A stretch of DNA of 63,318 nt, filler included, from Rhabdomonas costata (GCA_019059605.1; 50 parts of 50 records of this genome joined end to end with filler, not necessarily neighbours in it), one strand, 5' to 3'. Positions 1 to 63,318 are shown, counted from the whole stretch's first letter. Notes: generated by a model not told the origin, from the sequence alone. A program made the numbers and translations.

Positions 1-174
1 TTTGTGTTGGCATGCTACTGAACTGGACTTTTTTTTTGCGCGTTCATTTGTACTTGTGGACCATTGCTCTTGAGATGTGACGGCGTCAGCTATCCATTTT
101 CGTCCTGTTGCCTTTTCATTTTTGCGCTACTCAGCTTGCGGACCACTGGGGTGCGTTCTTCTCCGTTTGCTCAG

Positions 175-1169
175 ATTTCGAATGGGAATCAACACGGACC
201 GTGTGCTGGTGGGCAACTATGGCTGCCTGCACCGAGTCGGCTATACTGCTCTTGGTCGAAGAACCTGCGATCACAGCGCCCCTCGTTCTCTTTCTGTGCT
301 CTAAGGGTTCCCTTGCAGATCGCGCGCTCCTTCCCGTTTTGCTGAACTTAACAAGAGCAAGGACTCAGCAGTCACACACATACGTAATCGGGGGCTGGTG
401 CATGTGTATGTTTTGGATTGCTCGATATATGTGACTTTGCACATCTTCTCGAGACATGGGCGTTTTTTTGGGCGGGATCCCGTTGCAGGTGATGGGGTGA
501 ACCTGGCCAGTCGTTTGGAGGCTTCCAACAAGGTTAGCAAGTTCCATCTTGCGTAATACATGATTCTCGATTCGTATGTCATCAGCTTTGCAAAGTCTGA
601 TTATATGTGGGTTACAAAGGCTCGTGAACACTAATGAGGCTCTCGTTCGTGCTTGTGCAACCTCCCGAAATTTAGCTGTATGCGGATTGCACAGGTGAGC
701 ATTTTTGCTCGAGGCAGTGCGCCCGCAAGAAAAAGGCCGTAGAAGGGTAGGTTTCATCATCATCTGAGAGCTCAGACTTGCCCCCCTCCCCCATCAACAA
801 AGTGCTCTCACTCATTCGCTGTGCTGCGGTATGAGCGTCAGCTATGGTAGGGGAGACCTTCCTCCCATTCGCTTGCAAACTTTCGTATGATCAGTTTCGG
901 CCAGGTGGGGATACACGTGGGTTACAAGAGGCTCTTCCATTGAGCACATGCTCGAGTTCAGAAAGCGCTGATCAGTTTGCGGGGTTGTGTGTGGTTTCAT
1001 CATCATTTCAGAGCGGAAACTGAGACTATCTGACTATCCCTCTCCTTTCACTCAGTCGCTTGAATGGCTTGGGCTGCTGCAAGGGTAACCGTCTTCTGTT
1101 GGCACTCGCAGTTCTTCGGGACCACGATGATGGTTTCGGAGAGCACCGCGCAGGGCGCAGCCGCGGAGT
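175..1169 (+). CDS. Class III adenylate/guanylate cyclase, C-terminal catalytic half; exons 175-254, 489-532, 1112->1169
   Basis: Splicing at GT-AG sites gives FRMGINTDRVLVGNYGCLHRVGYTALG-DGVNLASRLEASNK-FFGTTMMVSESTAQ. This contains the GDxVNxASRLE catalytic motif and exon phases are consistent. Confidence 0.93.
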
Positions 1170-2988
1170 NNNNNNNNNNNNNNNNNNNNNNNNNNNNNNN
1201 NNNNNNNNNNNNNTTAATTAATTAANNNNNNNNNNNNNNNNNNNNNNNNNNNNNNNNNNNNNNNNNNNNACGGACGGGGCGGCCTCGCCCGGAAGAGTAG
1301 TCCGTTTGGGTTCAAGGTGTGAAGCCCTCGCGGGGTGCGCCGGGGGCCGCGGATTCCGGCACCAAGCGCCCCGCGGATGTAAAGCTGGCATAAACAGTGT
1401 CCCACCCAGCCAGAAGGCCGTGGTTTTTAGCGGGTTTAAGCTTTTATTTGCCTTTAATCATCCGGAACAGAGTCCAAACGAACCAATGCGCGACAAGTGG
1501 ATGCTTGGGCGCCCATAATGAGCCACAATAAAAACCCGACGAACCCGGAGAAAAACAAGAAGCCAAAAATCAAAGCCAAAACTCCACACGCAAAGGTTGA
1601 ACCGCGGCAGCTGTGTCGGGAGAAGGCGCCACCAATGAACAACAAGAGCCAAGTGCAACGCCAAAACGAGGCAAAAATAGAAGGGACACGCAGGCATCCG
1701 CAGAAGAAAATGTACCCAAAATAACCCAATGCAATGGGTAAGGCTCGGGTTTGACGGAACTGCTGTTATACTGCTTTTGCCGTGTGTGCCGTTGCACAAA
1801 CCGATGCGTATTGCCTCAGTGCAAAACCTGGATGAAACACAGCGCGCTTAAACACATCTCTTCCGTATAACACGTTTTCCAGACACAATTAAAGATACCG
1901 CTGCACCGTATTGACCAGTGCAATCTTGACCCCTATTGGCTCATTGATGGCATTTGATAGTTGTTTCAAAATGGAAACAATGTGCACTTTTGTGGCGGCT
2001 GGTTTTAAAAACCATGACCGCAAAACAGGAAAGACTGAAGTGATATCATTGTTGTGGGAGAAAAACGTGCCTGCCCTGGAATAATCTCTGAAATGAAAAC
2101 AATCTGAAAATCCTTTTGTAAAAAATGCGAAGCTAATTGCACACCACGTTGCGACTGGCTAACCGCTTGTAGCCTTCAACTAAAGCAGCCTGAGAAACAT
2201 GATCAAGAGCCTAACTTGTAGAATCTCTGCTTCCAACACCGAACAACCGCCGTCAACCGAGGCCCCAGCACCTATCAACTCCTACGCCAGAAGAGACTTC
2301 ACCTCCGGGATAGGCGTAAATTTTGTGCTGTGTGCGTAAATTCTAAGCGTCCTATGTAACAACCGGTTACAGAATTAGTGCAAGGTGTATGGCGCCGGAC
2401 ATATAGCAAGTGATGGCACCCAACACCGCCAACAACCCNNNNNNNNNNNNNNNNNNNNNNNNNNNNNNNNNNNNNNNNNNNNTTAATTAATTAANNNNNN
2501 NNNNNNNNNNNNNNNNNNNNNNNNNNNNNNNNNNNNNNGTGTTGGGTGTGGTTGGGGGGGTTGGGGTATCAAACGTAGACAAAAAGTGAGACCAGCATTG
2601 CGGTCACGTCAGCCAGCAGCCCCATTGCGGCGATCGCACAGGGGAAAAATCACCTCCCTTCCAACAATCCGACGCTGGAGTTTTTCAATTAAAATAATAT
2701 TAGTATTGGTGTATTGGCGTATGCCAGTTCGTGTATGAACTGTAGCGAATGCCACGATGCATTTGGATACGGCGGGGGGGTTTGACCACGCGCCTTTGGG
2801 AGTTACTAGCTAAGAACTAAAAAACCGCGTGGTGAGGATAACTCAAAAGCTCGCAGCACCACTAAGAGACACCGCCCCACACAAGCACAGCACGGAAACA
2901 CGGTTCCTTTCGACGAAGAGGGGCTAGCCCACACCTCTCTATTACAGTATACAGGGCCGGTGGGAAGCGGGCGGGAGTGAGAGGGGAC

Positions 2989-3078
2989 CTGTTTCCCGAG
3001 ATCCGGTTGAGGGTGCGTAGCAGCTCATTCTGGCCCCGGTTCACGTTGGTCAACGCAGTCTCAATGTCGTCATCGATC
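2989..3078 (-). CDS. STX5: Syntaxin-5/Sed5-like Qa-SNARE, single internal exon
   Basis: An AG/GT-bounded 90-nt exon encodes (R)IDDDIETALTNVNRGQNELLRTLNRISGNR, matching the C-terminal half of the syntaxin-5 SNARE motif. Confidence 0.8.
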
Positions 3079-5321
3079 CTGCAACCCATCCAACGCCCAT
3101 ACGGACAAAAAAGTTGCCCTCTATTGCCATTGGTGGGCACACCGATCCGCAGCCAATGGTGGGCAGGCTTCGCAGCAGGCAATCTGCGTCGGGGGTACCT
3201 ACTGGGTCGTGCTTTTCACTTGCAAAGAGGTGAGGTCATGACCAGAAAGGCCGAACAGCTGCGACACCAGCGCTGTGACATATCCTGGAATTTCGGGGAG
3301 GAACTAAATGGAGTCAGGAGCGCAGCGACACGGGGCAAAGCCGCAGCCCTTTACAGCCCCCTTGAACGCTGCGTAGCCCGTCCCTAGTGCCCCGTGGCGG
3401 CTCTTATTTTTGTGCCCTAAGTATTTCAAGTATAAATCGTGATAAAACGCCGTAAATCAACGAACAACCTCTCGCAGTGCACCAAGGGAATCCCATCAGC
3501 TGCAAAATCTTCCGTTAGAAAATTGGTCGGCAGCAAATACCCAACAGACCCGCATTTGAACCTTCTGACGTCCCGCAGGTAAGTGTTTTCTGTGAAACAG
3601 GCATTAATCAAGAGAACGGCTGGCGAAAGGTATAAATCGCTTTTAGCCCCGTGAAGCGGACGGTTTCTCGACGCCACCAGATATGAACAGCCCTCCCGCA
3701 CCATAGTNNNNNNNNNNNNNNNNNNNNNNNNNNNNNNNNNNNNNNNNNNNNTTAATTAATTAANNNNNNNNNNNNNNNNNNNNNNNNNNNNNNNNNNNNN
3801 NNNNNNNTGTTTTTGTGTGATGGGTAAACTGTAGCGGTCGTGTGTTGAAGGATGTGGAGGGCACTTCCAGCTTTTTTCTCTGACTTCTGTTTTGTACACT
3901 TGTACTCTTTTTAGGTGGGGCAGGCGATGTGGAACCGGTTGAGCCAGAGGAGCGTTCTCCTGTTGCCGCGGACGTCTGGGTGGTTCACCCTCTGCGCCCT
4001 TCAGCAGCATCAGCTGCGTCAGCGGAGGTGGTTCCCGGGGCGGCGGCGGCGGCTGAGAGGCAGAGAAGCCGGCGACCACAGGGGGCGCGTGCGCGCCATG
4101 TGCGCAGAAGCCACTCAGGCATGGGGCCTAGGAGCTAAGGTTGTGGCCGGCTGATCCGCGCCAAGAGCATGAGGCCCGGCGAACCGGTGGCTGCTGTTGC
4201 TGCGCCTTACCGTCGCGGTGGCGAAAGGGGTTGCACAGTGCTTGTGGAGGGCGTTCCATGGCGTTCCATGGCGTTGAGGAGCACTGCCGTGGGGAATGAG
4301 ACTGCGCCCCCGCTGCGGGGAGTAGGTTGGCTGCGTGTCTTCGCCAGCATGGCTGGGTAGCTGGACAGCGTCGGCTTAGCCGTCGTCTGAAGTGAGTGAG
4401 TTTGCTTCTGTTGACCCCCACCCCTGTCCTCCTCTGTGTGTGCGGGTGCTGGGCTCTTATGCACCCGCCGAAGGTGCCTCCTCAGCTCTTCCTCTTCGTG
4501 CCGATGTGGTTTCCCTTCCCCCCGTCCCTCGTTTTCATTGTGTTCGAGTGTGCATTCCAGTATGCATATGTTTGTCGTTTGCCCCGTGGTCTCAGACCTT
4601 CCCTTCTCTAAAAACATCACCATCTCTTGGTGGTAGATCCGCATGTTTGTATGTCTGGCAAGATCCACTTAACCCCGATGACCTCCGCTTCCACGACTTA
4701 TATGAAATAGGGGTGGTGGATGTGCACTTCTAACTGCTTTCCCAATCGAATTTCTGTTACAAAATTTGGCTAGAGTTTGGGGTTTTGGTTCCCCTCCTTC
4801 CGTCTGCGAAACGCCATTTCGCGTGTATTTCGTGAGAGTGAATGGGTGGTCACGGTGCCATGAATTGCTGACTCTCTCATGCGCCCGGCCCTTCCGGGCT
4901 CCGCACAGAGGACCTCCGTGCCATCGTGGAGGACATGAATATGTCAATCGCTTGCTGGACGTCCTTACCACCCACANNNNNNNNNNNNNNNNNNNNNNNN
5001 NNNNNNNNNNNNNNNNNNNNTTAATTAATTAANNNNNNNNNNNNNNNNNNNNNNNNNNNNNNNNNNNNNNNNNNNNGTTGGGTTGTCTTTTTTTTCATGG
5101 CAGCAGGGCGGCTTCACCGCAACGGTGCCCCTTGCCTCTCTGTTGTTACCTCTTGCCCAGGGGACCTCTTCTTCCGCTATGGTGATGTTGCTGCTGCTTC
5201 GTGTACCCAGCACTATGATTTATGTTTTACAGATGATTTTGCTGTGCCTTCGGCGCTTGTTTCTGTAATATGGTTTGGCCTGTTGTTCCGCAGCACAGCT
5301 TTTGTCGCTTTTCCCCAACAG

Positions 5322-5447
5322 AGCACCATTGTCCAAGGAGAGGTCACCGCAGTCACCGAGCTGAAGCTCGTGCTTGTCAGCAACCTGACCGCGAGCAACG
5401 AGCAGGCGATGAACCAGCTCCTGCAGACGGACGACGAGGATCTCAAG
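5322..5447 (+). CDS. Probable internal exon of an unknown protein (GC donor)
   Basis: Polypyrimidine-CAG acceptor, 42 codons with high GC3 (STIVQGEV...DDEDLK), followed by AAG|GCGTGC. Confidence 0.55.
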
Positions 5448-6345
5448 GCGTGCGGCCAAATTCCGTTGTGGCATCTCTTGGGTGGTACGTTGGGCCTCCG
5501 TTGGTGCATGTCCCCTTCTTGGCGCAGGGTTTTTTTCTGGAACGCCTTCTGGGCTGGTTCGTGAGCTTTCTGCCACCAAAGAGCAGTGCCAGCGAAGGTT
5601 TGCCCTGCCAGTGGTGCTTTACCTCTCCTGGGCTGTGGGTGTCCTCCCTCTTTTTGATATCCAATACTTGTCTCTTTGTCTCTATCATTGCTTTTTAAAA
5701 CGCTTTCCCAATATGCCTAGCCCAATTTTGATTCTCGTTGTCATCGACACTGCCCTCCCTGTTTATTTTTTTTTACTACGCTCAACCCGTTTGTACCTGT
5801 GGGAAATCGTCCCTGTCGCCGTGTTTTGTTGTGAAAGCTCTATATTTTTGGAAATAAATTGCGGATGATGACCATCGAATTTAGTCTTCCGGCCTTCTTA
5901 CCGCTCAAGCCCATGATCTCGAGAACTCGGTCCCCATACGTCGATGCTCCGCAGGGCCACCGCAGCACATCCACTGGGTGATGGCGATCGTCACCAACGT
6001 CAGCTCCAATGCATTGGGGCAGGTTTTTCTAGCTGAAAACAAGTATGTCACCTTGTTTGAGGACAGCCTTCCCAAGCCGAAACTTGTTGCGTTGCTCCTG
6101 ACATTTTGCCCGATGTGAAGTGAGGCCACCACACCGCACAGATGGTGGCCAACCAGACAATTCTCGGCAGTGTTGTAGCAGTAGCAGTATAGGTAGTCAC
6201 CGTTGATAGTTTCGCTACCCCCCACCCCCACCCCTCCCCTTCCCANNNNNNNNNNNNNNNNNNNNNNNNNNNNNNNNNNNNNNNNNNNNTTAATTAATTA
6301 ANNNNNNNNNNNNNNNNNNNNNNNNNNNNNNNNNNNNNNNNNNNN

Positions 6346-7514
6346 TCGGCACCCCATCGAGCAAGTCAGCTCAGCGGGGCAATTTGCGGTGCGCCCACAT
6401 GACAACCTCACAGCGCGTAAAAGAAACTCAAATATACACTGGCCGGGGGGTGGGGGGACGGGGACCTGAACGATTCATGAACAGGTGCTGTCAGGCATCT
6501 ACCTCAGCTCAAGTCCAACAAAGTCCGTTACGCTGCCCTCCTTCTCAAAACCCGCCGCAAAACAGAAGGCAGTTCCGGCAAACACCTCTTCCTCCGTTTA
6601 ACAGCGTCACAGCGGAGGGGGCAGCCAACAGATGAGCTGCCTGGTTCGGGACATAACCTGCCTCCGCGTTCAGGCATCGCCGTGACTTGGCTTGAAATCG
6701 CTCCACTCCGATGAATAACAAATGTATAACAACGACATAACTACGCCCACACTCTAAAAAAAGGTCTTTCTTCTATTTCGCTTCAATTGGAGAGGCCGAC
6801 ACACTTGGGCTGCTGTACGGTCACTCCGTTTAGCCAAACCCACTCCTTCATATGCCCTCGGATACACAGGTTTGGGAGGTTACCGCCTGACAAATGAACC
6901 TCACCGTAGATTCACCTGAGTCCTGTGTCATGTCCCTGATCACACACCTTCGGAAAAAAGAAACGCTCAAGTCAGCAGGGCATACAGCCCCATACAAGGT
7001 ACAAGGGCGAAGAAGCCCTGCGAAGTGGAAAACCCACATATAACGGAGAGCCCGCATCCACACCTCTTGTAAAGATGACACTTATTTTTGAGTTTCTGTT
7101 GCATTGTTTCCTCTGCAAACCGGCGGCGGTACGATAAAACATGATGGAAAGACAGTCAGGCGAAACAGAGGCACAGCGCATCCTTGCTTTGTTTCCAATT
7201 CTATCAAAACTAGTCGAAATTAGGGCAGATCGTCAGCATACCTCTTCAAATGACCATCATAAAAAACCACTATTGCACAGCAAGTCAAACTATCAGACTG
7301 CGGGAGGGGGAGAAGAATTGCGAACAATCCAAAGAAGGAGGGGGGTGGGGGGCAATCAGCGAGCGGTGTCGGAGCTCTAGCACCGTTTCGGCACCCCATC
7401 GAGCAAGTCAGCTCAGCGGGGCAATTTGCGGTGCGCCCAGATGACAACCTCACAGCGCGTAAAAGAAACTCAAATATACACTGGCCGGGGGGAGGGGGGA
7501 CGGGGACCTGAACG
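6346..7514. repeat. 1042-bp tandem-repeat unit or circle
   Basis: 6346-6472 is repeated at 7388-7514 (127 bp, 2 substitutions), the signature of a cyclic assembly-graph edge. Confidence 0.85.
7373..7437 (-). ncRNA. Single-hairpin H/ACA (AGA-box) pseudouridylation guide snoRNA; predicted target is the SSU rRNA site equivalent to yeast Psi1181 / human Psi1238
   Basis: Lower stem GCACCG/CGGUGC, pocket CAAAUU and GCCGAAA, upper stem GCCCCG..GAGC/GCUC..UGGGGU, AGA box 14 nt from the pocket. The pocket pairs conserved SSU CGGC-UU-AAUUUG. A truncated second copy lies at 6346-6395. Confidence 0.8.
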
Positions 7515-10399
7515 NNNNNNNNNNNNNNNNNNNNNNNNNNNNNNNNNNNNNNNNNNNNTTAATTAATTAANNNNNNNNNNNNNNNNNNNNNNNNNNNNNN
7601 NNNNNNNNNNNNNNACATAATACAGGGGAGGTAGAGGTATAGGATCCGCTTCACGGCTGCAGAGGAAGTCATTGTCAGGTGGGTTCTACCACCAGTACAG
7701 AGTTTGGGACTCCAGGGGGGCTCCTCAGAACTTCTTCTGCTTCTTCTTGTTCTGCTGGCGGCGTAGCACGGAGCTGACAGGGGGCGGGTCAAAGGAGGGG
7801 TCGTCGTCGCCCTCGGCCTTTCCCGAGGGAGCCGGGACCTCAGGAGTGACCTCCCGGGAGACTGTAACCTGCCCTCCGCCAAGCTTTGTGGTGGAAGTCC
7901 GAGAGTGCCCTGCGGTGACAAGTTTGGCACCATGCCCAAGAAAAGAGTTCAGAAGGAAAGTGGTCATTTATCAAAATAGAGCAGATGCAGCGAGTGATTA
8001 ACCAGCTAAAGGATTCAAGTTCCGCAGCATGTAACATTCGCGTTGGGAGTTATTGATGGAACCTTCTCGCCTCCTTGACTCCATCATCCCTTCCTCGCCA
8101 AAGCAAACGTTTCGGAACCTTTAGCCCAAACTAAATCGTTAGTTGCTTTCACTTCAGAGCAAAGAACACACAGCACAGAAGGCAGCAATGTCCAGAGGTT
8201 TGTTCAACTGAGCAGGCAAGAACGCGAGAAAAAAACGGGGATAAGAGCGGGATGGGGGAGGCAAAGGGACGAGAAAAATGCAACCACGACACTGAATGCG
8301 AGGGGTGTGGGGTAAAGAGATGCGTGAGTGTGCAAAAGAAATGTGCGTGGGAGACATTGGGGAGCAAATAGGGTAAAAGTAGAGGAGAAGGATGAGCGAG
8401 GTGAGCAAAGATGTAAACAAAAGGAAGAAGGAGACAATGGATGAAGACACCCTTTTCGGCAGTTGATAATTGAAAGACGACGGGTCTCTTCTCATTCTGG
8501 CTGGCACACCTTTGTTCAGGGTAGTTGTAGTTTCCTGACGAGGCACCTGCAGGGTACTTGAGTCGCCCTCAAATTCGCCGAACTCACCATCCTCGCCCCG
8601 GTCTGGGACATCCCACCCGGACTTCTCCACCACTGTTCACATGACAAACACACACACATACAAGCTTTCATGTTGTGAGCAAGTAAACGCTCACCACAAA
8701 TGAAAACGAAGAGGCAACTTCATTTGTCCTGCTCGCAAAAGGAAAAAAAATGGCCGGAGTTTGTTGTGCAAAGAACCACANNNNNNNNNNNNNNNNNNNN
8801 NNNNNNNNNNNNNNNNNNNNNNNNTTAATTAATTAANNNNNNNNNNNNNNNNNNNNNNNNNNNNNNNNNNNNNNNNNNNNGTGTTGGGTGTGGTTGGGGG
8901 GGTTGGGCAGTATTTTTTTTGCTTGTGGGAGCCTCTGATAACATCTGCGGTACTTGAAGCGGTAAAGGCCACGACAATGACGCGCAGAGAGCTGGCATCC
9001 TGAAGTCCATTTGGAACCACGTGGAGAACACTGCAGCATTTTCGTTGAGTACCTGCACTTTGCTAATGCTTTTCTTGTCAACGTAGCCTCTGGTGCTTTG
9101 ATCGATGACGTTAACCAGGCAATACCACAGTACTTGTGGGACCTCTAACGTATGAATGTAGCTGGGCGCAGATTTTAGCTGGCAGCACTTTGTACAAATG
9201 GATGTAGACTGGAAAGCATATGCTAGGAATTTTATGCCGACTGTTGAGACCGTAGTGTTTATTCCTCTCAGGCTTTTACTATGAAGTGTGTTGCACGTGA
9301 TTGTGCAACACGTGCCACACTTGCTTGTTCTGGCTTGGCGGCTTTGCAGTAGTATGTCTGCTGTTCTGCAACTATGGAGCACGAAGCCCACGTAATCACC
9401 ACTTGTGGACTGATCGCGGATCATTAACACGGTTTTGATCAAGACATCAGATTTTATAGTGGTGAACAAGACCCTCACTTCCGAGTGGGCCAATTACCAC
9501 CTTGTTCATATGGCTACGTGACTTATAAAACAGTCATTGATGCTACACAATTGTTAGTGTTTGCCATGATCAAGTACATGTGGGCAGAATGGATCGAATG
9601 TGCCAAGTCACTAGCGCACGCAAAACGTGCGAAACAGTGCAAGCAGCTTCCTCGTAATCGAGCATTACTCCTGATGATCACGCACTCTAACGTACTGTGG
9701 AGGAGTATAGTGCTGCGTGATATCATCCTGTCACTCTTACTGCTGCAGTTCTGATTAACAGCTCCATAATGCCCTGCGATTCTTAGAGCAATAACACGAA
9801 GCTTAATTTTTCATCATTTAGCATGGATCAGACAACACCAGTGGATAAAGTGGAGCTCTTAAAGTGAAATGCTTTCCATGCCGTACTGATGAAATATCAT
9901 GTCGCATGAACAGATTCAAAAGGCAGCTGAAAGAAGAGGTGACCTTGGACGCGCGCAGCTCTCCTCATGGCTTACAAGCAAGCGGAACGTTTACACTGGT
10001 GGAATGCGTTACTGTACGAATAAAATCATATTGGAAGTCCAACAAACACNNNNNNNNNNNNNNNNNNNNNNNNNNNNNNNNNNNNNNNNNNNNTTAATTA
10101 ATTAANNNNNNNNNNNNNNNNNNNNNNNNNNNNNNNNNNNNNNNNNNNNGTTGTGTGGCTATGTTGCATGTTTCTGAGTGCTTCCTTCCCCACCACCCAC
10201 CCGCTCACTTGCACAAGGCGAGGATGCATGTGCGGTGTGGTTGATATCATGCACAATGCTTGCTTTTGTCGGGAAACCTGAGGCAAGTGAAGAGCCGCGA
10301 GAATGCGGTGTGGGTTTTTATCCGCACGGATTTCAGGTAATTGCCTTGCTTTGGGTTCGCTGTGGTGCTCACTCCGGGGCCAACCGATGCTTTTCGCAG

Positions 10400-11115
10400 G
10401 GGTATGAGTGCCTTCGTGAAGTACGTGCCCCGGGACGTAGTGAGACAGATGCTTGTGGGGGAGCTGGGCCTGGGAAGTCACATGGAGCGCCGTGTGGTGA
10501 CCATTCTGTTCATGTATGCTCCTCTGTGTGCCTGGGCTCAGTGCACATATGCTGCCATTCAAATGCAGCCTTTAGGACCCAGTGGAAGGGAATCCTACCA
10601 ATGAGACCTAGAACGGCAGACAACCTTCAGGAAGTCAGGTTGCCTGACAATCGCTGCGGGTTTGGACGGGTCGCCCCCTCTCCCCTTCCATGAGTTCATG
10701 TCGAAAGCTAGGTTCGAATGCAGCTTTCAACCATTCGCGACTGGGCCTCGTATGAGTGTCTCTAGTTCGAGCGCAAGGCCTGACTACACAATGCAGTACG
10801 GATCGTGGCCGAACGATGATACCATGAAACGTTTAACGACGGCGCTCCGACCTTTATCTCCAGTTTGTCCCTTGGTGGCCTCACCGGTTCTCCTCACATA
10901 TGCGGGAGGGTTGGGGTGCTGCTTCATGTACATTCCTGTGCAACTTGAGTTTTTTCAGCAAACGATAAACCACACTGCAACCCCTCTGCAGAGACATTGC
11001 GGGGTTCAGCTCCCTCAGCGAGGAGCTCAACCCAGATCCCTTGATCAGTCTGACCACGGAGTACATGCAAGCCATGTGCGACGTGATCGTCAGCCACAAC
11101 GGGACCCTGGACAAG
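10400..11115 (+). CDS. Class III adenylate/guanylate cyclase, N-terminal catalytic half; exons 10400-10513, 10992-11115
   Basis: Spliced product GMSAFVKYVPRDVVRQML...RRVVTILFIDIAGFSSLSEEL...NGTLDK contains the metal-binding TILFxDIxGF motif. GT-AG intron at 10514-10991. Confidence 0.93.
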
Positions 11116-11557
11116 GTCTGCAAGCCCCGCCCGGGGCATTTTCGCGTCTACTTGCCGAGGTCTAGTGATGGATTTTGGGCGTGCAGCAGTGAGGCGATTA
11201 TTGGAGGCATTTCTTTGCTGCCTCACACATTTCTTTCCCCTGGGAAAGATTCTTCTTCTTGTTTCCCAGTCCATAGGATGTTGCGAGGTTGTAAGTTGCC
11301 AGCAACTTACAACCCACANNNNNNNNNNNNNNNNNNNNNNNNNNNNNNNNNNNNNNNNNNNNTTAATTAATTAANNNNNNNNNNNNNNNNNNNNNNNNNN
11401 NNNNNNNNNNNNNNNNNNTTGGCCCTTCCTGCATGGGTGAAGACGCCCTGCACTGGTATGCGTCCTGAGCATGTTATTCTATTTTGCTTCGGTGTTACTT
11501 TGACAATTGGAAACAATACCGAAAACGAAACCAGAATAACATGCTCAGGACGCATAC

Positions 11558-11918
11558 CAGTGCACGGCGTCTTCACCCATGCAGGAAGGGTCAACCGGCA
11601 CGCCCACGGGTTGTCACCCAGCTCCAGGCTGAGGTTGTTTCTAGCGAACACCCCCGCCGTGTCATTCCTCACCACAAGCCCACTCAGCTGGTTCCCTGCC
11701 AGGCTCAGCACCGTCAGGTTCGGCGGAAGCCCAGACAGCACCACGGTGCCGTTGAAGTGGTTCCCGCTGAGGTTCACCGTCACTGCCGCGAAGGGCAGTG
11801 CGGTGAGGTTAGGGGTGCCCGTGAAGGCGTTCGCCGCCATTGACAACCTGCGCAGACCCCCCGGGGCATGGCTGAGGTCCACGGTGCCCGTGAAGCGGCA
11901 GCCCTGCAGCGTTAGCTC
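11558..11918 (-). CDS. Leucine-rich-repeat surface-type protein, one exon
   Basis: Repeats LxLxxNxFxGxxxLxxLP ending in a GDNPWAC LRR C-cap. CAG acceptor and GTATGC donor. Confidence 0.85.
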
Positions 11919-14143
11919 CTGTGAAACGTAAGATGCAGTCCGTGTCTGGTGAGATTCTACACACTGCAACCTCGATCAGGGTTAAAGGGCCAAGAAACGG
12001 AGAGAGACCACATTTGTTGTCTGTATCCAGAGTTGAATTGGGGGCTAAGCCCGAACCTGTACAACAACCTCGGGGCTGGCTTCTCGGTGGAGGGCAGCAT
12101 GTGCTAACTTCCACACCACATGTTTGCTGCGTCGTCGGGTGGGTCTGTGTTGCGTTCTAGATGTTTTAGATATGCGCTGTCGTTTTTGTAGATATTGGTG
12201 TCGCCTGTCGGTTCACTCGACCTCTCCGTCGCCCTTGATGGTCTCCTTCCATTCTATGCCCGCCTCCTGCCTTCGATGTTGTTCTACCACCCATTTCTTT
12301 TCTTTTGGCCCTCTCCCGTCCTTGAGTCCGTTGCCTTCCCGCGCTCCTCATGCGGTGCTTCTTCTTTCTTCACGAGAGCTCCGCTGTGTCCCTCTTCCCT
12401 TCCCTCCCAGTTCGCTGCTGCCCAGCCCCTTTGCTCTCGGTCCCCTTGTTGTCTTTCTTCAATCTTTGCCAGTCCCCTTTCCATCTTTTCTGCATTGTAC
12501 TGTGCATAGTGCCTTTTTATACTGCGCAAGTGATGGAAACCTGTGGTTACACTTTTTCCCCCCACAACCCCACCCACACCCACCACANNNNNNNNNNNNN
12601 NNNNNNNNNNNNNNNNNNNNNNNNNNNNNNNTTAATTAATTAANNNNNNNNNNNNNNNNNNNNNNNNNNNNNNNNNNNNNNNNNNNNGGGTGTGTGGGTG
12701 AAACGAACATAGGTGTGATTCAAAGGACTCCCACGAACTGCTTATCCATTGGTCGCTGAAGAGTGAACGCCATCGGGATAGGGGCTATCAGGAGTACCAC
12801 GAGTTCGAGTGCCCGCTTCCCTCCCCACCGCCCATGCGACAGGTGACGATTCCGGCGATGCTCATGGCGGGGGTGCACGTGATTGACCCAGAAGACCTGA
12901 GCCGGTATAACCGGCAGCGCCCCGTGAGCTGTGACATTCACCTCACTGGAGTGCCTCAGCAGAACGTGGCCTGGCTGGCCCTTACGGCAGTAGTGCGCGG
13001 ATGTCTAGGGAGCCCTGCTGTTACTATGGAAGCAAAGCCTCCATGATGGCGCGTATGGTCGAAGTTCGATCGAAGTTCACGGCGATGGCTGAAATGCCTG
13101 GCTGAAGACCGGCATTGATGCTGCTGCTTTTATGAGAAGTGTTAACTTTGAATGCAACATCTGTGGATGGGATTGACTGTTGGTGCCTCTGACAGAATTG
13201 CGCCCCACGTTCGGCATTGGGGGACGCTTATTCCACCCCACCCACCAGTGACGGCTGGGATTTTGCCATTGGAACGCTTGCAGCGATGCTTCGCTTGCCT
13301 CTGGTTTCAGATAACCTTTTTTTCCATCCAAAGGGATTTGATTTGCTGTGAAGAAGTTACTCCACGCTTTTTTGGTGCCTTCAGTACCTTCCATGTATGG
13401 CGACACTAAAAAAGTAAGTTCTTTTTTGGCATGTCCCAGGGTTTTGGGGGTTTTGCGCTGCGCAAGAAAACGATCTTTTGCAACAGGAAGGCGGAGTTAA
13501 CCCGCCGGAAAAGAAGCAAATGTTTATAGTTCAGTGTCCCAGCACCAATGATATGCCACACTCATTTAGCCTCCAGCAAGTCCATACCTTTTTTGTTTGC
13601 AGACAACAAAAGACGACCACCACCTCAAATAAAAGCAACCAGGAACATAAACCACACACCAGTGATTAAATTCTGTTTATGAAAAGACAGTAAAAATTCG
13701 TGAAATAATTGGAGTTTCGGGTTTGAGATTATTTGTACTTCTGCTTTTGGCCTCATTTTGCTCCAAATAAATCCCTGTATGATTCCCTTCCTTTCTTCAA
13801 ATCAGGTGGCCGGCAAGGACATTGAAAAGAGGCCAAAAGCAGAAGCACAAACAACCNNNNNNNNNNNNNNNNNNNNNNNNNNNNNNNNNNNNNNNNNNNN
13901 TTAATTAATTAANNNNNNNNNNNNNNNNNNNNNNNNNNNNNNNNNNNNNNNNNNNNGTGTTTTTGTGACTTGAGGGTACCCTATCGCCCATGCTATAGTC
14001 TCCATAATCTGTGCTGGGTGATGAGAGAAGGGACATTTTTTGCATCCACAGTGCATCCATCTAATGGGATTTTGTGGACATCCAGAAAAAAGCAACCACC
14101 GTTAGGAACATAGAGAAACCAATGGCTTGAAGATGCAGCATAC

Positions 14144-14274
14144 CGGTAAAAGCAGCGGCCGTCATACAACCCGGCTTTCACGCAGTTAACAATGTACTCC
14201 ACCGTTTTGGGGGCGGAGTCTGGGCGTAGTTTCAGCACAATGTTGCCCAGTTCGGTCTCAATGGTCAAGCTCAT
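14144..14274 (-). CDS. Cyclophilin-type peptidyl-prolyl isomerase, first exon
   Basis: MSLTIETELGNIVLKLRPDSAPKTVEYIVNCVKAGLYDGRCFYR fits the cyclophilin N-terminus. GTATGC donor. Confidence 0.88.
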
Positions 14275-15269
14275 TTTTTTTTGCTTAACAGAGTAGAAAG
14301 CAGATCACCAATATAAAGAGGACTTGCAGCAATGTTAAAATCAAAACGTTCCAGAGAAAATTGTGCTCTGATCCCGGCCAGGTTTAGCGGGGGGGGGTGT
14401 GCCACCATTGACTGCATTTCTTGGTATTGCTTTGCAGGCTGGTGAACGGGTAAACAGACAGTAAGAAAGGGAGAAATGCCCAAAGCAGATTAAAACGATT
14501 TCAAACCAAAATGCAGTAATATGCCTGCACAACATTTGAAATATTGCTCCACAATCCTATTTGGGCTGATTGCCGATGTATAACTTTGCAGTACTTGGGA
14601 TGTCGATGCATGCTGCGTGAGCAGCGTCGACAGATCAAGGGTTTGCAGCCCCCCAGGAAATGCTCGGATCGGACAAATCTGAAAGTGCCGATCTCAAGGC
14701 GGTTGCACGTTCCCGGAAGTGAACCCATCTCTCCCCAAAAGGTCTTGGGCCATCCTTCATGGAAACACCACTCAGAAAGGAACAGGAGCCGTAAGACCAA
14801 CGCTTCGGTAGTTGCGGGAAAGTAAAGTGCATATGCATCTAGCTGGCGGCATGGTAGAGAATACACGTGAGGGAGAGTGGGATGACTAGAGCATAGCGCT
14901 ATGAGAACAGAAAGCCCTCGGTTCGGTCAATCCGGCGACATCCTTTCAGACCACTACCTGCCCAAAAAGTCTTCGTAATGCCCCGAAAATGCAACCTGTC
15001 TTCCCCCTGGAATGTGCAAAGGCATGAGAGAAAGAGAGAGAAAAGCAAGCGTGGGAAGGTGCTGGGGGTTTCCAACACAGAGAATGAGCTGACAGACGAT
15101 TCTCTGTGTTGGAAACCCCCACCCCNNNNNNNNNNNNNNNNNNNNNNNNNNNNNNNNNNNNNNNNNNNNTTAATTAATTAANNNNNNNNNNNNNNNNNNN
15201 NNNNNNNNNNNNNNNNNNNNNNNNNGTGGTGGGTGTGTTTGGTTGGTTTGTGCATTGCGCTTGAACATG

Positions 15270-15340
15270 TGTGTTGTGTTGTGTTGTGTTGTGTTGTGTT
15301 GTGTTGTGTTGTGTTGTGTTGTGTTGTGTGTTGTGTTGTG
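15270..15340 (+). repeat. (GTGTT)n microsatellite
   Basis: Direct pentanucleotide tandem array. Confidence 0.95.
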
Positions 15341-15502
15341 TCGTGTTTCAGAGCACACTGCTCCCGCAGCCGGCAATTTCAGAAGAAGCAAAAAACCAAA
15401 GTTCTGGCAAAGTTTCAGGCGGTTGGAGGATAACATTACCCCACCAAAAATTTAGAAAAAGATGAACGCAGCAGTCGGTGCAAAAAGAAAGCGTTGGCTT
15501 AC

Positions 15503-16099
15503 CCGTGGGCCGGCCTGCGGGCCGTCCGAGCTCCAAGGGGCGCCCCCTTCCCGCCACGAGGTGCGGCGGGGCAGCCAGGCCTTCCTCCGCACCGCCACCT
15601 GCAAGCCCAACAAAAAAACGAACAGTGGAAGAACCCGCTGGGTGTCCAAGCGAGCGCGCGCCCGGTCGGTCTGTCTCTTTGGGCGGGTGCTTCTGGGTGC
15701 CATAGGGCTTCATGGGAAAGGGATCACAGGGGAAAATGGAATGGCTCAACCCAACCAATGGACGCCAATACCGGTTTTCTTTCGAACACGGCAGAGGGAC
15801 TCACCGCGCTGCAATGCCGTTGTGCAGAAGGTGTGAAGAAAGTTGTGAAGAAGCAATGCTTCGGATACTTAGGGTTGCAATGCTTTCAAGGGGTGTTGTA
15901 AAATAGGGTGCGTCGATTGTGTTCTTATGGAAGGCTGCAAACACCACTAGCTAAGTTATCCATTCGTTCCAAGCACAAAGCTGACACAAGAGCACACGCA
16001 CACAGGGCGTGCCTGAGCCGTTGCCCGACCGCCAGTTTCCTCGGGCGTACCCGCGGCCTCGGCCCCCTCGGAAGGCCGTGGACCCCCGGTTGCGGTCGT
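15503..16099 (-). CDS. Gly/Arg-rich (RGG) protein; exons 16099-16013 and 15598-15503
   Basis: DRNRGSTAFRGGRGRGYARGNWRSGNGSG-GGAEEGLAAPP...; phase-1 junctions agree across a GC-AG intron. No family recognised. Confidence 0.55.
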
Positions 16100-16949
16100 C
16101 TGAGAGGAACAATCCGAAGAGACCCCTTCGACATTCTGTCCTTGCCGCGGTCACAGTCAACGCGTAGAACAGGTCTTGAGCGTGTGAGTCCGGAAGGGAG
16201 CGTATGCCAGTGTTCAAAGGAAGACGGAAGTATGACCGAAGCCTTCACGAAATGTATAGTTCCTTCTTTTGTTCTGGACGAAACCGTTCTGCACAATGAG
16301 ACTTCGGCGACTTTGCGCCAACCATCTCTCTTTGATACAGGAGGGAGAAACGAACACTCAGTCATCCAATGAGTGACGCTTCCTTCACCAAAAACAACNN
16401 NNNNNNNNNNNNNNNNNNNNNNNNNNNNNNNNNNNNNNNNNNTTAATTAATTAANNNNNNNNNNNNNNNNNNNNNNNNNNNNNNNNNNNNNNNNNNNNGG
16501 GGTGGGGGTAGGTAGTGGTCGTGGAGGCTCAGTAACGACAGGTTGCAAGGGTGCTGATTCAGTTAGTGAGGACACTGGTTGCGCGTTAGGTACGTGATGG
16601 TACCTGGCAGGCTACTCAGGAGGTTCGTCTGGAACCGGTGGTGTTGTTAGAGACAAGGGTCTTGCAGAACTCAGGGGCGTTTGGTTGCGTACTTCACGTG
16701 CAAAGTCAAAGGGGTCTTTGTCTAAGTAGTCGTTATCTGGTAACTGAGTGGCTGAACGCTCCCTCACTGAATGGGTTTGCTCACTGACAGACGGCTCATG
16801 GTGAGTTGTTGCTGAGTTGGTGGAATCCGAGGCTTGCCCACTGTTAGGTTCAAGAATGCCTGTCCCATTCGTTGTTCTACTTGATGGGGTCCAGTAGATC
16901 TACCATTTGATCATCGGTTGGAGGCTGCGGCGGCGGTCCAGGTTGAAAA

Positions 16950-17654
16950 GGACTGCCGTAGGCTTCATCTTCTTCGTCGTCTTCCGGTATAAAACCAACA
17001 GGGTCCATGATCCGTGCCTGGTAGGGAATGAGTTGGCTGGTGTGGAAGACAGGAGTCTCGGTTTCGAGACGCATGGACGTGCGACTCATTACCTTTTCAA
17101 TCGGAAACGGTCCGACTGCTCTCGGTGACAATGGTGAACGGTGGCCCATGTAGGCTCGCTGATGTTTGGTCTGGTTGACCAGTACCAGATCGCCTACGCG
17201 GAACTCGTAGTCACGTCTTTTTCGGTTGGCTTGAGTTACCATGCTTTCTTGGTTCTTTTCAAAGGATGCCTGAATGTCCTTCCAGCCTTGCTTTCACCGC
17301 CTGTATGCGTAGAACTGCTCCGGGTCGGTAGCATCTGGTACATCACCAAATAGAACATCGTGGAATCAGTAGTTTAGTTAGTAGTAGGGACTAAACTCCG
17401 TGTTCGCAATTGGAGCGTTTTTGATGGCCATTTCTGCCAAACGATATGTGATAAATCCAGGAAACGGTATGTCTTTGGATCTGTAGTATTCGGAGGACCT
17501 GCTTTAGTTTCTGATTAGTCCGTTCAGATTTTCCGTTAGTCTGTGGATGGTGCTCTGCCTTACTTAGTTGGCACTGGTGGCAGGTTTTGACATACTCACG
17601 GACGCGTCGCTTGATGTGGGGAAAGGCGTAGCGACGCGTCCGTGAGTATGTCAA
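16950..17654 (-). mobile_element. Degenerate Ty3/Gypsy LTR-retrotransposon integrase
   Basis: VREYVKTCHQCQ (zinc finger), HPQTNGKSERTNQ (catalytic E region) and FRVGDLVLV...GPFPIEKV...PVFHTSQLIPY (GPY/F region), broken by deletion and frameshift. Confidence 0.9.
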
Positions 17655-19391
17655 AACCTGCCACCCCNNNNNNNNNNNNNNNNNNNNNNNNNNNNNNNNN
17701 NNNNNNNNNNNTTAATTAATTAANNNNNNNNNNNNNNNNNNNNNNNNNNNNNNNNNNNNNNNNNNNNGTTTTTTTGTCAGCTCCTCGCCGTTGTTTGCCG
17801 ATTCCACCGACGCTGGCCCTCATCGCTGGGTGCTGCATGATTCTATGCTAAATAACCAACGAACTTCGTTGGCATTTCATGCTGAAATGCTCAAGCGGGG
17901 TACTGGGTTATGCTACTTTTTATCAGCAACGAGTCCAACACGCATTTGTCTGTATCTCCAATAAGTGCCACTCCGGGAGGTTTCCAGAAAGGCGGTGCGA
18001 GGTTCTGATGCGGTTCCGGGAAAAATGTGTGATGGTAACGGAGGGTATTCCCGTTTGCTGGTGATAAAAAAGGCCCAGCTGCTTCTGAAGCTTCGGCTGC
18101 AGTGCTGCGCCGCGGAGGAGGCCAATGCCCGGCTGGCCCTGCATGACCGCGCCGAGACCCGCCTGGTCAGCTTACTGCAAAGAATGTGGTAACTCCGACG
18201 CATGCACACACATGCATACGCGCATTGCGTTTTGTGTTGTTCAGCGGTGACAAGGTAAAAAAAAGGTTGGTTTCTGTGTTGCGATGATTGATGTGAGTGG
18301 TCCAATCCGATACCCCCGAAAGGATTTCAGCTTTAAACTGTGTACATTGATTGTTCTCGGAAAGGCACATCCGCGGGTCATTGATGCGACGGCCGCAGTC
18401 CTTCCGCGGGATTCCCGTTTGCTGTGTTTATCCCTGCCTTCTTTACTTCTTCGTTCCCATTGCACACGGAGGCAGCGGGGTCTCACATAAGGCCTGTTCC
18501 GTCCCGAATCATCGTCCCCTTTTGTGCTTCACTTAGGCTGGAGGTCCCGAAACGGGCTCTACAGGGCCCCTCATCCACACAGCGAGCCGAGTCTGCTTCT
18601 TCTGCCGAAAGCCGAGATCTTATAGGCCCTGTTGAGGTTTTCCGCGACTCTTGCCTAATCCAAAAATCATCCTTAACTTTTTCCCAAGGGGCTCCGAATG
18701 ACCCCTGAATACCGGACTCGCTACCGAAGCATGGAAAGACGTCAGACAAGGGCAATGGAAGGAGGGCGATCGATTCAATCATAAATGCTGCGAAAGTCGC
18801 CAACACAATCAATAATAGATCCGCGGCGCGTGATACCTTCTGTCTTCAAATGCCAAATGCGGTGGAGTACGTGCAAAGACAAAAGGCAGGGAAGCACTGC
18901 AAATCCCTTCCCTCCCCCTTCCCTTCACCACACCGCNNNNNNNNNNNNNNNNNNNNNNNNNNNNNNNNNNNNNNNNNNNNTTAATTAATTAANNNNNNNN
19001 NNNNNNNNNNNNNNNNNNNNNNNNNNNNNNNNNNNNGTTTTTGTGGAACGGCGAAAAGATTGCGAAGAACTATATACTCTCTTCCTCCCAAGAACCAGAC
19101 TAAAGGTAAGAATGGGTATATTATGCACACAGAAGAGCTTGCAGACATCCGATCCTGCAACCCACCCTGAACCACACCCAGAACTGATCCTGCTAACGGT
19201 TAATGTATACAGCGGCCTGCACACGAGCAGGCAACCCAGTGGCAGAAAAAGGAGGTCGTCGTCGTTAGGGGCGTCAGAAGGAGAAAGCCTTGCTAAACGC
19301 ACATTCGCCGAATTGTGTCACCCCCCTCCTCACCGCAAAAATTCCAATGAAAACCAAAGAAGTGGAAGGGTGTGCAGCAAGGATGTGCAAC

Positions 19392-20156
19392 CAGGTACTT
19401 CAGCTTGTTGAAGTGGAAGCCCTTAGTGTTCTCCAGGTGGTCCCGCATTCGTCCCGGGGTGCTGACAACAACATGGGGGCGCTTGCTGAGCACCAGGGCT
19501 TGCTCCCCAATCGCTGGACACCACCCAACAAACACCAACCATTCTAAATCCATTCTAAATCATCCGCACAGGGGATTCTTGGTCACTTTCTTTTTCTTTT
19601 GGCAAACCCTTAATACTGCAATGAGCCTTCTGTCGAAGGCGCCAATGATAACTGGTTCATTCATGCAAGAAAAAATCCACATGGACAAACAGACGTTCAT
19701 TTCTTTGAGCAAAGCAACATTCAAGCACCACAACCGCCCGAAGGTGAAATGTAAAAGGTTAGGAAACCCCAAGCATGCTTCTGCTTCTGCTAATACTGAT
19801 CGATAACAAGTGCTTCAAGCGCTGCAACCTATCAAAAAAAAACTACAAACCTTCCCCTCCCACGATGGCCACGCAGTTGACGCCGATGGGTCTTCCAAGT
19901 TGGTCGAAGTGCGCGGCGACCTGCGCGACGGGTGACATTGGGAAGCTAAGAATACTGGTCAATAAACCACCCAACCAACGAAGCGAACGCGCCAAGATAA
20001 AGTGCCAAAAAAAAATGAAATTGGAAGTGTCAGGCCGTGTTCGGGTGAAGGGGAAATCCGCACAGGCCTGCTTCGCCAGCTCCCGGGTCGGGCAAAGCAC
20101 CAGAGCCCTGAGATGGCTGCCCTTCTCCTCCAGGAGCCCTTGCAGGATGGGCAGTG
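19392..20156 (-). CDS. DDX47: DEAD-box RNA helicase RRP3/DDX47; exons 20156-20068, 19920-19851, 19513-19392
   Basis: [61 protein letters not shown] contains motifs Ia, GG and Ib plus the RRP3-typical DHLENTKGF. Confidence 0.9.
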
Positions 20157-20304
20157 CTGTGGAAGACGAAAGCAAAAATATCCCCCCCCCCCCAAAAAAA
20201 ACACNNNNNNNNNNNNNNNNNNNNNNNNNNNNNNNNNNNNNNNNNNNNTTAATTAATTAANNNNNNNNNNNNNNNNNNNNNNNNNNNNNNNNNNNNNNNN
20301 NNNN

Positions 20305-21473
20305 TTGTGGGCGGGCGCACCCTGCTGCGGCTGGGGGACACCGACGTGGACTATGACCCGAACTTCCGGTTCTACATCACAACGAAGCTACCCAACCCGC
20401 ACTACATGCCAGAGCTGCAAATTCGTGCAACAATCATCAACTTCACGGTGACCCCGAAGGGGCTGGAGGACCAGCTGCTGGTCGACGTGGTGCGGTTCGA
20501 GCGAGAAGAGCTGGAGAAGCAGAAGGACAAACTTGTGGTGCAGATCGCCGAGGGCAAAGCCCAGCTCAAGGCCACGGAGGACAAGATCCTCACCCTTCTG
20601 CAGAGCGCTTCCGGAAACATCCTGGACAACGAGGTCCTGATCAACACTCTGGCGCAGAGCAAGAAGACCAGCGGGGAGATTTCTGCGGACGTCGAGACCG
20701 CGGAGAAGACCAGCGCGGAGATCTCGACGGCGCGCGAGGGGTACCGCCCTGTAGCCATCCGAGGCAGCTTGATCTACACCGTGATTGCCAATGTTGGGGC
20801 GGTGGACCACATGTACCAGAACAGCCTGCAGTTCTTCAAGAAGCTGTTTGGGCAGACCATGGAGCGCACCCCCCGGGCGGATGAGCTGGAGCAGCGCATC
20901 TCCGCCCTGATCACGGCGATTACCGCGGACACCTACGCGACGATCTGCCGCGGGCTTTTCGAGAAGCACAAGCTGCTTTTCGCCGCGCTCATCGCGGTGG
21001 AGATCCTCCGCAACAACCGTACCATCACAGACGAGGAGTGGGGGTTCTTCCTGCGCGGGCCAGGCAGCTCCAAGCCCGACAGCTCCGAGCACCCACAGTG
21101 GCTCAGCGAGAGCCTGTGGGCGGACGTCCGGGCGCTGAGCAAGATGGAAGGGTTTGTCGGGTTGGATGTAGCGATGCAAAAGCACAACCGGCAGTGGAAG
21201 GACTGGTTCGAGGCGGACAACCCCCAGACCCTCCCCGTGCCTCCCGGGCTACCAGAGCTCAGCGAGTGGAGGAAGGCCCTACTTCTCAGAGTGCTCCGCG
21301 AGGAGAAGCTGCTGCTTCTTTTGCAGCAGCTGGTGGGGTACTACCTGGGCCCCTCCTTCGCGGAGAGCCCCCAGTTCGACCTGGAGGGGGGCTTCGCGGA
21401 TAGCTCCCCCACTACCCCGATCATCTTCGTGCTGAGCACGGGCTCGGACCCCACGGCGCTTTTACCCAAAACA
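20305..21473 (+). CDS. Axonemal dynein heavy chain (DNAH6-like inner arm), AAA5-AAA6 fragment
   Basis: Uninterrupted ~389 codons including FRFYITTKLPNPHYMPE..INFTVT..GLEDQLL, GNILDNEVLI, CRGLFEKHKLLF and PIIFVLSTGSDP. Confidence 0.97.
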
Positions 21474-22059
21474 NNNNNNNNNNNNNNNNNNNNNNNNNNN
21501 NNNNNNNNNNNNNNNNNTTAATTAATTAANNNNNNNNNNNNNNNNNNNNNNNNNNNNNNNNNNNNNNNNNNNNGTTGTTGTTTCGCCTGTTGCCTTCGTC
21601 GATTTCCTGCTGCCACCTCACTTAATGCCTCTTCTGGACCCTCCCCCGCAATCTATCCCGTTTGTACCCTTAGTGGCCATTCTCACAAAGGCGCCACTGT
21701 CCGGGTGTCGTCCCCGGCCATTGCCCTGCCGTGGGCTCCTCTCGGGGTTTCCTCGCGACTCCCTGCATTGGTGAGATTCCCCGGTCGTTGCCTTGTGGTG
21801 TGCTTGCCTTTCCCCGGAACATTGGTGGCGGACGTGCCTGTGTTTCGGCTGTTCTCCATCAGGATTACGCTTCGCTACCTTCCTGCAGCGTTTCCATGCG
21901 GTTGCGCTGAGCCCGCTTGGGCTGGACCTTTCAGAATCCGCAAGGCAAGGACCCGTACCCGGGGATATCTTCGGCGGTTGGTCCCTTACGCCCGTTGGCG
22001 CGTCTTTCTTGTGATGTTTCCCTCTTTACTCTTTGTGCACGTTGGAGCGCGGGGGCAAC

Positions 22060-22146
22060 CTCCTTGTCCTGAGCCTCGAACTTCTCGGCCTCCTTCACCA
22101 AACGGTCGATCTCCTCCTGTCCTAGGTTGTCCTTCGTGATCATAAT
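22060..22146 (-). CDS. Hsp70-like exon (substrate-binding domain/lid junction), divergent or pseudo-exon
   Basis: AG/GT-bounded 29 codons IMITKDNLGQEEIDRLVKEAEKFEAQDKE resemble the Hsp70 segment ITITNDKGRLSxEEIxRMVxEAEK. Confidence 0.7.
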
Positions 22147-24842
22147 CTGAGAAGCCACCCACCCAACTAAACACATATTAAAAAATCACACAGGTCTCGG
22201 AAATAGCTTTTTCACGCAACTGGTGTTCACTTAAAAGTCCACTGGGCACCAGATTTTTCCTTGCCGAAATCCACTGCCGAAATCCCCGTATCCATAGAGC
22301 ACACAGGCTCCTGTGGCCATTCCAAAGGCCCAGCTTCCCAGAATTCCTTACCGAATAGCTCATCATAGGAGGAAGTTCTGTCTTTGGGTTTTTTGTGGAG
22401 GCAGGGCTTTAAGAACAGGTTTTCTTCATAAAAACAAAAAGCGGTTTTTTTATTACAAACTTTTTCCTTTCCTGGATAGGGTAGACCGAGGTCAACAACG
22501 TCGAGTCATGTCTCACAAACAAGCCTCGCTGACCAGTGACCCGCTGACCGGTTGCATGACGCATACACCCAACCCCGCACCTCCTTGCTGACGCACCACC
22601 CGTGTGCGCTGCAAACTCCTGTCCTAGGTTGTCCTTCGTGATCATAATCTGAGAAGCCACCCACCCAACTAAACACATATTAAAAAATCACACAGGTCTC
22701 GGAAATAGCTTTTTCACGCAACTGGTGTTCACTTAAAAGTCCNNNNNNNNNNNNNNNNNNNNNNNNNNNNNNNNNNNNNNNNNNNNTTAATTAATTAANN
22801 NNNNNNNNNNNNNNNNNNNNNNNNNNNNNNNNNNNNNNNNNNGTTGGGGTTTCAGAAATTTTTCAAAACCCAAACTGCACTTCAATGTGCACGCATGCAA
22901 AAGCAAAAACGTTCCAATAAACCTTCACTAACACATGCAGTAAATTTGGCAGAGCAGCAAGCACGGCAAAGATAAACACCAAAGTTCTGCTTAGAAAGTT
23001 AAAACTCTTATCAGGAAGCGAGAGATTTGGTTAGTTCCTTACCAATACTGTTTTTGCCAACATTGTGATAAAGATAATTTTTTATTGCGATTATGAGTGC
23101 ATTAGAGAAATATTGAAAATACGTACCTCGTCGTTGTTCCAAAGCAGTGTTGGTTTCGTCGAACATGAATGACAGCTGAAGTTGCTTTTTCACGCGTTCT
23201 GGACCGTGTACTTTACACAGAACAATAGTGCTGTTGTCAATGGTCAATACTCTAGCAGAATGTAGAACGTGTCATTCTCGAACATGTGCATAGGGGTCAT
23301 CACTGGAAACTTGACGAGACGAATGATACATCAGAAACGAAGTTTTTTGTGAATTCAAACCAGATGTACTTGAAAATTCCAACAAACATGCAAACGTTAT
23401 TCACAAAGCTCAAACAAATTTAATGGTAAAAATCTGCAGCGCTAAAAACAAATGTTTTAAAACTAATAAATGACGAAATGTTAGACAATTTTTAACCACA
23501 CAAATCGATCGGGAATCATCAAATTATGCGGAAAAGAAAAAAAACGGTCAAAAAACTCGTCAAATACTTCGAAAAAGATCAAAATCACTAAAAGTTTATT
23601 GAACTGCAGGGACTGCGTTAAACTTTTCAGGTCACAAAAGTTTCAGCGACTGTGCCGTTGGAGGACCACGTGGGGGTCAAAAAATTCCGTCCAAGGGATC
23701 AAAAAAATCGACCTCACAAAAACGCAATTTTCGTAATCTACGCATTTTGCTGAGTCGAAATAACCCTGTTTCGAGTAAAACAATTCGCAGTCTACTTCGA
23801 GATACGCCCACACCATACTTTGACATGGAACCTGAACAACATGAAGGGATATATAAAGGGAAGCCGGGTCCTATATATACTGGCCCAAAATATAAAATTC
23901 GATTTCTCGAGCTATTCGGCGAATTTTTTGACGCGGTTTTTTTGTTCGACGCGCTGTCCAATAGTGAACAACCTCCAACTGTCAAAAAACGCTAAAAGAA
24001 AAACTTTTGCANNNNNNNNNNNNNNNNNNNNNNNNNNNNNNNNNNNNNNNNNNNNTTAATTAATTAANNNNNNNNNNNNNNNNNNNNNNNNNNNNNNNNN
24101 NNNNNNNNNNNCTCCACTCATTCATCTCTTCTAAAGCTGTAAACATCTCCATCATCCACTCCTCTAGAATACCAACCAAGTTCTTCCTCCTTATTCTCTG
24201 TACGACCTTTGTACTTGGACGATATCGACTCCACGGCTGCTATCGACCTTTTGGAGTTCTCTATCACCTTTGGAAAAGCCACATTTAACCATTGCATAAC
24301 TTCTTTACGAATTCTTTCCAACTCTGTGGCTGTCCGTCCGAAACACTCCATGCATCTGTCATAACGTTTTTAAGTGTGGGTTCGCACGAACGTCAGGAGG
24401 TGTGATCTGTAACTCTTACTAACAGACGGTTGCGACATTCTCAACTCTGGACTAAGCAATACTGGGGAGTACTTAAGCACTCAGTCAAGCCTCTCAAAAA
24501 GAAACTCGAAAGCACTCAGTAACTTAGAGCTCTCCACACAACCCACGCTGTGGATTCACCCCCCTCAAATCACCAACGCTGTGTAGCCTCACACCTCACC
24601 CACACACCCACGCACTCTCTCTCAGCTGTGGACACCACGGGCGCAGTACCGGGGTCTCTCTGTGGAAGTAGCTCGAGGGGAGGAACCTCAGGCGAGTTGT
24701 TCCTTGCTCCTGAGATGAAAAACAAAGGTACAAGCACACAGGAAAAAGCATCAAAAACTCGTCTCCTGCAATCTCTACTCCACTTACCCACTTGTGGATA
24801 ACCCAATCTAACCTCCTATGTGGATAACCCAATGACTACACT

Positions 24843-25280
24843 CTACACTCCATCAATCTCTTTTCCAACCACATAGGAAAATACCTTGGCCCACCGCGGC
24901 CTTGGTCGAAGATTTCCTGTGGATCCTAAACACAATCTCCCACTCCACCTCTGGCATCTGATCGTCAGCTCTTTCGGCAAAGGATACCAGTGGGCTTCAA
25001 ACCACTCTGGTGTCACCAAAAGCAGCCGAGATTGTTCTCGACAGACCTTTGCCAAAACATGTGGAATGAGGCTCCAGGGAGGGTTGGCGTACAGACACAC
25101 ATCTGGGCTCCATCTGTAGGCAAACGCATTGCAGCCCATCGCATCCCCATCCCTCTCGTAAACTGTAAAATACCGCGGCAGCTGATGGGGCTCTGCCGAC
25201 GCAAACAAATCGATACAAGGAGCCACTAACAAATCGTAGTACATTGCTATGAATATCGTAGTTTCTAACCCCACCCCCAC
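24843..25280 (-). mobile_element. DIRS-type tyrosine-recombinase retrotransposon, pol C-terminal N6-adenine methyltransferase-like domain
   Basis: IDLFAS...LPRYFT...NAFAYRW...LYANPPWSLIPHVLAKV...LLLVTPEW...WYP is the motif series of the DIRS1 MT domain. Confidence 0.85.
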
Positions 25281-26060
25281 NNNNNNNNNNNNNNNNNNNN
25301 NNNNNNNNNNNNNNNNNNNNNNNNTTAATTAATTAANNNNNNNNNNNNNNNNNNNNNNNNNNNNNNNNNNNNNNNNNNNNGTTGGGGGGGTTCTTTTCTG
25401 ATGGGAAGAGCCAGAGCCCCGCCCTGAATCCCGCTGAAAAGGACGTTTTGGTGTGGAGGTCTAGATGCCTGGGATCCTAATGGGTTCTTAAGCGTGAGGA
25501 CGTCGCGCTTGGTTTTCCGTCTCAGAGGAGTTAGACGGTGCCCCGCTCGAGGTGATGTAATACGAATATCTTTGGCTCAGAGAGTGAACTCGACAGTACT
25601 GCACCTTTTTTGTTTCAGGAGCACTGCGTCGCTTACATCTCTCAAGCGGAGTGGCCGAAAGAGCATCCTGGCGAAAAGCTAGACGGTGACAACCTTAAGC
25701 ATGTGCAGTGGGTTACTGAGCGCGCGCAGGTCGGTGCTCTGGGGATGTTTCCATGATATTTCTTTTTTTTGGGTGGGTTTTTTGAGGCACATCTCGATGC
25801 CTCCATTTACTGCCGACTCCATTGTGGATCCCGGAAATGCGAGGCATTGACTTCTGCCCAAACCTTAGGTTTGCGGTTCCCTTCCACTGCGGGACATCTC
25901 ACCACGACCCTCCGTTTGTGAAAGGGTACTCAGCAGCTTCGATTTCTGTATAGTCGGGTGTTGTGGTTGCCATTTGGTTTAGGTGACTGGATTTTCTTCT
26001 TTTGACCTAGGGACAGTGGTGTCTGTTGTTTGCGTTTGTATGTTTGTTCGATGGAACACT

Positions 26061-26099
26061 GTATAAGTTTGTATAAGTTTGCATAAGTTTGTATATGTT
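26061..26099 (+). repeat. 10-bp tandem repeat (GTATAAGTTT) x~4
   Basis: Seen directly, with 1-nt variants. Confidence 0.85.
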
Positions 26100-27069
26100 G
26101 TGCGTGAAAGAAAAAGACGAAGGAGAAGGGGAAAACGGGAAAGGGGGCGCCGCACGCACACGCGCGGCACGGCACACGGCAACGCCTGTAGATACCGGTG
26201 CTGCCCTTGCACTCATCCGAATGAAAAGGTCCCAGGGTCGTTCTCGCGAGAAAAGGCCCCAGCCCCCCAAGGAAGGAGTGTGGAGTCGCAGAGACCTGAG
26301 CAGCAATGGAGCAATGCAAGTAGCCGCTGGAAAAGAGCAGCTGCGCGACAATGGCCCAGGGACCCGTGAGGCAGAAGGGAGGTTACCAGATGTGGAACGT
26401 TCGGCAGTGAACCGGTTCCGGTTCCGTTCCCCACGGCACCGTTCGCTCCAACGGCACCTCTCGCGAGCACCCGTGGCCAACAGCGCGTGCGCCCGTCAGT
26501 CCACAATATGCCCAACACACACGCAAACACACACACACACACACACACACANNNNNNNNNNNNNNNNNNNNNNNNNNNNNNNNNNNNNNNNNNNNTTAAT
26601 TAATTAANNNNNNNNNNNNNNNNNNNNNNNNNNNNNNNNNNNNNNNNNNNNGGGGTGGGTGCAAAGCCGACATAATATATACATGATCTCATTATTCGTT
26701 TCAAACAGCGATTGAAGAAATGTTAGTAAAAATGGTTCACAGGTATAGTTAAGCTTAAATCCACCTGTCGTATTCGATCCAGAGAAATATTACTGTAGCT
26801 GTGTAGAGTGTGACATTGTGTACTGTTTCGCTAACATTTTTACTGGTAAAAATGACAGGTTTGTTTACATAGAAGGATCAACAACATATACACATTATTT
26901 CAGTCAGGGGTTGTAACCCCAAAGATGCATTTGCATACAACCAAACAGTTCTTTCTCTTATCACTGTTTTGGGGGTTCTACCACGTGGGCCTATCTAGCT
27001 TCTTCAGCCTTCAACCGACCTCCAGAACCTCACCAATCGTCGGGGGCCTCATCGAAAGTGGGGGATAGG

Positions 27070-27330
27070 ACCACTTACTTCGGCCCAAAACCTCGCCCTA
27101 TTCGCTGGGTGACATCCGCCATGGTCACTCCCGGACCGGACCAGAGAGCGCCCGGGGTGCATTATTCGGACCTCTGCAGGCCTGCATAACGAGCCTAAGG
27201 GTAGAGCCCAGGAGCACTTCATGCTGGCACCCGAGCGGGCCGGAACCCTTCGGTTTGGAGCCACGCTAGAGGCCATTCAAGGGCCATTTTGGGGTGTTTT
27301 TAAGCCCTTTTGCCTTTTTTGCCTTTACAC
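27070..27330 (+). repeat. Dispersed repeat family A, copy 1
   Basis: Collinear blocks (ACCT.TGCA.GCCTGCATA..GAGCCTAAG, GG.AGAGCC, AGAGGCCATT..AGGGC.ATTT) are shared with the reverse complement of 28775-29055. Confidence 0.7.
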
Positions 27331-27699
27331 GCGCTTGGAAGGACTTTTTGCATTGGCTTAACATCGGGCTTTGGTTTTGAAAGAGAAAGAACTGTAGGCT
27401 GGCGCACCGTCCGCCCACCTGCAGGCCGGTGTGCAAGCAACGATTTTTTATGCTTGTGACCCGTGTAATGCGATTTGATGCAAATTCAAAGACGGATCAT
27501 CACTAAGAATTAAATCCCTCCTTCATGCGGGCAGACTTTTCTCACTTCTAATTCTCACTTCTTCTGGCGCCACAACATTCAATATCATTCCAGGACAATA
27601 CAGACAGCTGAAAGCTAGGGCACAATCACAGCAGCGTACCCATCTGTAGACCCGCCCCCCAATTACAAAAAAACCGACACATCGGGGGAAGGGGCATGC

Positions 27700-27820
27700 C
27701 CTGGGTGTCGTTGCCCCAGGTGAACTCCCCGTGGATCGTCGTGGGGCCGACCTCGCCGACCTGCAGGCTGACCGTGCGCTGCGTCGTGACCTCCGCGGCG
27801 CACCAGTTGCCCCACCAACC
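27700..27820 (-). CDS. Probable exon of an unknown protein (GC donor)
   Basis: High-GC3 frame WWGNWCAAEVTTQRTVSLQVGEVGPTTIHGEFTWGNDTQ ends at CAGG|GCATGC, followed by T-rich intron-like sequence. Confidence 0.45.
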
Positions 27821-27920
27821 NNNNNNNNNNNNNNNNNNNNNNNNNNNNNNNNNNNNNNNNNNNNTTAATTAATTAANNNNNNNNNNNNNNNNNNNNNNNN
27901 NNNNNNNNNNNNNNNNNNNN

Positions 27921-28368
27921 CAAAGCACCATTTCCGGGACCACTGTCCTGGCCGACCTCAAGGCGACCACTCTTGACTGAGCCATCCGAGTCAGCACCTA
28001 CGCACACCGCGCCACACTTCTCTATGCGATCAGCTAAGCAGGCAACCTCACGAACCCAAACCATTCGGTGGGAAAAAGGCGGAATCCGAAAAGCTTGTCC
28101 AACTCGCTTGTTTCCAAAAATGTACTGTTCAAACAGCTTTTCAACTTTTCAGCTCCGCGATTCTCGGGACGGTAGGGGAGTGATCGCCAAAAACCGTTCC
28201 TATGGGTGGTTGTGGGACCATCTGTGGACGACGCATCGACGAATCACCCCATACCGGGGATGCAGCACTCCTCAGAAGTGCAGACCCCAGCGCGGCAGAA
28301 GATCGAAGAGGAATTGGAGCGGACCAAGTGGTTCTTAGGGCATGAAGCGAACTTGGCGCAGGTCAGGG
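27921..28368 (-). CDS. Cysteine-rich repeat protein; exons 28368-28255 and 28033-<27921
   Basis: A phase 1-1 exon LTCAKFASCPKNHLVRSNSSSIFCRAGVCTSEECCIP has a GTATGG donor, and the next exon is in matching phase. Confidence 0.65.
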
Positions 28369-28774
28369 CTATAGCCCCACCGAAAGAGGCCACCATAAAA
28401 ACGAAAGAACCCATTTCAGGGCATGTGAATATCCTAACACTGCTTGATTTCACCAAAGATCAAAATGTGCGCTTTGCCAAAACACCCCCACCCTCATCGC
28501 ACCCCTGCGGGCTGCACGCCCATCTGGATTCATGCGGAGGGCGGATCCAGTTTGATTTGGATTTTCGGCGGATAAACAAAGACCACACTCCTGCCTCTGA
28601 AATTCTGAACTCCAGAACCCAAACATACACAAGAGCTGAACAGCTTTATCGCACTGGGGAAGCACACAAATGCCAAACACTCACCCCCATTACGTGCACG
28701 ATGTATTGCTCTGGTGGAAGTCTTTCTGTCCCTAACTAACATTCATCGTTTCGCCAGGCCAGCTAGAACGATAA

Positions 28775-29055
28775 ACGCCCCACAAAAGGTCCGAAAAAGC
28801 CCCAACAAGACCCTGAAATCGCCCTAAAATGGCCTCTTGGCCCATTTCCTGCCTGCTTGATTCAGGTTGATTGGGTCAGATTGACTTGGCTCTGCCCTTA
28901 GCCAAGCAGCACCGGCCGAAAGCTTAGGCTCAGTATGCAGGCATGCAAAGGTGCTGATTCAACACTTAATATAAGGTCCTAAATGAACCTTTCGGGATGC
29001 CACCACTGGGCGCAAGAATGCAGCCAAAGGCCGGAAAGCTGAGTAAAGTCAATTC
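28775..29055 (-). repeat. Dispersed repeat family A, copy 2
   Basis: Homologous to 27070-27330. Also shares AAAGCTGAGTAAA with 46386-46398. Confidence 0.7.
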
Positions 29056-32000
29056 AGCTGAAAAAGAAGAATTCAACCCCCACCNNNNNNNNNNNNNNNN
29101 NNNNNNNNNNNNNNNNNNNNNNNNNNNNTTAATTAATTAANNNNNNNNNNNNNNNNNNNNNNNNNNNNNNNNNNNNNNNNNNNNGGGGTTGGGTCTAGAA
29201 CCACGTTTCCCTTATCAATTCTTCTTTTGCTGTAGCTCTTGCTGGCATTCATGATTCACTTTCGTCATGAATGCCAGCAAGAGCTACAGCAAAAGAAGAA
29301 TTGATAAGGGAAACGTGGTTCTAGACTCAAGCCCCATTCCTGCTTTTTCATTGCACGAGTTGTCACAGCGAGCTGCTGCAGCCAGCAAGGGCTTTCTGGA
29401 TCGATGGGATGGTGCGAAGTGTCGAAAATAATACAACACGTCGCACAGGTGCTCGACTCATCCCGTACAATGAATTTAAAAGAACAGCACTTCGCCTCCT
29501 CCCCAAACCACAATACTTGCAATTTTGCTCTTTTGCTCACGCTGAGAGAACGGGACGATGACAGCAAGGTGGAGGTTGGTCAGTTGCTGCGGAAGTCACA
29601 GCAGCGCTACAGCAGCAACAATACACAGCACTGTCAAGCACGGAAAGTGTACAGCAGGTAACACGGGCATGCGGCAAGGGGGCAAGGCCACTTTCAGGGT
29701 TGCAGCGAGAAGGCACACACAGTGAGCCTTCAATGAGGCAGCACAGTCGCAGTCGCATTCATTCGGTCTACCACTGGCGTAAAAAGCCAAGGGCGACGCG
29801 ACTAAATGTTCAACGGATCAGAAGTCAAACTCGTCGTCTGCGCTGGATGACGCACCCTAGGAAGAAACGCGCGGTCACAGTTAGGCTGAAGAATCACAAC
29901 GCAGCACAACCGGCATACAGCTGTCCAATAGTCAAACGAACAAAAATGCCATGTCACACAGTCAACCCGTCAATAAAGCGAAAAACACTTGACCTAACAT
30001 GACCACAGCACACCGATGGACTTTGAATCGAGGTGCCCGTGCCCTGGACGGCGATAGACTTAGTGATCATTGAGTGGTCGTCCCGTAGCAGTTCCTTATA
30101 ACTCTGGTCGAACACATCCTCGATCTTGTACTCGTCCTGCTGTGGAGGCTTGGGGGCGTCTTGCATCATTCGCCTCTCAATCTCCTCAACGTTGGAGTCT
30201 ATTGAACGAAAGTGCTTCGCAGGGGCGGCGGGATCCTGAAGAAGACCTTCAAAGGCAAAACCGGACGTGAAAGAAGGTACCAAACAACATAGGGAGGGGA
30301 GGATTCGGAGTAGAACTCGCTTTGCGCCCTTTGCAGGCGCCACACCCCACCACNNNNNNNNNNNNNNNNNNNNNNNNNNNNNNNNNNNNNNNNNNNNTTA
30401 ATTAATTAANNNNNNNNNNNNNNNNNNNNNNNNNNNNNNNNNNNNNNNNNNNNTGTGTGTGTTGGGGTCGTGCCTTCAATCGGACCAAATATATGTTTGG
30501 GAGTTGGTAGTGGACGAAAACGCGTTTTTGCTCCAAGCATATAATCACTCATTTCTTTGTCACGTCGCTTTTTATTTTTTGCGTGGGTTTGTTCACTTTT
30601 CGGATTTCGGTCTCAGGTTGGCATTTTTGTGCGTAGAGGTAGCTGGGCTTATCTGGGTACGTATCATCGGGCCTTTTGTGTCACGGGTGGGGATTTTCGG
30701 GTGGGTGTTTAGGTTTCGGGTTTAGTGTGCGGTTTCTGTCTTCAAGGGTTCTGGATGTCAAATGGTGAAAGGCATGAACCCCACTTGTCTCCGCTCCCTC
30801 TGGTCGCTCCGTCCGGGCGTAGCCATGCTTGAACCCCTCAATTATGGTAGCGGTAAGGCGCGATGGCCCCAGGTATGCCGAGCAGTTGGGTATCGGCATC
30901 TCCCCTCAGTTTGAGTTCTGGCGGCGTCGGGGTTCCATCTTACCACGGCAGAACCAACACCGAGGCGACTTCCGACTTGCAAACTCAAACCCCACATAAC
31001 CAGACAACAGACCAACACCCACCACCAGACACAACCTTCGAAACGAAACCAGCGACCGAACACCACACCCCAACCGACCCAATCCAACGCACTTTCAAAC
31101 GGACCATGCCGTCCCTCGACACCAATACCTATTCCAGCGCGCCCCTATCCAAACCAATCAAACCACTAGTCATACTCCAAAGATATTGCGGGAACACCAA
31201 CTCCTACATCTAGAGGTGGTGATGCCTCTGGATGCTTTTCGCCTGTGACTATCCTGACCTTTATATGTATCCTTGCCCAGACTTACCTTGGTGACTTGGC
31301 TGCCCTTCTTCCCCTCGAGCGTCGCCTTTATGAAATGAGGGGTGGAGCCAACTACTTGCCTTCACCAAGCAGGTTTGGAATCTGGAAACCTTTTGGGGCA
31401 AAGCTTCTGCAAATGAAGGGTGTGTGTGATGCTCTGGACACAGGTGGAGTCGAATTGTCGGGCCTTAGAGCTCACACCTTCTGGGTTTTTGGAGGGGTTC
31501 CGCTGGGCGGGTCTCCCGCTTATGCCTTTACCGATCTCCACACAAAGCAAAGGATATGGAAGGGGCACACGACTGCACACACCCTGTCCTGTGTAACTCT
31601 GCAGCGTTCCCACCCAACACGCNNNNNNNNNNNNNNNNNNNNNNNNNNNNNNNNNNNNNNNNNNNNTTAATTAATTAANNNNNNNNNNNNNNNNNNNNNN
31701 NNNNNNNNNNNNNNNNNNNNNNCCGCAGCCTAAGACCGGGAAAAACGCGGATATTTGCATCGTCCTCTAACACCCAGTCTTCGGGTCGCGGGAGACATGC
31801 GTGTTTGGGTGAAACACAGTTGACCCCGTCGACAATCAGCCACGAACAAAGTCTCAGTGTGTGTGTGTGTGCGTGTGTGTGTGCGGCAAGTGTGTGTGGC
31901 AAGGCACGAAGGGATGCCCGGGCAAGCGGAGAGTGGAGGGAAGTGAGGTCCAGATGGAAGCAGCAGAGTAAGGTAACCATGCCCGTCCACCAGGAAAGCG

Positions 32001-32066
32001 ATCTAAGCCCGGAGTGGGATGGAGGCGCCAAACCAAGAAGGGCAATAGCGCCCAAAGCGAAGTGTA

Positions 32067-32278
32067 CGAGCGCGGAAGGTCGGGTACCCACAAAGAGATC
32101 TCTAAACGCGCCAATCGGGGTTCCCAAGGCCCCGCGTACAGTGTGGATCGAGGGTCACATGGGTTAGGCCAACCGTATGTGACAAGACAGCGGGACAATG
32201 TACCATGGGCCGACAAGGTGTGAGGCCCGATGGCCCATGCCCCATCGAAAGGTGGCAGCCCAGGGGGGAAGTGGACCT
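32067..32278 (+). repeat. Dispersed repeat family B, copy 1
   Basis: Shares the ordered blocks CGAGCGCGGA, CTAAACGCGCCA and GTGAGGCC.GATGG(G)CCCA.GCCCCATCGA with 42028-42212. Confidence 0.75.
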
Positions 32279-34272
32279 CGAGTCCTCCCCAGAAAAAATT
32301 CATCCTTGCCAAGTGCACCAAGTGTATGTGAGAGAGAGTGTGTGTGTTTGTTTGTGTGCATGCGTAAAACCCCCCTTGTTCTACTTTCTGTCCATTTGTA
32401 CAACGGCTGCAGGGATCCTAGTCAAGCACCCAATTGTGAAGGAGTGTGTGTCCTTTGTGGTGAACTGTCAACCTGAACGTTTGTGTGTGTGTATGTGTGC
32501 GTCAACGACGTGTCAGGGAGTCAGCCAGTTCATGTGCTACCACTGTTCCGCGCGATGGAAGGCGCAGTGCTCACGGAAGGAGGTCCCCGACTTCCCCAAG
32601 CGCCGCACCATGAAGCACCTCGCCCCTGCGAGAGAAATGCCCCCTGGTTTCGGGGAAAACTAACCCCATGCATCTCCCCACCGGCAATCGGGGGTGGTGG
32701 CTGTGTTTTTGATGTGGGACATGGTGACCTCCTGCCCAATGCTTTGCAACCCGACAGGCAGGGGCAGCCTTTTTTCTCTTGGCGGCCGTCCTTGGCCCTC
32801 GTCCTCATTTCCTCAGTGCTTTTTTCTTCTCACTTTTCACTTTCCCTCCTAAAATGGCAAGTTTTAGGCCGGACCTGGATGTTCTNNNNNNNNNNNNNNN
32901 NNNNNNNNNNNNNNNNNNNNNNNNNNNNNTTAATTAATTAANNNNNNNNNNNNNNNNNNNNNNNNNNNNNNNNNNNNNNNNNNNNCGATGCCCTCACCTC
33001 TTTCTTTCGGTTGTTATTTCTCCGCTATACATATGGTGTGGACCCACCCCATGGTGGCGCGTGGCAAAATATGTTCCCCTGAATACAGGCCCATGAAATA
33101 ATGATGTTGCATTGTTCCGAGTGTGGACGCGCGTTTCTGTTGCGTTGGGGTGGGAGGGCAGGAGTTGGTCGGGCGGTGCTGCTGACCAGCGAGTGCAAGG
33201 CAGCGCTGTGCGCCGCAAAAGGCTGTCCCTACTGGGCCGTCGCAGGTTTGTGGGGCCCCTGCAGAGGAAGGAGGATCTTCCCTAGCTCTCTCACGACAAA
33301 CGTCGTCCACACGTTGGATCGTTGGACCGCATCGCAAGACTTTGTTTGTGTTCTGGTCTGCGTCCGAGAGTGCAGGGAGCTGCTTTGTGTGAAAAAGTGG
33401 AATTTCATCGTTGAATAGTTCCTCGTTTCTAAATTCAAGCGAAGCCTTGGACTCACTCGTGTCTTTCTTCACGTATGCATACGCTGTGGTACGTTTCGCC
33501 ATCATTTAGATGTGCTGAAGGTCAACCACGGTGGGCTGAACTGTGCGGTGCTGGGTTTGGTGCGGTCGACCGTGGAGGCTTCTTCGCCCCCTGCAGCCTC
33601 AGCACCACCGCCATAGCAGAACTCCAACGAGCGCAGTACTGGCTCGTGAAGGGGTTTTGAGAAACAGATGTGTCTTACTCGTCTTACTCAAATCGTCGAT
33701 CGGTTGACCCTGGTGGCTATCATCTCGTGCGGGGTTTTGTTCATAAAGCCCTTGCTGCGACGGGCTGGAGTGGAGGCACCACGGGGCGTATGAACCGCGA
33801 ACGTCCGGAACAACCTATGATCCCCTCTCTGTGGACAATGGACGGGAAAGACTCCTTCCGGATCAAGGCGTGTGGAAGGCTCTGCGGTTGCGAATAGGAT
33901 CCATAGCCCCACCACTTGTGCCATGGTGCGATGATACAACACTCACTGCAAAGCGTTTGCCAATTTATCTTTGGAGAGGGAGTTTAGGGGGGTGAGCTCT
34001 GACCTTTTGTAATAAAGTAGTGGTAATAAAGTAGTATCTTCTGCTCACATCAAAAAACTCGGAGGTATCTTTTGCTCGGCCATTTTTGACCAATCAAACC
34101 TGGAAAGCTCGTGATGCACCCCCTCCCCTTCACCCTGACCTGCAAACCACACAANNNNNNNNNNNNNNNNNNNNNNNNNNNNNNNNNNNNNNNNNNNNTT
34201 AATTAATTAANNNNNNNNNNNNNNNNNNNNNNNNNNNNNNNNNNNNNNNNNNNNGGTTGGTGTTTTAGAGCG

Positions 34273-35412
34273 TTGCTCTTTCCGTTATATGAGATTAATC
34301 TTTCTATTATTCGTACCAGTCTTGCACTTTGCTGCGTGAAGATGGCCGCGGTCGTCACAGAACGTGTCTACGGAGGGTTACACCAGTTTCTCAGTGTCAC
34401 CGGAAATCCTTTTCTGAAAGTTTTGGAGGAGGGTCTTTCTCACGCGCCTACTTGTCCCAGCTTAATGCCGGCGTCTCATCACGTCTCACCACCTGACGAG
34501 GAACAAATATTACTGCGCCTTTCCGAGATTCAATTAGAAGTTCAAGCTGGGCTGCGGGCCCTTCAGGGGCGGATGGACGCAATGCGGAAGGTGCTGGAGA
34601 ATTCTGTGCCAAGGTTTCTGGAAACTGAGACACGGCGTCTCCTGTCCGAGGCCTGGATCAGCCATCCTCTGCTGGAATTGAATGAGTAACCCTGTTATAA
34701 ACCCGAGGAAAATGGTTTCAAACGGCGTCCAAGCTACACAACGGCCGTTTTTGATCCTCCCGAATCAAGTGCAAGTGCTCGCTGCAAAGTAACAGCTCGG
34801 TGCGAAGACAACAGTCTGCAATGCATTGCCACCACAGGCCAAACCTCACCTGTGCCATCAACTGTGAAGAACAAAGCGCAGGAGACCGACCTGGATGACT
34901 GTAAGCAGATCCTGCAAACCAGACCGCAACCAGTGCATTCTTTCAACGAATGGGGTGGCGAGCAAACCCACAGCCCTTCCCTCGAAACCTCTTCCAAAAG
35001 CTCGGCTGGAATAACGTCCCTCTGTCCGTTTCTGGGGCACACGCAGTCATCCTCTCTGGAGCCATTAGTAGAGCAGATGGCATCGTCAAATTTTCAATCG
35101 CGAGTGTCTGAACGGTCAGCGACAGATTCCAACGCAGCGAGGGAATCTGTTCTGTCCATTCAAGCATCAGGCACAGAAGTCACGCCAGGATTGTGCTCTG
35201 ATCCTTGCCCACTTGGCGGCTTGATGCCAGGGAAGGCACACAGGGAAATTAACTCTGGAATGGTAGTACCTCAGAGCTTTTATGCCATGAGTGGCGCTCC
35301 CCCCTCAGCTGCTGTATTAGTTAGAGCGCAGTCTGCACCCAAGCTGCCAATTGAGGATTCCAGCAGGCACACACAAAGTCATTTCTTTAGCGCGTTGACT
35401 ATGCCGCTTTGA
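34273..35412 (+). pseudogene. ~380-codon frame interrupted by one TAA (34687-34689); product unknown
   Basis: ORFs 34273-34689 and 34852-35412 are in the same frame and the interval between them is open. Confidence 0.45.
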
Positions 35413-37137
35413 AATTGATTATGNNNNNNNNNNNNNNNNNNNNNNNNNNNNNNNNNNNNNNNNNNNNTTAATTAATTAANNNNNNNNNNNNNNNNNNNNN
35501 NNNNNNNNNNNNNNNNNNNNNNNGGGGGTGGGTGGTGTCAGGACATACGCCACGAAAAAAGGAAATCGCAAGAGGTTAGATGGCAGCGCCCATTTCAGTG
35601 GAATTGAAATGCAGTACGTTTGGTGCAACTCGAGGAGGGGGTTGCTTACTGCAAAATGTTAGGCAAAGTGGAAGCCATTTGCATAGTCAACGTCCGATTG
35701 AGAATTCAAATTCATGGGTGAAGAAAGAAAACCCGCATAAAAGGTACGCGTGAGCAAGGACAGCACGCGCGTTACAGCCGAAGTAATGAGAATCGGACCG
35801 TCCACTACAGAACAGAAATAAAGGGCCTTCAGCCTTCAGCCTTTCCTTGAACTTTTGGTTCGAGTCAAGACAGGAAAAAAAAAGCTGAAAGAGAAACATA
35901 CAGAAGGGGACCGGCGCTCGTCCATCACCCGATGCTGGGCATCGGAGGGCATGTCGTACATCCCCACGGAATGGGGACACACTTAGAGTTGACCGAAGGG
36001 AAGGGAAAGGGGAGAGAAGGTGGGAAGGGCGAAAGAGTCTCAAAGGCTTGCAGAGTAGAAGTTTGGAGGAGAGAGAAAAATATAAAAGAGAGAAACAGAG
36101 CTCCACACACACAGAGAAAACACCCCAAAGACGGGCAATAACAGAGAAGAGATTTGAGCCCTGCGAGAAGCCCATCACGAAACGCACGACTTTGGCGTTT
36201 GGGTGCAGGAAGGGGCAACCTTTTGGAGTCTTGTACAGTTCTTGTGTGGGGACCGGGGGACAGAAACCGACCACATCTGACACTTTTCTACATTGCTGCT
36301 GCAGGATTGCTTCGCTGATGACGTTGCTTTTTTGGTCTTTCTTCTCGCCTCGCGTGCGCGTTTCACAGTGCTTGTTTGGGCAAGGCGTGGAGGGATTTCA
36401 TGAGGGGAAAGTATTTCTGATGTGTGCGTCTGATATGGCCTCTTAGCCCAGAGCAACACAGAATGGGTCAGAAAACGCCACGCCTCGCTCAAAGCCAGTT
36501 GCTCGGCAACTCTAGACACAGCAAGGGTAACAATTAGGTCACAACTGCCTTATCCTGGAAACTGTATCGGGGTTTCTTTACAACAACTCCTATTCTTCTT
36601 CATTTCTTTTGATGTAACAACGTGTGCACAGCAGTACTTGAAGCGTAACCACAAAACAAATGAAGAAGAATAGGAGTTGTTGTAAAGAAACCNNNNNNNN
36701 NNNNNNNNNNNNNNNNNNNNNNNNNNNNNNNNNNNNTTAATTAATTAANNNNNNNNNNNNNNNNNNNNNNNNNNNNNNNNNNNNNNNNNNNNGGGGGTTT
36801 GGCGCTTTGCATGCTACCTGCCGCAGACTTATTTTTGCCCCCGCTTCTCAAAGCCCTCGTCAGAATTCTCGACTGGATAGAAATGTTGAGTTGACAAATG
36901 CACTCTTACTAACAACTAATGTTTGGGTGGCCTTTTTTGTGGAGTGAGTTTGCGGTGAAAGGATGTTACCCAAACGCAAAGTAGTAACTGTGTTGCCGTT
37001 TCTATTTGCAGCCTTTTCTTTGATTCCATTTGAAACCAAAGGGGCCAAGGGGCACAACCGGCCGAGGGTGAAAGGTCGGGAATCTCCTGACCCCAAGGAC
37101 CGGCCACGCAGCGTTTCGGGAGGCCTGCTGGATATAC

Positions 37138-37169
37138 AAAAGACCCCAGGCTTGCTTCGGCTTAGCCCT
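37138..37169 (+). repeat. Dispersed hairpin element C (AAAGACCCCAGGCYTGCTTCGGCTTAGCCCT)
   Basis: Near-identical copy at 54585-54616; variants at 56879-56909 (+) and 54250-54273 (-). Confidence 0.8.
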
Positions 37170-38119
37170 ATTCCTGAAACCTAAAAAATATTTAAACAAA
37201 TACGTATAAACATTTCTGAAAGCAATACCCGCCCACACTGAGGTCATGGGGGCGACAAATTTGGTCAACTGAGCGGATCCTTGGCTGAGCCAGATGTCCC
37301 AAAACTCCCTGCACACTCATCTCCCCAGGAGAACACAAAAAGTCCGAAAAAAAAATGCAGGGAGCTGTACATGCAACGTTGTTGTTTCAGACGATGAGTG
37401 AGTTCGACAGAGTAGCTGAGCAACCGTTGCAAAGGAGGAGAACGCTGGGATACCGTCCAACGCTGGCTAAGTTCGTGGACAACCCAACGTGCCCAACCTG
37501 TCCGCCACACTTGCGCAGCCAGCTCCACTCCCCTATGACTTTTTGGAGTGGATCTCCTCCTGCTGCTGCTGGAACGCAAGGTAGCGCTTCTTGAAAAGGG
37601 TTTCCGCCTCCCCGGCGGCCTTCTCTGAACCGGCCTTACGCTCCTGCAGCAAAAAAAATTATAAGCGCCCACTTGTCCGGGCAGGCGGCAGAAGCTTCAA
37701 GCTTCAAGCTTGCCCCCGCCCCCCCGAAAAACTTCTACTATCATATTTAGAGTTTTTTATATTTTAGGGTGGCTGAAACTGTTGCGAAGAATTGGAATGT
37801 TAAAGGGTCCCAAAAAAAGGAAATGTTGTCACAGCAGCCATCATGAGTCGATGACAGATGAGACGAATATCAGAGGCGAAACGTTCGCTGCTTGGTCAAA
37901 AAGCTTCCCCATTGCAGGACGGCTGAATAAAAAGTCCCCCCCAACCCAAACACACCAACACNNNNNNNNNNNNNNNNNNNNNNNNNNNNNNNNNNNNNNN
38001 NNNNNTTAATTAATTAANNNNNNNNNNNNNNNNNNNNNNNNNNNNNNNNNNNNNNNNNNNNCTTGAACAAGGAGATGCCGCGGAGCCTGTGTGTTTGGTC
38101 CTGTGTTTGCTTTACCTTC

Positions 38120-39230
38120 ACCACGTCTCAACTCACCAAGAACCCCTCAACCCATCAACAAACACAAGCGTAGTAGAAGCACTGGTAACACACACCAACA
38201 GCATGAACCCCTCGACACCCAAAACCACCACACCCCTGAAATCCACGCAGCCTGAAACCCTCACACACTCCAAGACACAAGCACAGTACAGCCATGACAC
38301 AGAACAGCACAACACACCACCAGGCACCCTCCACAAACCCCAACTCCACGAAAACACGAACCCATGAACCCAACGTCACACGAACCCAGCAAGAACACAA
38401 CAAGCAAAGTACACAGCATCAATCCTACGCACAGACTACCACCCTCCAAAGAACCTGAGACGCAAAAACACGACACCATGAAATCCTGACACGTAGCTCC
38501 AACCCACAACATCAGCCCTACAACCACACAAGAAGCGCATAAACACACCATAAGCCCAAGTACTACGCATGACACCAAGATTAGCCCAGCACACACCCCT
38601 AGCAACACAAACCAACCCTCAGCCTCCAACACACCCTACGTCACACCACCACACAAGATTAGCCCAGCACACAACACTAACCCTACGCCTAGACACACTA
38701 CAAGCACTAACCCTACGAAGCAACACACCATTAGCCCAACGACACACCCTACGACAAACACGAGCACCGTAACACACCCTACGACACAAAAGAAGAGACA
38801 GAGGCACAAGAGCAGCACAAGCACAGCCAACAACAAGAAGCAGTAACCCAACGCACCAACAACCATCAGCCCAACAACCAGTAACATAACACACACGTAT
38901 ACAGTAAGAGTAACAACTACGGGTACAGAAGGAACCGGTACAGAAACAGAACCATATGGGTAAGAGGGAACATCGACAGCAACGCACAGAGAGTCCATAG
39001 CACCAACACCACCCATGATACCGTACACAACAACAGGAGACGTGAACACCAGCACCCATAACAGAGACTCGGCATGGTTGACGGAACCTGACACACACAC
39101 ACAGCACCACATGACACACCTGACACCAACCCTGACGCTGACACTGACCCTGACGCACCACCATGACCCAACGTAACCCTACCCACACCAACTACACCTC
39201 CTACGCCAACACCTCCTGACACAACACCCC
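38120..39230 (+). repeat. A/C-skewed low-complexity region (Thr/His/Pro-rich if translated)
   Basis: Recurrent ACACACCCTACG and ATTAGCCCAGCACAC units. The + strand frames contain stops. Confidence 0.6.
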
Positions 39231-40747
39231 NNNNNNNNNNNNNNNNNNNNNNNNNNNNNNNNNNNNNNNNNNNNTTAATTAATTAANNNNNNNNNNNNNN
39301 NNNNNNNNNNNNNNNNNNNNNNNNNNNNNNGGGTTTTGGGTTCACAGCACCTTTCTTCAGTTACCATTCTTCTCCCGGGTTTTCCGCTTATTGCGACAAG
39401 AAGCGGAAAACCCGGGAGAAGAATGGTAACTGAAGAAAGGTGCTGTGAACCCAAAAACAATTTCTAATTGAGGAACGATATCATGCATAGGAAAACTTGC
39501 ACAAGGTTTGGATGCCTTTGAAAGGGAGACATGGAGACAGATGGAGCGGACTGTGGTAAATGGTCTCCATTGTTGCCATTTTTGCCAGAAACTCGCGTTC
39601 TGTGCCCTCTACGTCCTTCCAAGTGCTTCGCGCAGTCAAGTCCATCCAGCAGGGCCGTCTGGATTGCCCCACTCATATGTTAGAGTGCCTCTGTGCAGGG
39701 CAGGCAACTGGCCAACCATCACAACAAAAGTATTAACGGAATAGTTGCTCGCCGGTTTTGTCCGCACCGACGTCATGGCCGACCTGCCCGCCTTGTCACT
39801 GCTCCAAAGCCGAAAGGCTGGGTCCGGTCTATCTTAAACGCCGTTGTACCCTATACAAGTGGAACTTTCCATGGTACCCTATATAGCATGCGGACTTATG
39901 GAATACCTTCAATTCCAATAAAAGGGACCGCATTCTCGGAGGACCGAGGCAGCGTTGCGTCCCCGGCAAGCCCGTGCCAATGCAAGGCGGAGTGGCCACT
40001 GTCTGCAGCAGGTGCCTTGCTTTGCCGCCATAGGCTTATCAACAAAGGGACAAAGCGACCTTCCCTGTCTGCCACAGAGCGCTGGCTCTCGCGTACCTTT
40101 TGCTGTTCGTCTTCTTCCTGCTTGCACGTCCGCCAATTTTCCCGGAGGATGCAGAGCGTGCACGGTATCCACCCCGGCTGCGGAGTCAAATAGCCCGTGG
40201 ACCACCTCGCCTGGCCGTTTGCTGCGGGGGTCCAGACTAGACTGAGACTCGAGATCGACCAGCCCACCTTGAGGCAGGTCCGCTAGCTCGTTACGGATAT
40301 CGTTGTTTTTACAGACCGAGGCATGACAGAGCATGGTCTCCGATGCTCTCATCTGCACGCCGCAGCGCCGGTGCGTGTCACAAGGGGGTAAAGGAATGCC
40401 TACACTGATCTCCATGCTGCAACTCTGGAGACCAGAGTTCTCTGACATCAGGGTTGCAATGTCAGTTACGCAGTGGGAGGAGCAGAGGTCTCTGAGCTNN
40501 NNNNNNNNNNNNNNNNNNNNNNNNNNNNNNNNNNNNNNNNNNTTAATTAATTAANNNNNNNNNNNNNNNNNNNNNNNNNNNNNNNNNNNNNNNNNNNNGG
40601 TGACCATTCTTGAGAGTCTGGATTTTCCCCATGACAACTTTCCCACCACCGTGAGAGTCCGCACTTTGGGTTGGCACCTCTTCTGGTGCAAAGATCGGTC
40701 AGTGATGGAGTGAAGTGAGAGTGGAAGAAGGGGACGGCTGCAGGGAC

Positions 40748-40882
40748 CTGCACTGCGTGGGCAATCACCCCGGACTCTCGAAGGGTCTTCACCATGTCAA
40801 CAATCGCTGTGGGGGCCTGCCTCCACTCGAGCTTCTTTGCCTGCGCCACGGCAATGTCGAAGGGGGTGCGCCCCGAGGAGTC
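40748..40882 (-). CDS. Ankyrin-repeat protein exon
   Basis: AG/GT-bounded 45 codons starting DSSGRTPFDIAV, the ankyrin DxxGxTPxxxA motif. Confidence 0.7.
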
Positions 40883-42027
40883 CTATGAGTGCACCCACAC
40901 AAAAGACAAGGAATGCACATCTGTCTGAAGAGGCGAAGCGGAGTGGAGTGCTTATTTAAATCAAATCAACAGCGACACACACATGTACCACAAAAGCCCA
41001 CTCGTTAAGATGCGCATTCAAATGAGTAAAGAGGGGCAGAGGTGACACAAAACGGCACTCCAAAAACCAAGATACTGTGGCAGGCAGAACGCAAGACAGA
41101 AGACACAAAAATCTCTCTGAACGAAAAGCGCAAGGAAAAATTAAGCAACAGCATTGTTTCTATATTTGACAATTGCACAGGGCATGCCCGCACAAACGGG
41201 GTGCCAAGAGAACGGTCGGGATGGCGCACCCCGCAATCCTCACGAAAAATGTAAATACTATTGTGTCTAGTTTGCCTAAACAAGAAACGTCAAGCAACCA
41301 GGCCGCGGTGGTGAAGGGCGGGCAGCTCGTGCGGCACGCAGAACGGTCTCCAAAGTGTGCAATAATCAGGACATGAGACGTGGGCGGCAGTTGGGAACGG
41401 AAAGTAAAGTTCACACAGTGAGTGAAAAGAGAAAGGAAACGCTGTCAAGGCTGCATCCGCACATATGGAGCCCGGAGAAAACGAGACGTATTTATAAAGA
41501 GAATCGTTTGACCTCCTCTCAAGGAAAGAAAACAAGATACACAGAGAGAACAAACCGCCGGAGGACTCAAGCAGCAGCGGGACAACCCGTCATAGAAGCA
41601 GACGGGGAGAAAATGAAGCAACAGCATTGTTTCTATAGTTGACAATTATACAGAATGCAACCAGCCCAATCACATTAGTAGTTTTTTACCCTTTCCTCTT
41701 TGCTGTGCAGGGCGGTTCTCCCTTCCATGTCCTAAAAAACACAGACACAGTGAAGGATACACCAACCNNNNNNNNNNNNNNNNNNNNNNNNNNNNNNNNN
41801 NNNNNNNNNNNTTAATTAATTAANNNNNNNNNNNNNNNNNNNNNNNNNNNNNNNNNNNNNNNNNNNNTGTGGGGGGTTCTGTAAACCCAGGTTAACACAG
41901 GCATCCCAGGAGGAAAATGCGTTAACCTGGGTTTACAGAACCTTCCATGCCAGACAAGGTGCCGCCGACCCGCGGCAGGACCCAGGTATACGTCAAGGCG
42001 TCAGGGGGACCTGCTCGCCGAGTTGTT

Positions 42028-43036
42028 CGAGCGCGGAGCGTTCGGAGCCCGTAAATAGGACGCTAAACGCGCCACCCAGGTATATACGTTCCGAGGGGGA
42101 CACGAACCCTGTGAGACAATGGAGAGTAATGCGAGGCATCCAGTGAGAAGGTGGTGAGGCCAGATGGGCCCACGCCCCATCGATGGTGGGGATCCCATGA
42201 AGGAAAAGTGTGCCGGATTAGGACCTCGGCGGGTGAACGGCACCGGGGCACTTAGGCACTTAGAGGATTTTGGGGAGGGGTGACCCCAAAGAAAGATTAA
42301 CAATCAAATCAAAATATGTAATTTGGTTTCAGGACGAAATCAACCCACACACACCTATTAAGAACACACAAAAATATAAAGAAAACCCCAATTTTCTTGG
42401 GGCTTTGCCCCGTGGTTCCCCTTCTCTCTAGTTCATTTGGGCCCGGAAGGGCCTTGGAAAAAACGAAGTCAAGGCTACAAAAACGGTGACCACCAAAAGG
42501 GTGCACAGCGTACCACAGAGCACGAAGCACAGCCAAGGATCAAAAAGGAGCATCTTTGGCATTGAAATTACCGCGCCGGTCCCACCATACCCCGGTGGTC
42601 TGGAATCCTTTGCCCCAAGGGGCTTGACATTCCATACCGCAGGCAACTTGTGCCCGACTGGCTTGTTGCGGCCCTTTTTCCTGCTTGCATTTTGCTCCCG
42701 CCGCCTGGAATGAAGAGTGGCATCCTCCCATTGGCGCCGCTCCGGGGGATTTTATCCCGATCACTTGTTGGGGTTTGGGGCAACCGTACCCATCCCCCGG
42801 TCTTCGTTTCCGGGTTTCTGGGCGCAGCGGCCCTTCCGGTAGCCAGTTGCCAAGGCGTTTCTTCCAAAAAGAAACGCTGATCTTATCTGCCTCTCACCTT
42901 TGTAACGGATTAGGACCTCAGCGGGTGAACGGCACACCGCCTCAGAGGGTTTGGGGGAAGGGTGACCCGAAGAAAGATTAACAATCAAAATCTAATTTGG
43001 TTTCAGGACAAATCAACCCACACACACTATTTAGAA
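42028..43036 (+). repeat. Repeat family B copy 2 (42028-42212) followed by diverged direct repeats at 42214-42364 and 42906-43036
   Basis: The direct repeats begin CGGATTAGGACCTC.GCGGGTGAACGGCAC and are 692 bp apart. Confidence 0.8.
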
Positions 43037-43136
43037 NNNNNNNNNNNNNNNNNNNNNNNNNNNNNNNNNNNNNNNNNNNNTTAATTAATTAANNNNNNNN
43101 NNNNNNNNNNNNNNNNNNNNNNNNNNNNNNNNNNNN

Positions 43137-43857
43137 TTGTGCTGCGGCGGCGCAGCCGCAAGCTGTACACCTACGCTGGGATGGAGGCCCAGCTGTACAG
43201 CCTGCAGGACCTGGACAACTTCCCGACCTTCTTCTACACTGGGCGGTACCCTGAGGCCCCCTGTGTGCTGGACGTCCTGGCGAGGTACACCTGGAACAGC
43301 CGCTTGAAAGAGCAGCTCCGGGTACCAATTTCGGCCAGCACGCATGCACACGCACACACACACACACCTATTGCCAGTGGTCACCAACAACCAAGCAACG
43401 AGGCAACCATGCAACAGCCAGCGCGCAATGCACCCAACACACACACACGCACACACACCAGCACAACTTTCAGACAGCCCTATATGGCTGAAAGAAACGA
43501 GGCCCGAAGTCAGAGGTCAGGGTTGGTACGGGGCGGGCTTAAACAGAGATTATTTTGCGGCATTTCCAATCATAGCATTGGTGCAGACTGCTCGTGAGCG
43601 CAGACAAGGCATGCCATGTCTTGCTGTGCGCAAACCAGCTCAAAGATGGAACGAATTCCTCGTCATTTCGCTCCGTGCAGATCTTGGACCACCCTGTGAT
43701 CGCCCTTCTGCTGGAGAAGAAGTGGGTCTTCCTGGCCCAACCCGTTTTCCGGGGCCAGTTTGTGCTCGCCTTGGTGCACACTGCGGTGCTCACGGCGGCC
43801 TTCGTGACGCACCGCGTTGCTCGATACACTCCGGTGGACTTCATCTTAATGATCGGG
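43137..43857 (+). CDS. TRPV-like cation channel, linker/pre-S1/S1 region; exons <43137-43321, 43681-43857
   Basis: LYTYAGMEAQLYSLQDLD...VLDVLA...LR-ILDHPVIALLLEKKW followed by a hydrophobic helix parallels TRPV5/6 WTYG..LYDL.EID...LLELI...ILDQTPVKELVSLKW. Confidence 0.75.
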
Positions 43858-46800
43858 GTGTGCAATACGCGCATCTGCCTCTCTGCCTGTGCCTTTCTGA
43901 GTTCCGAGTTCAAGCCCCCCTGCTACGAATATGACCGATAGTCATAGGCATGTCATGTCTTAACTGAAGTTAACTCCCGGGAGGATCCCACTTTCGGTTC
44001 AGTGTCAAAATCATCCCGAGTGAATAATTTTCCCGTGTTTTTTTTTTTGCACTTCAGTACTTACCCACCACCACCACCCTTCCGAAGAAAAAAGTATCGG
44101 GTATGACATCATCCAAAGGGAGGGATTCATGATTTTACGGCTTAACATGCTATAGTTCTCAGCTCAGAAACCTTCACCCTCTATGCTTCAAACCCTCTAT
44201 GCTCTAAACCCACACCCTCACCCTCTATGCTTTCCGTCTCCGTTTTCTTTTTATTGCTTCAGCTATTTTTCAAAATCTGACCAACCCACCAAACACACCC
44301 ACAANNNNNNNNNNNNNNNNNNNNNNNNNNNNNNNNNNNNNNNNNNNNTTAATTAATTAANNNNNNNNNNNNNNNNNNNNNNNNNNNNNNNNNNNNNNNN
44401 NNNNCGGTGAACCGATCATTTGGAGGGGGGGTGTCAACCCGTATCGGAAAGAAAAAAATGGGAAGGAGAAGCGACGATGAAACAACGAAGGAGGAGGGCC
44501 ACCACCTCTCAGGGGATGGTATGTTCAAAGCCGTGGGCGGCTAAGTAAACGTACACCTGCGTGCAGCTACCGTGTTGAGACGCAAAGGGCTACACAGCGC
44601 CAGACGAGGGTGGCAGTTGTTGTGGAGGAGGTGGAGGAGGAGAATGCTGCGGATGCATCTATTGCAGTCCCGGATTAATGTTCCTGACGGTCCAAATGCG
44701 CGTTGAACTAGGACACCAGCCCTGAGCTGAGTGGAACGCCATGCCAGCCCAGGATGTGTCGCCATCACACGGAAAAGAAAAATTAAAACTAAATCTCAAG
44801 GGAAAACAAACAATCCAGAGCGGAGGAGATGTAACCCCCCCAGAACCCCACCCCACGCACTTTCAGCACAACAGGCTGTCCCTGAACGAGGCCCGAACAG
44901 GAATTTCAATTCATGTTCGTGCAGGAATAAAGCGCACCACCGAAAAAAGATGCAAGGTGCAAATGCACAGAAAATACCCTAACGTGCACTGTGAGAGGCA
45001 CACAGCGCGAACACCATCATGGCAACCCCCCACACCAGACATGTCATGCAGTGCCCTTTCCAGTCAGGGTCTCCGAGCCACCGGTGGAGGTGGTTGGAAC
45101 GGTCGTGGGGTGACCCAGCAGCTCGCGCGCACGGGGCTTTGCTTCAGCGGCGTTGTCTGAGAAAGCGTAATTCCGCATTTACATCAGTTCATCCCATTCC
45201 ATGGCAAACGGCGGTTTCAGAAATCGCATCGTGCAGCTTGAAAAACTCAAAAAGATCCTCCAAATTATTGCCTTTCTCACAGACCCTGAGCACTCTGTGC
45301 GTTGCCACCGACAAATGTAGATAGTAGGTGGATAAGGAAGAATTGGTTTATTATTATTGTTTAGTTTTTGTGTGTTAAATGTGAAGCCCGTTCATCGGAA
45401 CAAGTTTTTTCTTCATGTTTTTTATTTTCGGAGCACGAACGCAGCAAGAACATGTACCGATATGCACATAACGCGGTTATGTATTCAGTGTCAGTGCCCC
45501 CACATACTGATTTCTTCACTTTCTACCGTTTAACGGCGTTAAACGCCCCACACCCACCAAACACACCAACACNNNNNNNNNNNNNNNNNNNNNNNNNNNN
45601 NNNNNNNNNNNNNNNNTTAATTAATTAANNNNNNNNNNNNNNNNNNNNNNNNNNNNNNNNNNNNNNNNNNNNAGACCTGCAGTTTCACGAAGAAGCAAAG
45701 CTCTATGGAGGATGATGGAAGACGCACGAACTTCATTTTCGCCACCATGACCAACACACACTTTCATAAGAGAAAGGGAGGCTTTTCAATATTACACAAT
45801 CCCATTCCCCATCCCTTTTAGAGAAGAGGTCGTTTTGTGGTCAGTGAAACGCAGATGCGGAGAGGTGCAGATGCGTAGTTGCATGTGCCTGTGTTCCTGT
45901 TAGTTGGTTGGTTAGTAGTTAGGGTAGGTATGTGAGCAAGGGAACCGCCTACCGTTGCTGCAGCGGTCCACTGGGATAGCGGCTGAAAGTCGCCGGGTGG
46001 GAAGTGCCCGGTATAAGGCGGGCAGGTGGTGCCACTCTCCGCACTGTAGAAGGGCGGTGACGGAATATGCAGCAGGGTGGGCGCTGGAGAGGGGAGACAG
46101 GAGCCCCCGTTCCCGCCGAGGTCAGTGGAAAAGCTGAGGAGTTTGGGAAGACGGCACCACACGTCACAAATGAATCGCAAACCCCTGACGGAGCCCTTGC
46201 ATAGAAAAGGCGCATAAGGGACATTAATCGTCCATTAGGAGAGGCTCCCCCCGGCGTGGTTTACCTGGTCCCCTAAAAGTCGTTTGGAGAGTGCCGGCAC
46301 GTTTCACCTAAACTGACCCCATTTCCGACCCTTTTCAAGGGCCTTTGAGAGGCAAAAGGGCTGTTTTAAAGGCAAAAGATGGCTAAAAGCTGAGTAAAAG
46401 ACCTCAAAACGGCTCCCATCGGCGTAAAAATGCGTTTTCGGCTCCCCCGGCCTCAAAAACGCCAAGCTGGGTCGATTTTCACTCCGGTGACCCCATTTTC
46501 GACCTATGCCAGTGGACCTCGGTGGTCCTCGTTGTAGGGCTCAAAAAGTGGTCATTCTGAAGTGTGTGATTGTTTTCGAGTTTCCACACACGCGAGCGCG
46601 CGCGAAGACAAGAAAACCAAAGGGGGACTTCTTCAGCGAAACAAACCTGCACATGACAGCAGTGAAGAGCGTCAGGCGCAGTCGGTTTCTGTCCCCGGTC
46701 CACACACAAGAACTATACAAAATACGGTCACCCCTTTCCCCCGCCCGACCTCCTCACTGAAACCTATTCACGTCCACCGCCTCAAGGCGGGAGCTTTTCA

Positions 46801-48077
46801 CAGTGCCTCATCACGGCTGTCTCACAGCTGCCCGCCGGACNNNNNNNNNNNNNNNNNNNNNNNNNNNNNNNNNNNNNNNNNNNNTTAATTAATTAANNNN
46901 NNNNNNNNNNNNNNNNNNNNNNNNNNNNNNNNNNNNNNNNGGGTTGTGGTGACTGCGTCCGCTTCTCTGGCTCCCCCATCGCCCTTCAATTGCAGGGAAA
47001 GGCCAAACAGGGGTCTGTTTTGCACGAGCGGGCTGACAAGAATGGCCACAACGGCAACCGTAGCTATGATGCGTGCACAGTAGGCCACCACTGACATCCC
47101 CGGAAAAAAATAAAAGCTGCTGAAGAGACACGTTGCAAACGCACGGCCCGATAAGTGCAGTCAGGTTTTAATATAAACACCAAAATGTTCTCACGTTCAA
47201 CAGTTTCTGCAAACCACATGAAAAAGTCAGGAGACCCTGAACAGTTGTTCACACATCGACAAACACAGCATCACAAAAAACAAGGTTCTGGAGTGCACTG
47301 AGCTGATTGCTCTTCAAAACCCAAAGCAGCCTTCCACCCGGCTGGCACATGGACGAAGCCCCAAACTCCGAGCACCCTCTTCTCCGACCCTCCTACCTAA
47401 AATGTTATCACAATTTTTCAGAAGTTGTGCCAAGAGCAAAGCCAGAACAATATTCCAGCTGTGATATAAAACAAACCCAGCACCACTGACCTAGTTTCCT
47501 AATTTCCTTCCCCCCCCCTCTCTCTCGAAACTTCCGCAATTATCAAAATGACCCCGTTACGGGTCTCAGGCTCCAAAAAGAAACGGAGCAATCGTGCCGA
47601 AATCGACATCACCTCCTTAGACTGCAGGACATTGCTTGGGCCGAATTAGCTGCAGGTCCAGGAATTTCAGTAACGTGATTCTCGGATTCCTAGCTGAACT
47701 CTCTCTGGCTTTGAAAAGAACTCTCTCTTAACTGCTTTCCAGCAGAGGACGCCGACCAGATGCATAGTGCCTGGCGAACCCATATCTGATGGGCAGATCG
47801 CACTATCAAATCCGCCGTCCAGTTGGAGGTCCAGTTGCACCGCAAACAGAGAAAGATCCAAAAACAACAGGTAGGAAGTGCCACAGTCCCAGCACAGCTT
47901 CCACGTTCCGGAGCCATTGCACTCAAAGGGACCAAACCTTATAAACGAAAAATAAAGAATAAGTTAGACTACAAGGCCTTTTCCCAAAAAGGACGCCACG
48001 GAAGCAAATCTCTGCGAGATCCATCGACAACAAAAAACATGCAGATTCGTTTAGAAACGAAGACCCCACCCAACACA

Positions 48078-48106
48078 ACAGCAACAGCAACAGCAACAGC
48101 AACAAC
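48078..48106 (+). repeat. (ACAGCA)n microsatellite
   Basis: Hexamer tandem array at the contig end. Confidence 0.8.
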
Positions 48107-48508
48107 AACAANNNNNNNNNNNNNNNNNNNNNNNNNNNNNNNNNNNNNNNNNNNNTTAATTAATTAANNNNNNNNNNNNNNNNNNNNNNNNNNNNNNNNN
48201 NNNNNNNNNNNGGGGGTGTGGGGGTGTGTTTGGTTTGGGTGGTGAGTTTTTTATGCATTGTTTGTGGGTTACTTTCAAGGGGACCCCGATGGCTTACCGG
48301 CGAAGACTCTCATGAGACTTCATACGGGTAGCATCATCTCCAAGCCTTTTGGTGTGTTGTTGCGGTGGGCCGAATTTTTCTCTTTTCTTTTTAAAAAGAA
48401 CAGCAAGCTGCAAAGCCCGCTGCAAAGTCCCCACTGCAGTGGGATGACTTTGGGGTTTGGAGTTTAGTTCTGCTTGTCTGCCTTCTCTTTCGCTCCCTTT
48501 TCCAAAAG

Positions 48509-48632
48509 GCTCTGTCTGGCCTGTGGTCGTGGCTATTCTGGGCGTTTCTTTTGTTTTGGCTGGAGTCCTGATGAGCAATTACTGCAGATCCTCTGGGCCC
48601 AGCAGCCCGAGGCCTCGAACTGTTCGGCAGTG
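48509..48632 (+). CDS. Exon encoding a single transmembrane helix
   Basis: Bounded by AAG and GTGTGC; encodes SVWPVVVAILGVSFVLAGVLMSNYCR. Confidence 0.5.
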
Positions 48633-51127
48633 GTGTGCGCTCGAAAGGGACAGCTTTTGATTTTCGATTGTTTGTCACATTTTGCAAGTTTTTTATGGGG
48701 AAGTTCTGGAAATTTCCACATGTGCAGGCACCGAGCTCTTGCCTCCGTGACAGTGTTGCCCCTTCTTGTGAGCTTCGCAAGTGGTGGTGCCTACCGGTTT
48801 TGTCGGCGAGCTCTGGGACTTTCCAAGGTTTTGTCGGTCGCTTTCTGATTTCTCTATGCTCTGCTTCGTTTCTCGGCATGGAAAGTGTTTGTGCATTTGC
48901 GTGTGTGGGAGGGGGGGGCATTTCGGGCAAACCAGTCTCCAAACAGTTCGGCAGTGCATGTCCCACTTCCTCCGTTGGGGCTGCGGGAGGGTGCCTGGCC
49001 CCCAGAGCCGCAGAGTCTTCTCGCCCACAAAGCCATCGGCAATCCCGTGCGAAGCATCGCAAGCAGACAAGCAGCCACGGCCAAGGGAAACACAGCGGAG
49101 GGGAGCCCAAGTAATGAGCCGGAGTGCAACTGGAGCAGCCATCCGACTTCCGACTGAGTTCAAACAAAGCAAAACAAAACCTGACGGCAAACTGGGCCCC
49201 CGTTATTCCTGGGACCTTCCTCATTTCTCGATTACGTATCAAGGAGTACAAAAGGCCCCCAGCTGTCTGAGCAAATGCACCCAAAAAACCTCCTCACGCC
49301 TATTTCATACACAGAGATACCCGCTTGTACCCCAATCCCAGTCCAGTCCAATACCCAATACAAGCATGCGCCAAAAAAANNNNNNNNNNNNNNNNNNNNN
49401 NNNNNNNNNNNNNNNNNNNNNNNTTAATTAATTAANNNNNNNNNNNNNNNNNNNNNNNNNNNNNNNNNNNNNNNNNNNNTGTGTGTGTGAAACCCACGAT
49501 ACAATTCACGAATGCAGAGGAAGAGAGAAAAAGCACGGTGTACGCACATTTTGGCGAAGCTCTGTATATAAGCACTCAGCGTGCTCACGGGACGCGGAGA
49601 CCAAAGAAGCGTAACGCAAACCTCCATCGAAATGCGCAGAATGAGCCGAAAGCATGACAAAAACGTTTACCTGTGGTGTCACTTTCACTCATTATCAGGT
49701 TGTAGCACCGTTGAAAGTCCGGAAAGCATGCAGGGTATGATGGGATGGTATAGCATCCGTCGAAGTATGTACAAACGATGTGCAAAAAGGGGCTTTGTGT
49801 AAACACCAAAAGCTGAACTATTACACCAACCATGTCCCCGACGATGCGGTTTCCCTGGCAGCGACATCCATGGAATACCTGAGCTTGTACCCTGTAACTT
49901 GAGCTTGTACCGCGGTTACGTGCGATGCCACACCCTGGACAGGGCGTCTCGCAAAGACCACGGTACGCCGGGCAACACCCAGAAACGTGGGGGTGTCTCC
50001 ACGGGGACCTCCCGGACATAGATCTGTGGGCAGGGCAGCGCAGAGGTGTCCGGAAAGTAGAAGGCCAGCACCATCGAGTCCACAAAGGACTCCTCTTCAG
50101 GCGATAGCTCTTCGGTTGGAGCAGGCTTTTCGAGGTTCCCCTCCACATCGGGTCGCGGAGGGGGCAGCAGAGGGGATGGGCGACGCCTGGTATAAAAACC
50201 GCGGTGAGGCATTTTTCAACTGCAACAGAAAAGTCGACAGCTGTGGTCAGCGGGAGAGGCCATCCGGAGGAACGCGTCACCAGCTGCATGAAACTCGAAC
50301 GTCTCGGAGGTGTACAAAAGTACCAGGTAATGTGTTGGTAACACGCACACGGACCAAAAGGACGACACCACCACAAACTTAATTTAAGAGAGGCCATCCC
50401 CTTCAACCCCTTCACTAAATGCACAAAAGTGTCTCGGAGGCAAAAGTACAAACAAATGCGTTGGTATCGCACTGCCTGCTGCCTGAGGAAAAGGTCATTG
50501 ATTTATCGCCGCACTTCACAACTTCACAGAGATAATTTAAATGCTGTCGCCGTAAGCACAGCGTGTGATCCGGCAGTGGTGCCTTGGGATATTCGTCATC
50601 ATGTTCTTCTTCTACACCAAATTCTTTTGATCACCAACCCCACCNNNNNNNNNNNNNNNNNNNNNNNNNNNNNNNNNNNNNNNNNNNNTTAATTAATTAA
50701 NNNNNNNNNNNNNNNNNNNNNNNNNNNNNNNNNNNNNNNNNNNNTTTGTTGTTCGAAACGAATTCTCTTTTCACATAAACTTTTCAAATAAAAAGCTACC
50801 TTACGCGCTTTATGTGAAAAGTTTATGTGAAAAGAGAATTCGTTTCGAACAACAAAGCAACAAAGAAACCGTGGACAGAGAAATAAACACCTGTCTTTCT
50901 TCGTTTTGCACATTTATTATTGAGCTCGGAAATGCTCCATACACATTTCTCAGTTTTGAAGTGAAGCGGACAAATAAACGCTGCTCCAATCCAGAGAAAT
51001 AACACAGCCTCATTGTTTGAAGTGATCGAAGGGTGCAATGAAGTGCGCAGAAGATGTCTCTGGAACCCCTTCCAGTTGGGGAGAAAATGGACAGCGATAA
51101 GTTGTCAGGGTCGGGGGGCAGACAAAC

Positions 51128-51702
51128 CTCCGCCGAAACGGATGCTGTGATCTCTTCCATAGCCTCGCGAAGCACCTTCTGGGCATCCGAAAAGTTCTGC
51201 GGCTCGGCCAGTTCCCGGGCACGTTGGAAAACCTATGCGTCCATGTCGCCAGGGAACGACCCATTGGTATACGGAAGTACCGAAGAAGCACATCCGTTTG
51301 GCAGACCGACTCCGAGGGAGGCCCTTGTTGAAAACAGCCACCCCACAACGCATCCACAGAGTGTATAAATTGTCCAGCAACCCTCTTCATCCAGAAAGCA
51401 ACAAAAAACGGCAGAAAAGTCGAAAAGACCCCCACACGCATACGCGGAATCCCAGCACGCGAGCAGCTTCGCCACTTACCAAGGGGGCAGGGGAAGGGAA
51501 ACTCTTTCCGGGCATACCGAGGCCACCAGAAGCCGGTTGCGCTGCCGGCTGATCAGAGGGTCGGGCCCCGCGCCCCGCCCCGCAGCACCGTCGTGTTGCC
51601 CTCGCCTCAAAGCCATAACGGCCTCCGCAGTGGCCATCGCGCTGCTGGGCACACTGTAGTAGCTCAAACTGACCTTCGCCACCGCAAACCGCTCAATTGG
51701 GC
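51128..51702 (-). CDS. C-terminal region of a VWA-domain protein (WAV3/Vwaint-associated type); exons 51702-51518, 51232-51128
   Basis: Spliced product ...ISRQRNRLLVAS-VFQRARELAEPQNFSDAQKVLREAMEEITASVSAE resembles the RQRNRL..A..AR..AE helix that follows VWA domains. GT-AG sites are in frame. Confidence 0.65.
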
Positions 51703-53646
51703 CTGCAGCACAGTCCAAAAGCAATGAAGCAGCACAAGCAGTGAAACGAACGGCGGAAGGGATGTGCGCCCCAGCTCTTGTGGCCAGAAATCTAATCCCC
51801 AGAAAACCAAAAAAATTACTGAGTTCAGAGAAAAAAGTTAACCTTTCACAGGGAGCCCTTTTCTAAATGGACACACTCCCACCCATAACCAAATGACGAA
51901 ACCCAAACCACANNNNNNNNNNNNNNNNNNNNNNNNNNNNNNNNNNNNNNNNNNNNTTAATTAATTAANNNNNNNNNNNNNNNNNNNNNNNNNNNNNNNN
52001 NNNNNNNNNNNNACTCTGCTGGGATCTTCTTCTTTTGGGAGGAATTTGATGAAACCTACAAAGTATAGGTTGCTTTTTCTCTTGGCCCCACCCCCTCGCC
52101 CTATCAGCTGTGGTTTCTGCTAGTCTGGGTCTGCTAGTTGGCCGTGGCCAGGCTGCAGGCTGCGATGCCTGTCGTTTTATCGGGACTGCGGACTTTTTGC
52201 TTCAAAGTCCACTGCACCGGCACCACTGATTGTGCTTGGGTGAGGTTCCACGTTTGCTTGCTCCGCCGAGCAGAAGTGGAAACTGACGTGGACAAAATCG
52301 ACCCGGGCATTATCCGCAGTTTTTTTCTTGCATTATGCCTCTTTTTGCACCTCTTTTTGGGTCGGCCGGCCCGTTGGATATTCGCCCCCCCCCCCTTGCG
52401 TCCAGTCATGGTTGAAGACTTTGGAGACAGTTGGCGAAAAGTGGGATTGACTATGGAAACGGCTCACTGCATTCACCGCGCATAAGTGGCGAAGCGGCGG
52501 GAACCCTTGAAAGGTGCTTCGACGGTGTGACGCTGTTCCGGACGTAGCGTGGGTTCCAACGGCGTCGCTGAGGGGCGGTGAATTCGACACGGCGGCATGC
52601 GGGAAACCAGTATCCTGGTAAGACCCCTACGCTGGAAAACAAAAAAATCGCCCTTAAGAAACAACAACCAAAACAGAAATTGGATTTTTTCATATCAAAA
52701 ACAAGTTTTGAGCAGCAGGGTGGGGAGTGCGCCAAAAAGAATTTCGATGATTAATTAAGTTACTTAAAATATAAAAAAATTCAAATTAATTAAAAAAATC
52801 GTTACCTCCACGTCCTTGGCCGTTGAGGAGCCGCAACCCATTTACACAGACAACGTAGAGACAGACTATGATTTCATGCACGACGCAAGTTTTTTGACAA
52901 TTCGTTTCAACCCGAAATGTCACTTTGTGAACACAATGCAGCATATAAGCAGGATGTTATTATGGTTGCAAGTTTTTTCATGATTTTTTTCGGGGGCCTG
53001 AACCGAACTGTCCCTCCCAGTCCAAATTGCTCCAGGCATTGATTCTCGTGTGAAAGCAAAGCAGAAGCAAAGCAAGCAAACGTGTCCCTTTTTAGAGGTG
53101 TGGTTACTCTCGAGTTTCCACTCAAACGCGCACGCAAGCGAAAACAAGAGAGAGCAAAAGGGGACGTCGTACCTGCGAANNNNNNNNNNNNNNNNNNNNN
53201 NNNNNNNNNNNNNNNNNNNNNNNTTAATTAATTAANNNNNNNNNNNNNNNNNNNNNNNNNNNNNNNNNNNNNNNNNNNNGGTTTGGGTGGTCATACATAG
53301 CACTGGCATCGGGTCCCGAAATCGTTTTCCTGGCCCTACCAGTTGTTGCTGGAGGGAGACTTGCGGCCACACGCCGTTCCCTCGTTTTGGCCATTCCTTT
53401 TTCATAGCTCCTAGAGGCAGCCATGTGTGCTCCTAAGACCCAAAGTAGCGAAAGTTTGAAAGAAGTCATTTTTGGAATTCTGAGTGATCAAAATTAATCA
53501 GGAATTTTTGAAGAAAAATGTCGACATTTCGAAGGCCCCTTCGCCCTGTTTGATTGAATCCGTCAGGTCCGAAAGGATTTCAAGATGTCTGTCATTTCAC
53601 TGGGAAATGTGCATTTGATGGGTCTCCCCGTTTTCTTGCCTCTCAG

Positions 53647-54192
53647 GAGGTGGACAAGGACGTGATTTTCCTGCCCAACCCCCCGCGCTACATTTATAGC
53701 AAAACAGCCTCCAACACCGACCGCCTAGCTGGCACCCGCCATGCCTTTGAGGCATTTTTGCTCCCACCTCCTTCCCTTGTCTTCATTTATCAGCGTGCAT
53801 TCGATCACTCGGAAAGAAGGGCGTCAAAGTGGCCATCATGAGAGCAGAATTCACCTTCGAAGCACCTTCGAACCTTTGGTGGCAAGGGATCGCTTGTTGA
53901 CAATTCCATGTGTCCACAAAATCCAAAATCCAAAACTTCAGCAGTGCTAAAGGTTTTTCGTCCGTTTCCCAAAATAGACGCAATTGCCCCCCCCCCTTCC
54001 TGACGTCGAGAGAGAGAGCACTCCCGGGTACCGCATGTGACACCGCATGTGGCATGTTTACATGCCGCGGTCCCACAGGTCAGCCGGAACCACTTGGCCG
54101 CTTTGACCGCGAAGGCGGCGAAGCAGGAGAGCCAGGTCCAGATCTTGACGGCGGGGTACCAGAAGAGGGCAGAAACTCTCACCGGCAAGCTG
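53647..54192 (+). CDS. CDC5L: Spliceosomal NTC subunit CDC5L/Cef1, C-terminal region; exons 53647-53751, 54079-54192
   Basis: VIFLPNPPRYIYSKTASNTDRLAGTRHAFE-VSRNHLAALTAKAAKQESQVQILTAGYQKRA aligns without gaps to CDC5L VLYLP...RY....AS..DR.......E..R.HM.....AAK.E....IL.GGYQ.RA. Confidence 0.88.
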
Positions 54193-55014
54193 GTGTGCCG
54201 TTTCTTTTGGCAGTGCTCTTCTTGTTTGCTAGTGATGGAGTAGAAGCAAAGGGCTAAGCCAAAGCAGCCCTGGATTTCGTTGCACACAACGGCCTCCCAA
54301 ACGCTGCGGCGCCGTTGATTAGAGACCAAGTTGGTTTTTAGCTGTGCTAAACGGAGCATCGCCAGAACGCTTCGCGGCGCTGGCCTCCGCACCTAAAACA
54401 ATATTTTCCCATTTGTCGCCAAAGCCGAGCTTCTAAAAACCCACCACNNNNNNNNNNNNNNNNNNNNNNNNNNNNNNNNNNNNNNNNNNNNTTAATTAAT
54501 TAANNNNNNNNNNNNNNNNNNNNNNNNNNNNNNNNNNNNNNNNNNNNCACCAAAGGAAACTAAACAAAACACAATAAAAAATTCAAAAGACCCCAGGCCT
54601 GCTTCGGCTTAGCCCTCTAAACAATACACGAAAGAATACAATAGAGGTTGGACTCTCCCAACGAAAAGATGGATGAGGCTGGAAACTTGGGTGAGCGAAA
54701 GAGCTGTGCATAACACAAATTTTGTGTCGTCTTGTTCGTGCTTTTGTTCTCATCGGAACCTTTGGTTGCAGATTTCAAGCCTCAGCTGCCTTTACTTCAC
54801 CCTAACCCGAGAACTGAAGTTGGGGAAGATGGTTCTGTTCTCGGCTCTTCTCGGAGCGGTCGGCTCAGTGGTCGACTCACGGGCCGCGACACCCGGAGAA
54901 TGTCCGAATCGTCCCGAGCTTATCATCACATTATGGCTTGTGTTTTTCATTTAAACACCTGATTTTTCGTCTGCTATTTTCAACTATTTCACCTTGTTTT
55001 TGTGTGAATGACAG

Positions 55015-55164
55015 AAAATGGCGAGCATGAAGAGAGAGAAGGACGAATGGATGGGTGATTTGGACGCAACGAACGACACTTACAACGATTTTGTGGAAAA
55101 CCAAGACGAGGTCAGGCGGAACTTTGCTCTGAAGACGTTTGTGGACGCCACTGTCACGGCGCTG
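55015..55164 (+). CDS. Exon of an unknown protein (possibly first exon, ATG at 55018)
   Basis: 50 codons bounded by CAG and GTACGT. A likely next exon starts at 55495. Confidence 0.5.
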
Positions 55165-55815
55165 GTACGTGTGTTCCTCTCACATCTTGGCGGTGCCCCT
55201 TCAGGCGGCTTTTTCATCTCTCCTGCTCTGTTCTGCGGCTTTTTTCCGTTGAGCAAGGGAGATCCAGTTCGGGAAAGCGAGGTAATCGGTAATCCATGAT
55301 CGACGTGACATGGTATTTTGGTTGTGAACGTAAAGGTTTTTTGAGTGAGAAGCAATGCCTGTAATTTGTAAAGGAAGGCAAATTTAATTCTGTCAATCGA
55401 CGCAGTCCAGAACTAGAGTAATCGAGTGACTTGAGTATAATCTCTGGAGGTAATGGTGGCCCTAATCCGCTATGGCTTTTTCCAATTATTTCAGCGCTTG
55501 AGTCGCAATGTCCGTCAACATCACGAAGAGGAGTCCGCTGAGCACTCTCCTTCTCACCTGGGGCCCTCGGTTCGACGAACCATGCTGTCTCCGGCGCGTC
55601 CTCCTCCGAGCTGGCGCACTGCGACTTCGGTCTTGTACGCCCACACACCTTCCAACTCATTGAATGCTTTGCCTTTCGTTTATTTTGCTGAGTTCGCTGT
55701 CGCTGTTAAACCCCCNNNNNNNNNNNNNNNNNNNNNNNNNNNNNNNNNNNNNNNNNNNNTTAATTAATTAANNNNNNNNNNNNNNNNNNNNNNNNNNNNN
55801 NNNNNNNNNNNNNNN

Positions 55816-56458
55816 GCCCGAATGGTGCACAGGGGTGAGTTGTGCGTGTGCTGCCACAGGATAGGGGGTTCATTGCACTTCTTCCCCGCACTCAGTGTTG
55901 GGAGTGGAGTGAGCGTGCCAAATGCCATCTCCGGCCGTCTCTCGTCACCATGTGTTTCATATTCTCCACTCCTGTCGCCTTCTCTTTCGCAGTTGGGGTG
56001 CTGGCTCTGTGCTCTCCGGGTTCGCGTATTCGGCCCCTCGTGAGGTGTCTGGGAGAGAGCGGTGCCGGGTGGAACGTTGGGGCATGTTGTCTCTGCCGGA
56101 GTGTACGTATTGCTCGGAGTGTCTCCGCACCCTCCCTACATGGGTGATGTACGTGCGAGGCTTTGGATTGTCTCAGCACCGTCCCCCTTTGCTCCTCGGA
56201 CCAGGAGCGCGAGTTCCAGCGGTCGTCCTCCCCGTTGGGTGTGTTTTGGGTGAGTTGCATGCCGGCCGGTGGTGGCTCGGTGTCCTCACCAGCAACGCTC
56301 TGCGTAGAAGGGTGTGGTGGTTCTCGTGGCTGCCCGAATGGTGCACAGGGGTGAGTTGTGCGTGTGCTGCCACAGGATAGGGGGTTCATTGCACTTCTTC
56401 CCCGCACTCAGTGTTGGGAGTGGAGTGAGCGTGCCAAATGCCATCTCCGGCCGTCTCT
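55816..56458. repeat. 516-bp tandem unit
   Basis: 55816-55942 is identical to 56332-56458 (127 bp). Confidence 0.85.
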
Positions 56459-57083
56459 GTTCTCCTTGGATGCTCCATGCTTGGTCCCCGCCACCCTCTT
56501 ACCTCCGCCCTTCACTGCTCCCTGGCCCTCTGTCCCACGTTCCCTGCCTCTCTCACTCGCTCCCGTTGCTGTTGCACTCTCTCTGGCGGTGCTTCCTTCG
56601 AATGATGACTTTTCTTTGGCGGGCGCTGTCCCCATTTCCGGCTTTTGGCCTATCCTCCTTCACCCGCGGAGGACCTGGGGTTGGAATTGGTTGCCTCTTC
56701 TTTCTGGTCATCGCTGACCTTTGTGGAGGGTCCCTGGGGAAAATACCCCTTCCACCTTCCTCGCTGCTGCCATATCCCTCACTCGCGTCAGTCCCGAGAA
56801 GCGGAGGGGCTGATTATGACGTGTACTGTGCAGTCGCGGGTTTTTTCGTCTTTCTCGGGGCGGGGAGGAGTACATACCAAAGACCGCGGGCCTGCTTCGG
56901 TTTCGCCCTCTAACATGCAAACGCTTCTCTATGCCTCCATTATTGATGTGCCACGACTGCTCAAAGCCGTTCACACCCCCACANNNNNNNNNNNNNNNNN
57001 NNNNNNNNNNNNNNNNNNNNNNNNNNNTTAATTAATTAANNNNNNNNNNNNNNNNNNNNNNNNNNNNNNNNNNNNNNNNNNNN

Positions 57084-57476
57084 CGGAGGCAGCTTGAGCA
57101 GCGCAAGGATCAGCCGCTTCAGGTACGGGAACAGCGGCTTCAGGAGCTCGCGGTTCCTGTTCCGCAGACGGCGGTTAAGCTCGGCGTAGAACGGGCTCTC
57201 CTGCGCGAAGAGGTTGATCGCCGCGACGTCATCGGCCGAGTGCAGCACTGTGTCAGTGCGCACAATGTGTTGCGCAAAGTCCATCGCCGCCAGCACATCG
57301 CCGCCCAGAGCCATTTGACGAAACACGGGGTCGCGCTCCTCGGCGTAGGTAATGCACTCGTGGAGGGAAAGGTAGCGGGCATCCTTCAAGCCGCGGATGG
57401 GGCCCGTCTCGGGGGTCTCCTCGGCGGTCCCCGTCAGCCGTCCCGCAAAAACGGCGGTGGGAGTGGCAGTGGCCAT
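57084..57476 (-). CDS. NAD:arginine mono-ADP-ribosyltransferase (ART) family protein, N-terminal part
   Basis: AAINLFAQESPFYAELNRRLRNRNRELLKPLFPYLKRLILALLKLP fits the ART helical lobe. The contig ends before the catalytic R-S-E motifs. Confidence 0.8.
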
Positions 57477-57927
57477 GGGGGATCGGGGAATGACTCCACA
57501 GCAAAGAATACTTCTGTTTCGTAAGAAAGAGGGAGGAGCGGAATTGCATTCTCCCACTCCGGTCACAAAAACAATGTCAAGAAAAACTCTTTGAGCACAC
57601 AACTAAGCTATGCAGGTTTTTCGGTTTCAAAAGAACCACTGGGGAATCGAGCCTCGGAGGCTACACCCCTCACCAAACACACACCAACAAGCACACACGC
57701 GGCCCCCATTCTGTCTCACCTGCTCCAGTCCTGTACTGTGCAACGCCATAACGCGGTATGCGCAGAAGGCCAATTTTCAGCCTACGGCCTCTATTTCTCT
57801 ATAGAGCCCTGTAGAGCGGGGGCATCAAGTGGCCCTACGTGGCCTAGCTTGCACGAGCCCACAAGCGCACCATTGTGCTGCCCACCGCCACCTGTGAGGG
57901 GTCTCAGCCACAGGTGGACCACAGGTC

Positions 57928-58241
57928 CTTGAGGGGTTCACTGTAAAGGGGTGGATTGATCTACTACGGTCCAGCCGGTCCATTGGCCTGGCCTACGAGG
58001 CCCTTAGCCCTTAGGCAGGTACTCAAGTGACCCCATCCTGCCTAGATTCCATAGCCCCACACGCGTATCACCGCACCGCCCGGCCCTTTTGTGCGTGCGT
58101 GTGTGTGGGGGTCCCACCCATACCTGGGCTATGAACCCTTGAGGGGTTCCGAGTATTGGGGTACCCCAGGTAAACTATGGTCCAGCCGGCCTATGGGCTG
58201 GCCATTGGGCGAGGGGTGGGAGGGTTCTCAAGTGACCCCAC
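57928..58241 (+). repeat. Diverged ~210-bp tandem repeat
   Basis: The blocks TTGAGGGGTTC, GGTCCAGCCGG and CTCAAGTGACCCCA each occur twice in the same order. Confidence 0.75.
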
Positions 58242-60124
58242 CCCCCNNNNNNNNNNNNNNNNNNNNNNNNNNNNNNNNNNNNNNNNNNNNTTAATTAATT
58301 AANNNNNNNNNNNNNNNNNNNNNNNNNNNNNNNNNNNNNNNNNNNNGGGGTTGGGGTTAGCAAAAATTCACCACAAAAGCAGAAACTCAGAGACAGAGAC
58401 AGACTAGAAGCAAGCAAATAGGGGTTGCGAGGTGACGGAACACTTGCTAGTTTAGGCAGGAAAGAGGAAAGGGAGCCAAAGGAGACAATGCAAGGGAGAA
58501 GGTAAGAGTAAATTTTTTTTGGGAGATGCAGCAGCCTTCGGCCGGCTGGTGTGCCTTCTTACAAGCAAAACAGGAAGCTGCCTCCTCCTTCCCTCCAGTG
58601 CAGTGCGGCTGGTTTCATGCTTACCTTAGGTGGGAGTGGCCTTTTCTCTGGAAGACCCCCTGTGTGTGTGGTATGTGTTGGGCGCATAGTGCGCGCTGGC
58701 TGTTGCTTGGTTGTCTGGTTGCTTGGAGCCAACCAGCAGCCTTATTCGCTTCAGACATGTGCAGCTTGGACCATACTTTCCTGGAGTACTCCTACACAAA
58801 CCCATCCACCCGATTGGCACTCCCAGCACCTTCACAGGGAGCGAGAGGTGACGGTGAGGAGACGGGGCCCCACTCTGCTAAATAGACGGTCGCCAGCTCC
58901 CCTTTTCCCACCCAGGCCATTGCATTCAATTCAGTTACTTTAAAGGAATGTTTACGTTCGTCGACCTCAATGCACCAACGCAATCAAAGGATCAGCATCC
59001 CTCAGAACGCTCAGTAGCACGATGACTATGATCCCTGGTTGCACTTCTCCACACAAGGGCTGCGAACGTCCGCTTTTTGAATGCACTGGCTCTGAATCCA
59101 AGTCCGAGTCCCAGTCCAACTGCGCTTCAGGGGGAGGACACCTTGTGGCAACCACGGCAGCGGCCGTTGAGAGGCACCAGCTTGACCACACCCTCCCAGA
59201 GAAAGCAACGAAAGGAACGCGGCAGGGAGTTCTTCGTGAGCACTGACGCAGAACCGCTCCCCGTGCGTCAATAAAGATATGAGCGATAGTCGCAGAGAGG
59301 TCAACATCGAGGCCTACGCAAAGAACCGGGGCCCGAAGTACCTGAGTGTGCTGGAAGGACTTTCTTGGGGAAGAGGAAGTTCGCCAGGAACCTCTTCTGG
59401 AAACCAGAAACTTCTCGCCTCACCTGGAAACCAGAATCCAGGATTCTCCCACAGAGTGGCGAACCGTATTGTGGTACCCGTAAATCCCACACCCCCCCAC
59501 ACACACCCACCACCNNNNNNNNNNNNNNNNNNNNNNNNNNNNNNNNNNNNNNNNNNNNTTAATTAATTAANNNNNNNNNNNNNNNNNNNNNNNNNNNNNN
59601 NNNNNNNNNNNNNNGGGTGTTGGTAATCACATTGCGCAGCGTTTTTCATCGATGTTAACATCGGGAACAGCTGAGAATGAAGTAATGTTGTTTCCACTTG
59701 TTTCCACGGGAGCAGGTGGTAATAGTTATCCAAGCTTGGTATCCAAGCTTGGTTCTCTGCAGTGCGCTATGAAGTTTCACAAGAACTCAGCTGTTCTGTT
59801 TTATGTGAGTGAAGGCCCATGCAATTCTCTTGGAGTTTATCGTGACGTTGGTGTTTGTGTTTTATTTAATACAGCTTAAATTATTCCAAGATATTAAAAG
59901 TGGGTCTCGGGTTTCTGATCGCTCTCTGGCTTTATAATCCGGGTGTGAGAGTATTGCAAGTGTGGTGTACAAAACCATGTTCCTGTTGAAACAAGATAGA
60001 CAACAGACTTGCTGTAGAGACTATGAAATGGTATGGTGATTCCCAGATCCAGATTGCTGGAGAAAAAAGCACGCCAGTGAGTCGTGATAAAACAAATGAT
60101 ATATATTAACTCCAGTTTAGAAGG

Positions 60125-60360
60125 ATGTGGAAGTATTGGAAAACTGATTATGCATCACCGCAACTACAAAGATGCCTTTGGAATCAGATAACGCGACCCA
60201 TGCGACCATGTTCACCAAGTGCTATCTACAATGTCCTCCTATTGCACACGTCTACCGTGGCATCTGGAGACGTTGCGCCGCATAGATTTGCCTCATGTTA
60301 TACACCGCAATATGATTCACATTTATTTGTTGGTATATCCACACACACTGCAACTTTGAA
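60125..60360 (+). mobile_element. Possible decayed non-LTR retrotransposon zf-RVT-like region
   Basis: WKYWKT...PQLQRCLW and a later SC......HLF loosely recall zf-RVT spacing. Weak. Confidence 0.25.
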
Positions 60361-61340
60361 AAATGAAACTTTGGAGCTATTACCAGCGTTTCAACCATTT
60401 TTTCCACAATTTTTAACTCGTCTGAAAGCCAATAAATTCCATATATAATTCCGTGCATAAATCCCTTGTGCGCAATTGTTAAAAAAACAAACAGTGTTTC
60501 TCCCCAGTGTTTGGAGATGAATTGGTGGAGAACACAGAGTTTCTCTCGCGCATGTTTGTACGTAACATGTGTTTCAGGCGGAGGGCTTGGCCTGTTGTAT
60601 GGTGAGCTTTCACGCCACATCTCAGCACCCAGGATGAGCTCGTCTTAGGTTCCGGGGCAGATTTTCTTTCCACTATAGCGCTCATTCACGCACGTTTGTA
60701 TTTCTTTTTGTTTTTTATCTCATGAACATAAAAAACTCCAAAATACATACACAAAGGTCACCATACAACAGGCCAACCCCCCNNNNNNNNNNNNNNNNNN
60801 NNNNNNNNNNNNNNNNNNNNNNNNNNTTAATTAATTAANNNNNNNNNNNNNNNNNNNNNNNNNNNNNNNNNNNNNNNNNNNNGGTTGGTGGGCGAAGGTG
60901 AAGTTGCACCTTCACCTTCGCCCACAACCCATGGGTTGAGGCTCTGCTGGTTAGACTCCCCGCTCACTACTACGCACATTACTTTTCTGATCAGGGGAGC
61001 AATAATAAGTGAGTGAGCGTGACTGCATCAACAGATGCCCTTTGCAGCACCCACCAGCAAAGCTGGTTTTCTGTGGTCCGCCCGGAAACCCTTCTCTGTG
61101 TTTCAGCCTTGTGGCCGGTTCTCCTGTTGTTTCAGGCCCGCTCTTCCCACAGAAGAAATTTGTGAATCGGAATATGTCATGAGGACATTTAGCACGCTTC
61201 TGGGGGACGTGAAGTGATTGTTTGGGAGAACTGCTTTTTTGCCCTTCCTGCTGGAAAACGTGAAAAGGATATTCGTCAACAATTCGATTGATTCGATTCT
61301 CTTCCCTCTCTTCCGCACGCACTCTCACTTTCTCTCTCAG

Positions 61341-61784
61341 GTGATGTCTTTATACGAGAGGACGTGTGCCGACGTGCTATTTTCGGGCCATACAGGTGCG
61401 CTGAGCTGCTGCCATGTGTACTGCCGCTGTGAGGGCACCGTTCTTCCACATGAGGGGCTCGCATTCGATGCACCGCATGCTTTCCGCATCGGGCTTTAAT
61501 TTCGTCATTGCACGGGTTGTTTTCTCTGCCCTTTCAGGCCTTTCAGGTCATCGGTCATGAGCTTAATTTTCCAAGGTTCTCATTCGGGCCATGCCCTTCC
61601 TTCGCTCTCAGTTGATTTGACAATGTGTGCGCTGGTGTGGTACTACTACTCCCGGCTATCCCCGCTGCCGTGCGATCCTACGCTGTCCTGGCAGTGGTGG
61701 CAGCAGCTATTCGCGCTGTTCTTTGCTGGGTTTGGATTCTTCCTCCTCGTCGCCACTCATCTGCACTACACGGTGGATGTTGTG
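61341..61784 (+). CDS. Sphingolipid synthase (SMS/IPC-synthase, PAP2_C); exons 61341-61395, 61612-61784
   Basis: Catalytic motifs CADVLFSGHT (D3) and HYTVDVV (D4) with intervening transmembrane helices. The GT-AG intron is in phase. Confidence 0.92.
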
Positions 61785-62297
61785 GTATGCACACCCCTTG
61801 CGCCCATTCCCACAAGTTGCACGTCGTACCGTAATGGGAGCCGTTGCTTTTTTTAATAGTATCCATCATTTACGAAGCATTCGAAATGAATGTTGTAGTT
61901 TCAGAGACTCACGGAGGGCCAGTTACTTTGAAAACAGCATATTCGCGTTCCCGTTCCAGCTTATTCTCCATTCCTGCCCTCGTGCTGTTGTTTCTATTTT
62001 TGAAAAGGTGAGATGGGGGTCACGGTAGATGGAAATTTTTCGCAAACACCNNNNNNNNNNNNNNNNNNNNNNNNNNNNNNNNNNNNNNNNNNNNTTAATT
62101 AATTAANNNNNNNNNNNNNNNNNNNNNNNNNNNNNNNNNNNNNNNNNNNNGTGGTGGTGGGTCAAACCAAAGGGGAGTGCAGTCCTCTGCCCGGGTCTGG
62201 ACAATAGTGGGAAATATCACGCGAAAACTGGGTGGTGCGGTGTGCTTGGGGTATTGCTGTGGAACAGCTGCCCTGTTCTGGGGCTTCTTGCGTGCAG

Positions 62298-62814
62298 GGC
62301 GGGCGTGATGGGATTCTTCGCTCGGAGGCCGCGCACCGAGCCGAGCTGCACGCCCAGCTGACTCGGGCTCTGAACCAGTCCCGGAGGAGCATCATGCTCT
62401 CAGCAAGGCTGGAGCTTGCCTCGAGGTATATGGCTCTCCTATCTTCTTGCTTGCTTTTGGTTTACCATTGTGCAATTCCAAATTATGTTTCATCAGAGTT
62501 GGCTCTGACACCATCTGTCCCTTCGGATACTCATTCATTCAGTCACGTTACTTCCAATCTATCCCAAGTGGGGAACGTTCCTTCCTTGGTTTTAGCGTCC
62601 ACTACAGTCAGAGGTTCTGGTTCTGGAGCCCTCACGATTTCCTCAGCAGCTGACATGACATGGTGTTTTTTCGTGATCGCGCCCCACCCGTCATTTTTTT
62701 TGGTGGGGGGTGGGGGATAGCTTAAACGATGACAAGCAGGCCGAGTTTTCTGCACTGATGGAGCGAGCTGCTCAAGACATGGCTATTCTGAGTGCTGCCG
62801 CCAGTGCCCGCCAG
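62298..62814 (+). CDS. Unknown helical protein; exons 62298-62425, 62721-62814
   Basis: Two AG/GT-bounded exons with compatible phase 2 and Ala/Leu/Arg-rich helical composition. Confidence 0.6.
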
Positions 62815-63318
62815 GTTTGCCGTCCTGGAAGTCGTCTGGTTTCTCGGTTTCTCCTATTCTCATCTGTTCTCCCTCCCGTTGGGCTGAATTTAGGAAGACC
62901 GTGTTGATCGCCTTCTCTGCAATGTATTCACAACACCGCACCTCCGCGATTTGCGCGATGGGCTGGTTCGATTTCTTCAACCCCTATGCTCTGCTCGGAA
63001 AACAGCCACCATTGTGTGTCGAATTAATTCGTTTGATGGTGTCAATTGTTTAACGCCTCCCTCGACTCTATAAACAGTTGGAAGGTCGATAAACGCGAGC
63101 GATTGTGAAACACCTTTGGTTCGAAGTCAAAGCGGGGAGAGGTGATCGGGATTCAGGCGCATTATTCAGGGCGTATTAACATGGACTTGTCTATAACGGG
63201 CGGATGTACACACGTCTTGCTCCGGTGCAGTGTGCCAAAGCACACAACAAAAGCCGTTGTCAGCGAGCACCAAACCAAAGCACAGACCCCGATCAAGCCA
63301 TACAACCGTACAGTAAAC

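Follow-up and report, generated by a model that had tools for sequence, protein, structure and literature searches.

A putative AGA-box guide RNA gene in a reiterated unit of a euglenid-like genome and its predicted pairing with the helix-31 region of 18S rRNA

The box AGA pseudouridine guides of Euglena gracilis are reportedly single hairpins of ~60–70 nt, and their genes are said to lie in tandemly repeated clusters. Reiterated clusters are the usual organization of snoRNA genes in trypanosomatids as well as in Euglena, and AGA-box snoRNA genes in such clusters are usually accompanied by genes of box C/D snoRNAs. The mature RNAs are stable, small, and bound by Cbf5, and they end 3 nt past the box. 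An H/ACA-type pocket binds its substrate on both sides of the target U: the nucleotides 5′ of this U are paired by the 3′ strand of the pocket, and pairing by the 5′ strand starts two nucleotides 3′ of the U. Two further guides are relevant because of their substrate, namely yeast snR85 and the human H/ACA guide for 18S Ψ1238, which we take to be counterparts for the universally conserved U within GCGGC-U-UAAUUUG that is discussed below.

Among trypanosomatid RNAs, TB9Cs1H1 (Rfam RF01861) is of most interest here. In Trypanosoma brucei, experiments have assigned SSU_996, SSU_1088, and LSU3_1334 to it (Rajan et al. 2023, PMC10662448), with CYUUUG and CYCUUCG given in the same article as the T1 fragments for its sites. 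According to another article it can guide 2–3 sites, and the supplementary table of that article also lists U2-Ψ14 as a target (Chikne et al. 2016, PMC4855143).

The window, meaning the whole stretch of DNA analyzed (63,318 nt), consists of 50 contigs of 1163–1173 nt, nearly all of them 1169 or 1168 nt long and apparently ordered by length. Between consecutive contigs lies a 100-nt linker, which consists of N around TTAATTAATTAA. Since contigs joined by such linkers are not genomic neighbors, the sole real genomic context of the gene described here is its own contig (Table 1). The GC content of the window is ~50%. A script detected 88 ORFs with a length of 130 aa or more, of which 19 were dropped because they overlapped others; of the remaining 69, three gave Pfam matches (a dynein motor fragment, an LRR, and the SH3 domain of a Tf2-type retrotransposon). 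None of the Pfam-bearing ORFs lies within the contig of the gene. The dynein fragment (20307–21473) was compared with proteins in length classes that hold no full-length dyneins, so that the following ranking is indicative only: the best match is a JGI protein (65% identity, exceeded in neither length class), the best named match is that of the euglenid Ploeotia vitrea (61%), and the diplonemid Sulcionema specki (55%) and Colponema (54%) come next; in a shorter length class, 69% of the query aligned with a partial dynein of Trypanosoma cruzi at 53% identity. The window would fit a large, gene-poor, and very fragmented euglenozoan assembly, which appears euglenid-like rather than trypanosomatid. 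The initial annotation had taken the guide RNA itself as a hint at Euglenozoa, and the dynein, as independent protein evidence with Ploeotia vitrea as its best named match, corroborates this hint.

The minus strand reads, from 7437 to 7373, in successive segments GGC, GCACCG, CAAATT, GCCCCG, CT, GAGC, TGACTT, GCTC, GA, TGGGGT, GCCGAAA, CGGTGC, T, AGA, and GCT. Folded alone, the 62-nt RNA from 7434 to 7373 adopts one and the same structure as minimum free energy (MFE) and centroid fold: a 6-bp lower stem, an internal loop with strands of 6 and 7 nt that represents the pocket, an upper hairpin, the AGA, and a tail of 3 nt. Its MFE is −28.4 kcal/mol (z −3.89), and 200 dinucleotide shuffles yielded no equally stable fold. 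Folded with a few flanking bases, the hairpin has a z of −2.81, and 2 of 200 shuffles were equally stable. Within the upper hairpin, the stem GCCCCG/UGGGGU carries a G-U pair at each end and is separated from the stem GAGC/GCUC by a small internal loop. A script parse counted exactly 14 nt from the upper stem to the AGA. The initial annotation is borne out herein with respect to its transcription, which agrees letter for letter with the window, to the stem–pocket–stem fold, and to the distance of the box; the hairpin proper begins at 7434, and the earlier start at 7437 adds GGC. The 5′ end of the predicted RNA is uncertain and could be 7437. The coordinates of all parts are collected in Table 1.

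Table 1. Coordinates of the predicted guide RNA gene, its parts, and its surroundings within the window
Feature	Position	Strand	Basis
Contig holding the gene (one 1042-nt unit plus 127 nt of the next copy)	6346..7514		contig bounds
One 1042-nt repeat unit	6473..7514	minus	spacing of the terminal repeats and contig bounds
Second gene copy, first 47 nt of the RNA, ended by the contig edge	6346..6392	minus	alignment columns 81–127
Predicted mature H/ACA-like (AGA-box) snoRNA, 62 nt	7373..7434	minus	sequence, fold, RF01861 match at 7435–7376
Lower stem, 5′ strand GCACCG, pairing with CGGUGC at 7385–7380	7429..7434	minus	six Watson–Crick pairs
Pocket, 5′ strand CAAAUU, predicted partner AAUUUG	7423..7428	minus	6/6 Watson–Crick pairs to the motif
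Upper hairpin, stems GCCCCG/UGGGGU and GAGC/GCUC, loop UGACUU	7393..7422	minus	MFE and centroid fold identical
Pocket, 3′ strand GCCGAAA	7386..7392	minus	first four bases predicted to pair with CGGC directly 5′ of the target U
Lower stem, 3′ strand CGGUGC	7380..7385	minus	parse and fold
AGA box, 14 nt past the upper stem, followed by the 3-nt tail GCU (7375–7373)	7376..7378	minus	sequence and parse

Measured against the described class, the RNA is a single hairpin within the typical ~60–70 nt, with lower stem, pocket, and upper stem in place, and its AGA (in the class rarely ACA) lies within the 14–16 nt expected downstream of the pocket. The canonical two-hairpin H/ACA architecture (hairpin–H box–hairpin–ACA) is not present, as there is only the one hairpin. 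A combinatorial scan of both strands of the 63 kb (stem of at least 5 bp, pocket of 4–9 nt, stem of at least 5 bp, 14–15 nt to AGA) returned 22 matches, nine of which are long inverted repeats without mismatch; the other 13, among them the hairpin at 7434–7373, are not of this kind. The bare hairpin–AGA architecture is, thus, not rare, whereas the guide match described below is. At gathering thresholds, no Rfam family matches anywhere in the window. In a permissive search, the only snoRNA family in the window is RF01861, TB9Cs1H1, on the minus strand at 7435–7376, and neither the gathering score nor a limit of E ≤ 5 brought up any two-hairpin H/ACA family in the window. Many miRNA families matched in the permissive search as well; these matches were discarded, since they fall on perfect inverted repeats located where contigs begin (29209–29310, 39348–39442, 50750–50851, and similar places).

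The match to TB9Cs1H1 spans model positions 1–63 of 63 and scores 27.2 bits compared with a gathering score of 55; E is 0.014 when 3.4 kb are searched and 0.25 for the full window. Both RNAs consist of a single hairpin of ~60 nt with a 6-bp lower stem, a pocket, and a 5-bp upper stem, and in both the 3′ pocket strand has 7 nt (GCCGAAA here, GCCGAaA in the consensus) and is followed, past the lower stem, by a 1-nt spacer and AGA. The 3′ pocket strand and the first stem base, GCCGAAAC (8 nt), are identical, and the apical region reads GC.GACUUG here versus GCguAcuuG in the consensus. The stems differ in sequence with their pairing kept; in the lower stem, going from TB9Cs1H1 to the present RNA, g-c is replaced by A-U and A-U by C-G. 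The two RNAs differ in the 5′ pocket strand, which is CAAAUU (6 nt) here and aauAuGAA (8 nt) in the consensus of TB9Cs1H1. Because the score of 27.2 bits stays below the 55 bits of the Rfam threshold and because one guide strand differs, the RNA is not filed as TB9Cs1H1. By the criterion of Rfam it does not belong to RF01861, and TB9Cs1H1 is taken as the nearest known relative or as a look-alike.

The contig itself is repetitive. A direct repeat of 127 nt occupies both of its ends (6346–6472 and 7388–7514), with 98% identity and a spacing of 1042 nt. The truncated gene copy at the contig start is identical to the full copy in 47 of 47 RNA nucleotides of the repeat alignment. The two repeat copies differ by two substitutions, in columns 22 and 75, both of which fall into the 80-nt 5′ flank. 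Because the copies differ, they are regarded as two real neighboring copies and not as a simple assembly overlap. We read this arrangement as an array of 1042-nt units, tandem or perhaps circular, that carries the putative snoRNA gene. A box C/D scan of the unit returned one poor candidate (7260–7156, 105 nt), which was rejected: its C box is degenerate, a terminal stem is lacking, and shuffles fold at least as well (z +1.04). An RNAfold scan at every AGA and ACA of the contig (6346–7514) revealed no second convincing box-terminated hairpin. The reiteration is evident, and a multi-gene snoRNA cluster is not seen within the 1042-nt unit.

The fold, the Rfam match, the reiterated unit, and the affinities of the host together support the assignment made in the initial annotation, namely that of a single-hairpin, AGA-box, H/ACA-like guide RNA of euglenozoan type. 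A genuine H/ACA-like guide RNA is probable. The substrate is a separate question. When the pocket is set against the 18S motif GCGGCUUAAUUUGAC, GCCG forms four Watson–Crick pairs with CGGC and CAAAUU forms six with AAUUUG, flanking the first U of the motif; AAUUUG begins 3′ of the target U and one further nucleotide. The other four U residues of GCGGCUUAAUUUGAC do not fit, with 0+1, 0+0, 0+0, and 0+1 pairs. Guides of this class show a bipartite match of ~9 bp or more to rRNA or snRNA around an unpaired U-N, and the 4+6 pairs found here refer to the conserved motif as quoted in the initial annotation. In random 7-kb RNAs, a site with at least 4+6 pairs to this fixed pocket occurred in 4 of 3000 sequences, and under a looser rule (a and b each at least 3, a+b at least 9) in 49 of 3000. 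Applied to the whole window, the chance that any candidate hairpin matches some rRNA site with 4+6 pairs amounts to ~22 × 0.0013 = 0.03; if the site must also be one that carries Ψ in other eukaryotes, the value falls further. A scan of viral contigs for the 18S motif gave 0 matches.

The matched first U is presumably Ψ1181 of yeast and Ψ1238 of human 18S rRNA, in the helix-31 region near the P site. This numbering agrees with that of m1acp3-Ψ at 1191 and 1248, respectively, ten nucleotides downstream. The motif falls into a highly conserved stretch of 18S rRNA: CGGCTTAATTTGAC is contained, apparently as an 18S primer, in 140 papers, the listed titles of which deal with animals, plants, fungi, algae, Plasmodium, and microsporidia. 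In T. brucei, m1acp3-Ψ is SSU_1596, a further Ψ is listed at SSU_1592, and the table has no entry, neither Ψ nor Nm, at SSU_1586 (Rajan et al. 2023, PMC10662448). SSU_1586 lies ten nucleotides before SSU_1596 and is the equivalent of human U1238, provided that the conserved stretch contains no indel. Because this position is unlisted in T. brucei, the predicted modification would not be general to Euglenozoa. Of the precise SSU target claimed in the initial annotation, the 4+6 pairing to the motif is real and reproduced by script, and the target built on it keeps the rank of a prediction against which the T. brucei table speaks. Provided that the guide RNA is genuine, the helix-31 U is its likely target.

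The proposed course of events is as follows. The array would be transcribed, and the RNA would be trimmed to ~62–65 nt with an end 3 nt past the AGA. It would then join the pseudouridine synthase complex of Cbf5, Nop10, Gar1, and Nhp2. Within this complex, the strands of the internal loop would pair with pre-18S rRNA, GCCG with the CGGC 5′ of the target and CAAAUU with the AAUUUG 3′ of it. At the top of the pocket, U-U would stay unpaired at a distance of 14 nt from the AGA, whereupon the first U would be isomerized to pseudouridine.

A genuine AGA-box guide could also act on another substrate, be it a U in LSU rRNA, in a spliceosomal snRNA, or at the host counterparts of the TB9Cs1H1 sites, in which case the helix-31 match would be secondary or coincidental. 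TB9Cs1H1 carries the same GCCGAAA and guides SSU_996, SSU_1088, and LSU3_1334, with U2-Ψ14 listed in addition, and the equivalent of the helix-31 target carries no listed modification in T. brucei. Moreover, the 3′ guide arm is short, and its 4 bp make CGGC-U common to many sites. Both SSU fragments from T. brucei begin G|C-Ψ and are compatible with the shared arm GCCG; past Ψ+1, however, they continue with UUCG or UUG, with which CAAAUU is unable to pair, a U facing a U at the very first position. Because of this mismatch, the present RNA would not serve these sites if the host sequences are the same. A perfect 4+6 match is, furthermore, expected in only ~0.13% of random 7-kb RNAs, and it has hit a U that we take to be pseudouridylated in both yeast and human. 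A different substrate appears rather unlikely in light of these points.

More radically, the hairpin could have arisen by chance in a noncoding, satellite-like tandem repeat of a repeat-rich genome and yield no stable small RNA at all. That the bare architecture was found 22 times, that the window is nearly gene-free (3/69 ORFs with a Pfam match), that the Rfam match is sub-threshold with a window-wide E of 0.25, and that the 1042-nt unit contains no neighboring snoRNA detected by the scans would all agree with such an origin. Against it stand the stability of the fold (z −3.89), the full-length structural match to TB9Cs1H1 with its identical 8-nt GCCGAAAC and compensated stems, and the 10-bp bipartite match in correct register to a conserved rRNA site. 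Three independent features of low probability (fold, TB9Cs1H1 match, and rRNA match) would have to coincide, and the 22 candidates, at 0.0013 each, raise the chance for any rRNA-sized target to only ~0.03; a chance hairpin is, overall, improbable. The least probable explanation extends the hairpin to 7439–7370 by the additional pairs UGGGC/GCUCC and regards it either as a processing signal or as an RNA of the ACA-box kind. In its favor, the longer fold gains a little in stability (−31.4 to −31.7 kcal/mol), and an ACA triplet (7369–7367) comes after it. However, this ACA is 23 nt away from the pocket and, thus, outside the 14–16 nt rule, compared with exactly 14 nt for the AGA; the TB9Cs1H1 model ends at the AGA, and the z of the longer hairpin is weaker (−2.81 versus −3.89). 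We consider this reading very unlikely.

Taken as a whole, the reading that we favor, with moderate confidence, is that of a euglenozoan, probably euglenid, AGA-box guide RNA gene on the minus strand at 7434–7373, located in a reiterated unit of ~1 kb and directed at the helix-31 U. It would reveal a gene that is invisible to ORF-based annotation, in an extremely fragmented and gene-poor assembly, and it makes a specific prediction, namely a minus-strand RNA of ~62 nt together with a Ψ 10 nt upstream of the 18S m1acp3-Ψ. Four strings of 17 nt taken from the RNA did not occur in the main texts of the full-text literature under CC license. A metagenome scan with the pattern GCAAATTG, a gap, and TGCCGAAAC NNN GC N AGA returned a sole locus (L001), and no orthologue for covariation was found by it. 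This locus is GC-rich and by eye apparently protein-coding, it forms no hairpin, and ~1 such match is expected by chance; it was rejected as a chance match.

Compared with the known systems, the guide RNA favored here resembles TB9Cs1H1 most closely in architecture and 3′ pocket strand. TB9Cs1H1 is a trypanosomatid RNA, whereas the present host does not appear to be a trypanosomatid, and with its different 5′ pocket strand the predicted target of the present RNA differs from the T. brucei sites. If the two were true homologues, which is conceivable although we hold it to be doubtful, fold and GCCGAAA would have been kept since the split of euglenids and kinetoplastids and the 5′ arm would have been exchanged; a single ancient scaffold would, hence, have been retargeted, serving the eukaryote-wide helix-31 Ψ in the host and SSU_996, SSU_1088, and LSU3_1334 in T. 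brucei. This would provide a dated case of guide-arm swapping in H/ACA-like RNAs with one pocket strand changed, and the conserved helix-31 Ψ would then have been kept in one euglenozoan lineage and be absent in T. brucei, a lineage-specific loss within the decoding region.

With regard to the predicted substrate, the counterparts are the yeast and human guides introduced above. These consist of two hairpins with H and ACA boxes, whereas the present RNA has one hairpin and AGA, and the relation to them would be one of functional analogy only. The published clusters of Euglena usually hold several snoRNA genes in shorter repeats, as opposed to the one convincing gene in 1042 nt described here. 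The traits shared with the box AGA guides of Euglena gracilis are the single hairpin, the AGA, and the repeated unit, and the affinities of the host agree with them. The present RNA may already be cataloged among the published Euglena snoRNAs, and, within this comparison, it is an ordinary addition to a well-described class of RNAs.

The window is made up of 50 distinct contigs of about 1168–1169 nt, apparently sorted by size. They are separated by linkers of the type N50-TTAATTAATTAA-N38 (e.g., 6246–6345 and 7515–7614), and the adjacency of neighbors across these linkers is biologically meaningless.

Features in the window in addition to the predicted AGA-box H/ACA-like snoRNA hairpin
Feature	Position	Strand	Match
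Stable hairpin followed by AGA(CA)	35101-35163	minus	
Weak box C/D-like arrangement, 105 nt	7156-7260	minus	
Near-perfect long inverted repeat	29209-29310		
Near-perfect long inverted repeat	39348-39442		
Near-perfect long inverted repeat	50750-50851		
Further near-perfect long inverted repeat	13723-13860		
Further near-perfect long inverted repeat	36577-36686		
Further near-perfect long inverted repeat	15064-15120		
ORF fragment, Tf2-1-like SH3 domain	16880-17293	minus	PF24626, 2.6e-07
ORF fragment, leucine-rich repeats of LSGN.F.G..P type	11421-11975	minus	PF00560, 1.5e-06
Axonemal-type dynein heavy chain fragment	20307-21473	plus	Pfam AAA_9, 8e-48

The AGA(CA)-associated element is possibly a further H/ACA-like RNA. 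It exhibits a lower stem GAAUGG/CCGUUC and an upper stem AGAUUCC/GGAAUCU and folds at −26.1 kcal/mol, with none of the 200 dinucleotide shuffles being equally stable (z −5.15). In its minimum free energy fold, the "pocket" is in part self-paired. The box C/D-like arrangement lies 113 nt downstream of the 3′ tail of the predicted snoRNA hairpin (7373–7434, minus strand) and follows the layout ATGATGG ... CTGA ... TTGATAGA ... CTGA. This element lacks a terminal stem and folds no more stably than shuffled sequences do (z +1.04). It is not convincing as a box C/D RNA.

Rather than RNA genes, the long inverted repeats seem to be palindromic repeats or foldback artifacts of the assembly. In the first three listed, no more than about 25 nt separate the repeat from the beginning of its contig. 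Matches to miRNA families, which occur on both strands at the long inverted repeats, are spurious, being drawn by the repeats themselves.

Among the ORF fragments, the one with the Tf2-1-like SH3 domain is putatively a remnant of a Ty3/gypsy-type retrotransposon, as its PF24626 match indicates. Another ORF (57084–57602, minus strand), starting with MATATPTAV..., appears protein-like by eye and has no Pfam match at E ≤ 1e-4; it contains a motif that we take to be reminiscent of ADP-ribosyltransferase domains. The dynein fragment comprises 389 amino acids in an unbroken reading frame, and its contig has the highest GC content of the window (0.62). The best named hit for this fragment comes from the euglenid Ploeotia vitrea (61%).
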